Shown here: piece by piece, positions 1 through 64,000 of the stretch
How the letters are laid out: every line of letters begins with the position of its first letter
Numbering within the stretch: position 1 is the first letter of the stretch
Virus record (IMG/VR): IMGVR_UViG_3300028048_000078
DNA: 64,000 bases
Reading direction: 5' to 3' (one strand)
DNA from: an uncultured virus (IMG/VR IMGVR_UViG_3300028048_000078)
Lineage: Duplodnaviria > Heunggongvirae > Uroviricota > Caudoviricetes
The notes under the pieces: model-generated
What the model was told of the DNA's origin: nothing
Database searches by the model: none
What the model saw: the letters and a program-made list of their open reading frames with translations, nothing else
Position numbers and translations under genes: made by a program

Positions 1-87
1 ACAGTGTATACATGAAGATGGTACTTGTTGGTGGGATTATGGCTCTCATACATGTTTCTACTATTTTGTACCAAAGGAGGTAGAATA

Positions 88-420
88 ATGACAGGATTGT
101 TTGGTGAGTTTGAGGCAACTAAGCCAAAGAAAAAGAAACCTACTTTATTAGATATGGCTAAAGAGAAGTTTGGTGATGATGCTGAGTTGATGAAAGAGAT
201 TGAGCTTTATTTGAAGTCACGGAGACAGGCACACAATTATCCTAGTAAGGTTAGTTGGGAGATGCAGTTAAATCTCTTAGAGCAGGTGTGGCCAGAAAAG
301 AGAGCAAGTCAAGTTAGAACTTCAACTCTTAGAGGTTATAGACAGATTGCTTTTGATAATAGTGATAAGGTAAATAATAAGAAAGCAAACCCAAATACAA
401 GATGTAAGGAAGGATTTTGA
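88..420 (+). CDS. hypothetical phage protein
   Basis: AAAGGAGG RBS at 73-80 precedes ATG at 88, so the ORF-track start at 25 is probably too early; no recognisable motif. Confidence 0.7.
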   Translation: MTGLFGEFEATKPKKKKPTLLDMAKEKFGDDAELMKEIELYLKSRRQAHNYPSKVSWEMQLNLLEQVWPEKRASQVRTSTLRGYRQIAFDNSDKVNNKKANPNTRCKEGF

Positions 421-424
421 TAAG

Positions 425-901
425 ATGAGTGATTTGATGGATTGGGCTAAAGACGAACTTAAGCTGTGGAATACTGATGAAGATGCGTTTGGTGAAATGA
501 TGTCTAGTGATGTACTAGAAGCTCTTGAAGTACTTTGTAGTCAAGGTCAGTCAGCCCCAATTGTAATGAGAATAATTCAGAGACTTTGGTCATGGAAACC
601 TCTTACACCACTTACAGGTGAAGATAATGAGTGGAATGAGGTTGGCGGTGGACAATATCAAAATAAGCGTTGTCCTTCTGTATTTAAAGATGGGGAGACT
701 GGTAAAGCTTACTATTTAGATGGTAGGGTATTTGTAGAGCCAGATGGTACTACGTTTACTTGTGCTTTATCTTCTGTAGATGTTGATTTTCCTTTTACCG
801 TTCCAGATAAACCAGTATATGTATATTTAAAGCATAGCACAGATAAGAAAGAAGTAGACGACCAGTGGCGTGATGGTGATTATGAAATTAAGAAAGATTA
901 A
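425..901 (+). CDS. conserved phage hypothetical protein
   Basis: 158 aa ORF abutting the upstream gene; PLTPLTGEDNEWNE..QNKRC.SVFK block resembles recurrent phage hypotheticals. Confidence 0.7.
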   Translation: MSDLMDWAKDELKLWNTDEDAFGEMMSSDVLEALEVLCSQGQSAPIVMRIIQRLWSWKPLTPLTGEDNEWNEVGGGQYQNKRCPSVFKDGETGKAYYLDGRVFVEPDGTTFTCALSSVDVDFPFTVPDKPVYVYLKHSTDKKEVDDQWRDGDYEIKKD

Positions 902-1041
902 TTGGATTAGAGCTAAGATGTTACAACGTAGATACTTTGTAAATAGAATGTGTTCAGATAAGGGAATTGTATCACATAAAGGTAGAAAAGGCATGTTTAA
1001 ACTTTACGATTATTTGTATAAGTTTTGTTTGGAGATTAGTG

Positions 1042-1482
1042 ATGTATATGGATAACAGGGAATTAATTAAAGAATACCCATTTCTTTTACCTAGAAATGT
1101 ATTTACTGATAGAGTATCAGATACTTATGACTATAGTTATACATTATTGGACGATATGCCTAAAGGTTGGAAAAGGGCGTTTGGCGAACAGCTCTGTAAG
1201 GAACTTAAGAAGGTATTAGTCAAAGATAACCTATTAGATGATTATAGGGTAACACAGATTAAGGAGAAGTTTGGGCAGTTGCGTTGGTATGATAACTGTG
1301 GCTCAGAGAAGTTATATAAGGTTATAGATAAGTATGAGTCATTAAGTGAGCATATTTGCATTGAGTGTGGTAGTAAGGGTAAAATGCAAGATTTGTTTGG
1401 TTGGATTTCGCCTTACTGTGATGATTGTTACAAAAAAGTTAAAAGAAGAGCAGAGGAACGCTTGACAAAATATTCTAAATAG
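1042..1482 (+). CDS. conserved phage hypothetical protein with C-terminal zinc ribbon
   Basis: GGAG RBS at 1031; QIKEKFGQLRWY motif and CxxC...CxxC. Confidence 0.7.
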   Translation: MYMDNRELIKEYPFLLPRNVFTDRVSDTYDYSYTLLDDMPKGWKRAFGEQLCKELKKVLVKDNLLDDYRVTQIKEKFGQLRWYDNCGSEKLYKVIDKYESLSEHICIECGSKGKMQDLFGWISPYCDDCYKKVKRRAEERLTKYSK

Positions 1483-1506
1483 TGTAAAATAAAGGAGTAG
1501 TAAGAA

Positions 1507-1674
1507 ATGAACACAACAGATAATGCAATTAATGAGGCTTTAAGTGCAGTAGAGATAGCTAGAAATCAGCTTGATAATTGTGATGAAGATATGTTAGATT
1601 CAGCTATATTTAATTTAAGTTCAGCAGAAGCTAAATTAAACGCATTAATAGCAAGAAGGAGAGTTGAAAAATGA
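1507..1674 (+). CDS. small protein, possibly YaaL/DUF2508-like (not in ORF track)
   Basis: Promoter TTGACA-17-TAAAAT (1462-1490), AAGGAG RBS, 55 aa MNTTDNAINEALSAVEIARNQLDNCDEDMLDSAIFNLSSAEAKLNALIARRRVEK; stop overlaps dut start (ATGA); family resemblance is by eye only. Confidence 0.5.
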   Translation: MNTTDNAINEALSAVEIARNQLDNCDEDMLDSAIFNLSSAEAKLNALIARRRVEK

Positions 1675-2114
1675 GAAAGTTTGCAATTTGTGAAGGATAT
1701 GAGGATAAAGCTACTATGCCTAAACGAGGCACTAAGGGTTCAGCAGGATATGATTTGACATCTATTAATGAAATTCCTGTAGATATACAGCCTGGGGAAA
1801 CAGTAAAATTTATTACAGGTATTAAAGCATACATGGAATCTGATGAGGTACTTATGATTCATGTACGCAGTTCTGTGGGAATTAAGAGAGGCTTGGTGCT
1901 TGCCAATACTACAGGGGTTATAGATAGTGATTATGTAAACAGTACCAATGGGGGAAATATTATCATAGCGTTATATAATAATTCTGGGTATACACAAACA
2001 ATACAGCCGAAAGAGCGTATAGCTCAAGCCATTTTCATGAAGTACCTTATTACTGATAATGATGATGCTAGTGGTGTCCGTACTGGTGGAATAGGGAGTA
2101 CAGGAAATGTATAA
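1671..2114 (+). CDS. dut: trimeric dUTPase
   Basis: Motifs SAGYDL, RSS, GVIDSDY, ERIAQ and C-terminal RTGGIGSTG. Confidence 0.96.
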   Translation: MRKFAICEGYEDKATMPKRGTKGSAGYDLTSINEIPVDIQPGETVKFITGIKAYMESDEVLMIHVRSSVGIKRGLVLANTTGVIDSDYVNSTNGGNIIIALYNNSGYTQTIQPKERIAQAIFMKYLITDNDDASGVRTGGIGSTGNV

Positions 2115-2955
2115 GAAACCATATTCCAAAGACCTTACTGATAAGCAGTTTGGTAAATTAACTGTTAAATATTATGTCGGTAAGAATAAGCGAGGGTGTA
2201 GTATTTGGCATTGTGAATGTGACTGTGGTAATGAGGTCGATGTTATTAGCTCTAGTTTGACCAGTGGGCATACAAAATCTTGTGGTTGTTTGCATAGTAA
2301 GAACATCACATTTAGGAAACCTTTGGCTGGTAAGGTTTTTAATCAAATTGAGGTGCTAGAGGATTATACTGACTTTGAGTATACTGGTTCTAATAGACAC
2401 TTTGTTAAGTGTCGTTGTCTTGTTTGTGGTACGGAGTTTACTACTAAAGCAACTGATTTATCTTGGAAATATTCATGTGGTTGTTCTACACTTAGGGGTA
2501 AGTCTAATATAACTCATGGTGAATCCAAAACACCATTTTATACCATATATAGGGGCATTAAGAGTAGGTGTTCTTCGCCTAGTGATACCAATTACAGTAA
2601 GTATGGTGCTAAAGGTATTAAATGTTTGTGGGGTACTTATGAGGAATTTAGGTCTGATATGTATGATAGTTATTTGGCTCATGTAGAGCAGTTTGGTAGG
2701 GAGAATACATCTATTGATAGGATAGATGTAAATGGGGATTACTGCAAAGAAAATTGTCGTTGGGCTACAATAGAAGAGCAAGCCAATAATAAGCACAGCA
2801 ATAAATTTTACACTTATTTGGGTGAAACACATACAATATCAGAGTGGGAAAGGCTGTATGGTATTAAGCGAGGAACTTTATGGGCAAGATTAAATGTGCA
2901 GGGTTTGGGTATAGGAGAAGCTTTAGACGGTTATAGTAGGTTATCTAAGGTGTGA
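2107..2955 (+). CDS. free-standing HNH-type homing endonuclease with Cys-rich N-terminal repeats
   Basis: Two CxCxxCG...SCGC-type repeats, then YGAKGI and SIDRIDVNGDYCKENCRWAT..EQANN. Confidence 0.85.
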   Translation: MYKKPYSKDLTDKQFGKLTVKYYVGKNKRGCSIWHCECDCGNEVDVISSSLTSGHTKSCGCLHSKNITFRKPLAGKVFNQIEVLEDYTDFEYTGSNRHFVKCRCLVCGTEFTTKATDLSWKYSCGCSTLRGKSNITHGESKTPFYTIYRGIKSRCSSPSDTNYSKYGAKGIKCLWGTYEEFRSDMYDSYLAHVEQFGRENTSIDRIDVNGDYCKENCRWATIEEQANNKHSNKFYTYLGETHTISEWERLYGIKRGTLWARLNVQGLGIGEALDGYSRLSKV

Positions 2956-3510
2956 ATGGTATTGAAATTAGAAGTTGAAACTTATGAGACAATGCCTTGT
3001 GAGCTTCAAACCTTTAGAATAAATGGTGTTGATGCAGAGCTAGAAGATTTTGGCATGGTCGTAAAAGAAGAATTTGATGGTTATGAATGTACTGATATTA
3101 GGTTTGAGGAAACTAATCAACCACCTCTAGGTAAGTATGGCTTAACCTATGAGGATTATGATGAAATTTGTCAAGTATTATCAAGTACATTCAAAATCGG
3201 AAGGTGCGATTGGTGTAGGTAATGAAAGTAAAAGTAGAAGGAACTAACGGAACAGTAAATGTATATTATTTAACTAATATTGATAGAATTCGTTTTCGTA
3301 ATGACACTATTCAAGTAGTTATATTAGATAATAGAGTGGTAACATTTAAAAAGCATAAGTCTTATAATACATCTGATTGGGGTGTTTTGACACATCAATT
3401 ACAGTCAGAGATAGATTTTACTTTGATAACTAAGCATAGTAAATTTGAAGAGACAAGAATTGTTAATGGTATAACCAACACGACTATACATTTGAAGGGA
3501 TAAAAGGACA

Positions 3511-4293
3511 ATGATTGAAATTTTGAATGAGGATTGTGATGTAACTTTATCAACATTGGATAAGTGCGTTGATGTTATTTTAACATCTCCACCATATAAT
3601 GTAGGTAAATCAGCAACATCAGAGACAGCGAGAAATAATTTTGATGGTAAGTACGATATTTATTTGGACTCTAAGACATCAGAAGAGTATTGTAATTGGT
3701 GTGTAAGATTATTTAATAACTTTAATTCTGTACTTAAGGAGAATGGTGTTGTTATTTGGAATGTATCTTATGGTGGCAATACTAAGCTAAATAAGGATTG
3801 TAATGATTTGGTTTGGCTTGTTATTGCAGATATCATCAGAAATACACCATTTACTGTAGCTGATAGAATTATTTGGAAGAAGAAGTCAGCTTTACCTAAC
3901 AATGTGAGTCCAAACAGTCTGACACGAATTGTAGAAGATGTGTTTGTATTTTGTCGTAAGGGCGAGACTAAGACTTATCATGCTAACAAGGAATTGGCTT
4001 CTGTTGGTAAGAATGGTCAGCAGTTCTATGTACCTATCTATAATTTTATTGAAGCTAAGAACAATGATGGTGCTTGTAAGTTAAATAAGGCAACCTTTAG
4101 TTCAGAATTAGTTGTTAAGCTTTTGGAGATTTATGCACCTAAAGGTGGTATGGTTTATGACCCATTTATGGGCACAGGCACTACAGCCGTTGGTTGCTTA
4201 AAGTATGGTTGTAATTGTATTGGCTCAGAGCTTTCTGAGGCACAGTGCGAGTTTGCTAAAGAGAGGTTGAACGACAATGGTTATAATGATTGA
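3511..4293 (+). CDS. beta-class N4-cytosine/N6-adenine DNA methyltransferase
   Basis: Catalytic TSPPY near the N-terminus and SAM-binding YDPFMGTGTT near the C-terminus. Confidence 0.92.
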   Translation: MIEILNEDCDVTLSTLDKCVDVILTSPPYNVGKSATSETARNNFDGKYDIYLDSKTSEEYCNWCVRLFNNFNSVLKENGVVIWNVSYGGNTKLNKDCNDLVWLVIADIIRNTPFTVADRIIWKKKSALPNNVSPNSLTRIVEDVFVFCRKGETKTYHANKELASVGKNGQQFYVPIYNFIEAKNNDGACKLNKATFSSELVVKLLEIYAPKGGMVYDPFMGTGTTAVGCLKYGCNCIGSELSEAQCEFAKERLNDNGYND

Positions 4294-4797
4294 GAATAAT
4301 AAGACTGATGAGGTAAAGCTTCTCCATATTCGTGATATAGTTTCCATAGATTATAACCCTGCAAATGATGATTTTGCAGAGCAGTTGGCTATTGAAACAA
4401 GAGATGGGTTTAGATATATCTTTGTAGATTATGCAAATTGTGATACTCTTCATGATATTTTAGATAAGTATTATGAAGATGAAGATGGGCGTGTCTATGT
4501 AGATGTAGAGAAGTTTAGGGTTAATGATGAGATGGACAGTAAAATGTTTATCCATTTAGATGAAGGAGTTGAATATTAATATGGCATTGAGTGAAAGAGC
4601 AAGAGCTAAGATTATGAAGAGTGAGTATGATGGAGTAAGAACACCTTATGTTCTTTTGAAGTCTCAGTTTAAGGCAGAGGAAAGAAAGATTAAGGCTCAG
4701 ATGCATGAGCTTGAAAAGAAACATAAGCACTGATTCTTACATGGAATGGGTGTGCTAACTATAGCACACCTTTGTTCTATTTGTAGGAGTGATTTAA

Positions 4798-5397
4798 TTG
4801 TTTTTCAGCAAATACTATAAGTATATCATTGTTGTTATAGTAGTGGCAGTAATAGCACTCATTGGCTATATGTTGTGGGACAAGTTTACAGCACAAGAAG
4901 TAACGGGAATGTCTCAGACACAAGCAGAAACAGAGGTTGGCGTAAAGAAAGCTGCCGATAATGCACATATAACAATAAACACAGACCAAGCTAAACAAGT
5001 AGCTGAGCGAATACAAATCATTAGGGAAACCAAGGAAGTGCCTGTATATGTTGAGAAAACTACAGGTAAAGATGTAGAAAAGGTTAGTAAACAGTATGTA
5101 AAGGATAGCGGAGCTGATTTTGCTATTGTTACTGATGCTAATGATAAGGATAAGGAAGTTAATCTTAAGGAAATTCCTGCGGATAAAGAAGTGGTTCTAC
5201 AACAGTACAATATTAATGCTTACAAGAAGTATATTCAGCAAGTAGAGGTTGGTAAGTCTACAGATGGGTATACTGAATTGGGTTATACTATTAATAGGAA
5301 GATTACTGATGATGGTAAGTATTTAGGTATTGGTGTGTCTAATGAGTGGAACAGCTCAGAGAATAGAACTTTTATTAAATTAGTTTATTCTTGGTAA
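4798..5397 (+). CDS. membrane-anchored protein with C-terminal amphipathic beta strands
   Basis: TTG start with AGGAG RBS; N-terminal hydrophobic helix IIVVIVVAVIALIGYMLW; C-terminus ends TFIKLVYSW. Confidence 0.75.
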   Translation: MFFSKYYKYIIVVIVVAVIALIGYMLWDKFTAQEVTGMSQTQAETEVGVKKAADNAHITINTDQAKQVAERIQIIRETKEVPVYVEKTTGKDVEKVSKQYVKDSGADFAIVTDANDKDKEVNLKEIPADKEVVLQQYNINAYKKYIQQVEVGKSTDGYTELGYTINRKITDDGKYLGIGVSNEWNSSENRTFIKLVYSW

Positions 5398-5566
5398 TAA
5401 AAGTTATTGACATTATGTAGTTTTAGTGGTATAATAAACCTATATTAAGATAAGGAAGTGATATTTAGATGAACAGTGCAGTTATTATGTTTGCAGGATT
5501 TATTTGCGGTTGGGTAGTTACTGAACTTGCTTATGCAATCAAGAACAAGAAGAAGGAGAACTAATT

Positions 5567-6205
5567 TTGGAGATTTTACAGAACAGTGTAGAGATTTTAG
5601 ACACAGCACCAAGCTATGAAGATGTGCTTATGACCTTTAACAAGGCAGCACGAAATTGTTATCAGTCTGAGACACCAGACAATGCTAATATGGAGTCAGC
5701 AGAGAAGTTGGCTAGAGGCTTAATTAAATCTGGGCATCTTGCAACTATGGAGATGAACTCTATTCCAGTACATTTTGTGGCAGACCGTTCATTTATGGGG
5801 CAGTTAACACGCCATAGAATGATGAGTTTTTGCATTGAGTCTGGCAGATATAACAATTACAAAGATGGGATTAAGGTAATTCCACCTGTAGATATGACTA
5901 ATGAGGGTTATGCTTTTTGGAGAGCACAGTGCTTGATGTCAGAGGGAGCTTATGCTGAGCTTATTGAACATGGTTGTAAACCAGAGACAGCAAGAAGTGT
6001 TTTGCCTATGTGTTTAGCTACATCTATTGTTTGTAGTGCAAACATTAGAGAGTGGCGACATGTCTTTGAGCTTAGATGCGATTCCCACAGTCAGATTGAT
6101 ATTAGAACAACTATGCTTGAATTGTTGGGCAAGATGTATGAGAAGTATCCTGTATTTTTTGAGGATTTAGCTGAAAAATTTCTTGACATTAAGAAAGAAG
6201 CTTGA
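5567..6205 (+). CDS. thyX: FAD-dependent thymidylate synthase
   Basis: RHR-x7-S signature (RHRMMSFCIES), GH motif, ETARSVLP, NIREWRH..LR. Confidence 0.95.
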   Translation: MEILQNSVEILDTAPSYEDVLMTFNKAARNCYQSETPDNANMESAEKLARGLIKSGHLATMEMNSIPVHFVADRSFMGQLTRHRMMSFCIESGRYNNYKDGIKVIPPVDMTNEGYAFWRAQCLMSEGAYAELIEHGCKPETARSVLPMCLATSIVCSANIREWRHVFELRCDSHSQIDIRTTMLELLGKMYEKYPVFFEDLAEKFLDIKKEA

Positions 6206-6737
6206 TATAATATAGCTAAGAGGTGATAAATATGTGGGTAGAGAATACGCATTTATGGAATGATTACCACAATGGCTGTGAAGAAGAGAATTGGCAAGAC
6301 CAAGACCCATTTGAGCAGGATAAAGAAAAAGATATTTTTGATGATTACACGGAGGACATTTATAGTGACTACAGAAGCAGTATATTTTAAGAAACTTTTA
6401 GATGAGGGTAAGATTAATAAGGAAGATGCTTTGGCTTTCTACATGGATAAGTGTAAGGAGCTTGAAGAAGAGCTTAAGGTAACTCGTAAGGCTCTTGATG
6501 ATGCTAAGAAGGGCAATAAAGTTTGCACCTGCAAGACTGAGGATATGGATGAGGATTCTCGACAGGCACTTAAGGAGCTTGCTGACCTTCTTGATGGCAT
6601 TGAATTCCATTATCGTTAATTATGGAAACATTACTTTTATTTATTATTGCTTGGGGTGTGTGGGCTACACACACCCATGTAAGCAATATTGATAAAACTA
6701 TTCGTAAGTTAATTGAAGATGAGAAGGAGATTAAAAG

Positions 6738-7220
6738 ATGATTATTGCTATTGCAGGAGTTATTTTTATAGCTACAGTACTTGTATTCTTGGGTGCTATG
6801 GCAAAGGCTGTACAGGTTGGCAAAGAACATAGAAGTGAGTTTATTGCGGTAGGTATTATTTCCTTGATTATTGGTTCTGCATTTAGTGGAGCTATTGCAT
6901 TTGGTTATCCTACATACCTTGTATGGCAACAGGAGCAGGAAGGTAGAGCAGAGCTGGCCAAGGCAGAACAGAATAGACAGATTGCTATTCAAGAGGCTAG
7001 AGCCAAGGAAGAGTCTGCTATTAGTTTAGCTAATGCTAAGAGAACAGAAGCACAGGGTATTGCAGATGCTAATGAGACTATTATTAAGAGTCTTAAGACA
7101 CCAGAGCTTTATATTCAGTATTTGTGGACTGAGGCATTGAAGTCTGGTAGCAATCAGACTGTGTATATTCCTTCTAATGCAGGTATTCCTGTTACAGAGG
7201 CAAATAGATTAGGTAACTAA
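6738..7220 (+). CDS. membrane protein with SPFH/band-7-like coiled-coil C-terminus
   Basis: Two hydrophobic segments, then Ala/Glu-rich coil (AELAKAEQNRQIAIQEARAKEE, EAQGIADAN) and YIQYLW..YIPSNAGIP tail. Confidence 0.6.
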   Translation: MIIAIAGVIFIATVLVFLGAMAKAVQVGKEHRSEFIAVGIISLIIGSAFSGAIAFGYPTYLVWQQEQEGRAELAKAEQNRQIAIQEARAKEESAISLANAKRTEAQGIADANETIIKSLKTPELYIQYLWTEALKSGSNQTVYIPSNAGIPVTEANRLGN

Positions 7221-7252
7221 CTACTGGTGGTGGCTTGCCATAAAATGAGCTA

Positions 7253-7284
7253 GGAACTACTCATTAATTTGGGTAGTTCTTTTT
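7253..7284 (+). terminator. intrinsic terminator
   Basis: GGAACTACTCA / TGGGTAGTTCT stem followed by T tract. Confidence 0.8.
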
Positions 7285-7652
7285 ATTTTACAAAAAAGTT
7301 ATTGACATTAGTTAATGTAGGTGGTACAATATAGATACATTGAAGGGAGAGATAGCTCATGTATGGTATAGTTTTAGGGTTTACAGATTATGTAAATAAT
7401 ATTAATGGCCCGATAGGTAGATGTTATGTTGCGGATAGTATACCCAACCTTATTAGTATGGTGGATAAATTAAGAGATGATTATATAAGTAAGGGTTATA
7501 AAGTCCAAAGAAATGTGCAAGCAGAAGAAATAGTTGATGAGCGTTATGTTCTATTCTATAAGGGCAAAAGAGATGAAAATGGTTGGCTACATTATGAGGA
7601 TGTAATCGAATTACTCATTGTGTGGGAAGTTAAAATGAATGAGGTGTAAACT

Positions 7653-9944
7653 ATGAGAACAATGTTTATTTTGCGTGGAGCGCCAGGTGTTGGCAAAGAT
7701 TATTGGGTTGACCAGAATGGTCTTAGACCATATACTATTTCAGCAGATGATATTAGATTGCTTTATCAGAGTCCAGTACTTAATTCTGATGGTGAAGAGA
7801 TAATTTCACAGGAGAATGATGGTGAGGTTTGGAAGTTGCTCTTTCAGTTGCTTGAAGGTCGTATGCAGAGAGGTGAGTTCATTGTAATTAATGCTACTCA
7901 TTATCGTAACTCTATGATTAGCAGATATAAGGATTTAATTCATAAATATAGATACAGAGCTTATGTAGTAGATTTTAGTGATGTTCCTTTGGAGACTATT
8001 CTTGAAAGAAATAGAACTAGGGATGCTTTTAAGTTTGTGCCAGAAGAGCATATCCGTAAGGTTTATGGTTTATTGCAGATTAAGAATAAGCCACAATCTT
8101 ATGCTAAGCTTATCACAAGAGATGAAGCAGTAGGGCTTTTACATCAGCAGATTTTTGATTATAATGAGTATAAGAATGTCTTTATTTTTGGTGATATTCA
8201 TGGTTGCTATGAGCCATTAGATGTATTCTTTAAGACATTCCCATTTAGTGAAGAAAATGCTTATATCTTTACGGGTGACTATATTGATAGAGGTATTCAG
8301 AATAAGGAAGTATTAGAGTTTCTTATGGGGCTGGCCAAGCATAAGAATGTGTTGTTGCTTGAAGGAAATCATGAGCACTCTTTGAGACTCTATGCTAATG
8401 ATGAAACTACTATTGAGCCTGTAGATAAAGAAGATGCAAAAATTCTTAAGAAGTATAATCGTGAATTATTGAAGAACATTAATAACAATAAGGTAAGAAG
8501 TCACAGATTTATTACTGAAACAGTTGAGCAGATTAAAGATATTCCTCGTAAGGACTTAAGAACATTCTGTGATAGACTTGGGCAGATGGCATATATTACA
8601 TTTAGGGGTAAGAATTATTTTATCTGTCATGGTGGTATTCCATGTTTGCCTACAATCTTTACACCAACTTATCAGCTTATTCAAGGTGTGGGTAGATATG
8701 AAGATACTATTGAGCTGTATGAGCATTGGTATGATAAAGAGACTGTTATGGTTCATGCACATAGAAATGTATTGAGCCACCCAATTAAGGTAGAGGATAA
8801 TATCTATAATCTTTGTGATGAGATTGAGAGCGGTGGAAATCTTAGAATACTGCATTTGCATGATACAGGTGTAATTGTTCCTTTGTTTATTAAGAATAAT
8901 ACTTATGCTGAGCGTACAGTAGGTAAGCCTGTATTAGATGAGGTAGTTACTGATGAAAGTTCATTAAGTGAAGCTGACTTAATTATTAAGAGACTCAATG
9001 ATTCTAGGTATGTAAAGCGTAAGGACTTTGGTAAGATTTCTTCTTATAACTTTACACAAGAAGCTTTTAAGAAGGGTAAGTGGAATGAACAGACCTGTAA
9101 GGCTAGAGGATTGTTTGTTTATAATGATACTAATGAAATTGCTTTGAGAAGTTATCCTAAGTTCTTTAATTATAAGGAGAGGGAAGAAACTACACTTGAT
9201 GCACTTAAGAAGAATCTTGTATTTCCTTTGAAGTGTTATCGTAAGGAGAATGGCTTCTTAGCTTTAATTAGTTATGACCATGAGGCTGATGAGATGTTGT
9301 TTGCTTCTAAATCTTCTTTAAGTGGTGACTATGTTGAATATATTAAAGATATCTATAGCAGATTGCCACAGAAGAACAGAGAAGGTATTGAAGCTATGGT
9401 AAAGAATAACAAGGTGACTTTGGTGTTTGAATGTGTGTGCCATAAAGATAATACACATCCAATTTGGTATATGTATGAACACTTTTATTTACTTGATATT
9501 ATATATAATACATTTAATTTCAATAAACTTCCTTATGAGAAGGTTAAGGAGTTTGCTGATGAATATAATATTGAGGTTAAAGAGTTGGTTGATACATTTG
9601 ACACCTTTGAAGAGTTCTTTACCTTTAAGAAGTCAGTTGATTCTATGAGTCCTAATGCAAAGAAACCTTCACATGAAGGATTTGTGTTTGAAGATGCTAC
9701 AGGATATATGTTCAAGTATAAGTTACCGTTCTATAGATTTTGGAAGTCTATGCGTGGAATGTTAAATAAGTTGCAGGGTAAGAACAGAGTTGAGGCAGAA
9801 GCTAAGATGGTATTCCGTGAAGAAAGAGATGTTAAGGTATTTGGTATTCTTAGCAATATTGCTGACTTAAGTGATTTAACTATAGTTGATGTAGAGCGAA
9901 TGTTCTATGGAGATGAATTAGTTCCAGTAGATAGGAGAGATTGA
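7653..9944 (+). CDS. trifunctional RNA repair enzyme: polynucleotide kinase + metallophosphoesterase + Rnl1-like RNA ligase
   Basis: P-loop GAPGVGKD; calcineurin-like GDIHG, GDYIDRG, GNHE, HGG; ligase SYPKFFN, motif I KENG, EGFV, KYK. Confidence 0.9.
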   Translation: MRTMFILRGAPGVGKDYWVDQNGLRPYTISADDIRLLYQSPVLNSDGEEIISQENDGEVWKLLFQLLEGRMQRGEFIVINATHYRNSMISRYKDLIHKYRYRAYVVDFSDVPLETILERNRTRDAFKFVPEEHIRKVYGLLQIKNKPQSYAKLITRDEAVGLLHQQIFDYNEYKNVFIFGDIHGCYEPLDVFFKTFPFSEENAYIFTGDYIDRGIQNKEVLEFLMGLAKHKNVLLLEGNHEHSLRLYANDETTIEPVDKEDAKILKKYNRELLKNINNNKVRSHRFITETVEQIKDIPRKDLRTFCDRLGQMAYITFRGKNYFICHGGIPCLPTIFTPTYQLIQGVGRYEDTIELYEHWYDKETVMVHAHRNVLSHPIKVEDNIYNLCDEIESGGNLRILHLHDTGVIVPLFIKNNTYAERTVGKPVLDEVVTDESSLSEADLIIKRLNDSRYVKRKDFGKISSYNFTQEAFKKGKWNEQTCKARGLFVYNDTNEIALRSYPKFFNYKEREETTLDALKKNLVFPLKCYRKENGFLALISYDHEADEMLFASKSSLSGDYVEYIKDIYSRLPQKNREGIEAMVKNNKVTLVFECVCHKDNTHPIWYMYEHFYLLDIIYNTFNFNKLPYEKVKEFADEYNIEVKELVDTFDTFEEFFTFKKSVDSMSPNAKKPSHEGFVFEDATGYMFKYKLPFYRFWKSMRGMLNKLQGKNRVEAEAKMVFREERDVKVFGILSNIADLSDLTIVDVERMFYGDELVPVDRRD

Positions 9945-9945
9945 T

Positions 9946-10179
9946 TTGCGTAAGTTACCTAAAGCAGGAGAGATTTGGCAACACTTTAAGGGCAAGTGTT
10001 ATCTTATTATTGAGGGAGAAGTTGAGCATACTGAGACAGGAGAGAAATTTGTAGTTTATAGACAGCTTTATCCACCATTTGGTACATATTGTAGACCTGT
10101 AGATATGTTTATGTCTAAGACTGATAAGGATAAGTACCCCGATGCAGTACAGGAAAATCGCTTTGAGCGTGTAGGCTAA
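9946..10179 (+). CDS. DUF1653-family protein
   Basis: HFKG..Y, HTETGE..VVYRQLY, RPVDMFMS, DKYP..Q..RF. Confidence 0.85.
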   Translation: MRKLPKAGEIWQHFKGKCYLIIEGEVEHTETGEKFVVYRQLYPPFGTYCRPVDMFMSKTDKDKYPDAVQENRFERVG

Positions 10180-10245
10180 AAATTATGGGGACTGTGTTGA
10201 CAGCCCCCTAAATTTATGGTATAATGTAATGTGTGAGGTGATAAA

Positions 10246-10947
10246 GTGGATTACGAATACAAGTACACTGAAAATTGTTGGTTTAAGGGTAGTTGTCCTA
10301 GAGAAGCAAAACAAGGTTGCGACCCTAATTGCAATATTCAAGCAGAGTTCAGTTATTTATTGAATACTAGCAATATTCCAAAGGATTACATGAAGAGTGT
10401 AACTCTATATCCAGATGATGCAGATTATGAAGCTTTCAAAACTTTGGCTACAATTAAGCAAGATATTGAGTCATTTGTTGATGAGGGTAGATTCTTATAT
10501 ATTTGGGGTAAATCCACAGGCACAGGCAAGACGAACTGGAGTACAAAGTTACTTAAGACTTACTTGGCTGTTAAGTGTGTAGGAAACAATTTTGCTGATA
10601 GAGGTTGGTTTGAGTATGTTCCTTCATTCTTACTTTTAGCTAAAGAGTTTGAGAATCCCGAAGTAAGAAAAGAACATATAGATAATACTATGAAGAGAGA
10701 CTTAGTAATTCTTGACGATATTGGGGCGGTTCAGAATAGTAACTATGATATATCTACTTTAAGTAATATTATTGATTATAGATATTCTAATGGATTAGCT
10801 ACAATCATTACAGGAAATATTGAGCCAGCTAAATTGGAAAGCTCTATTGGTGTGAGATTGGCTGATAGAGTACTTAGCGATATTGCTATTGAGTTTAAGG
10901 GAGGTAGCAATAGAACTTTTACTAATACTTATACTAGAAAGGGATAA
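10246..10947 (+). CDS. DnaC/IstB-like AAA+ helicase loader
   Basis: Walker A GKSTGTGKT, Walker B LVILDDIG, IIDYRY, TIITGN, RLADR; directly upstream of the helicase. Confidence 0.88.
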   Translation: MDYEYKYTENCWFKGSCPREAKQGCDPNCNIQAEFSYLLNTSNIPKDYMKSVTLYPDDADYEAFKTLATIKQDIESFVDEGRFLYIWGKSTGTGKTNWSTKLLKTYLAVKCVGNNFADRGWFEYVPSFLLLAKEFENPEVRKEHIDNTMKRDLVILDDIGAVQNSNYDISTLSNIIDYRYSNGLATIITGNIEPAKLESSIGVRLADRVLSDIAIEFKGGSNRTFTNTYTRKG

Positions 10948-10949
10948 AT

Positions 10950-12239
10950 ATGGGAATTAGTGAGTACCAGTTAATTAATAAGGTATTAGACACAAAAAAC
11001 TATAATATTGTTTTAGATAACTACATTACAAGTGAAGATTTTGACCAAGCTAGTAAAGAGTTTGCTTATATTGATGCTTTCTATAAAGAGTATAAATGCG
11101 TACCAGACAAAGAAACATTTACAAGTAAGTTTCCAGACTTTGAGTATTTTACAGTAGAGCAATCAGATGTATCTATTGTAGACGATATTAAGGAAAAGAC
11201 ACTCTTTAAGAGAGCAGTAAGAATTATCAACAAGAGTTCAGAAATCTTTACAAGAGATGCTAATGATGGTGCAAAGTATTTACTTAATCATATAGATGAG
11301 TTAAGGCCACAGTGTAGATTTTCCTGCACTGATGTTATAGCACATGCAGATGAACAATATAAGGCTTATGAAAAGCGTGTTAATAACCAAGATAATGAGT
11401 ATGTTGATATGCCATTTAAGGAGATACAGGAAGATATGTTCGGTTTTAAACGAGGCGAGGAATTGTTCTTGTTTGTAGCTAAATCTTCCACAGGTAAATC
11501 TCAGATACTTAGTTGTTGTATTGGTTGTGCTATGAATCAAGGTCTTAGGGTTGGTGTGATTAGTCCAGAGATGAGTAAAGAAGCTTTATTTATGCGTATT
11601 GCTTCTTATGATGAGCATTTTGATAATATGGCTTTACAAAAGGGCTTACCTGTTAAAGGCTATAGAGAATACACAGAGAGACTTGTTAATAGCGGTAATC
11701 ATGTATTCATAGCTGATAGAAGAAGCTTTGATGGTAAAGATATTACTATGGGAGCAGTTAAAGAGTTTATTGAGAAAATGAAGCTTGACATTTTGTTTGT
11801 AGATGGTATAAAATATGTTAGACCATCTTGTGATACTAGAGGAATGTCAGAAGCTAAAGTATTGGGTGAGGTTTGTGCAGACCTACTTAATTTCTCAGAG
11901 CTTTACCAAATTCCTGTAGTTGGTGTAGCACAGGCTAGACGAAGAAGTAATGAAAATAAGGGTGATGGAGATAACACACTTGATAGTGAAAGTGTATATG
12001 ATTCTTATCAGATTACTCAGAATTGTTCTCGTATGATTACTATGTGGAAGAAGGGTAATGCACTTAACTTCCATATAGCTAAAAATAGATATGGTATTGA
12101 TGGTAAAACTTATGTTTATACCTATGATTATAATAGAATGTATTTTAATTATATTCCTCAGTTAGAGGATTTATGTAATACTGAAGAACAAAAAGCAGAG
12201 ATTGAGGAGACGAAAGAGAACTTTAAGAATGTTTTTTAG
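10950..12239 (+). CDS. dnaB: DnaB-like replicative helicase
   Basis: AKSSTGKS Walker A, SPEMS, FVDGI, PVVGVAQ, KNRYG. Confidence 0.9.
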   Translation: MGISEYQLINKVLDTKNYNIVLDNYITSEDFDQASKEFAYIDAFYKEYKCVPDKETFTSKFPDFEYFTVEQSDVSIVDDIKEKTLFKRAVRIINKSSEIFTRDANDGAKYLLNHIDELRPQCRFSCTDVIAHADEQYKAYEKRVNNQDNEYVDMPFKEIQEDMFGFKRGEELFLFVAKSSTGKSQILSCCIGCAMNQGLRVGVISPEMSKEALFMRIASYDEHFDNMALQKGLPVKGYREYTERLVNSGNHVFIADRRSFDGKDITMGAVKEFIEKMKLDILFVDGIKYVRPSCDTRGMSEAKVLGEVCADLLNFSELYQIPVVGVAQARRRSNENKGDGDNTLDSESVYDSYQITQNCSRMITMWKKGNALNFHIAKNRYGIDGKTYVYTYDYNRMYFNYIPQLEDLCNTEEQKAEIEETKENFKNVF

Positions 12240-12591
12240 GGGTGTGATACTTTGAGTGGAGTACAAGGACAGAAATGGCCTGTATACAAAACAAGACGAA
12301 GAAGAGCAGTAAGGTTTTTAACTGCCGAAAGAAACGCCCTTAATAGAGAGGCTGTCTTTAAGGAAGAGAAGGAAAGAGTGAAACAGTATGACGAAACCAT
12401 TGATTTCTTAAATGCGTTAGACTTCAATGAGTATGCTAAAGTGTGTCCAATGTGTAAGAAACCATTTTATGCTATAGCAGAAGTTGACCCAGTTTGTTTC
12501 AATGGTGTGGGTGATGCTGACCCTTATTGGGTGGGGTTGATTCATAAATTAAGAATTAGCCATTGTTATGAATGTGGATTCACTACAGTAG

Positions 12592-12834
12592 ATGGCTTCT
12601 AAGGTGGTGAGGGCGTTGCAGAACATAGATATTGATAAAATTAATGTTGGTGATTTAATTGTAATTTTAGCACTATCTATTACATTGTTTGCAAGTGTTT
12701 GGTTTAATATGAATGAGCTTAGTATGAGTATTGCTAGTGGTTTATTAGGTTATATTGGTGGTACTACTAAGCACATGGGAAGTAATAGTAATGAGACAGA
12801 TGATGTTGTGATTGTAACAAAGAAGGAGAAGTAA
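12592..12834 (+). CDS. small two-TM membrane protein, putative holin
   Basis: Two hydrophobic segments (DLIVILALSITLFASVWF; ELSMSIASGLLGYIGG) and charged C-terminus; the holin role is inference. Confidence 0.5.
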   Translation: MASKVVRALQNIDIDKINVGDLIVILALSITLFASVWFNMNELSMSIASGLLGYIGGTTKHMGSNSNETDDVVIVTKKEK

Positions 12835-12837
12835 TTT

Positions 12838-13869
12838 ATGTTCATGTTGGGGGATATTCCTATTTTAAGTAGTGTATATGATATATTGTTGACCTTAAAG
12901 GCAGAGCTACAAGAGAATAATATCCCCCTATTGAAGGATATAAATGCACCTGCCTATGAGGGGCAAGATATTCAGATAACTTGCCCATTTCATAAGAATG
13001 GACAGGAAAGTAAGCCTTCTTGTGGAGTCACTACAAGAGAGTTTAAGCGTGGCGGTAGAGTCATTAAGGCAGGAACAGCTAATTGTTTTTCTTGTAAGAC
13101 TCACATGGAGTTACCAAACTTGATTTCATTTTGTTTTGGTAAAGATGATGATGGAGTATTTGGGGAACATTGGTTACTTGAACATTTTAACGATTACGAA
13201 TATGAGGACAGAGGTAAATTCTTTAATCGGATAAATCCGAGTCGAGAAGAGCCGACTGAGAAAGTTGAGTATATCTCAGAAGAAGAATTGGCCTCTTATA
13301 GATACTACCACCCATATATGTACAAAAGGCATTTAACAGATGATATTATTGAGAAGTTTGATATAGGATTTCAGAAACAATTTCAGATGCATGATGGGCT
13401 GAAACCTTTTGATTGTATAACATTTCCAGTAAAGGATATGAGTGGCAGGGTAGTATTTGTGGCAAGAAGAGCTATTAATAGTAAAATTTTTCATTATGAT
13501 GCAGGAGTAAATAAGTCATTGACTTACTTATATGAAGCAAAACAGATGTTTCCAGAGTCTACTGAGTTATGGCTTTGTGAGAGTATGTTAAACGCATTGA
13601 TGTTATTCAAGTGGGGTAAACCTGCAATAGCATTATTGGGCACAGGCTCTAAGCAACAGATAGATGAATTGAAACATCTTGATTATAGAAAATATGTTCT
13701 ATGCTTAGATAATGATGATGCTGGCCAAAGAGGAAGTGAGAAGCTTTCAAAGACACTTAGTAACTATAAGCTTATAGAGAATTTAACTACACCAAATGGA
13801 TATGATGTAAATGATTTAGGTACATTAGAAAATTTTGAAGAATTTAGAAAAAAATTGTTGACAAGATGA
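12838..13869 (+). CDS. dnaG: DNA primase (zinc finger + TOPRIM)
   Basis: CPFH...CFSC zinc finger, ITFP, CES..NAL, ALLG, LDNDDAG, DVND. Confidence 0.92.
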   Translation: MFMLGDIPILSSVYDILLTLKAELQENNIPLLKDINAPAYEGQDIQITCPFHKNGQESKPSCGVTTREFKRGGRVIKAGTANCFSCKTHMELPNLISFCFGKDDDGVFGEHWLLEHFNDYEYEDRGKFFNRINPSREEPTEKVEYISEEELASYRYYHPYMYKRHLTDDIIEKFDIGFQKQFQMHDGLKPFDCITFPVKDMSGRVVFVARRAINSKIFHYDAGVNKSLTYLYEAKQMFPESTELWLCESMLNALMLFKWGKPAIALLGTGSKQQIDELKHLDYRKYVLCLDNDDAGQRGSEKLSKTLSNYKLIENLTTPNGYDVNDLGTLENFEEFRKKLLTR

Positions 13870-13948
13870 TTAAGTTATGGTAAAATAAGAAATAGCTCAG
13901 AAGTAGCTAATAAGTAAATGACAAAGAAAGATATGAGGTACAAAATTT

Positions 13949-14728
13949 ATGAGAATGAATTTAAGCGAAGCTATGGAAGTATTGGCACAGCAGCAGGCAA
14001 ATGCAGAGAACAACAATGGTGGTAAGTATGTAAATGAGTTCCGTCTTAAGGGTGATGGCAACCATACTATCATTAAACCACTTGTAGAGGATTTGAATGA
14101 TGTTGAGGTACATTCCGTACATAAGGTGCGTATGGTGAGCAAGAACGGTAAGAGCTATAGTATTAATGTCGACTGTTTAGGAAATAATTGCCCACTTTGT
14201 AAGGAAGCTCCTAACCATGTAGATGAGAAGTATCCAACTGTACCATTTGTAACTAAGGCAAAGACTATGGTAACTATTCCTCTTATTCGTTTGTATGACA
14301 ATGATGGTAAGAGAGAGCCTAGTTATGAGTTGCTTAATTGGAGTGCTTGGATGTACAAGAAGGTTGCTCCACAGTTTATGCGTATGAAGCCATTTGCTAG
14401 ACCAATGGAGCTTCTGCGTACTGGTGCCTCTACAGATACATCTTATAGTGCTTTCCCTATGGATACTGATTTTGAGGGTGGCGAACTTACCGAACTTAAT
14501 GGTACTGTAGCTGAACTTAAGTCTAAGTACGAGGTTAAGGACGATGATATTATTGGTCGTGGTGACTCTTTCATTCGCTCTTGGACAGCAGAGCAGATGG
14601 AGCAGTTTATCTCCACAGGTGCTTATCCAAATGCAGGTGGTGGCAATACTAGTTCTACATCAACTGATGTTCCAGCACAGCAGGAGACAGCTCCACAGCC
14701 TAGACAGAGAGTAAATCACGGTTTCTAA
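13949..14728 (+). CDS. gp32-like single-stranded DNA-binding protein
   Basis: F.LK.DG, H...C...CPLC zinc site, low-complexity C-terminal tail; lies between primase and polymerase with its own promoter and terminator. Confidence 0.7.
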   Translation: MRMNLSEAMEVLAQQQANAENNNGGKYVNEFRLKGDGNHTIIKPLVEDLNDVEVHSVHKVRMVSKNGKSYSINVDCLGNNCPLCKEAPNHVDEKYPTVPFVTKAKTMVTIPLIRLYDNDGKREPSYELLNWSAWMYKKVAPQFMRMKPFARPMELLRTGASTDTSYSAFPMDTDFEGGELTELNGTVAELKSKYEVKDDDIIGRGDSFIRSWTAEQMEQFISTGAYPNAGGGNTSSTSTDVPAQQETAPQPRQRVNHGF

Positions 14729-14818
14729 TAAATTAAAAACAATTAAGGGAAGGATAATAAAGTCCTTTCCTTTTTTGTTATTTTGTGGTATAATAAAGCC
14801 ATGAAAGGTGGTGGCAAC

Positions 14819-15151
14819 TTGGACATTCATTTATATGCTTATAAAGTACCTAAGAGTGCTTACATTAGTGATACTAGAATTGATGAATTTACAGACTTTA
14901 ATGAATTTGCTTATTGGAAAAATCATCAAGAATTGTATATGTGGTTTGAAGATTTATGGGCAGAAAAGGGTGGAGTCAGAACAGACTTTAATTGTGAATT
15001 CGTTGTAGTTACAAGAGAAGATATTTTTAAGCTTATAGACACACTTCCATTTGAGAATAAAGAATGGGATGAGGAAGATAAGCTATTTTGTATGAATACT
15101 TTAGAAGCAATAAAAGAGGGTTGGTTGGTGGTATTCAGCCCATCATGGTAA
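14819..15151 (+). CDS. conserved phage hypothetical protein
   Basis: YWKNH..L..WF, DFNC..V.VT.EDI pattern; probable TTG start after GGTGG. Confidence 0.6.
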   Translation: MDIHLYAYKVPKSAYISDTRIDEFTDFNEFAYWKNHQELYMWFEDLWAEKGGVRTDFNCEFVVVTREDIFKLIDTLPFENKEWDEEDKLFCMNTLEAIKEGWLVVFSPSW

Positions 15152-15160
15152 GGAGATTGT

Positions 15161-18100
15161 ATGTTATTTAATTTACCTACAAGAAATGAACCTACAGTTG
15201 ATGATATTATCAGAAAGGCTCACACAAAGAAAGAATATAAACCAAAAGTTAAGGTTAAGGGCGGTACTTTATCTGATAAAATTAGAGCTATTTGTGATAA
15301 GGTAAAGCAGAATTTGGGTGATGTTCAATATAGACTCATTACAAAAGATGAAGATTTTATTGATTACTGTAAGAAAGCTATAGGTTGTGAATTTGTATCC
15401 TTAGATACAGAGACAGATGGTGTAGATACTATGCTTGTTAATCTAGTTGGTGTATGTATTAAATCAACTAATCAAGATAGTGTATATGTACCAGTAGGAC
15501 ATATTTCAGCTATTACTGAGGAATTATTAGATGAACAAGTAAGTAAGAAAGCTATTCATGATGGCTTACAGTTACTTATAGACAACAACACAAAATTTGT
15601 GTTTCATAATGCTTATTTTGATATTGTATTGCTTCACAACCAAGTAAATGTAGACATTAAAGCATGGTTTGATACACTTATAGCTTCACAGTTGCTTAAT
15701 GAAAATGAGCCACATGGTTTGAAACAGCTTTATGCTAAGTATTGTGCTAATACTGACGAATATCATAAATTTGGTGAGTTGTTTGATGGAATACCTATTA
15801 GTTATATTCCACCACAGATAGCAGGATATTATGGACAGTTTGATACAGTACAAACAGAAGCTTTATGTAGATTTCAATTACCTTACTTAACTGTAGGAAC
15901 AGAAGAGTGTAAAGAGTATAATTTAGAGAGAGTAGCTAAGTTGTTCTGGGAAGATGAGATGCCTTTGGTTGAGGTATTAGTTGCTATGAAGCTTACAGGC
16001 ATTGAGTTTGATTTTAAGCAAGCAGAAGTCCTTAAGAAGAAGTATGGTAAACTTAGAGATGAGGCAGAGATTAAATTTAATCAAGCTACAGAGCCTATTA
16101 GGGGTGGTATTGATAAGTACAATTTCATTCATAAAGATAAACCTATTCCTTATCCTGTAAATTATAATAGCCCAGACCAAATGAAAGCTATATTTTATGA
16201 TATTTGTGGTTTACCTAAAGACTATTATAGAAAGAAGCCTGGGGCAACAGGAAAAGAAGTAAGAGAGTCTATCTTAGCTGATAAGAACTTAAAGAATAAA
16301 CCTATCTATAAGATAGTAGAAACTTTAACAGAAGTTAAAATGTATGATAAAGCTATAAGTGGTTTTGTAGAAAAACTAACAAATGATGCAATAGAACATG
16401 GGGGTAAAATCTACTGTAATATAAATCAGTGTGGAGTTGATTGCATTACTGCGGATTCCCTTATAATTACTGACAGTGGGTATTATCCTATTGGAACTAT
16501 AATAGATGATGATTTTGGGGATATGAATATTGTTAATAGGTATGGCGAGTATGAAACTACTGGTGGATGTGTCAAGTTTACAGATAGTAATACTGTAAAA
16601 ATGACTACAGTATATGGTTTTACTTTAGAGGGTACACCAAATCATCCTATACTCAATGATTGCAGAGAGTTTGTTAAATTGGGTGACATAACCACAGATG
16701 ATTATGTATTCATTCCTTTAGGATATAATAAATTTACGACCAAGTATCATAAGCTCAATAAGGATATCCCATATAAAAAACTTTACGGCAAATCCTTAGA
16801 TATGTGGAATAATGCTCCAGACACCTTAAATGAGGATGTTGCATTATTAATGGGCATTTATCACGCTGATGGTTCAATTCATACAGCAAATGGAAGTTAT
16901 TCTATGCGTATTGAAAATCACAATGAGTATGCAATAGCAGGTATTGTAGAGGCATTAAAGCGTGTTGTTGGAGATAATGTAACCTATACAAAGAGCTATA
17001 ATAAGTCTTGGGATATGCAACGAAGTACCATGACGATTAGTGGAATAGGCATTAGTTGGTTAGATAAGTATATAAAACATGGTGCAAAGAATAAGGTGAT
17101 ACCGAAAGAGATATACACATCACCAAAGTCGGTTATCTTAGCTTATATTAAGGGATTAACCTTAGATAGCAGTTTTGGTAGAGATAGACTTGTGATGAGT
17201 GTGTACAATAAGCAAGATGCTTACTTTATTCAGTCTGTTTTGGCAAATATTGGAGTATTAGCAGGTGTAAGGTCAGCTAAGAATAAGGGAGATTGGTTTG
17301 GTTATAAAGTAACTATAGGATATGATGATTATAATAAGTTTATGCATGAGGTAGGTTGTATGTATGATTATCCTATGAAAGTAAATAAGCGGTCACGCTA
17401 TGTTGATGCTAAAAGAGTAGATGATGGTATTTATGTTAAGGTTAAACATATAGCACAAGGTAAAGCTGATGTGTATGATTTCAAAGTACCAAGAACACAT
17501 AGTTTTATATCAAACGCTATTGTATCACATAATACAGGTAGGCTTTCTTCAAGTGAACCTAACTTACAGCAGATACCATCGAAGCTTGGGGATATTAGAA
17601 CTATGTTCAGAGCAGGAGATGGTTGTGTATTTGTTAATTGTGACTTCTCAAAACAAGAGCCATGTATATTAGCATCAGCCAGTCAAGACCCTAAGTTAAT
17701 CGAAGTATTCCATAGTGGCTTAGATATTTATGGTAAGATTGCTAGTATGATGTATGATATGCCTTATGAGGAATGTTTAGAGTTTTATCCAGATGGAACT
17801 ACTAATCATGAGGGTAAAAACAGGCGTTCAGCAGCCAAGAAGGTAACATTGTCGATAATGTACTCAAAGGGTGTAAAATCCTTATCAGAGGACATACATT
17901 GTACAGTAGAAAAGGCACAAGAGATTTATGATAGTGTATTAACTGCATTTCCTGTTATGGCTAGTTGGATGGAGCAAACTATTAAAGATGCTTATGCTAC
18001 AGGTATGATTGACAATATTTATGGTCGTAGAAGAAGATTACCAGACCTTCTTTTGCCTAAGTTTGAGTTTGATATTCCTTCTGATGAAGCTCATGTAGTA

Positions 18101-18361
18101 GACTTTTATAAAAAATTCTATACAGATAAACTCAGTAAGGTTTGGAAAGATGCTGATGTTAATAAAATAAAGAATGAAGCTAGGGATTATGGTATAATTA
18201 TTACAGATAATCGTAAAAAGATAGCTGAGTCTTATAGAAAGATTATAAATTTCTGTATTCAAAGTGGTGCAGCTGTAATAACTAAGAGAGCTATGCGTAA
18301 CATTTATAATAATAAACGATTAAGAGAATTAGGTGTGAAACTTATATTATCTGTACACGAT
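15161..18361 (+). CDS. polA: family A DNA polymerase, exon 1 (contains intein)
   Basis: ExoI DTETDG, ExoII FHNAYFD, TGRLSSSEPNLQQIP, motif A DFSKQE, motif B RSAAKKVTLSIMY, YGRRRRLP, NFCIQSGAA; ends LSVHD at the 5' splice site. Confidence 0.95.
16442..17533 (+). mobile_element. intein (364 aa) with LAGLIDADG endonuclease domain in polA
   Basis: Starts CITADSLI, block B GTPNHPI, LMGIYHADG and YIKGLTLDS endonuclease blocks, block F VYDFKVPRTHSF, ends VSHN, +1 residue Thr of TGRLSS. Confidence 0.95.
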
Positions 18362-18470
18362 AAGGAAACATGGAATTGTCGTGTCTAAACCTCTCGATAT
18401 GCTGGGAAGTATGAACGCAACACACTAAAGCAAAATGGGAAACCATAAGTGTAAATGTTTTAAAAAGTTG

Positions 18471-18499
18471 TTGCAATTTCACATAATATATTGTATAAT
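18471..18499 (+). promoter_or_regulatory. sigma70/sigmaA-type promoter inside the intron, driving the endonuclease
   Basis: TTGCAA-17 nt-TATAAT with a TG immediately before the -10; GGAG RBS at 18521 overlaps the Q element. Confidence 0.7.
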
Positions 18500-18533
18500 G
18501 TGAATATATATAATCAGCAGGGAGTGACTTAAT

Positions 18534-19154
18534 TTGTATAATAATAATGAAGAACAATTATTTTTATCTTCTAAAATTGGTGATGGACACTGTTATATAA
18601 GTAAACAAAATATAAATGCAAGAATTAGATATATGAGCGTTAATAAGGAATACCTACAATTTAAGAAGTCTATTATTGATTCTAGTGATTTTACTTGTAG
18701 TGAGATAAGAGTTAAAGATAATAGTAAAGGCTATAATAAACAAGGTATAATATATACATTAGATGTTTTTACTAACCCTAAACTTAACGGAATAAGTAAT
18801 TTAAGTAAACTAGAGGTGATTAAGAACTTAAACTATTTTGGGTTTTTAATTTACTACTTAGATGATGGGTCTTTTCACAAGTGTCGTAAGACTATGCACA
18901 TATATTGTAATAGCTTTAGTGCGGAAGAAGTAAGTGCATTACAAGATAAAGTATATGAACTTTTTCCATATAAGCGTTGTACAGTACATATTGATAAGAA
19001 AGCTGATGGTAGAGCTTACCCTTATCTGTATGTACCTAGAGTAACAGTAGAGGCCATTATAAGACAATATAGTGAGTTTATGTTAAATAATAAATACTTA
19101 CATAGTATGTTATACAAATTAGGTCTACCCTCACAGACTATCGAAAAGCAGTAA
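18534..19154 (+). CDS. intron-encoded double-motif LAGLIDADG homing endonuclease
   Basis: LSSKIGDG and LIYYLDDGS motifs; TTG start; lies in L6 and runs into P7. Confidence 0.88.
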   Translation: MYNNNEEQLFLSSKIGDGHCYISKQNINARIRYMSVNKEYLQFKKSIIDSSDFTCSEIRVKDNSKGYNKQGIIYTLDVFTNPKLNGISNLSKLEVIKNLNYFGFLIYYLDDGSFHKCRKTMHIYCNSFSAEEVSALQDKVYELFPYKRCTVHIDKKADGRAYPYLYVPRVTVEAIIRQYSEFMLNNKYLHSMLYKLGLPSQTIEKQ

Positions 19155-19268
19155 TATTACTGAACTTAGTAGAGTAGGGCAGTGTTGAAATACACTGTTC
19201 CGAAGTGGGAGGCACTACATATTGTAGTGAAGATATAGTCGAGTGCAATAATAAAATTGTACGAAAAG

Positions 19269-19460
19269 GAGTCCATGTGTATTATACCAAAAGAACATGC
19301 CTATGAAGCTTGTCAGATTATAGAGCAGTGTTCTATTGATGCAGGTAAGGGATTGCCTGTTGGTTTGTCTTGTGACTTAGCTATTACAGAGAATTGGTAT
19401 GGACAGGAATTTATGTTTGACGAAAACCATAAACTTATTCCTAAACCAGAACATGATTAA
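19269..19460 (+). CDS. polA: family A DNA polymerase, exon 2
   Basis: Starts GAG (Glu of HDE) right after the intron terminal G; ends with a PolA-like C-terminus (VGLSCDLAITENWYG); spliced precursor 1130 aa, 766 aa after intein removal. Confidence 0.92.
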   Translation, partial: ESMCIIPKEHAYEACQIIEQCSIDAGKGLPVGLSCDLAITENWYGQEFMFDENHKLIPKPEHD

Positions 19461-19516
19461 GGGTTGACAAATACCCTACAGTATGTTAAAATGTATACAT
19501 ACTGGGAGGGAGAACA

Positions 19517-20116
19517 ATGAAAGATAAAGCAACACAACTATTATTAACTGGTAGAATAGGTGATGGACACCTATACATTGATAGGAAGAATAAGGATGCT
19601 AGTGCTAAATTCTTTGGTATTATTGAGGATTATATTAAGTTTAAGCATGACATCTTAACTGATTATGGTATTACTTGCAGTGATGTTAAGGGTTATGTGA
19701 ATAAGGGAGCATATAAGACAGATAAGCCTTTATATGGTCTTTATGTTCACACTAACCCTAAGATTACTGAGGTATATAAAATGGATAGGTTAGATGTCAT
19801 TAAGAACTTAGATTACTTTGGGTTTTTGATTTATTTTCTTGATGATGGCTCTTTCCATAAGAAGGTTAAGGGTGCTAATCTTTATTGTAATAGCTTTAAT
19901 GCAGAAGAAATAGAAGCACTTAGGGAAAAGATTTTTGAGCTTTTTCCTGTAAAGTATAGCAGTGTGTGTGTAGATAGACGAAAGAATGGCAAATGCTATC
20001 CATATCTTTACATACATAAGGCTACAACAGAAGTAATAACTAACTATTATTATCAGTATATGGTTGATACTAATGAACTTCATAAGTTGACTTATAAGTT
20101 GGGGTTTATGGTTTAA
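19517..20116 (+). CDS. free-standing LAGLIDADG endonuclease, paralog of the intron-encoded enzyme
   Basis: LTGRIGDG and LIYFLDDGS motifs; own promoter (TTGACA 19464-17-TAAAAT) and GGAGG RBS. Confidence 0.88.
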   Translation: MKDKATQLLLTGRIGDGHLYIDRKNKDASAKFFGIIEDYIKFKHDILTDYGITCSDVKGYVNKGAYKTDKPLYGLYVHTNPKITEVYKMDRLDVIKNLDYFGFLIYFLDDGSFHKKVKGANLYCNSFNAEEIEALREKIFELFPVKYSSVCVDRRKNGKCYPYLYIHKATTEVITNYYYQYMVDTNELHKLTYKLGFMV

Positions 20117-20715
20117 GGGGTAGGAAAAAAATGAATAAAACAACATTATTTATTTATGCCACAATAATCGTAGTATTACTTATTGTTGGTGAAATTGTTT
20201 TACATTGGCAGAATGTTGAAGCTACTGTAAATCATGTTGAGTCAGAAATTGTTGTTATAAAGCTAGTTGATGAGCGATATAGAGTTGTTGAGTATGAAGG
20301 AGAATTGTATTGGCAATCTAAGGCTCATAGTTTTATGAATGGTGACTATTGGATTATGGGAGGAAAAGTGAAGTGAGATTATGTTACATTGATGATGAAG
20401 AGATGATTATGTACTTTACTGAAGCTGTTGGTGATGAAATTATTGCTGACGATTGGGATGACAGTCCTTATGAGCATAATGCTTCACCACCTTATGATGA
20501 GTTTGTTGAAGCAAGAATTGTATATAATGATTGCGGAGTTTTTAACTATCCTCGTACAGGTCATTTAAATTCACCTTATAGTGTTGATGATATTAATAAA
20601 GGTGCTATACCTTGGGTTTGGTATCGTAATCATGGAACATTAAAGGCTGGCCAAACAATAACAACAGTCAAAGATAAATTAGATGAATGGAATATACCAT
20701 ATAAGGAGTTTAAAC

Positions 20716-21771
20716 GTGGAGAGAAAATGCCTAACGAAACTGATTTGTGATGTAATTAGAAATGTAATTAAGCTTGACCCACTAAGACCTATTACGGATT
20801 TGGTAGAGTTGTATGCTTCTGATGGAGTATTACACATTGGGGCTACTGATGGCTCTACTAGAATTGTAGGTACTTTGGAAAGTGATGTAGAGTTTGATAA
20901 CATTGTGGTATCTTTATCTAGATTAGCTAAATTACTTAGTCTCACAACAAAGGATAAGGTAAGTCTTAAGGTTGTTGATGGCTACTTACACTTTAAGGGT
21001 AATGGTAGTTATAAGATACCAGAGCAATTAAATGAAAATGGTGGAAAGATTTCCCTTAATTTGTCTATGCCAAACTTTGATGGAGAGCCTATTGAGGTAG
21101 ACATTGAAGGATTTAGTACGGCTATGGCAAGAAATAGTCTGTCTTTGTATACAGGAGATGCACAACCATTTTTAAGAAGATATTGTTGTAAAGATGAACA
21201 CATCATCACTACTGATTGTGCTACTATGTGTGTAAGTAAAGGTAAACTGCCTTTAACTGAGATGTATCCTAAGATGGTACAGCAGTTGGCTTTTATGCCA
21301 GACAAGTTTCTTTTCTTGGATACAGGCAGTGGTTATAGAGTAGAGTGTGGTAATATCAAGATGTTTATGCTTTTAGAGAAAGCTACAGGCTTTCCTATGA
21401 ATATTATTGACCCATTCTTAGAGTTACCTACAACAGTAGAGAATAAAGTTACTATTGATAAGGGTGAATTTTTAGGACTTATTAAGAGAGCAGAACTCTT
21501 TAACTCTACATTAGAGACTGTACCATCTGTATTCATTTCAGCTAGTGGTGGTGTTATTACAGTTCACTCAAAGGACGAAGCTTTTAGCGAAACTCTTAAC
21601 TGTACAGATACTAAGATTTCTGATTTCAGTATGAGGTTTTCATTGAAGCATTTGGGGAACTTTTTACGTAAAGTTAATGGAAATCTTACTCTATATTTTG
21701 GGGATAAATTAATGGTGATTGAAGATGAATTGGGTTATTATGTTTTATCTGTGTTAGGGGAGAATAAGTAA
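20716..21771 (+). CDS. sliding clamp (DNA Pol III beta/DnaN-like)
   Basis: ~350 aa; N-terminal P..D.VEL.A.DG.L.IGATD pattern, second TTD repeat, C-terminal RFS..HL..FL; GTG start after AAGGAG; clamp loader encoded at 37.7 kb. Confidence 0.7.
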   Translation: MERKCLTKLICDVIRNVIKLDPLRPITDLVELYASDGVLHIGATDGSTRIVGTLESDVEFDNIVVSLSRLAKLLSLTTKDKVSLKVVDGYLHFKGNGSYKIPEQLNENGGKISLNLSMPNFDGEPIEVDIEGFSTAMARNSLSLYTGDAQPFLRRYCCKDEHIITTDCATMCVSKGKLPLTEMYPKMVQQLAFMPDKFLFLDTGSGYRVECGNIKMFMLLEKATGFPMNIIDPFLELPTTVENKVTIDKGEFLGLIKRAELFNSTLETVPSVFISASGGVITVHSKDEAFSETLNCTDTKISDFSMRFSLKHLGNFLRKVNGNLTLYFGDKLMVIEDELGYYVLSVLGENK

Positions 21772-22183
21772 TGCGTAACTTAGTTTACACTGAGGATAAG
21801 GACACTGAACACATCATTGACCTAAGTAGAGTTTTAATTACATCTATTGATGGCGAATACCATAAAATTATTCTAACATTGGTTGGTGGGATAACAGTAC
21901 ACATAAAAGCCAAAGATAGGGATACGTTCATAAAGCTTTATAAAGATTTAGCTTTTGGTACTGATAATGTGCAGATTAGTTATGAAGAAGTTGATGTTCG
22001 TTTAGGGGGGCTTAAGCTTGGGTGAGCAGTTGCTTGATTTATTAAATCGTGAGGTTGAAAAGCATAAAGAGAGTAATGAAGTATCTAATGGTTATGACAG
22101 AGGTTTTAGAGAAGGCTCATTAGCCGAGGCCATAAAGATTAGAGCTAAGATTCGAGAGTTTATGTTGAAAAAGAGGCGATAAT

Positions 22184-22357
22184 TTGAGTAACGCAGAAAG
22201 AATTAAGGAAATGGATACATATAAGTTATCTGAATTCCTTAATAATTTCAGACCTTGTACTTATTGCATATATCAGAAATATATGTGTCCTAGACAAGGA
22301 CAGGATTGTTTAGTCGGTGTTAGAGCTTGGCTAGAAAGAGAAGAAAGTGGCGAATAA
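22184..22357 (+). CDS. small Cys-rich protein (not in ORF track)
   Basis: TTG start, GAGG RBS; SNAERIKEM...CxxC...C...C...WL, paralogous to ORFs at 22423, 26672 and 43944. Confidence 0.6.
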   Translation: MSNAERIKEMDTYKLSEFLNNFRPCTYCIYQKYMCPRQGQDCLVGVRAWLEREESGE

Positions 22358-23060
22358 TCGCCACTTTTTTATTGCTTTTTTATGGTTGATGTGATATAAT
22401 GCATATAAAGGTGGTGAAATAAATGACTAACAAAGAGAAGCTTAGCATAATTGAAGATAATTGGAAGTTAGCAAAAATCTTAGAGGATAGTTGTAGTATG
22501 TGCATTAATGCTGGTATTTGTGGTGGACTTGCTGAAGAATCAAAGTGTATTGCAGGTATTAAGACTTGGTTAGAATCAGATGGTAGTAAAGAATATAAGT
22601 CAAATTTTGCTACTGTAGAAGCTACAAATTGTGGAGATTACTATATTATTCATACTGCATTTACTGACAAGAGGGTTGATAAAGAACTCTTTGAGTTTTT
22701 ATTTAGGTGAGGTGAAAGAGATGATTGAACTAAAGTTTTATGTGTTAAATTATGACTTTAATGGCAAGAAGGTTGAAATGTTTAACATCTTTAGTAATTG
22801 TCATGTTTATGATGATGCAATTAAACTCTGCAAGAAACGTAAACGTGGGGCAATTACATGGGATGAATTTGTAGAAGAACTTGATAGGTCTATTAAATGG
22901 CAGGAATGGAGTCGTAGAGAGTATGAAATTTCAGTAGGTGATGCCTTTGAGACTGACTTAGATAAGTATGAGAAGTGGGATTGTTATCAACAAGCACACG
23001 CCAATATTGAAGTTATTGCTATGTATACATATAAAACATTTTTGAAGGAGATTAAAAAGA

Positions 23061-24275
23061 GTGAATAAGAAAAGAATATTAGCTAAGTTACACAAGAATC
23101 GTTGGCTTATTGCTTTATCTGCCAGTGGAATTCATATTTCTATTGGTAGTGTTTATGCTTGGTCTGTATTAGCTATACCGATTATGTTACAGACTGGTTG
23201 GAGTCTACCTAATGTTACCTTTGCTTTTTCTTTGGCAATATTTTTCTTAGGACTTTCAGCAGGAACATTTGGTAGCTATGTAGAAAAATACGGAGCTACA
23301 AAAACAGGCTTAGCCTCTACAGCATTTTATTGTATTGGACTTATAGGAACAGCACTAGCATTATCCATACAGAATATTTACTTATTATATCTGTTTTATG
23401 GTATTATAGGTGGTATTGGATTGGGACTTGGTTATGTGACACCTGTATCCACACTAGTAAAATATTTCCCCGAAAACAGAGGCTTTGCTACTGGACTTGC
23501 AATAATGAGTTTTGGGTTTGCTTCACTCATTTCAGCTCCGTTAATGCAGTATCTTGTAGTAACGTATAATTTAACAGCTAACTTTCTTGTATTAGGTCTT
23601 GCTTATGCTGTAATTATGATTATATCTTCACTGTATTTGTCGCCACCAAAGAACTATAAAGAGAGCAGTGAAGATGTTCAATCATCTTATACACCTAAAG
23701 AAGCTTATGCTACATGGCAGTTTAAAGCCTTGTGGATAATTTTCTTTATCAATATTACTTGTGGTATTGCTTTATTGTCTATTGTTTCACCAATGGCACA
23801 AGATGTAATAGGTATGACAGCAGAGCGGGCAGCTGGTCTTGTTGGTATAGTAGGATTGGTTAATGGTGTTGGTAGAATTTTTTGGTCAACATTATCTGAC
23901 TACATAGGTAGAGGATATACATATATAGCTTTCTTTGCTATGGAGATTATATTATTTGGTATGTTGGCAGTGTTTACTAATGAGTTTATATTCTCACTTG
24001 CTATTATGATTATTATTAGTTGTTATGGTGGAGGCTTTTCCTGTATGCCAGCCTATCTTTCCGATTTGTTTGGTAATGCACATCTATCAACTATACATGG
24101 CAGAGTATTAACTGCTTGGGGTTTTGCTGGACTTGTTGGGCCATTGATGATTTCTGTAGGTAAGTCTATGTTAGGCTCATATAATTTAATTTTATACGTG
24201 TTTGTGGCTTTATTTGTACTTAACTTGCTTATAGCTATAACACTTAAGACACATGAGGATTTAGTGGAGAATTAA
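23061..24275 (+). CDS. MFS transporter, OFA (oxalate:formate antiporter / monocarboxylate) family
   Basis: 404 aa, ~12 hydrophobic helices; NRWLIA..GIHISIGSVYAWS, KYFPENRGFATG, NGVGRIFW..SDYIGR, YGGGFS.MPAYLSDLFG. Confidence 0.92.
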   Translation: MNKKRILAKLHKNRWLIALSASGIHISIGSVYAWSVLAIPIMLQTGWSLPNVTFAFSLAIFFLGLSAGTFGSYVEKYGATKTGLASTAFYCIGLIGTALALSIQNIYLLYLFYGIIGGIGLGLGYVTPVSTLVKYFPENRGFATGLAIMSFGFASLISAPLMQYLVVTYNLTANFLVLGLAYAVIMIISSLYLSPPKNYKESSEDVQSSYTPKEAYATWQFKALWIIFFINITCGIALLSIVSPMAQDVIGMTAERAAGLVGIVGLVNGVGRIFWSTLSDYIGRGYTYIAFFAMEIILFGMLAVFTNEFIFSLAIMIIISCYGGGFSCMPAYLSDLFGNAHLSTIHGRVLTAWGFAGLVGPLMISVGKSMLGSYNLILYVFVALFVLNLLIAITLKTHEDLVEN

Positions 24276-24289
24276 TTTCTCCACTTTTT
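24262..24289 (+). terminator. intrinsic terminator after the MFS gene
   Basis: AGTGGAGAA / TTCTCCACT stem plus T tract. Confidence 0.8.
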
Positions 24290-24328
24290 CATTGACAGCG
24301 ATTACTTGTTGTGATATAATACATACAA

Positions 24329-27300
24329 ATGAAAGGAGAGATTAAGAATATGAGATATAGATGTATCAAGTCATTTTATGCAAAGAGTAAGGATGCTTAT
24401 GGGTTTCCAGTAGATGGGTTTATTGCAGAAGGAACTATTTGGGATATCTGTACCTATAGCTATTCCTCTATTATGGGGCAGTTAGTATCTATGGTAAACT
24501 ATTATCCAACTTGTCCAACAATAGAAATTTATAGTATTGATAGTCAGACATTAAATGAACATTTTGAGAGGTATCAGTAATGAGATTAAATGAGTACATT
24601 ATAATTACATGTGGTAATACAACTGAGGTATTTATTGGAAGTAATGCAGAAGAAGAAGCTCACGAAGCTTTTATGGCTATTATGGAAGAAGCTTTTGAGT
24701 ACTATCATAGTACAGGTACTATATACTTAGGGTATGACCCAAACAATACAGTAACAGTAGATGGATTTAGAGCTAATTCTATGAATATTTTTAAAGCTAT
24801 TGTCAATAAGTTTGGTTACTTAGATTTTTATTCATTACACTTAGATGTATATGCAAAGGGGAGTTATTGCAAAGATGTTTAATATTAAAGAACTTAGGTA
24901 TGCTAGAAACTTAAAAGAAGCCATAGAGTGTATTAATGATAGAGCTATTAGAAATGAATTTGAGTATTTTTATGATATGCTTGTAGGTAATTTTCAGAAG
25001 CAACTAGAGGATAATGAGGAAAGATTTGATAGTGAGTATGAACAGCTTGAATTGGATAACGATAGACTAATTGAAGAAAATGACGAACTTATCCTTATAG
25101 CTAATAAGTTGTATGAGGGCATAATAGAAATAGATGAATTAACAAATAGACTTAAGAAGGTGAAATAAATGACTTTATATATCGTAGTGGTAGGTAGTTT
25201 TGAGCTTGATTCATATGCTGACAAATACTTCTTAGATAAGGAGTTAGCTTATCAGTATGCTTCAAGAGTAAAAGCTGGCCATGAATATGTAGATGTTATA
25301 GAAAAAAGAATTACTGAGTCTCTTGGTGAGTATGAAGGTAGACTTTGGTCTATTTCAGCATCAGTAGAGGATGAGAAGCTTAAATATTTGTTAATTGATG
25401 ATTCAATTTTAGGTGACAAAAATAGACCTATGAATGATATCATTAATGATAAATCTTTTTTAGATGAAGATTGCCCAACAATAAACATGCTTTCAAATGT
25501 TGATGAAGAATATAACTCATTCAGAGAAAGAGCTTATGAACACTTAGAATTAGAATATCGGAAGTGGGAGAAGGAGCAATATGGTAACAGCAAATGAAGC
25601 TACAAACAATATGATTAGATTTTTAGAAGATAATATATTAGATAAAGATTGGCTTGATGAAGTTTATAAGGACATTAATAGTTGTTCAAGGCATGGTGGA
25701 TTTCGTGTACACTATACAGGAAGTTTAACTGAAGTACAATTATATTATTTACAGGCATTGGGTTACAATATCGAACAACGTAAGCATAATTATAGTATTT
25801 CGTGGGGTGGCATAACATGAGGTATACACCAATATATGTATTAATAAGTAAATTTGTGCATGAAGAACTTGCACATTTAAGTGTGTGTGGGTTTGGGCCA
25901 GACAGAAAAGAACTGATAGAATCTGATGCTTTTAAGAAGTATTTTGATAGTAATGCAGTTATTGTTAGAGGTAAAGATGATACTAATATTGATACTAACA
26001 ATACTAAGTTAGGTATTAATATTGGGGCTGATTTATGTCAGCTTACGCCTAATAGTTCTATCATAATTAAAAAGAATTGTAGAATAAATTTAGCTTATAG
26101 TAAGATTGGTGCATTGAAGAATTATCTTGATTACACTAACGCTACTAGTTTTCTTAGTCATGGTAGGAAAGAAATGATGGATATACTTTGTGACTCAAAT
26201 TGTTTTGTGGCAGTTTGTGATAATCCAATTACATATCCAGATTTACATTATTCATTTATGGCATTAGATAATTTCTTATTTACGTATGATTTTGAAAAAG
26301 AAGATGAATTTTATGTTTCACAGATTTTATATATAAAGTCTAGGGAGGGCAAGAAATGACACTAAGAGAAGAATGGAAATTATTAAGGCCACAGTTAGGT
26401 AGTTTTCTTGGTAAGCTTTGTGATACCGTAGAGAATACTAATGACATTGATGAATTTATGGATAATGTTAGACATAGAGCATATAATAAGGGCTATGAGA
26501 AGGGCTGTGCTGATACAAGACATAAAGATATCTGTACAAACTGCAAGAAGAAGGAATTTTACACTCAGTATTATGCAGGTTGTAGTGATATGTTAGAGAA
26601 ATTCGGACAGTTACATCCAACAAGTAAAAGAGTCATTTTAGATATGATAAATAGATTGAGTGAGGTAGAGCATGATTAAAACTAGAGCAGATGAAATTAG
26701 AGATATGAACAATGAAGAACTTAGTGAGTGGTTTTACGATAACTTTGTTTTTGATTGTAATGATTGTATGGCTAAAGATATGTGTGATAAGTTACCTAAT
26801 GATGATGAAACAGAGTGTGTAGACTTAGTTAAAGCTTGGCTTGAAGAAATGCCTTTACCTACACTAAAGGTGGGGGATATTGTAGAGATGTCTACAGATG
26901 TATATGGTGTTAGGGCTTCTTGGGTGGTAGCTTCTGATGCTAAGTTATACACAACAGATGGTAGGTATAGTTGTATGGAGCTTAAAGATTTGGACTATGA
27001 TAAAGTAAATGCTATTTACTCAGTAGAACCAAATGAGTCTCCAAAAATTATTTGGGAAAGAACTTAAGGGAATGTATTGACATTCCCTCTTTTTTATTAT
27101 ATAATAAGCACATAAGGAGTTGAGGGAATGGAATATTTAATGGTATTATTCGTTGCGTGGACTACAGCAGTATATGTAAGTATCTTATACACAAGATACT
27201 TAGTACCACATGGGGGATTTTGTACATTGTTGTGTAAGAACTTTAATGGTGAGTACCCACCAAATAAAGATTGGAAGTGTTGGCATGAGTGTGAGATTGA

Positions 27301-30024
27301 CAGTATACTCAAAAATATCTAAAGCTGGGAAGTTTTATTTAGTTGATGGTAGAAAACTTAGCGTAAAGATTGTTTTAGATTTTGGGTTAGCTACAAAGTA
27401 TGATGATTGCTTGATGTTTCATTATAAACTAAGAGAAGAACCTATAAGTCTAACATATAAGCACTGTATAGCAGAAGCATTATATAGATGGAATAATTTG
27501 ATATTGTCGGGGGTAGAGTAATGGTATTTGTATTAGGGTTTGCATTAGTTTTATGTTTATTTATTATTTATTGGCAAAGTGAGTTTATAAGAAATTTGTT
27601 CCACAAAGATTGTTATAAATGTTCTATAAATAACTTTTGTCTATCTTATAGGGATTCAGATGTATATAACTATAGATGTGTAGAGGCTTATAAGAAGTAT
27701 ATAAAGGAGCATTGGTTATGATTAGTGAGATAGTTTATTTATGGGAACATATAGAATATGCAGTAATAAATGAAGATGTACCAAGACTTATTAGGTTGTT
27801 GAATTATATGACTAAGCGAGTCAAAACACTTAAAACTGACGAAGATTTGCACACATATCATCAAATATTTCTACCATGCTTTCGTGATATTGATAATACA
27901 GAGTATATAGAAGCATGTAATAATTTCTATTACGCAGTTAAAAGTGAGATAAAGAGAGCTTGCGATTTAGGTCTTGGTATGTATGGTGGGAATCCAAGAA
28001 TATTAGGGCACAGTTATAGAATAAGATAAGGAGAAATTAAAATATGATTACAATTCTTTTAATGTTTATTGGTTTATTATTTGTTGCAGGACTTGCAGTT
28101 TATGGCTATTATACATATGTAACGAAAAAGTATAATACCATTGAGTTAGGAGATATTAGTCATTTTATCTGTGACTCTTGTGGCGAAAAAATAAGTGTTG
28201 ACAAATTCGATGGAAAGTGTCATAATTGTGGTAGTGAAAGTTTTACTATTTATTTTTAAGGGAGTAAAACCTATGGAATTAACTGATTTAATAATAAGTA
28301 ATAATTTGGGTAATGATTTGTTATTAAGCTTATGGAATACTGAAAACACTATTCCAACTGTAATTGAAATATATATAGATGAGGAAGATGCTTATGCTCT
28401 TTATAGAGTTATTAATGAGTTCTTTACCCACCACCTTACATCCACTGACTTAACCATAGGACATGGGTATTTATTCAAATTATCTAATATAGATGATAAT
28501 GTAACATTAAATATTATTGATACTATAAAGGATAAGGAATATAGGTATGACTTTAAAAACCACAAGTATTCTTCAGATTATCACAGCAAACAAATAATTG
28601 CACCAAAGTTAAAAGTCATTCAAGAGAAATTACACTCATACTTTAGTAGAATTTAAGAAAGGAGAATGTTAAATGCTTGAATTATTATTGATGGCTCAGT
28701 TATCCCTATGTAATCCACAAGTAACTTATAGAGCAGAGGACTACGAATGGGAATATTATCAGTTACTTAAGGAACATGAAGAGTTACAGGAAGATTATGA
28801 TGAACTGGAGGATAAGTATGGAGACAGAGAAGAATATCAACCACCTTACTATGAAGATTAAAGGAGATGTTAAATAATGGAACCAGTTATTAACCCTTGG
28901 ATTATTTATTGGGTATCAGTATTAAACAATATTGGGAGTACATTGAGTCTTATAGTTTGTATGTCGGTAGTTAGCTCTGTTATAATTGGTGTAGTGCATT
29001 TGTGTGATTTATCAGATAATTATAGTGATGATTTAGGTTTCCCTAATTGGTTTAAATATTTTAAGCTTAGTGTTGCTATAGCTTGTATTAGTGGTTTGAT
29101 TTGTATATTTATTTCAGATAAACAGACTATGCTAACCATGATAGTGACTTCATACATTACACCAGACAACCTTAATATTACTACAGATTATATAGTAGAA
29201 TTGGTACAGAGAATTACAGAAGCAGTAAAGGAAGTGAAATAGTGTTATTTGTTAAAGTACATAACCCAATCGTTAAAGCTGATTTCTTAATTAATGTTGA
29301 GCAGATTACATCCATTCATATAAAGGATTGTAATATTTGGTTGACAGATGGTGGTGGTCAGCTTACACTTGATGCTGTAAGTATAAACAAGATACTTAAT
29401 ATCTTAAAGACAGAGGGTGCTATAATTGATAATTAGTTGGTGCATATTGTTATACATTCTTATAGGTATCGTGTTTACAACCTTAGTTTGTAAGTTTGGT
29501 ACTGATGATGGCTTTATTCATGTCGATGAGATGCTACTTAGTATATTCTTCTTTTGGTTTATAGCTTTGTGGTATACATGGGAGTTATTTAAGGAGTGGT
29601 TTGAGTGATAAATTTTGAGAGTCCTATTACTATTCGTGATGATTTAGCTAGTCTCATTGACAATCCAAATTTTGTTGAGACTAGTGAGACTGTACAAAAC
29701 TGTGTTATAGCTATGTATCAAGCAGTAAATAAGTTTATTATTGAAAATAAGCTTGACACTGAGGCTGATTGGTAATAAAGGGAGATTATACAAATGAAAG
29801 TCTATGTTGTTATAGAGTCAGTTAGAGAGTACCCTTATGATACCAATATTCTTGGGGTATTTAATGCTAATACTACAAGTGAAAATGATATTAAGGCATT
29901 TATCTATAATTACATAAAAGAGGATTGCTTCGGTGGCGAAGAGCCAAACGAAATTGACTTCTATGATGGCACTTATGATAATGGTAGTGTAGTTGTTGAT
30001 TATATTATAGAAGAAGTACGATAA
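24329..30024 (+). other. cluster of ~20 short hypothetical phage genes
   Basis: Tightly packed + strand ORFs with overlapping start/stop codons and RBSs; no recognisable motifs. Confidence 0.7.
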
Positions 30025-30066
30025 ATATTTCTTGACATTGTAATTATTATGTGGTATACTTATCAC

Positions 30067-30257
30067 AGAAATAAGATAAACTAAAGCTTTACAGCTCTTG
30101 AAAACCGATAGTGGTAGCAACTATCCTGTACACTGGTAGAGTTTTGGGTGTACACCACTGTAAACTATTTTATATTCATACTACCTATTAAAACGGTAGA
30201 TACCCACTGTACAAGTCGAAGTGCAGTGGGTACAAGTATTTAACCAAGGAGGACGTT
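30067..30257 (+). ncRNA. candidate structured 5' leader RNA (pseudoknot plus two hairpins)
   Basis: Promoter TTGACA(30032)-17-TATACT; ~190 nt leader with no RBS-backed ORF and several pairings (see findings). Confidence 0.6.
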
Positions 30258-31082
30258 TTGGCTAGAAAAAACCTTTTAAATTTAATAGCTAATGCTACAA
30301 CAGAAGATGTAACTAAAGAATTTGTTACAGACTTAAATTATGCTATTGAGAAATACGAAAAGACAGACAAAAGACCACCTAGTAATACACTTAAACCTTC
30401 ATCTATCAGATGTGTTCGTAGTGGTGTATTTCAAGTTTTGGGTGTACCTATGAATGAAGAACCAGCAAATTCTAATCTTATTGGTATTTGTGAGAGTGGT
30501 ACTTTTGTCCATGAGATGATTCAAGGTAAAGTCCTTAGAATGAAAGAAATTGGGCTTAATTGGGAATATATCAATGTAGCCGAATATGTCAAAAGTCATA
30601 ATCTTAATTTAGAGGTTAAGAAAGAATGTGACTTTGAAGCAGGAGAATTTGAGACAAAGCTTTATGACCCTGTAAGAAACATCAGTTTCCTTTGTGATGG
30701 TATCTTAAAGCATGGTCGTAAGTATTATATCTTTGAGATTAAATCTATTAGTAATGGTAAGTTTTATAGCACTAAAGAAGTACCTGCAAAGTACAAAGAC
30801 CAAGCTATTGCTTACTCAGAGCTTTTAGGTATTGAAGATGTTTTATTCCTTTTTGTTGATAGAGATTTGTACAATAAAAAATCATTCCTTTACACGCCTA
30901 CAGAAGAAGAAAGACAAGGTTGGAGAGATAGAGTAGAATATGCTTTAGAGTGTATTCGTGACAGTAAGATTCCTACTAAACCAAATTTTGCAGATAGAAG
31001 TTTTTGTGCTTACTGCCCTTATACTGACATCTGCAATCAAGTAGGTGACGAGGAAAGTGAGTACAACAGGGAAACAATTTGA
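30258..31082 (+). CDS. Cas4-like PD-(D/E)XK exonuclease with Fe-S cluster
   Basis: PSSIRC, GTFVHE, CDGIL..FEIKS, Q...Y, C-terminal CAYCPYTDIC. Confidence 0.85.
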   Translation: MARKNLLNLIANATTEDVTKEFVTDLNYAIEKYEKTDKRPPSNTLKPSSIRCVRSGVFQVLGVPMNEEPANSNLIGICESGTFVHEMIQGKVLRMKEIGLNWEYINVAEYVKSHNLNLEVKKECDFEAGEFETKLYDPVRNISFLCDGILKHGRKYYIFEIKSISNGKFYSTKEVPAKYKDQAIAYSELLGIEDVLFLFVDRDLYNKKSFLYTPTEEERQGWRDRVEYALECIRDSKIPTKPNFADRSFCAYCPYTDICNQVGDEESEYNRETI

Positions 31083-31509
31083 AAAAGTATTTAGGGAACA
31101 GGCATCTAATTTAAAAGATGTTTATGTTTATAGATTAGTAGACCAAGTATCTTATCTAAAAGGTAGCACAAATCCTTGTGATTTCTTTTGCTTTAAGAAA
31201 CCGAATTTTTATTTAATAGAGTGTAAGACTACAGAAGTCCCTTCCTTACCAAGAAAAAACATTAGTGATGGCCAGTTACATGATATGTACGAAGCAGTAA
31301 AAACCAAAGGCGTTAAAGCCTATGTTGTTGTTTGGTATTATAAGAAGGACATCTGTAGGGCTTTTCCTATTGAGTATGTTTGGAAACAATTTATAGAAGA
31401 AGGGAAGAAATCTATTAACTACCAAGATGAGCATGGAATTTTAATCACAGGAACAAAGAAAAAGAAATACTTTGATTGGAATTGGCAAGATTTATTCAGT
31501 AAGAAGTGA
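31045..31509 (+). CDS. recU: RecU-like Holliday junction resolvase
   Basis: GKQFE, NPCDF, LIECKTT, NISDGQ. Confidence 0.8.
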   Translation: MTRKVSTTGKQFEKVFREQASNLKDVYVYRLVDQVSYLKGSTNPCDFFCFKKPNFYLIECKTTEVPSLPRKNISDGQLHDMYEAVKTKGVKAYVVVWYYKKDICRAFPIEYVWKQFIEEGKKSINYQDEHGILITGTKKKKYFDWNWQDLFSKK

Positions 31510-31518
31510 GGGATTAAA

Positions 31519-32016
31519 TTGAAAGTCAATAGTGATTTGCAGTTGAGTGTTGAGCAGAATAGTGAACAGCTTAATGCAATACTAGACGGATTAGTAAAGG
31601 ATTATACAGATGCTATGGACGAGTACATAGACAAAATCCGTGTATTCCTTGAAGATGGTGTAGAACAACTTACACTTGAAGAACTTAATAATATTATGCT
31701 AAGAATTTCTACCTATAACTACTTTTTAGCGGGTAGACTTGAAAAGGCAGGTATCAAATCATCTGTAGCACAGGCTATGAGGGATGAAGCCTACAGTAAA
31801 GCCTATAGAAACCAAGTTAGTGGTACTATTGAGCATAAGAAGGCTGTAGCCAGTGAAGCTATTGTAGATGAAGAAGTTGTTAATATTATTTACAGTAGAC
31901 TCTATAAGCTTTTAAAAGCTAAATATGATAGTGCAGTTAGACTTATTGAAGGTTTGCGTAAGATTATTACAGCTAAAGTAGAAGAAATGAAGTTAGCACA
32001 GATTAAGGGGTTGTAA
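31519..32016 (+). CDS. helical protein, possible recombination mediator
   Basis: All-helical coiled-coil ORF between recU and recA; function inferred from context only. Confidence 0.45.
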   Translation: MKVNSDLQLSVEQNSEQLNAILDGLVKDYTDAMDEYIDKIRVFLEDGVEQLTLEELNNIMLRISTYNYFLAGRLEKAGIKSSVAQAMRDEAYSKAYRNQVSGTIEHKKAVASEAIVDEEVVNIIYSRLYKLLKAKYDSAVRLIEGLRKIITAKVEEMKLAQIKGL

Positions 32017-32020
32017 TTTA

Positions 32021-33145
32021 TTGAGTAAATTAGAAGATGCAATTAAAAAATTAAACAAAAATCATGGGCAGGACATTATTACTACTGATAAGGATGCAGT
32101 AGCTTTTGAAATTAAGGATAGAGTACCATTTCCTACAACTGCATTAACTTATTTGTTTGGTGGTAATATGCCTACAGAAACACTATGGGAGATTTCTGGC
32201 GGGTATAGTTCTGGAAAGAGTAGTATTTGTGAAGCTATTGCTGGTGAGTTTCAACGACATTATAAAGCTAAGTGGGAAAATAGAATTACAGAACTTGAAG
32301 CATTAGATAAACCAACAAAGACAGAAGCCACAGAACTTGCTACACTTAAAGAAGAAGGCTATAAGAGAGTATTGTGGCTTGATGCAGAGCAGTCTATGAA
32401 AGACATTAGTTGGGTAAAGAAAAATAAGCTTGACCCAGATGATATTGTTTATATTAGACCAGATGAACAGAGTGCAGAAGAACTTTTAGATGATGTTATT
32501 AAGCTTGTAGAAACAGGCGGTATTTGTTTAGTAGTTATTGACTCATTGGCAGCTCTTACATCAGCTAGTGCATTAAAGAAAGATTTGACTGAGAAAACAT
32601 ATTGTGGAATTTCTGGCCCACTTACTACGTTTACAAGTAAAATTTTGCCATTACTTACAGCAAAGGGTTGTACTTGTATTTGTATTAATCAAGAGCGAGA
32701 TGTACTTAATGCTATGTTCCCAACAACAAATACCCCAGGTGGTAGAGCATTTAAGTTTGGCTGTCATGTTAGACTTTCTTTCCGTAAGGGTAAAGGACTT
32801 GATGAAAAACTTAGTGAAATCCCTAATAATTCTGAGAGTTTTTATGGACAGTTAGCAGAAGTTAGTGTAATGAAGAATAAAGCTACTCCACCTAAAAATA
32901 GGTTAGCTAAATTTACTATTACTTATGATAATGGTGTATTTGGCGAGAACGATACAGTAAACCTTGCTATTGCACTTAATTTGATTAATCAGAGTGGTGC
33001 ATGGTTTAGCTATGTGGATGAAAATGGTGAAATCAGTAAGGATTTAAAGTGGCAAGGCAAACCAAATTTATTAAATTATGTATTAGAACACAAAGACTTC
33101 TATAATGAACTTAAACGTAGAGTAGAAAAACAGATTATTCAGTAA
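32021..33145 (+). CDS. recA: RecA recombinase
   Basis: GGYSSGKS, LDAE, VIDSLAAL, INQER, TPGGRAFKF, KNK, QSGAWF, KWQG. Confidence 0.95.
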   Translation: MSKLEDAIKKLNKNHGQDIITTDKDAVAFEIKDRVPFPTTALTYLFGGNMPTETLWEISGGYSSGKSSICEAIAGEFQRHYKAKWENRITELEALDKPTKTEATELATLKEEGYKRVLWLDAEQSMKDISWVKKNKLDPDDIVYIRPDEQSAEELLDDVIKLVETGGICLVVIDSLAALTSASALKKDLTEKTYCGISGPLTTFTSKILPLLTAKGCTCICINQERDVLNAMFPTTNTPGGRAFKFGCHVRLSFRKGKGLDEKLSEIPNNSESFYGQLAEVSVMKNKATPPKNRLAKFTITYDNGVFGENDTVNLAIALNLINQSGAWFSYVDENGEISKDLKWQGKPNLLNYVLEHKDFYNELKRRVEKQIIQ

Positions 33146-33977
33146 GTAGTTAGAGACTATCTTAGGATAGTCTCTTTTTTGTGTTGACAAACTCATATTG
33201 ATATTGTATAATAAACACATAAATTAGAAAAGGGGAGATTGATTATGTGTCTTAGACGTATTGATTACATTGATAAATTTGCTGATATGTGTGATAATAT
33301 ACAAAAAGAATATCCACGTATTAGTTTTAGTGCCTTTACTGAAAAGTACTGTAAAGAATTTGATGAAACAGAGATTGGAACATATGACGAACTAGCTGAT
33401 AAAAGGCACAAACTTATAGATAATCTTAAGCCTAAGTTTGGTTCATACAATCAAGAACGAGAGCGTAGGTTGAAAAATGCTAAAGTTTGGCTTAAGCGAA
33501 TAATGTTTGAGGATTCTGTTGACAAGTTCAGTAATGATACTATAGTGCAGAATAAAGTATGTGAATATCTATACAATAAAGCCAATGCTGAAAGTGAAAC
33601 TATAGCTGAGTGCTGGAACAACTTAGATAAGTACAATACAATAATTTCTGATATCTTAAAGTTATTGAAGGAGAGATAAAGATGTACGATAAATTAATTA
33701 GAGAAATAAAGTCCATAGATGATAAGCAAACAAGAAGCAAAAAGATTTGGGAGCTACTTAAGTTACATAAAGAAAATATGTTTGAGTGGGCTGTACATAC
33801 TCATGACCTTACAGAAAATGAGTGTGAATTTATTTATAGTCAAAGACCATGTTTAGATTGGGATAATCTTTATGATTTAGGTGATTGGTTTTCTGAGGCA
33901 GTAGATTTCTATATTCAATGTAAAGATTTTCTTGACAAAAGGGATTAAATCAAGTATAATGTCTAAGTGAAAGGAGA

Positions 33978-34250
33978 TTGATAGCATTGAATGAACATTA
34001 TCAGAAAGCATCCTATCAGCCAATTGAGTATTTACAGAGACTTCTTTCCCCACAGGAATTTCAAGCATTTTGTTTGGGGAATGAGATTAAGTACAAAATG
34101 AGGGCAGACTTTAAAGGGCAGAAGCAAGAGGACTTATATAAGGCAAAGGTTTACAACTATTGGAGATTTTTGTCTATTAAGGGAGTCATGGTTGTGCCTA
34201 CAGAACACCTACCTGCTGATGATTATGTTTATAAGTTTGCATTAAGCTGA
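33978..34250 (+). CDS. DUF3310-family protein
   Basis: HY...QPIE...FCLGN.IKY..RA..KG....DL.KA..Y. Confidence 0.8.
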   Translation: MIALNEHYQKASYQPIEYLQRLLSPQEFQAFCLGNEIKYKMRADFKGQKQEDLYKAKVYNYWRFLSIKGVMVVPTEHLPADDYVYKFALS

Positions 34251-34774
34251 AAGAGATAGCATTATATCAGTGAGGTGTTGAGCATTGGAGTTTGTAATCC
34301 GAAGTGACAAGGCAGAATTCAAAGTTTTCAATGGGCAAAAGGCAAAGATTTATAGAAGAAGAGAGGATGGTTTCATAGAGGTATATATACCTGCTATGGA
34401 CATTTTCATTCTTGTTTTGCCAGAGGAATTGGAGGAATTTTGATTGTTAATTCATTCAGCATCAGAGCTAAAGGCTATTTCTGAAAAAGCCATTAAAACC
34501 AAAGCTTATGAGAATGACATTTTAAAGTCTTGTGAAGTAACTACAGTAACAGCTAAACAATTAGCAGAACAGGGAGAGACAGAAGCTAAAGTCATTCTTG
34601 TAAACGAGGAAAAATGGATTAGTCGTAACTACCTTAATGATGTAGTCAAGGAACTTAAACATCGTGGCTACAAAAGAATTAGGTGGTCTGACGACACAGA
34701 GGTAGCAATTATTACTTGGATGTAAGGCACTATATCGCCATAGGGATAGGCATTGGCTTATCCCTAGAGGTGAT

Positions 34775-35138
34775 ATGGAAGGAGTGTATGTTATGAGAGT
34801 AGAAGTTATTATTGAAGAAACTGCTAGAACAAGTATATGGGTTAATGAAGCAGAGTCAACAGAAGATGCTATTAACAAAGTTAAAGATTTTTATAATACT
34901 GTGGGTGTAAACTTACCTAAAGTATATAGTAAAACACAGTTTAAAGTTTGGGGGATTGAAGATGATTTACACAATTAAGGTTAAAGAAACACTTGTAAGA
35001 GAAATTCAAATTGGTGCAAATAATCCCAGTGAGGCTCTTAATACAGTACAGAAGATGTATGACAAAGGCGAAATTATCTTAGACAGTAGTGACCACATTG
35101 GTACTTCTATTATGGTAGTTGACAACAATGTTGCGTGA
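34775..35138 (+). CDS. two tandem DpnD/PcfM-like small proteins (34775-34978 and 34956-35138)
   Basis: V.ET..R.I.V.A....EA...V...Y pattern in both; second ends YDKGEIILDSSD. Confidence 0.6.
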
Positions 35139-35415
35139 AGTTATTAATAAATATATGAACCAAATACTTGTTCATAGCTATTTATACTCAATCAATGAAG
35201 CCATAATTACTGATTATGATTGGGATTTGCGGGCAAAGAAACTTGTTAAACTTATTGAGGAAAATAAAGAGATTGCTAAAACACTTCCTTATTATGAGCA
35301 GTTTGTTGATTGGGGTGGAGATACTTCCATGAACTTTGTATATGACGATACAATCATTAGAAGGGCACAGATGGCATATTGGGCTAAAACAGGAAAGAGG
35401 TTGACAGTAGAATGA
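35128..35415 (+). CDS. stand-alone NAD-dependent DNA ligase subdomain Ia-like protein
   Basis: ILVHSYLY....IITDYDWD....LVKL resembles the LigA Ia YY...sD.eYD motif; no adenylation domain follows. Confidence 0.6.
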   Translation: MLREVINKYMNQILVHSYLYSINEAIITDYDWDLRAKKLVKLIEENKEIAKTLPYYEQFVDWGGDTSMNFVYDDTIIRRAQMAYWAKTGKRLTVE

Positions 35416-35632
35416 AAGAGTATTATACTATTACACCAAAAGGTAAGATTGTTAAACGAAAGTTTGACCTCAGTAATGAAGAGTGCCTATTTGATTTTAT
35501 GCTTGGTAAAATTTGTTATACAGAAGAACAATGCTTAAGGTATGAAAAGGATATGAAACACAGGATTCTTGAATGTATTGAGGAATGTGAAAATACACTA
35601 ATACTAATGGGTGAATTAGAGAGGGATGTATA

Positions 35633-35968
35633 ATGACAAAACCAACTAGGTATTATTCAACTAAACAAGAAGAGTATATAGCAAACTTACTTAATTGCAA
35701 ACGACAGTGTTCGTCTGGCAGCACACCCTTTGCTAAAGGTGATGTTATAGCCGATAATTGGCTTTTTGAGTGTAAAACAACAACAAAGCCTAAGACATCT
35801 TTTTCTATTAAGAAGGATTGGATAGACAAGAACTTTATTGAGAGAGTAGAAATGGGCAAACCATATTCAGCTATTGTATATCAGTATGAGGAAGATGGAA
35901 CAAACTACTTTGTATTAGATGAAACCACCTTTAAGAAGCTTTATGAGAGGTTTGAGGATAATGATTGA
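35633..35968 (+). CDS. PD-(D/E)XK nuclease, Hjc-like resolvase
   Basis: QE..IA, SGS..F.KGDV, FECKT, SFSIKK.W. Confidence 0.75.
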   Translation: MTKPTRYYSTKQEEYIANLLNCKRQCSSGSTPFAKGDVIADNWLFECKTTTKPKTSFSIKKDWIDKNFIERVEMGKPYSAIVYQYEEDGTNYFVLDETTFKKLYERFEDND

Positions 35969-36137
35969 GAATTGCCCATACTGCAATAGTACAAAAGAAG
36001 TTGAAAAAGTTTTATTAAAGGGCTTGACATGTTGGCAAGTTAGATGTTATAATTGTAACATCAAAGGCGAGATAGCCAAAGAAAAAGACATAGCCATACA
36101 GGCATGGAACGAAAGAGTAAGGAGATTGAAGAAATGA
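35961..36137 (+). CDS. Lar-like restriction alleviation zinc-finger protein
   Basis: CPYC...V.CYNC...AIQAWNER. Confidence 0.7.
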   Translation: MIENCPYCNSTKEVEKVLLKGLTCWQVRCYNCNIKGEIAKEKDIAIQAWNERVRRLKK

Positions 36138-37750
36138 TTAAGTACAATGTAAATGAAGAAAAGGGAACTGTAGTAGCTTATTTTGATGGCGGTAGGGGAT
36201 ACATCAAGGAGTGCATTTATGACCGTATGTGTAAACTTACAGAGTATGACTTCAACAGTCCTATTGATGATATTGTTGAGAGAGAATTTGTAGGACTTGA
36301 CTCTTCCTATTTTGTAGGTAAGTCTAAGGTGAATTTTGATGCAGGAGATAAGTTTGACCTTGAAATCGGTAAGATTATGGCACATGACAGACTTCTCAAT
36401 AAGTATCATAAGTTGGAGAAGCGAATTGCCGATAAGATTATTAAATTAGTTAAGCGAGAAGCTATGGAAAAGATTACAAGACTTGCGAGGGTTTAATTAT
36501 GGCTTATACATTAACACCTGCTGAGCAGGAAACAATTATTTCTTATGATAAAAGTAGTAAATTTGCTCATGTTTATACTGCTAATCCTACTGAGTGGAAG
36601 AAGCTTGATGCTTGTCCAGACATCTATAAGTGTGAGAAAGTAGAAAAGATAGACAAGAAGATTATTGGTAAAATGTATAAATGTGAGAAGCGTTATATTA
36701 CCCTCAGAAAGAAAGCGAGGGAGAAGAAAAATGCTTGATATTGATACTTGTATTGATAAGCTTAACACAATTAAATCTACTATTGGTAGTGGAGATGATT
36801 TATTTGACTCTACCATTAATTACTTGCGAAGTGTTGACCCTTATGCAAGCGATAATAGCGACTGTACTAATAAAGATATTTGTCCGTTTTATAGTGCAGT
36901 TAATCCTTATCGTAAGCCAAACCCTAAATGTAGAGCATTTAATGATAAGGACACTGAATACTATAAATTACTGATTGATATTGGTAGAGTTAAAGAAGGA
37001 ACAATTTTCTATTATGACCCTAAAGACGATATTCGTGGTAGCATTGGTGCTGGATGCTTAAAACTTGCTTGGACAATTGATGGTAATTGTCAGTGTGGTT
37101 TATGTGCAGATACTATTGTATTCCATGCAAGTATGAGAGAAGATACTAGCTTATTTAAGAGGGTATGGTAATGAAATACTTAGGCAACAATGAATACAGA
37201 TGTGAACATTGTGGTAATACACTTGTCATTATAACTAAAGAAAATGTTAAATATTGTCCTGTATGCGGAAAGGACAATGACTTACCCAAAAAGACATTTA
37301 GATTAGTTGGCAGTGTGTAAAAAATTTGGCAAGGGATATTGACATTCCTTGCCATTTTTATTATAATATATTACAGAGAGGTGAGACTATGAACAAGAGA
37401 AACAAAGCAATAAGGAAGTGTATTAATGAGAGAGAGATTTTATATCACTACTTAGATAAGCCCATTGAGTTTGAATGTGTTTATAGATGCTGTAAACAAG
37501 TTTTTGATGAAGGTTATGTAGGCAAGAGTATGTTATTTACAGATATCCAATTAAAACAACTAGGCGGTCATTATATACAGCATATTTGGATTCATACTGA
37601 TAATATAACTAATTTAAATGAACACTATTTAAAAACAGGTACTAGATTAAGATGTATTGGGACACCCTATGAATATATTCATCTTCTTAGGGGTAAACCA
37701 ATGAACTTTAAATATTCACTGAAAGATGTACAGATTGTTGAGGTGTTACA

Positions 37751-38722
37751 ATGAGTTTAGCTACAGATTACAGACCAACAGATTTTAATGAGGTTGTTGG
37801 ACAGACAATGATAATTAATACATTAGTAAAGGAATTTAAAAACAACAACATTAAACAAAGTTATTTATTTATGGGACAATCGGGCAGTGGTAAAACAACA
37901 TTAGCTAACATCATAGCTAATAAAGTTAATGGCCAGACATTAATGATTGATACTGCGGTAAACAATTCAGCAGAAGATGTTAGAGCTATTGTAGATAGTA
38001 TTCAAACAAAGCCATTAATTTATGACAAGGTTGTAGTTATCTTTGATGAAGTACATACACTTTCACCGAAGGGATTTGCTTCATTATTACTTACCTTAGA
38101 GAAGCCACCAGCTCATGTTATCTTTATTTTATGTACTACTGAGGGTGATAAAATCCCAGAAACTATTAAGAATAGATGTGAGTGCTTTACATTTACTAGA
38201 ATTGAAAACAAAGATATTAGTACTAGATTAGCTTATATCTGTAGGGACAAAGATATTACCTATGAAGATAAGGCACTTGAACTTATTTCTAACTTAGCTG
38301 ATGGCTCAATGAGACAAGCTATTGCTATTATTGAAAAACTTGACAACAATATTACTTATAGCAGAGTTTCCGATGAAATTAAATATGGTGGTTATGAAGT
38401 ATTATTTAACTTATTTTATTCTGTCTGCGACAAGGATACATTTGTTATTGTTAATAATACAAAAGGAATAAGTAATGTAGACAAATTCATTGATGAGTTT
38501 TTTACATTTATTTTAGATATAGTTATTTATGGCAAAACAAAGAACATAAATCTTACTAAAATACCAAAAACTGCTTTAGATATGTTAGAGGATTTACAGG
38601 CAAGTGACTTTGTTATTGCAGATAAACTTATGAATAAGATGTTTGAATTGCAGTATAATGGTAAAAATAGCCCAATAATTAGGGAACTGTTTTTGGCTAC
38701 ATTACTGGAGGCAACAAAATGA
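37751..38722 (+). CDS. dnaX: clamp loader ATPase (DnaX gamma/tau-like)
   Basis: YRP.DF.EVVGQ, YLFMGQSGSGKTT, IFDEVH.LS, LL.TLEKPP, TIKNRC, DGSMRQA. Confidence 0.92.
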   Translation: MSLATDYRPTDFNEVVGQTMIINTLVKEFKNNNIKQSYLFMGQSGSGKTTLANIIANKVNGQTLMIDTAVNNSAEDVRAIVDSIQTKPLIYDKVVVIFDEVHTLSPKGFASLLLTLEKPPAHVIFILCTTEGDKIPETIKNRCECFTFTRIENKDISTRLAYICRDKDITYEDKALELISNLADGSMRQAIAIIEKLDNNITYSRVSDEIKYGGYEVLFNLFYSVCDKDTFVIVNNTKGISNVDKFIDEFFTFILDIVIYGKTKNINLTKIPKTALDMLEDLQASDFVIADKLMNKMFELQYNGKNSPIIRELFLATLLEATK

Positions 38723-39246
38723 AAATCCTCTACAAAACAAACAACATAGACTTAGTTAGACAACAATTTTACAAACAAGACAAAGAATACTTTGAACTGT
38801 ACTTCAATAGGGATAATGTGAACAAAGTTATTGAGCTTATAGATGAACTTGACGATTTTGTTATTGTACTTATAGGTATTAATAAGTCTAATGTATCTGA
38901 TAGTTTACTCATAGCTTTAGAGAACTTAGATAAAGGTACATTCATAGGTACAACAGAGGATATCTTAAAACCTGCATTATTGTCAAGATTTGATACAATA
39001 AGAGAGCTTCAAAGTGCTGATTATTCTGAAATTATAAACAGTTTCTTTGAGAAACAGCACATTCAACAGCACTTTCGACAGGACATTCGGAGCATTTATT
39101 TCTTTAAAGCATTAGCAGAGCATACAACAAACAACGATAATATATGGCTTATTAATGATATTTGTACTGATATACTTAGATGTACAAACAATATCTTTTG
39201 GGATTACTACATAGACAAATTAGAGAGGAAGTGGTCTTGGTGCTAA
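38719..39246 (+). CDS. degenerate clamp-loader subunit (delta-prime-like)
   Basis: Overlaps dnaX; SLLIALE...FI.TT...ALLSRF, an AAA+ clamp-loader remnant without Walker A. Confidence 0.55.
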   Translation: MKILYKTNNIDLVRQQFYKQDKEYFELYFNRDNVNKVIELIDELDDFVIVLIGINKSNVSDSLLIALENLDKGTFIGTTEDILKPALLSRFDTIRELQSADYSEIINSFFEKQHIQQHFRQDIRSIYFFKALAEHTTNNDNIWLINDICTDILRCTNNIFWDYYIDKLERKWSWC

Positions 39247-39722
39247 CAGTAACAACAGAACTGAAAGACAAAGACCTAACCTATACAAAGGACATCATCT
39301 ATGAATTAGAACATAGTTTTGGTTTGTTTGGTGGTGGCAATAAATTCTATTTTATATATGAAGCAGATTATTTCAAAGAAAAAGAAACAGTAGATAAGCT
39401 TAAATTACTTACACAAGATATTGATGTCGTGTGTATTGTAGAGGATATTGATAAAAAGTGTTATTTTTATAAGACATTTTGTAAGTCCTTGAAGCTTAAG
39501 GAGAAACAAACACTTAAAGATAAAGTCAAAATGTTTTTAAAAGACTTTTCCTACATTAATAATATAGAAGAAAAAGAAATTGTTTCTTTCTTCTATGATT
39601 TATACTATAGAAAATGTAAGTATAGCTATATAGCTAGTGAGTGTATCAATATGGTACTTACAGGCAAGCTTAAGACTGTTAATGCATTACAGTTTTTTAT
39701 TATAACTACAGTAGGGAAATAA
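39240..39722 (+). CDS. hypothetical protein, possible delta-like clamp-loader subunit
   Basis: Third gene of the operon; contains FGLFGG, similar to the clamp-binding LF of delta; context-based. Confidence 0.4.
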   Translation: MLTVTTELKDKDLTYTKDIIYELEHSFGLFGGGNKFYFIYEADYFKEKETVDKLKLLTQDIDVVCIVEDIDKKCYFYKTFCKSLKLKEKQTLKDKVKMFLKDFSYINNIEEKEIVSFFYDLYYRKCKYSYIASECINMVLTGKLKTVNALQFFIITTVGK

Positions 39723-39763
39723 TTTTTGTTGACTTCATAGCAATTTTGTGTTAATATAATTAT

Positions 39764-39859
39764 AGATTCAATGTTATAGTAGTCTTAGCAATATGCCACC
39801 TATGGGGTAGGCAAAAGACTAGATAAGAGAAGGACTAAAAAACCTTCTCTTATTTTTTT
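39764..39859 (+). ncRNA. candidate stand-alone small RNA (~95 nt)
   Basis: Promoter TTGACT(39729)-17-TAATAT, nested hairpin, strong terminator; no ORF with RBS. Confidence 0.6.
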
Positions 39860-42800
39860 GTTGACAGTCATATAAGGTTATGATATAATACAAGTACATT
39901 AAAGATAAGGAGTGAAATATATGAAATGGTCTGTAGTAATTTCTTGGTTTGTGACTTGGGTTGTGTCTGGTTTAGTATTTGGGTATTTCTCTAATCAACT
40001 TATAGTTAGTCCATTTATAGTTGTACTTTTGTTAATGAGTAATATAATGATTATTTATTTAGCTTGTAAGGAGTGAGAAATATGAAGCCACCCAGTTATT
40101 ACATTAAGAAATATGAGGATTTTATTGTAGAGAATGTGGTGTATTAAGTATGGAGATAATTAAGATACTTATGAGTATATTAGTCGGACAAAAACTAGAA
40201 ATGCTTGAAGCAAAAAGATTGTTTGATATAATTACTGAACATAGTTGCCCACATTTTAGGCTATTTTCTCAATTAGAATTGGTGGCTATGTATATAAATA
40301 GTGGACGACTTAAATTCTTTAGTGGTAGAATACTTTGTAGTAAGGATAATTGGGCATACAATGTAGAAACCAATGAAGAACTTAAGGGTAAGGAGCTTAA
40401 CAAAGTTATTAATTTAGCATTTAATGAAGGAGCAGTGAGAGATTATGGCAATTAAAGTAGTTACTACACTTGATTTTGATGATTTGATTTATGAGTGTGA
40501 AGATAGTACAGGTTTTCTGTCTTGTGTGGTTGAGGATAATGGCTTAGATGATAAGCTTATGGCTTTATTAGAGAAACAGTTTGAAAATACTACACCAACA
40601 ATTAGAGATATTGAGGATTATCTTCATAGTAAAGAGGTTACTGATATGGTGCTTAATTCTTTGAAGGTTATTGACTTTGCAGACTTTGAAGATATTTTAG
40701 CTACAATGCATTTTCTTAATGTAGACTTGCCTGTTGACTTCTTGAAGGTTAATGGTGCAGAATTTATGGAAACTAACAGAGAAAAGACTTTGGCTGAGAT
40801 TGTTAGGGGGTAATACTATGTTTATTACAATGAAACACGATTTTGATTTTGCTGACCTTAAGGAAGTCCTTTGGGATAAAGCATATTATTTGGCTTGCTA
40901 TGCCGAAGATGTTGGTAAAGAGGATGAATTTATGGGATTAATTGATAATGAGTTTAGTGGTAGTGTGCCATCAGTCTATGAGGTTAATGAGTTTCTTTGT
41001 AAATTTGACAAAAATCCACTTATTTAGTATAATAAATTGGGGTGATTTAATGACTAAGGAACTTTTGGCTAAAGCAAATATTCTTAACAATAAGCTTATG
41101 TACCTTGATAGTCTTATTGAAGATGTAGAGCAGAATGATAGCCCTATTACTATTCAGACAGGCATGGTACATAATTTGCAGATTGATAATCCTAACCATA
41201 ATGATAGACTTGACCCGCTAGAAGAAAGAACTTTTGATTTGATACTTGAAGTTGTCAAGAATTATCGTAAGGAATTGCAAAATCAATTTGATTTACTCAC
41301 AGAGGAAGATTAATTCTTCCTCTTATTTTTTTCAAAATTTTTGTTGACAGATATTAAATCATCAGTTATAATATGGTTACAAAATCAATTAAGGAGTGAT
41401 TGAACATGAAGTTTACAGAGATTAAGGGATTTAATTTGACAGGCAATTACATTACTAGCAGTGACTACTTGAATAGTCATATTATTGAGGAATTTGATTG
41501 CTTGGGTATTCTTGATACCATACTTGCTTTGTATGTTGATGAAGCAATAGCAGATAAGCAGGATATGTTGGCAAACTTTGGTGATTTCAGTGATTTGTAT
41601 TCAGATGTAGCAGAGGAAGTTTGCAATAAGCTTACTATTACTGACATTTGGGGATTGTGTACTATCTACACTACTGATATGTTTATTAATTACTCAAATA
41701 CTTGCCTTACTGAGCATGTTGATGATATGCTAATTCAAATGACTAATAAGGCATTGTATGAACTTATTTGTTATAAGCCTGTTGCTGATTTCTTAAATAA
41801 GGAATTGGCTATGTATATCTACAAACATACACATGGTAATGTAGCACAGTTTCCGTATGCTACTATATCATCATACATTGAAACATCTACGTATACTGAT
41901 GATATTGTGCAGGAGTTAATTAACTATGTTGAAAAGGCAGAGTGATTATTATGTTCTATGAAAATACTATAAATCTTGTAATGCATGACCTTACCAAAAA
42001 TTATGATATATCTACTAATAGGCACTTATTTTATGAACTTTGTGAGCGAATTTGGTTTATCAAAGATGAATGGATGTTGCCATATAAGATTGAAACTATT
42101 GCTAGACTTATATCTAATAGTACATTGATTAATGTTGGTGACATAATCTTATATAATGATGGCATAGAAGAAATTTTTGGTATCTATACTAGTAATGGTA
42201 AAAGTGTACCACATGATGATTTGTATCTTATGGATTTGTTAAGGAATTGATATTATGGTTACTAATAGAGATAAACTTATAGAGCTATTAGAAGATATTG
42301 GCATTGATGATGTGTATAGTATTATGCAGTTTGTTTATACTAAGGATATCAATAATGTTATGGAAGATAAGTACATTCCACGAATTAAATGTGGAGATAA
42401 GGTAGTGTTTAATAGAGCCTATGCTTTGTTACCTAAACTTACTTTGGGTACTGTGTCAGAAGTGGTAGATAAATATACCCTTAGAATAAACATTGAGGGT
42501 AAGTTAATGACTATTCCTATAGAGTATGTTGACAAAATTATTTGATGTATAAATATACAAAAATAATGAATAATGGGAGTGATATACAATGAAATATGAA
42601 GAAGCAAAGGAACTTTTAGTAAAAGAATTTGATGGACAGACAATTAATTTCTTAGATTATTTGCATAATATAGGATTTATTGATGATATAGATGAACATG
42701 AATCAAGATTTACACATAATGGAATTAGAGTAGCTATGAGAAAAGAAAGTGATTATATCCTTTTTGGAATTGACCCCGCTAAGTGCTTTGATAAGCTTAC

Positions 42801-43020
42801 TAAAAGCAGTATTATCCTTAAGTTTCCTATGAGTAAGCGAGAGTATCATAGAGCATTTAAAGTTATCTTTGAAATTATGAATAAGAAGAGCGATTTACAT
42901 AAGCGGTGGATTAATGAAGCACCTTCTTCGTGGTATGGAGAATTTTATGGAAGAAACTTCTTGACATAACTAATTTGACTATGCTATAATGTAAACACAT
43001 TAGAGATAAGGAGTGATGTT

Positions 43021-43692
43021 GTGGATAGCTTATTTAATGCTTTAGGTTTTCATAGACCTAAAGGAGAATATATAACTAAGATTGAGTATGACACAGCTTG
43101 CATGTTTCTTATGCCTAGACATTATAGTGGGAGGATACCTAACATAAAACATGCATTTGGGTTATTTGAAGATGGTGTTTTACAAGCAGTATGTACATTT
43201 GGTATTCCTGCTAGTCCACCACTATGTAGGGGTATTGCAGGAGATAAGTGGAAAAAGAATGTCATAGAACTTAATCGTCTTTGCCGTAAAGATGAGTACG
43301 ATAAACCATTATCACACTTTGTTGCTTGGTGTTTGAAGCAGTTGAAACCTTTTAACTACATTGTTGTTAGCTATTCTGATACGGCTATGAACCACCACGG
43401 ATATGTGTATCAAGCTTGTAATTTTTATTACACAGGAATGACTAAGGCAAGAACTGATAAGTATGTTGAAGGTAATAAGCACTGTAGACATTACGATAAT
43501 GCTAAGCAAGGTAATAAAAGAAGGGTAAGAAGTGCTAAGTATCGCTATGTATATATTTGTGCAGATAAGCGAACTAAAAAGCAAATATTGAAGGATTTGA
43601 AGTACCCTATTCTTGACTATTATCCTAAAGGAGATAATAGTAACTATGTTTTAGGTGAATATCTTAAGGAACAAGTGATTGAGGTGAATTAG
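43021..43692 (+). CDS. Mom-like adenine modification (GNAT-like) protein
   Basis: HYSG, FGLF, IELNRL, VSYSD....H.GYVYQACNFYYTG, KYRY. Confidence 0.8.
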   Translation: MDSLFNALGFHRPKGEYITKIEYDTACMFLMPRHYSGRIPNIKHAFGLFEDGVLQAVCTFGIPASPPLCRGIAGDKWKKNVIELNRLCRKDEYDKPLSHFVAWCLKQLKPFNYIVVSYSDTAMNHHGYVYQACNFYYTGMTKARTDKYVEGNKHCRHYDNAKQGNKRRVRSAKYRYVYICADKRTKKQILKDLKYPILDYYPKGDNSNYVLGEYLKEQVIEVN

Positions 43693-45109
43693 TGTGGGTA
43701 GATTTATTTACTAATAACATATTTAATAACTAAATATCAAGAGAATAATAATCCTAAAGGTAGGTTAAAAATTATGAAGCTTATTGTATCACTATATATT
43801 TGTGTATTATTTGTAGTGTTTATAATTGACACTGATGGTGAAATATTTACTTGTAGAAAATAATTATTTAATTTATTTTTTGTTGACAGTTGTTAGTGAT
43901 TTTGCTATGATACAAGTAACTTAAAAATAAGGAGTGATTAATTATGGGCAAGACTTATTTAGATTGGCTTAGAGGTTTAAGCAAAGAAGAAATGGCAGAA
44001 TATTTAAGTAAACATTTTAGTTGTACTAATTGTCTTGGACACAGTAAAGAAAATTGGTTAAAGAAGTTAAGTGAGAGTATGCCTATTCCTAAACTTGAAG
44101 TAGGTGATGTTATCTTCACTGAATGTGCTAGTTATGTGTATTTAGGTGGGGAAACATTTGTTACCAATGTTATTGAGGACTTTGATAATTGTGAGAATGT
44201 TACCCTTGTACATAGGATTGGATTGTCTGGTGAGATTTTGAGTGTTAATAGACGACTTGCAGACGGAGAAAGAACTTTAACTACTATTTGGGAGAAATAA
44301 TAATGAGCTTAATTTCTACAATTTGTGTGATTATTTTAGCATTAGCTTTTGTTGCTGATGATAAAGTAAAGAGATAATAGGAGATGTCTACATGAATGTT
44401 ATTTTATTTATTGTGCTTGTAACTTGGATAATATCTAAATGTGAAAGAGATAATAAGATGATTTAAGAGTGCTTTTTAGCACTCTTATTTTTTTTTCAAA
44501 ATAATTGTTGACAAGCATTAATGGTTTTGATATAATACAAGTAACTTAAGAAAAGGAGTGATTTATATGAAATTGTTATTTGAAGAGGGCATTATGGGTG
44601 AGCATAACTTCCACAGACTTTATAAGTATGGTGAGTATAGGATTGGTATTTGGGTGCAGGATACTCATGAACACAGTGAGCATGGTCGTAATGTAACTGT
44701 AGCATTGTTTAGTAAAACTACTATGAAATGGGAGAACTTAAAAACTAGAACTTCTATGATTGAGAGTTTAGAAGCTACTATTGAAAAATTACTTATGTAC
44801 GCAAAATATTTTCTTGACTAATGTAAATGTTTTTGATATAATGTAGTCAAGTTAAAGATAAGGAGTGATTGATTATGAATAGATATGTTATTCGAGATAG
44901 TGCAGATATTAATATGATTTTGGGTGTTGTTGAAACAGATGGATGTCCTTCAATGCTTTATGAAGCTAAAGAGAAGGTTATTCAAAAGCTTGGAGATGAT
45001 TGTTGGACTATTGATGATATCATTGTACAAGCTAGAAAAATGTTTCCAGAATATAGTTTCATTTATGACTATAAAGTTAGCGGTATTGTATTATAAGGAG
45101 TGATTAAAT

Positions 45110-45718
45110 ATGAGAGATGTTAAGGTTTATACTTTTGATGAATTGTCTGAGGAAGTACAGAAAAAAGTCATTGAAAGATACTCTAAAGTATGGAGTACAG
45201 AAATGAATGATGAATTAGAGATAGCTATGGATGGCAAATTTTATGACCTAGTTGATGGTATGGATAACACATTTGAGTTAGCTTACTCATTAAGTTATTG
45301 TCAAGGTGATGGTGTATCTTTCACAGGAAGTGTAGAAGGTAAGTATGATTTGCTTAAACTTGTTGACCTTGTTTATAGTATTGATACCCCTAGTATTCCT
45401 ATAAGATACATTAAGAGATTGATTAATTGGGGTATTATTCATGAAGTACAGTTTACTCGCAATAGTAACCATTATTGCCATAAATACACTGTTGACATTA
45501 CAGTTGTAGATAATTATAATATTGATGGTAACTATGACAGAATATTACAGGTTATGCAGGACTTTGAGAATGACATTAATACATGGTTTATGCATGTTTG
45601 TGATGAACTTGAAGATTTTGGGTATAGTGAAATTGAGTATTTACAGAGTGAAGAATGTATCAGAGAAACCATTTTGGATAGTGACCTTGAATTTACTGAG
45701 GATGGGAGAGATTTCTAA
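45110..45718 (+). CDS. conserved acidic phage protein
   Basis: VYTFDELS, YSLSYCQGDGVSF, EYL.SEE.I.E.I.....EFTEDG pattern recurrent in phage/plasmid proteins. Confidence 0.65.
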   Translation: MRDVKVYTFDELSEEVQKKVIERYSKVWSTEMNDELEIAMDGKFYDLVDGMDNTFELAYSLSYCQGDGVSFTGSVEGKYDLLKLVDLVYSIDTPSIPIRYIKRLINWGIIHEVQFTRNSNHYCHKYTVDITVVDNYNIDGNYDRILQVMQDFENDINTWFMHVCDELEDFGYSEIEYLQSEECIRETILDSDLEFTEDGRDF

Positions 45719-48700
45719 TGACTATTAATATGTACCTTATCATAATTACTGATGATTTTGGTGGTGTATGTAGTGTTCAAGCTTGTCCGACTTTAGATAG
45801 TTTAGTACATCAGATAAATGAAGTCATTGAGGGGTATAATATACTAGGCTTAAAATGTATCCATGATTTGAGTGATTTTAATAATATCTTAGCTTATGAA
45901 AAGACAAGGTTTATTCCTACTAAAGATGATTGTGTTATTAATGCTAGAAATGTGTACATAAAGAGGGTGTAATTATGAATAGAGAACACATCTTGAATGA
46001 GATATCAGATAACTTTATGCTTGCAGACCAGTCTACAAATAAAGAAAGTTATCAAAATCGTAAAGAATTTGCAATAGGTTATATGGCTTGTGCTTATGAT
46101 ATGGGTATTCTTGATGATTTACAGTATAATCGTATGTACTGTAAGGCACTTAGGCGAAAAGTTAGTGAGGATATGATTTTAGATTACGTTGGTATAAACC
46201 ATAGTAATGTTTCTATTTTTGACAATGTACCTAAACTTATGCTTGTTAAGACTTTGTTATGTGATAAATTTGGTGTAAGCACACTTGAAGATGTCTATAG
46301 AAAATGTATGTTGTCTGATATGTATGATAGTAAGGATATGGATATTGTTAGGGTATTCTTTGCAAGTAATTTACTGAAATAAGGCAGGATTTTCCTGCTT
46401 TATTTTTTTTGAGAAAATGTATTGACATATAAAACCATTTATGATAATATACTAACCATAAGAGGTGATTGAATATGTTAATACTTGATAGAAACCAAAG
46501 AAAAGATGATGTAGTTATTACACATAAGGATATGCATTTTGATTTATCCGCTATTAAGGAACACAGATTTAAGTTACACATTTCTACACACTATGCTGAT
46601 AGAATTAAGCAGAGGAAAATCAAAATCCACAAGATTGCTAGGATTATGAGTGATGGAATAGTGTGTGGTGTACAGACCATTGAAGGTAAGCTTTATAGAC
46701 TAGCTATTAAAGTTTGTGGTAAAGGTAATGGCAAGCTTGCTACACTGTATGTTATTCAAGTAAGGCAGACTGAGGAAACCTTGATTTTAACCTTGATAAC
46801 AGTCCATAAAATTTTTAAATAATTTTGTTGACACACACTAATGATTTTGATATAATGTACTCAAAGATAAGGAGTGAGTGATATGGCTACTAAAGAAGAA
46901 CTTTTAGAGATTGCTGAAAGACTTTGTAATGTTAGGACTAGTTGTACTGATTGTCCTGTTATATTAAGAGCAAGTTTAAACTGTTGGTTAGCTACACATA
47001 ACTTGACTGAAGATTTACCACCGATTTTTAAAGGAGTGACTTTAGATGGACATGAATGAGATTTTGGAAACTTTTGATTTCGCTTATGAGAAGTTAGATA
47101 ATGGTTTATATAAGTTGATTGATATGGAAGGTTACTTTGATACTATCTATTGTGAAAGCTTTTCAGAACTAATAGAAGCATTACCACAGGCAGTTATTAA
47201 GGACTATGTACTTAGTAAAGAAACCTTTGAAACTGAGGAAGATTTTGAAACCTTAGAAGATGTGTTAGAGTATTGCAAGAAGCATAAACCATTGTATGTA
47301 GATGTAATTAAAGCATTGATTGACCCTAGTATAGTAAAGGAGTGATTGTTATTGAGTCCACTACAGTAAAGGAACTTAAAGAAGTACTTAGTCACTTCAA
47401 TGATGATGATATTGTAAAAATTTGGGTAAATGAAACTATCTATGAAGTGCAAGCAGGAGTAAATGTTGCAGACGAAGGGGAAGAATTGTTGTTTACCTAT
47501 ATGTTTAAGTAAAGGAGTGTTAAATATGAATAGACTTATTAATATTTTGGTAGGTAGTTATTGGGATTATCAGCCTAGATTTATTGCAAGTAACTTTAAT
47601 GTTGGTATAGGTAGTTATGCTGATGATGAAATTGAGGAATATCCTATTGATTATGAGTATAATAAGAAGAATGATGAACATAAGATGTTTTTCTTTATCG
47701 GTGATAAAGTTTGTAAAATGGCTACATTAGGCAATAAACCTTTGGAAAGAGCAAAGAAACATAACTCTAGAGGAATGTCATTTACTGCAATTCGTAGTAA
47801 ATATCCTTCAATTAAACACATCTATGCTATCAATCCTAGACTTCATGCTTTTAATAAGTTTTACAGTCCTATAAGCAGATACGACCATGAAAAGAAGTAT
47901 CGTCTATTTGTGCAGTATGGTGTAGGCACTGATGTACATTTGAGTAAGAGTAACCTTAAGAGCCATAAGGAACATTGTATTAAGTCTTATAACTACTATT
48001 TGGCTAGTCAGCTTAAGAGAAGATTAGTAGATTATAAGGCAAGTAAGACTGATGATAATACTGTAAAAATGGCTATGGCTAAAGCTTTGAGAAGTTGTGC
48101 AGACCACATAGAAGGTAAGAACCCTAATTTTGGAGCTAATATTAAGAGTCCTTGGCATAGAGATGAACCTATTAGAGAATTTTTCAGTGATATGTTTAAC
48201 TTCTATAAATATAAGCTTGATGATGTTGAAAGAGTAAGACTTTTGGAAAGTTTGAAAAATTATTGTTGACACGTATTAATGTTTTTGGTATAATCTTAAT
48301 CAAGAGGTGAGGATATATGAAGATAGCAAGCATTAAAGTTAGTGGTTATATTGATGTTGAAATTCCAGACCACATCAATGATACTGATATTGCGGAAGAT
48401 TGGATTAAGGAACACTTGAATATTTATAATACACCAATAGAGGAATTTGATGATTATGATTTACATTGTCAGTATCTTGTAGATTGGGGTGAAGATAATG
48501 AAGGTTAAAATCTTTCAGTTTGAGATAAGCGAAGTAAATGAGAATTATATCAATGAGTTTTGTGAGGGAAAAGATATTGTTGATATAAAGATAACACATG
48601 CAGAAAGCTATAACTACTATTATTTGTTTTATACAATTATGTACAAGGAGTGATTAATAATGGCTACAAGGATATTTGATGTAACTACCTATATGGCATT

Positions 48701-51700
48701 TGAATATTTTACAGATGAAGATGTTACTTTCCTTGCTATTACAGACGAACATAAAGAATGTTGGATAAATATCAAGAATAAGGAATTGATTATGAGTCAG
48801 CTTCAATCTGAAACTATCACTATTCCTCTTATAGATAAAGCTACAAAGTCTATGCAAGCTTTATATGATTACATTATGGATAGAGATACTAGCTTAGTAG
48901 TAGAGGTTGATGATGATATAGCTGAGTACTGTATGAAAAGAGCTAATGTAAGCTTAAAGCAATTCTTTGACGAAATTAAGGCAGATATAGAGAAGTTTGC
49001 ATTAGATGATTGCATTGATATGGAGAATAATAATGGGTGCTATTTCTTAGTATTTAGAAATTTATGTGAAAAATTTTCAAGATTGTATTGACATATAAAT
49101 GTTTTTATGATAATATATAACCATCAAATAGATAAGGAGTGTTGAACATGATTGATATTACAGTAACCACATTTGATGATAAGCTTATCATTGATGTAGA
49201 GGACTATGATTATGAAGAAGGTAGTATTATTCTTCATAGTAGTATGAGTAATAAGTACTCTAATTCTACTGATGGTTGGGTAAAGCTTATGAGTGACTAT
49301 GCAAGGGTACGCAAAATGTACCCTAATGCAAGTCATGTTATGAGATATGGAAAGACAGGTGATAGAATATGGTAAGATTGATTACTGATGAGGGTACATT
49401 TGAGTATACTGATTTGGTAGAACTTATTCATGAGTATGATAAAAACACACTTGATATGAATGTTCCATGCGAATCTACTATGATAAACAAGTTAATTGAT
49501 AATGATGGCTATGAATATGTGATTAACTGTGCGTTTAGTGAATTTATTGGAGATTTAATTATTTATCATAATCTTATATTAAGAGAAATTCCTAAAAGAT
49601 TGCTTAAAGATTATGTTTATTATGAAGTAAAGATAAAGGAGTGAAACTTATGAATACTAGAATTTATAGCTTAGACAGTATTGGTGTTAATGAGTTTGAT
49701 TTTCATGCTGATTTTGCATATTGGTTTGGCACTGAAGGTAAAATCACTAATGTTGTTTTGAGTAACATAAGTTTAGCTGAAACCATTAATGAGTCATTTG
49801 CAGAATCTATCAATCGTCTTGGTGGATGTAAAGAAACACTTGCAGAGTGCATGAGTGATGGGGGTGTTTATATCCATAAGAGTGCTGATTTGTGGTTAGC
49901 TAATGCTACTATGAATAACATTAAAGCATACCTTAAGGACTTGACTATGGCAGACTTTAAAAATCATGGCAGAGCAAGATTGCATGAAATTACACACCCT
50001 ACTGAACCATTTGTTTGCTTTAGGGATGATGATGGAAAACCTACTATTATGCCTTTATATGATTTTATTTTTAATAGTAGATATAAGGAATTTACAGAGG
50101 TGCTGAACCTTAGTAGAGTTTTCTATGTAAAATATTAAAAAAAACATATTGACATACTGTAAATGTTTTGATATAATCTTAGACAAGAGGTGAGGTTAAA
50201 TGAAAAGAAAAACTATAGCAACGATTTTCGCAGTAGGTTATGTAGGTGTTGTATTACTCTTTAAGCTTGCAGTATTCTGTGGACTTGTATTCTTAGCAGT
50301 TATGATTTTACGTTACATGGGAGTGATTTGATTATGACATTTTACTGTATTACACATGATTGTATTGATTTTTCAAGAGTTTATGGAGTTATAACTATTT
50401 GGGGTGATGATGAGTACATAGCTGATTGTGGCGGTGTTGCCTATATGATTGCTAGGGGTAAAGGTGAAGCAGTAAAGAAGTTTGGTGATGATTATACCAT
50501 TTATGATATTCTTGATGAAGCTAGTTTATTATATCCGACTTGTGATTTTAACTTTAAGTATACAATTGATGTAGAGGTGTAAGCTATGATAGAAGTACAT
50601 TATATAATGCACATTGATGATGTGTATAGGGATATGTTGTATTATTACATGGATATATCGCCTACAGTATTATTTAATTACTTTAATGATATGGGCAAAG
50701 TAAAATATTGGGCAGATGGTAGGATTGTACTAAATACACTATCAAAGGATTATGAAATTATCCTAGAGATAAGAGAAATAAAGACCATTAGCTTAGAGGA
50801 ATTATCTGATAGAATAGGAGTGTAAGCTATGAGAGATTTTATGCTTTTAGGACTTATGATATTGTTTGTAGTAGGTATTCCACTACTTTTCTATAGTGGA
50901 CTTGCAGTTATAATCGTAACCGCAATAAAGTATTTAGGAATTGTTTAAAAATTTTGTTGACATAAGTTAATGGTTTTGCTATAATATAGTCAAGAGGTGA
51001 GGATAATGAATGTAAAGAATATCTATAATAAGCTTGATAAGTTAGAGGATAGCTTTGAAGCTAAGCTTGATTATCTATCAGCAAGAAAAGACTTGACTAT
51101 GATTAGCCACATGACTAATGAATATTATGATGAATATGTATTTGAGGGCACTGATGGCTATATAGATATTGAAAAGGCACTGAAAAATCCTAGAATAAAC
51201 TATGAGTATGGATGGAGTACTAAGGCAAGAATAATAGTAAATGGTAAAGTAATAACTGTAAGTAAGGAGTGAGATTTATGTATTATGTAATGGTAGTAAG
51301 TGAGTTTGGCAGTGTATTAATACACCGTGATTTTGAAGATATTAAAGAAGCTAAACAGTTTTTCAATAAGGTTATTAAAGACTATAAAATTGGTGGATAT
51401 AAGTCTAAGAAGTTATCAGATGAAGTCACTGAGATTTATGATAATAATAGCTTTTACCATGTAAGCTTACGTAAATTTGAGGAGTGATAAATTATGTATT
51501 ATTGGAAAGCAGAGTCTACAGATAACAGTTATCAAGAAGTTAGTGTGCCATTTAAGACTAAAAAAGAAGCTTATGAAAGTATGCGTAATTCAGCATTAGA
51601 GAAAATGAAATGGAATACTGAGTATGATGAGGATTTTGAGGATGATATACCTATTGGCTATGAAGTAACATTTTCAAAAGACTGTATAAGACATTTTTCA

Positions 51701-51742
51701 TATAGTGGAGAATACATTTATAAGATAGTGGAGGAATAAATC

Positions 51743-51988
51743 ATGTTTTGCGTAAAGTGTGGAAAAGAATTCGTTGGCGGTAAGAATAGCCGTTATTGTG
51801 AAGAGTGTAAGGCAGAAAAGAAAAAAGAAAATTCAGCTAAAATGAATGTATACGTACAAGAAAGAAATAAAAGACTAGGTTTAACTAATATAAGTATCTA
51901 TAAGGAAGATAGAGATTTATTAAAATCTCTGGGGGCAGAAAAAGGAGTTTCTATAGCAGAGATAGTAAAAGAACTTTTAAGAAAGTAA
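51743..51988 (+). CDS. zinc-finger plus ribbon-helix-helix DNA-binding protein
   Basis: CxxC..YCxxC N-terminus; C-terminal TNISIY..DRDLLK.L..EKGVSIAEIV.ELL RHH pattern. Confidence 0.65.
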   Translation: MFCVKCGKEFVGGKNSRYCEECKAEKKKENSAKMNVYVQERNKRLGLTNISIYKEDRDLLKSLGAEKGVSIAEIVKELLRK

Positions 51989-52230
51989 TATATGTATATA
52001 AATATAATTTATAACTAATATAAATATATATGTATATATGTAAATATAAACATAGAAAAGAGATGAAATATAATGATTGAATTATATATAAAGGATAACA
52101 CTATAACAATAAAAGAATCATGGAATGGTATTAATGTATTAGTAGAAAATCCTTTAGGTAATATATCTATAAATAATATACCACAAGAAGAAGCTAGAAG
52201 AATATTACTACAGTATATTAGTAAATAGCT

Positions 52231-52750
52231 AGTCAAAAAACACTGTCAAATAGCTATGTCAAAAATAGGTGTCAAATAGCTAGCTGGCTCTCACTATACA
52301 ATACTATTGACTTTGTAAATTGGTGTATTGACATTATTAGTGTGTGTTTTTCCTATATATATAGAGAAAATACACACTTTTTCTTTTTTTTCTATATATA
52401 CTGAAACATATATAGTTGTGTTTTTCTTATATATATACTAAGAATAATACCATATATCTTTTTTGCCCAAAGGATTTTGTATTTTTCCTATATATATAGA
52501 CAATATACATATTCTTTTTGTTTTTCCTATATATATAGATAACAATATACATCTCTTTTCTTTTTTTCTTTCCCCCAGAGGACTTTGTGTATTTCTCTTA
52601 TATATATACTAACAATACAATAGTTGTTATTTCTCTATATATATATACATATATAATCTCTTCTTCTTTTCTTTTTTGCCCAAAAGGTACTTTGTGTTTT
52701 TCTATATATATATACAGAAATACATATAATCTCTTTTTGCCCAAAAGTTT
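52231..52750. repeat. AT-rich non-coding repeat region, candidate replication origin
   Basis: Four 13-bp-period (T/A)GTCAAA units, about eight TTTYCYTATATATA units, three TTTTTGCCCAAA. Confidence 0.6.
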
Positions 52751-53946
52751 TTTGAGAATTGTATTGACAGTCAAATGTTTTTATAGTATACTTAAGCTAC
52801 AAAATAACAAAAAGGAGTGTTGAATTATGAATGAATTGATGAAACTTTATGAGGAAGTATTCATTCCTGCTTGGGAAGAATCTCATACAGAGGGAGAACC
52901 ACCTTGCTTTGAGGAATGGAAGGACAATGACTTTTATGAGTGGCTAGATGATTATATAAACAACAAAGAGTATGAATGGCAAGCTAATTTAATTAGTACT
53001 TATGCTAGAGAAGTTATAACAAATATTCCTGTTTGTTATGATATGTATACTCTTAATGATTATGATTTTACAGATATTTATGATAAAATCGACCATGAGA
53101 ACTTTAATGTTCGCCATGATGTATATTGGAATGAATGTGGTGGTTATATCTGTAGTGGTGATTATTGTGCTTATGTTGATAAGTATTGGGATGATAATAA
53201 AGACGACATCTTAAACTATGTTATTAAATTCTTTGATACTTTTGATATTGATACTGACGAATATTTTTGTTGACAAGTTAATGTTTTTGCAGTATAATGT
53301 ACTCACAAACAACAGATAAGGAGTGTTGAATTATGGAAGTTAAAGTAGAAGTTAATAATGAGTTTGCATTAAAGGATTTACTTTGGGGACAAGGTTATGA
53401 CACATTTAAGAGAGTTTGTGATGAAGGTTTAGGCGAAGCTTTAATGAATCACATTGAAGAACTTTTCTGTGATGAGTTGCCAGACATTTGTGATATTAAT
53501 GACTATCTTGCCTATGAACTTGATGAAGATGAGTTTATTGCTACTCATATAAACCTTGATGATTTACTTGATATTGATACTCTTATGCAGTATGCTTCTG
53601 AGTTAGGTTATTTTAAGGCACATGGTACTATTAAAGAAGCTATTAATATTGGTAAATCTAAGGAGTTATGGGATTATCTTGTAGATAATTATTCTGATTA
53701 TAATTTGGATGATTTATTTTCTGAAATTAACTGTATTGATTTAGAAGATATCTGAAAATCTCTTTTGCCCCCAGCTTTTTGGGGGCTTTTTTGACAGTAT
53801 ATATTTATATATGCTATAATTTATATATATAGTAAAACAATTCTTTACTAAAGGAAGCAGTACATACATTGTCAAAACTTTTTCTTGACATATTAATGTT
53901 TTTGTAGTATACTTTAGTCATAGTCAAACAGAAAGGATGATGTGAT

Positions 53947-54435
53947 ATGAAGTATACTACAGAACAAGTCAGAAAGATGGTTTTTGCTTTCCGTGAGGAT
54001 ATGGCTTCAAGAGGTATTGAAGTCGGTAGAGTTTGGAGAGTAAAGTTTGGCAAGTCAGCACACACTTTTGGACTTTGTACCTATGAAGGACATGATATGT
54101 ACACCATTACTATTAATGACTTAGCTTTGCATGGTGAAGTTATTGATACTATTGTACATGAGCTTATTCACACTGTTAAAGGTTGTATGAACCACGGCAA
54201 GAAGTTTCATGAGATTGCTGATATGTGCAATAAAATCTATAACCTTGATATTGGTACTCATGCTAGTAAAAAGGAGATTGAAGCTTGCAAGGAATATAGA
54301 CTTAGGACTTCTAAGTATGTAATACAGTGTACTAAGTGTGGGAATACAATTTTTAGGACTAGAAGTTGTAGGCTTGTTAATCACCCTAATCACTATTCTT
54401 GTGTATGTGGTGGCGAACTTAGAAGAATCAGATGA
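53947..54435 (+). CDS. SprT-like zinc metalloprotease
   Basis: FGLC, TIVHELIH, NHGKKF, C-terminal CxxC...C.CGG. Confidence 0.85.
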   Translation: MKYTTEQVRKMVFAFREDMASRGIEVGRVWRVKFGKSAHTFGLCTYEGHDMYTITINDLALHGEVIDTIVHELIHTVKGCMNHGKKFHEIADMCNKIYNLDIGTHASKKEIEACKEYRLRTSKYVIQCTKCGNTIFRTRSCRLVNHPNHYSCVCGGELRRIR

Positions 54436-54717
54436 TTTGTGGGGGATTTTCCCCCACTAACTTTCTTACAACGAGGTGAACAACAATGTATACAATGGTT
54501 ATTAGGCTTATACGGACAACTATAGGAAGTGAGGTTGATTTTAGTAGAATTGTAGCTACTCTTGATAAAGATAGTGGCTATGGCTACGAATATCTTAAAG
54601 ACCATGTAAAGCTTCTTAATGTCAGTGCCTTGCCTAATGAATATTATAAAATTGATTATGAAGTTACTTGACAGTTAATGTTTTTATATGATATAATCTT
54701 CTTAAAGAGGTGATTAT

Positions 54718-55893
54718 ATGATAACTGTTATTGACAGTCCTTGTGGTCGAGGAAAAACTACCTATGCTATCAAATATATCAATGAAAGACCAACAGACAA
54801 TTTTGTGTATATTACACCATTTCTGAAAGAGGTTGAAAGAGTCATTGAACAAACCAATAAAAGATTTGTACAACCTGCTAATGTTGGTAATGGAAAATAT
54901 GAAAGCTTAGTTAATTTGTTTAATAATAATAAAGACATTGTATCTACACATTCACTATTTTCTAAATGTAGTCAGAGTGTAGCTGAAAACATCAAAATGG
55001 GACATTATACCCTCATTTTAGATGAAGTTATGAGTGTTGTGGAAGTATTAAACCTTAAAAAGTCTGATATACCTACAATGTTAGATGCTGAGTTAGTCAG
55101 AATTGACGAAAAGACTAATAAACTTATATGGTTAAAAGACGATTATGATGGAGCTTACAATGAAATAAAGGAAAGATGTGAAAACAATAATATCTATGTT
55201 GTTAGTGGTGTAGCTATTATATGGACTTTTCCTGTAGAGATTTTTGAAGCTTTTGACAATGTAATTATCTGCACATATATGTTTGATTATCAACTACAAA
55301 AGTACTACTATGATATGTACTCTGTAGAGTACACTAAAAAGTCTATTGTAGATGGCGAACTAGTTGATTATATTGAACAAAAAGACAATCTTGATAAGTT
55401 ACACATACTAGAAAATAACAAAATTAACCATGTAGGTGATGGTAAGTACGATTTGTCTAAGTCTTGGTATGAAAGGCATAAGGGAAACTTAAAGGTATTA
55501 CAAAACAATATTTATAACTATGTACATAACTTTTCCCCTACACTATCATGTAGTAAAGTTAAGTCTAAAGATGTTATTTGGACTACTTTTAAGGACTATA
55601 AGACTAAACTAAGTGGTAAAGGCTATGCTAATGCATTTATTCCTTGTAATTCTAGAGCTACTAACGAATATATGAATAGTTTTGTTGTTGTTTATCCTAT
55701 AAATATATTTGTTAATCCTATAGTAAAACAATTCTTTACTAACAATGGTGTAGAGATTGATGAGGATAACTATGCTTTATCTGAACTAATACAGTTTATC
55801 TATAGGAGTAGAATTAGACAAAATGAGCATATTTTCTGTTATATACCTAGTCTAAGAATGAGAAGCTTGTTATATAACTATATAATGCCTTGA
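54718..55893 (+). CDS. SF2 helicase-like P-loop protein
   Basis: DSPCGRGKTT, YITPFL.EV.R, STHSLF, LILDEV, N.RATN.Y, SELIQ.IYRSRIR. Confidence 0.75.
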   Translation: MITVIDSPCGRGKTTYAIKYINERPTDNFVYITPFLKEVERVIEQTNKRFVQPANVGNGKYESLVNLFNNNKDIVSTHSLFSKCSQSVAENIKMGHYTLILDEVMSVVEVLNLKKSDIPTMLDAELVRIDEKTNKLIWLKDDYDGAYNEIKERCENNNIYVVSGVAIIWTFPVEIFEAFDNVIICTYMFDYQLQKYYYDMYSVEYTKKSIVDGELVDYIEQKDNLDKLHILENNKINHVGDGKYDLSKSWYERHKGNLKVLQNNIYNYVHNFSPTLSCSKVKSKDVIWTTFKDYKTKLSGKGYANAFIPCNSRATNEYMNSFVVVYPINIFVNPIVKQFFTNNGVEIDEDNYALSELIQFIYRSRIRQNEHIFCYIPSLRMRSLLYNYIMP

Positions 55894-56109
55894 CAATGTA
55901 TGTTCTGCTCTTACTGAGCAGATAAAGCTAAAGCTTTATAACTTTAACACTTTGAAGGTGTTAAAATTGAAAATGAAGCTAGTAATATCAAGGCTTCCAG
56001 CGATTTTCCCTTAAAGAATAGTAAGAGTAAAATAAGAAATAGAGAATGGATAATGAGTATACCCTTTAGGGTATACTTGTTTCCGTAGGAAACAGCACAT
56101 ACATTGTCA
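55890..56109. repeat. ~220-bp non-coding element bounded by inverted repeats
   Basis: TGACAATGTATGT (55891) / ACATACATTGTCA (56097-56109) enclosing several short palindromes. Confidence 0.7.
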
Positions 56110-57239
56110 GAAGTGATTTTTTATGATTATCGAAAAAATTTATAAAATATTTGTTGACAGAGTATTTTGTTTTAGTTATAATAAGCTTAGAAAATCTGAT
56201 AGGGATAAAGACAAATACATTCCTACAGAAGCAATTATTAATGGCTATGACAGTCATGGAAACTATAATATTATAAGGAGAGATGTAAAATGAGTATGAG
56301 AACTTGGTTGATTGAGGATATTTGTGACAGACTTGAAAATTGGGAAGGTAATGTAGTTGCTATTTCAGATTTACCAAATTATCTGTATCAGTCAGCACTT
56401 GCAGATGGTAGTATCTTCTATAGTACATATGAAACTAGACAATGGATAGCTAAGTACTTTGAGGATATTGCAGAAGTCATTGAGGATTATGAGGATGAAA
56501 TTGAGGACTGTGCAGACTTGAAGCAAGTTTTCACAAATCCAGAAGCTTTCCATGTAGACTTGTGTTATTTCTTGTGTAATCCATTGTTACATGAATCAGA
56601 GTGGATAGACGAACATGAAGATGAAGAAGTAGAGCTGACAGAGGAAATCATTGAAACCATTAAGGGAGAGCTTTTAGCTACTATTTAACAACAAATAAGG
56701 GACTATTTTATATAGTCCCTTTTCTTTTTAAAAATTTTATTGACAACAAAAACATTAAGTAGTATAATGTAATTACAAAATAACAAAAGGGAGTGTTAAA
56801 CAATGAAAATCAGAGATTTTATCGGTAATAGTGATTACTGTAGTAATGAAGAACTTATTGAACTTTGGAACAACCATTGTATTTTAGCAGGATATGTAGA
56901 TGATATGTGTCACCCTATGAGTCAGTTTGATGATTTAGTAGACACAGACAGACCATACAAAGAGGTTATTAAGAAATTAGATAGTAACTTTAACCATAAT
57001 CACTCAGTATTTTGGATTAATGGGTGCGGTTATATCTGTAGTGGCTATACATCAGATTATATCAATAAGGTAGTTGATATTGATTTGTTAGCTGATAGCA
57101 TAGAGCTAAATCCTAGTGACTTTGATACTTTTGATTGGGACGAAGTTACAGATATTCAAAATTCTTAAAAATTTGTGTTGACACATAAATGTTTTTGATG
57201 TATAATTAAGACATCAAATACAGATAGGAGTGATACTCA

Positions 57240-57728
57240 ATGAAGCAGGAATACACAAGTGCAAAGACAAGTACAAAACAAGTACCTAGAACACACAAAC
57301 ATCTTATTAAGTATGGTGAAGGTTTTAAGAACTTTGATAATGGTGCAGGAAAGTACATGGATGGTACAATGTATCTGTACGACCATAAGATTTTTAATCA
57401 TAGGTACGACCCATTTAACGTATCAGAGGTGGAGAACTTTGGCTCATTATCCTATAAGGGCGAATACTTTACTAGTACAATAGCCAATGTACTCAATACA
57501 ATAAAGGAAAAGGAAGTACAGTTAGATGTACTCAAAAGAAGCTATGACATGCTTAGAGAAGGTGGATTTTGCTTCATTTGTGTATACTATGATAAGAATA
57601 AGTCAGCAGGAGCTACAAGGAATGGCTGGCAGTGGCATAAACCATTAAAAGACTATGTTCCTTTAGTAAAAGAGGTTTTTGGTGTAAAGGTACACATTGA
57701 AAACAATATTATTGTAGCTATCAAGTAA
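57240..57728 (+). CDS. small class I SAM-dependent methyltransferase
   Basis: FDNGAGKY, YDPFN, ANVLNTI, LREGG. Confidence 0.7.
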   Translation: MKQEYTSAKTSTKQVPRTHKHLIKYGEGFKNFDNGAGKYMDGTMYLYDHKIFNHRYDPFNVSEVENFGSLSYKGEYFTSTIANVLNTIKEKEVQLDVLKRSYDMLREGGFCFICVYYDKNKSAGATRNGWQWHKPLKDYVPLVKEVFGVKVHIENNIIVAIK

Positions 57729-60700
57729 GAGGTGGAAACACCTCTTACAAAATTCTTAAAATTTTTGTTGACAATACACAAAACACCATGTTATAATTAA
57801 GACATCAAATAACAAAGGGAGTGTTAAATATGAATTTTAGAGATGTAAACGGAAAGTTGTATTCCTATTATGGCAAGCTTATTTTAAATGATTACGAGAG
57901 GGAACACAAAAGACTGTCTTACAGTAATATGTTAAAGGCATTAACTGATGATTGTTATATTCTTAATAACACAATTGCTGATAAGTTTGAGTTTGACTTC
58001 TTAGACGAGAGTCTATACGACTTAGAAGAGCTGACAATTTATCAGTACTACATCATCAGCGAATACACAGCAGAAAAGTTACAGAAGCACACAAACGAGA
58101 TTATACTCTATAATGCTGATTTGGATATGTATTTGTTAGGTGTAGGGCATTTTGGTACATCTTGGGATTATGTTTTAACAGATATTAAGATAGAGGAGTA
58201 ATTATGAAAAAAGATGTTGAAAGTCTATATGTTGAGGATATGATAGAGCGAACTACACAGAACACTATTGATGATTGTATTATATTTATCAACATGCTAT
58301 GTTGTTTAGCAGTAATGTGGATAATTTTTACAATTTTATCTTGACAGTGGTTTTTATATGGTGTATAATTAAGACATCAAATGAAGAGGGAGTGTACATC
58401 ATGGAACTTACTTACACTGACACAATTTATGATTTTCAAGGCTTGTATGACAATTTGTGGGAGTGCGATTATGTACTTGAAACCATTGAGGATGCTGACA
58501 GAGAAGAAGAAGCATGGCAGTTAATTATTGAGTACAGTAATGGAAAGTCATTGACTGAAATTAACGATTTTGTAAGATTTGATTTGTTAGATATTATGGG
58601 TTTGGGGGATTAATTTCCCCCATATACCCTAACAATAAGGGAATGAGGGAAAATGAGAAAAGAGTTTTATAAAGAGTATGAACGAGTAAATGTTACTAAG
58701 GCCAGAACGGCTTTTAAGAAGAACAAAACAGTTATATATTGGAATGAGTCACAGTTGATAAACGAAACAACAAAACCTAACTATGTTACAGATACAACAA
58801 TATTTGATACACCAAAATTGAAGTATTTTATAGTGGTTGATTAAAATTGAGTATGAGTTATCGTTGTGTAACCTCCTTTAAACACACATTGATTAATACT
58901 ACACAACACATCATCATAACACAACGATAATTTATTATATACTATTCTTAGAGAAAAGGCAGGGTTTTACCTGCTTTTTCTATTGCTTAAAAATAATTGT
59001 TGACATCTTAATGTTTTTGATATATAATTACATTATCAAATACAAAAGGAGTGTTAAACATGACTAAAACAGTTGAGTTTGTATCCATTCAGCAAGTAGG
59101 GTGGAGTTATAATGGTGGTTTTTATATCAATGGAATTTTTGGAATTTTTGATATTCTTATTCTTAGGGATAGATATAGAGTAATCCTAGAGTTTGAAGGG
59201 CATAAACATAAGTATCCTAGAATTGCAGACTTTATCACTAGAGAATTAAAAAAGGCTGTTGAAAATAATTTTTATTGTTGACAGTCACAAAACATTGTGC
59301 TATACTCAATACATCAAATATAAAAGGAGTGTTACAAATGAGAAAACAAATTATTGATTTTATCCGCAACAACAAAGAAGCAAATCAAGAAGCAGTTTAT
59401 AGTGATGTTACTAGGTTTTTAATTAAACATCATGGTATAAAGCTTATTGGAAAAGGTACAGTTGATATTGTATTCTCAGTATGGCAAATAGAGGATATAC
59501 TTATATACATAGAATTGCATGGAGCTGATTTTAATTACACATTCTTAAACTAAACATAAACAAGGCAGTAGTTTTTCTACTGTCTTATTTTTTTTTGTTG
59601 ACAGTGATGTATTTATATAGTATAATTGAATTATCAAATAACAAAGGAGTGTTAAATATGGTTAATGTGTACAAAGATGGAGAATACGTTACAATAGGTA
59701 CTGACAAGGGTGTATACCTTATTGGGTATGGAAAGCTTTTAGCTTTTAAACCATCAACAAAACAATATGATAGTTATGGAATGTATATTGATAAAGGCTT
59801 TTATGACTCTTTTACACAAAGTAGCAACGAATTTGTTAATAATTGTGCTGACTGTATTAGCAGATTTTGTGGCAGAACACCAACAGATTTTATAAATCGT
59901 GTTAATAGAGGTGAATTCGCTATAAAAGATTTACAAAATATGTTCTAAACAATGACTAGGCAGTATTTTATATATTGCCTAGTTTTTTTTGTTGACAACA
60001 AAAACATTAATGTGATATAATATAGAAAATCAAACAAAGGAGTGTTGTAAATGAATTGTAACTATGTATTAGTAAATCACACTGAAAATGATGTCACTTG
60101 TTTTGTAGGTAACACAAAGGACAAACAAAAATTTAAAGAGTGTGCAGACAATAACGGAATGGAATTATATATGCATATTCCATTAAATAGTAATGACTGT
60201 GTAAACCTTGACTATTTATTTTTGGGCATGTGGCTGGCAAGTAAAGATACCTTTGAGTTTATGAAGGTACTTGAAAGCTATAAGCAATTGGAAAAACTTA
60301 CCTAATATATAATATAGAAAATTGTCAAGAGAATAGCTTATATTCTTACTTTAAAGATTATTGTAAAAATATTTGATTTTTCTCTTGACAGTCACTTCTA
60401 TATAGTGTAATATAATAGACAGATAAAGCAATTCAATAATTTTTTAAAAGGAGAGATGATTTATGCGAGTAGGAAACATGGAAAGTACAAGAACAGGAAG
60501 GCCAGTAGCAAACCAATTTATCATTAGGGACAACGGAATAACGTATTTTCAAAGCTATGATGTTATTGTAGCAAAAATTGAAGGTGTGCAGGTAACCCTC
60601 GATAAAAATTATTGGGATTATAGCCGTACTACTGCAAAATACCGTAATGCATTTTTAGGTATGACTACTAAGGAAGTAAAACAGAAAATTAAGGATGGAG

Positions 60701-63326
60701 ATATCCTTCTCGATGATTTGAACAAGTAAAGCACAACAACAAAGAAGCAGGAGCAAATTTGTTCCTGCTTTTTTTATAAAAACAGTTGACAAACAACAAA
60801 CAATAGTGTACTATAATAGACAGATAGACAAACAACTATTTAAAGGAGTGTTTACAATGACAAAATCAGAAAAACAAAACTACTTGAACAAAAAAAGTGT
60901 AGGTTATTGGAGTGCATGTAGTGGTGTAGAAGTTAAAGAAATTATCTATGGTATTAATGACTATGCCGTTATAGTTACAGGTGCATGGAGTAGCAATAAG
61001 TCAGTACATAGAGTTAAAATCTACTATGGCAATAAAAGAGATTATATAAACATACATGGATATAGACTTTATTTTGACGAGTGTATCAGAATGTAAGCAG
61101 GATTTTTATCCTGCTTTTTTTTATTGGTTTTAAAATAATTCAAAAAGTTTTTATAAAAAGTGTTGACAGATGATTTTATATGAGTATAATAATAAGTGTA
61201 AGGACAACTTACAAATACAAATTTTATAGGAGTGATTATTTATGGAACATTTAAATGAGATTTTAGCGGAGCTTAATTCTGTACGTACTGCAAAAAAGCA
61301 GTTAGCCACAAGGGAAAAAGAGCTTTTAAAGGCAGTTGAAACATACTTGCCACAAGGCTTTGAGCCTATAACCCTTGAAACAGATGATTATATCCTAAAA
61401 CGCTATACCGCATTAAGTGGAGATAGGTTTGATGTGGATGCAGTAAGGAAATTAGCAATTAAAAACCACATTAAACTTGTGGAGCGTGTAGTTAAGCATA
61501 AGGTTATTGAGTCAGCCCTTGCTGATATCGTTGGGAATATTATCAGTGAAGAAGAATATAATAACCTTAAAATTTTGTGTAATAAACTAAAGATAGATGT
61601 AAAATAATACAATACAAGCTTCTAGGCAGGTTGAAAAATACCTGCCAATTTTTTTTGAAAATTTACAAAGTTTTTCTTGACAACAACAAAACAAGGGTAT
61701 ATTATAATAGACAGATAAGCAATTAATCAATGAAAGGAAGGTATTTATTATGGTAGTAAAGACAAACGGATTTGAATTGACAATTGACGAGGAATATGTA
61801 GAGTGTGAAGTACATTTCAACAATACTGTATGGTATTTCTTAGAGGAATATCTCACAGATGAGCTTCTAGAGTTAATAGAAGAATACATCAACAAAGATA
61901 TAACTTTACTTGACTTTGTTTCAAGTTTTTATGACTCTATTTTATTCGAGGATGAAAACGAGGAGCAAAAACCTCACGAATTTTCCATAGACGAATGGAG
62001 CTATATTTTAGGATAACACAACGAAAAGCAGGAATTAAAAATTTCCTGCTTTTTTTTCTTGACAAGTACAAAACATTAGTATATTATAATAGACAGATAG
62101 TATTAATTAATTAATATACAAGTTGAAAGGATGGTTTTATTATGAAAAAGACAATTACACTTAAGGACAAGTATACTGTACATGTACACTTAGAGCTTAG
62201 AGAAAACAAGGACAATAAGCCTGTTTTTTCCTGTTGTGCAGACTGTAATAGACTCCACACACATGGACAAGGGCTGGATAAAATTAATCCATATATGCAA
62301 AACAATACAATGTGGAAAATTATTTATAGGTTATGGAAAGCACATCATTTAAACGATATGCATCCAGGCACAGAGGTACAAGAGGCAATACTAGAGGAGG
62401 ATTTTGGAGATGATTTGTATAAACTTTCCTATACAGATAAATGCAGGTGGTTAAGTCGTTATAATCTACTTGAACATAATGGATATAAATATGGACATGG
62501 ATGGCTATATCGTGAAATACCTGCGGATGATTTGGCAGTCATTAAGGCGATAATAGAAGCATAAAAACACCTAGAGGATATTTATAGAAAATATCCTCTT
62601 TTTTGTTGACAAGGGTACAACAAATCTATATAATAATACTTAGGATATACAAATTTTATTTTATAGGAGTGATGATATTATGATTAGTACTTTTGTTATC
62701 GGTTTTTGTGCATGGATGGTGTTGAGTATTTTTGCAGATGTGTTAGGAGGTAGATTATAATGATATACATCATCAGAAAAGATACATATAAAATCAAAGA
62801 CAGTCTAAAAGCTATTGGATGTAAATGGAACGGAAAATACAAGGTATGGATTTTTCCAAACGAAAAAGCCACAAAGGGTTTTAACTTTGAGGTCGTGGAA
62901 AGTCTTGATAAACTTACAATACCACAAGAAAAACTGTACAAAAAACCTTTTGTTGCTTCTAGTATAAATCTTAACTGTGTTATAATCAGAGAAGACAGCA
63001 TCACAAACAAAATAAACCTCTATACCGCCATAGGCAGGGGAGAACATGAAGGAAAAACATTTTTCTTCTATGGATGTATAGAAAAGTACTCAGTAGGTGA
63101 GATTTTAGAGGATATACCTTGTAAAATTGATTTTATAAAGGGTAACTCTATCACACTTAAATATAGACTAGATGTATAATAAATCTGACAGTAGTCTTTT
63201 ATGGCTACTGTCTTTTTTAATGGATACAACAACAAACAAACAAGTTTTAGACAATACAACAACAAAACAAAACAAAACAACAATATATATATAATAAAGT
63301 TGTATATATCTTTATATATTTTAGTA

Positions 63327-63516
63327 CTTTAGCAGACTAAAGGGCGAGGTAGCCTACTTCACCCATGTAGCACTTTAGCACGTTAAAGTCTTAAAGCTTT
63401 AAGACTTTAGCACGTTAAAGTGTTAAATAATTAAAACTTTAGCACGTTAAAGTGTTAAAGCTTTAATACTTTAGTATGGTAAAGTTGTAAAGTTTTAGTG
63501 CTTTAGCAGACTAAAG
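63327..63516. repeat. 32-bp-periodic array of alternating 16-bp palindrome-like units
   Basis: CTTTAG-n5-TAAAG units at 63327, 63373, 63405, 63437, 63469, 63501. Confidence 0.85.
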
Positions 63517-64000
63517 TCTGACTTTTTGCTGATTTGACCTTTTGACCTTTTGACTAATTAACCTTTTGACTTTTTAAAAGTTAAAAATCTTTTTACTTAG
63601 TCAGATGCCCTTATTTGCTAATGACTATTAACTTTTGAATTGAAAAGTTAAAAAAAGTTTATACTTGTCCTGAGACTCGCATAAGTGAATAGTTATTAAC
63701 TAATGTGTTGGTGTTGTTCGCTTTTGTCTGATTTTGGGGATAATGGCCACTTTATAAATGCCTCTGTAAGGCCACCAGATGCCCTGTATTCGTTTTTATG
63801 GTATAAAGGTATAAATATATGGGTTGTTGTCGTTGCGTTTAACCTGTGCAATTCTCAATTAGAAGCCTTGATATATAAGGGTTTTTGGTATGATAATGAG
63901 TATCAAGTAGCGGTATTTGTGGCTAAACTTTGTTCTGTTTAAGTAGTATATGAATTTTGCCTAATGTATTAAGGTGAAAGTCTAGGTCCGGCCCTTATAT

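Follow-up and report, generated by a model that had tools for sequence, protein, structure and literature searches.

The pocket of the c-di-GMP-II riboswitch (RF01786; PDB 3Q3Z) includes residues A61, A69, A70 and G73, and small changes can retune this scaffold to cGAMP (PMC13715770). Protein-binding leaders are known from phage T4, where gp32 and gp43, two proteins of DNA metabolism, each bind a pseudoknot or hairpin in the leader of their own mRNA and thereby repress its translation; according to an excerpt of the same source, some relatives lack the gene 32 structure, and its mechanism requires an unstructured A+U-rich track up to the ribosome-binding site (RBS) (PMC3014915). Intergenic stem-loops of the SRPS type set transcript ratios (PMC4423207, excerpt). 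Phage RNAs can also act in trans, as with pseudo-ToxI of phage PhiTE, an RNA decoy of a type III toxin (PMC3594212, excerpt), and a defence system that cuts the variable loop of tRNAs has been described (PMC13096335, excerpt). Here we compare with these systems positions 30067-30257 of an uncultured phage, predicted to hold an unrecognised, pseudoknotted leader RNA with switch potential. We conclude that this element is a real, unusual and lineage-restricted structured RNA region.

The element lies on the + strand of the window, as we call the whole 64,000-nt stretch of DNA analysed. Upstream of it, a sigma70-type promoter at 30032-30060 (TTGACA-17-TG-TATACT) matches 11 of 12 consensus positions and carries an extended -10 (TG); since it ends at 30060, transcription would be expected to start near 30067. 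The + strand has 60 consensus-like sites, some of them chance sites inside genes; of these, this promoter has the longest distance to the next RBS and start codon, 191 nt (median 25). The Shine-Dalgarno site of the next gene (30246-30252) is unpaired with H5, the last hairpin of the leader. That gene (30258-31082) encodes a Cas4/RecB-like PD-(D/E)XK exonuclease (Pfam PDDEXK_1, E = 1.3e-5; 32% identity to Dp-1 gp11 RecB); behind it, at 31045-33145 on the same strand, a Pfam search identified recU and recA, with a 165-aa ORF that matches no Pfam family between them. As originally predicted, the leader lies ahead of a Cas4-RecU-RecA operon; it would be transcribed from the near-consensus promoter upstream.

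The phage genome to which the window belongs has a Dp-1-like replication set. In Dp-1 and Bacillus phage Flasso, dnaN stands immediately before the cas4 homologue. In the window, the ORF at 20683-21771, probably DnaN-like to judge from its position and length, is separated from the cas4-like gene by ~8.5 kb of mostly small ORFs; none intervene in Dp-1 or Flasso, which marks the interval as an insertion hotspot. The Cas4 protein had no close relative in viral contigs, genome contigs or 401 genomes. Near-identical DNA is present in bovine gut runs, and an MFS transporter gene of the phage (23061-24275) has as its sole genome match a Phascolarctobacterium record, at 61%, a weak pointer to what may be the host group. 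The phage copy of this gene has no leader; ahead of a bacterial MFS relative (L381, 1360-1440) lies what we take to be a ZTP-riboswitch-like leader. A search of the literature, mostly open-access, gave no description of the element at 30067-30257. A related motif may be described in the supplements of PMC10690425, whose candidate motifs DNAVirus_3054 and DNAVirus_6063 are placed ahead of Cas4 and PDDEXK_5 genes.

Every helix listed in the original prediction is present in the sequence. P1 (strands 30088-30094 and 30158-30164) closes a structured core at 30088-30164. Behind its 5' strand, the junction 30095-30106 (CTCT, TGAAA, ACC) can pair with 30135-30141 as the proposed P2/P3, CTCT (30095-30098) with AGAG (30138-30141) and ACC (30104-30106) with GGT (30135-30137), around TGAAA. 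An inner hairpin of 6 bp with a 7-nt loop occupies 30107-30125 (pair probability ~0.7), and an 8-bp helix with one G-U pair spans 30127-30154 (strands 30127-30134 and 30147-30154; pair probability 0.77). Then come H4 (30181-30199), a 5-bp hairpin recognised from the pairing of CTACC with GGTAG, and H5 (30201-30232), a 12-bp hairpin without a U-tract that is the third-strongest 50-nt fold of the window. The sequence CCACTGTA occurs at 30155 and 30204, as had been noted, and these are its only two copies in the window. All these features are on the + strand, as is the variable 5' segment ahead of the core (30067-30087), which is replaced by unrelated sequence in another haplotype and within which a contig departs from the window after 30081 (X5 records 14 and 15, X2 record 5).

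Comparison with shuffled sequences gave a mixed picture of this fold. The whole leader had a folding z of -2.57, with 1 of 200 shuffles as good. For segment 30196-30240, which holds the last hairpin, z was -6.0 and none of 300 shuffles did as well; for the core alone (30086-30166) z was -0.93 and 58 of 300 shuffles folded as well, so that the folding signal comes mostly from the last hairpin. In the nested ensemble H5 has a pair probability near 1 and P1 one of only 0.28. The full set of helices, scored with post hoc thresholds read off the element itself, was absent from all 3000 shuffles, 5 of which showed its nested part. Among 1121 window tiles, none of which held the whole element, the full pattern was reached by none and its nested part by 8.

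The claim that the leader is pseudoknotted stands as far as pairing potential goes. The 8-bp helix is a plain hairpin in the nested fold and would form a pseudoknot only with P2/P3 also in place. Its weight is another matter: the seven crossing pairs are at chance level, matched by 612 of 5000 shuffles of both segments (12%), and P2/P3 has a probability of ~0 in the nested ensemble, or 0.07 with the 8-bp helix blocked. Because ViennaRNA does not score pseudoknots, this low probability does not exclude one. The core is plausibly a real fold, and a three-way junction would fit it equally well as a pseudoknot.

The topology had been likened to c-di-GMP-II riboswitches, and the outline does recur. 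The element shares with the family the order of landmarks (a G-C-closed P1, UGAA, UG..CAC/GUG, GAG), and its 3' junction of 14 nt after GAG-N-N is as long as in the Rfam consensus. If the residue numbering of the family is transferred onto 30139-30158 (+ strand), this stretch would read as GAG, 2 nt, the 14-nt junction and the C of P1, with pocket positions changed (T30144, C30153, C30156). A relaxed landmark score, designed after the element had been seen, picks out exactly this site: with P1 and P3 included, none of 1500 shuffles reached the 36.0 of the element, which came top of 1278 window tiles (chance sites 33.6), and no site reached 36 in 1.19 Mb of relative loci (chance sites up to 34.7). 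These features, together with two pseudoknot pairs that in the family register are changed on both sides and the fact that small changes can retune the scaffold to cGAMP (PMC13715770), would speak for a derivative of c-di-GMP-II that binds a new ligand and switches cas4-recU-recA. The same post hoc score also argues against it, since 25 real members score 57-79, chance sites come close to the element, and on sequence alone 18 of 400 shuffles were as good (10 of 400 with the pseudoknot pairs).

The departures from the family are numerous. c-di-GMP-II has an unpaired A after P1 and a 3-bp P2; the element lacks this A and has 4 nt instead of 6 between P1 and UGAA, with P1 and P2 competing for 30093-30094. 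The original prediction had remarked on the absent A-rich junction after P1; the 5' junction is 2 nt short. P3 has ~8 bp and a 16-nt loop in the family, and 3-4 bp and an inserted hairpin in the element, the inner hairpin being absent from c-di-GMP-II; the linkers measure 20 and 5 nt, where the 25 members have 9-13 and 12-15 nt. The family also has a kink-turn, with a 3-nt bulge and tandem G-A pairs; the element has UGAA and GAG and may form one, in which case its bulge would measure 4 nt and its closing stem a single base pair. P4, a pseudoknot with two bulged bases, is possible in the family register, with the doubly changed pairs; a continuous 8-bp helix is also possible and would pair away the bulged pocket bases. 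Of the pocket residues A61, A69, A70, G73 and the floor A, 4 of 5 are altered or absent, A30152 being kept as the equivalent of A69; equivalents of A13, A61, A70 and G73 are missing or changed, and the CC pair partner is changed. The GAG variant (RF03169) keeps GA after P1, A after P2 and ACC-G in the 3' junction, all lost in the element, and the model of the GCG variant (RF03170) gave no match to it at E up to 10.

Model searches agreed with these departures. Rfam gave no match to the element at the gathering threshold nor at E up to 10, RF01786, RF03169 and RF03170 included, and the description of the element as unrecognised was thereby confirmed. We fetched real RF01786 members, aligned 25 of 30 loci and built from these 25 a covariance model (R2), which likewise gave no match over the element (best local score 3.3 bits). 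RF01786 was found in 0 of 50 related phage records. The element is not, from its sequence, a member of c-di-GMP-II, and descent from that scaffold is possible.

The last strand had been proposed to invade P1 through the second copy of CCACTGTA. Forcing this copy into P1 gave -31.7 versus -49.0 kcal/mol, ~17 kcal/mol uphill, and co-transcriptionally the copy gains nothing over a P1 already formed; the proposal is not supported. The cheapest other rearrangement among those tried costs 9.6 kcal/mol. No intrinsic terminator (GC-rich stem plus U-tract) was found in 29500-30500, and no expression platform, of the kind that c-di-GMP-II has, was found in the element, which precedes phage recombination genes: H5 is without a U-tract and does not hold the RBS. 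With no terminator, no RBS-sequestering platform and alternative folds 9.6-17 kcal/mol uphill, the element is probably not a switch. H5 is likely to be a 3'-protective or partial-termination stem. A ligand-binding riboswitch is the least probable of the explanations considered here, given scores far below those of members, no match to Rfam or R2, the altered pocket, the missing platform and the absence of such a leader from 89 homologous loci.

These 89 loci, all with a cas4 homologue (35-54% identity, some duplicates) and enough upstream DNA, belong to a wider search in which no homologue was found beyond near-identical strains, leaving no covariation to draw on. By blastn against annotated phages, only the promoter was matched (9 records). 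Four motif scans of viral contigs returned 34, at least 117, 12 and 69 stretches, none of them a homologue on inspection of the flanks, and the best nhmmer E-values were 3.8 over 114 loci and 5 over 249 loci. R1, a single-sequence model, had no match in 50 related phage records, drawn from 81 virus loci, or in 46 loci. Its 3 matches among 140 genomes from the putative host family all lie inside the coding sequence of a gene that we take from its peptide to be mlaE; a peptide search put these at E ~0.1, and they were rejected as chance. A DNA search of these 140 genomes gave 4 short chance matches only. CRISPR-repeat mimicry, suggested by an apparent resemblance, had no Rfam support and was likewise rejected.

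In 84 of the 89 cas4-homologue loci an upstream ORF ends 59 nt or less from cas4. Among the 16 relatives with a gap of at least 35 nt, 6 have a hairpin of ~10-15 bp without a long U-tract that ends just before the cas4 RBS, which makes H5 an ordinary feature of this junction. In locus L108 this hairpin comes after genes for tRNA-Met and tRNA-Leu, so in relatives the slot upstream of it holds independent genes. The tRNA genes just upstream of cas4 were seen at 2162-2437 in L108 and at 2477-2550 in L050. In a distant relative, L074, a 121-nt multibranched structure (2880-3000) lies between a dnaN-like gene and cas4. It has a 7-bp helix and a GAG spacing like those of the element; R1 does not align it (E = 0.15), a loose pattern of its type occurs 18 times in 1.34 Mb, and a relation to the element is a weak lead.

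The element stands in the 5' leader of nuclease genes that may be toxic, a position that suggests a translational operator in cis, in which RecA, the exonuclease or the 165-aa ORF product would bind the core and repress the nuclease. T4 gp32 and gp43 provide the precedent, and the gene 32 operator resembles the element as a possible leader pseudoknot of a phage recombination or replication gene that is lineage-limited, its structure not being kept in all relatives (PMC3014915, excerpt). The layout speaks against such repression: the core ends ~80 nt short of the RBS, with H4 and H5 insulating the one from the other, the unstructured track of gene 32 (same excerpt) is missing since H5 forms with a probability near 1, and the downstream gene, unlike gene 32, does not encode an SSB. 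No such leader was found in the 89 homologous loci, and we consider an operator rather unlikely.

A resemblance of another kind was found to tRNA. The stretch 30096-30126 resembles the anticodon loop, the 3' stem strand and the variable arm of tRNA-Ser(UGA), with 12-nt identity over anticodon loop and 3' stem (the 5' junction of the core), then a hairpin of variable-arm size (the inner hairpin) and CC. One viral tRNA has 16 nt exactly in common with the element; tRNA-Ser of the putative host family has just 11. A profile of 102 viral tRNA-Ser(UGA) sequences had its only window match at 30095-30119 (E = 0.02), a test that is circular because the sequences had been picked by the same 12-mer. In contrast to tRNA-Ser, the anticodon stem of the element is unpaired and there is no D-arm, T-arm or T-loop and no acceptor end, and ARAGORN found no tRNA. 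We treat the possible likeness to tRNA-Ser as a lead and not as a result.

The only comparative data for the element come from strain contigs, for which all contigs of 4 of 6 listed runs were compared (X1, X2, X5 and X6; X3 and X4 were left out). In X5 record 15 the core (30090-30168) has 1 change in 79 nt and the next 89 nt at least 11 (Fisher p = 0.006); in record 5 of X2, an RNA-library run from another study, the core has 2 changes in 91 nt and the 3' flank 11 in 81 (p = 0.007), the 3' flank counts being deduced from overlapping records. The core divergence of 1/79 is no different from that of the cas4 coding sequence, 21/816 (p = 0.71), and a contrast of this kind between core and flank could also stem from recent recombination. 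In this alternative haplotype identity starts at 30090, inside the 5' strand of P1 and behind an unrelated 5' flank that leaves P1 with ~5 pairs. The dominant X5 allele (record 13) has 32 substitutions in ~300 nt, with positions listed for a minority of them, and 9 gaps, none of which lies before 30155: the 5' arm of H4 has one and the H5 loop four. C30194T falls in the H4 loop. In X1 record 1 (depth 4.4), the alignment has 7 nt missing at 30157-30165, across the 3' strand of P1. Near-identical pieces of the element are present in RNA-library contigs (X2 records 5 and 6), which is no proof of transcription. The near-identical X2 contigs cover only 30090-30379 of the 1.7 kb compared; as contigs show neither levels nor ends, missing cover elsewhere carries no weight.

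The strain data also bear on an element acting as DNA, in which GTAC-centred palindromes at 30127, 30149, 30208 and 30229 would be tandem operators of a phage regulator and the RNA helices a by-product. Out of 35 TGTACA sites in the window, three are clustered here in 90 nt, one palindrome is perfect over 10 bp (30147-30156), and the sites form two pairs spaced 21-22 bp apart. C30233T, present in X5, X2 and X6, tells against these operators, destroying the fourth site while adding a 13th pair to H5. The genome-wide ratio of GTAC, 0.99, shows neither depletion nor enrichment, no such cluster was found in the first 60 nt past other promoters, and this explanation is improbable.

After 30081 one contig departs from the window sequence, which another contig takes up again at 30090, so some strains probably have extra sequence between promoter and core. 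If the two contigs overlap directly, this putative sequence would have ~106 nt, with room for a peptide of 40 residues. Such haplotypes suggest that the gap may be a deletion or insertion scar left by a lost small gene or cassette, with H5 an ordinary junction feature and the core helices incidental. The hotspot of small ORFs where dnaN and cas4 adjoin in Dp-1 and Flasso, the core z of -0.93 and the chance-level crossing pairs fit a scar, and the three weak likenesses (riboswitch, tRNA, MlaE peptide at E ~0.1) show how easily chance matches arise. An incidental origin sits less well with a full helix set seen in 0 of 3000 shuffles and with a core that, in two runs of different studies, diverges less than the 3' flank; moreover, none of the three + strand frames of the core has a start codon with an RBS, and a 29-aa frame had no Pfam match. 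We regard a scar as doubtful, though it is the alternative to which we give most credence.

The explanation that we favour, tentatively and at rather less than an even chance, is a small non-coding phage RNA that has its promoter in common with cas4-recU-orf-recA, is protected at its 3' end by H5 and serves as a protein decoy. It builds on the promoter consensus, the pairing potential, the strength of H5, the conservation of the core in one haplotype and the absence of a canonical platform. The host-type sigma70 promoter would fire at ~30067, and the first 100 nt would fold in vivo into a compact core in which P1 closes two helices, possibly pseudoknotted. H4 and H5 would follow, H5 as a leaky stop or a 3'-protective stem, leaving a stable RNA of ~165 nt to accumulate in excess over read-through mRNA and damping expression of the nuclease. 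During infection the released RNA would most likely bind a host protein in trans as a decoy, like pseudo-ToxI, the first candidate target being a tRNA-recognising defence nuclease.

Several findings argue for this small RNA: the longest leader of 60, a core kept relative to its flanks in X5 and X2, gaps confined to 30155 and beyond, the pre-cas4 hairpin in 6 of 16 relatives, the tRNA-Ser match, and a fusion of AAA_33 kinase, metallophosphatase and T4 Rnl1-type RNA ligase encoded at 7653-9944 of the window. Kinase-phosphatase-RNA ligase fusions are of the type that repairs broken tRNA. Precedents add to this. Like the element, pseudo-ToxI is a short, pseudoknot-capable phage RNA in a strain-variable region (PMC3594212, excerpt); unlike it, pseudo-ToxI and type III antitoxins consist of tandem ~36-nt repeats, where the longest internal repeats of the element are 7-8 nt, and pseudo-ToxI has a cognate toxin, none being known here. 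H5 is like SRPS-type stem-loops in being a strong stem without a U-tract before an RBS that recurs in relatives (PMC4423207, excerpt); it differs in that its upstream partner is non-coding and in being known from sequence alone. Against the small RNA stand the lack of homologues, the core z of -0.93, a core divergence like that of cas4, the 32 substitutions of the dominant X5 allele, the 7-nt loss in X1, the ~5-pair P1, and the circularity and incompleteness of the tRNA-Ser match.

A very improbable variant of the small RNA would combine it with the riboswitch outline: a c-di-GMP-II scaffold captured by the phage, remodelled with a new pocket, a compensated pseudoknot and an extra hairpin, and released as a small RNA that sponges an immune nucleotide signal. 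Anti-CBASS protein sponges are the protein counterpart of such an RNA. A literature search gave no clear report of RNA sponges for immune nucleotides. Nucleotide binding, if true, would make this a ligand-binding RNA used as a sponge and not as a switch. A protein decoy, if true, would enlarge the small set of non-coding RNAs that phages direct against host defences; this gut phage lineage has genes for RNA repair and DNA modification besides. As things stand, this is a single-lineage element without covariation.

Other features of the window were observed in passing. GATC is absent from the whole window (0 versus 123 expected) and CCGG, GCGC and CGCG are nearly so; a gene of the Mom family is found at 43021-43692. 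At 18389-19256 the DNA polymerase gene is split by an insert that holds a LAGLIDADG ORF and that we take, from its core motifs, to be group I intron-like; Rfam at E 0.1 gave no match for this putative intron. The polymerase ORF at 15161-18388 seems, by its motifs, to hold an intein. A second LAGLIDADG endonuclease gene with its own promoter (19464-20116) follows directly after the polymerase. A palindromic repeat tract with an 8-nt period (63333-63702) and a tract of at least four AT-rich repeats of 30-80 nt (52324-52735) are possible origin or terminal signals. Finally, long irregular hairpins without U-tracts occur at 4731, 6641, 34731 and 49291, possibly as processing or translation-control stems; at 34731 the hairpin takes in an RBS and a start codon.
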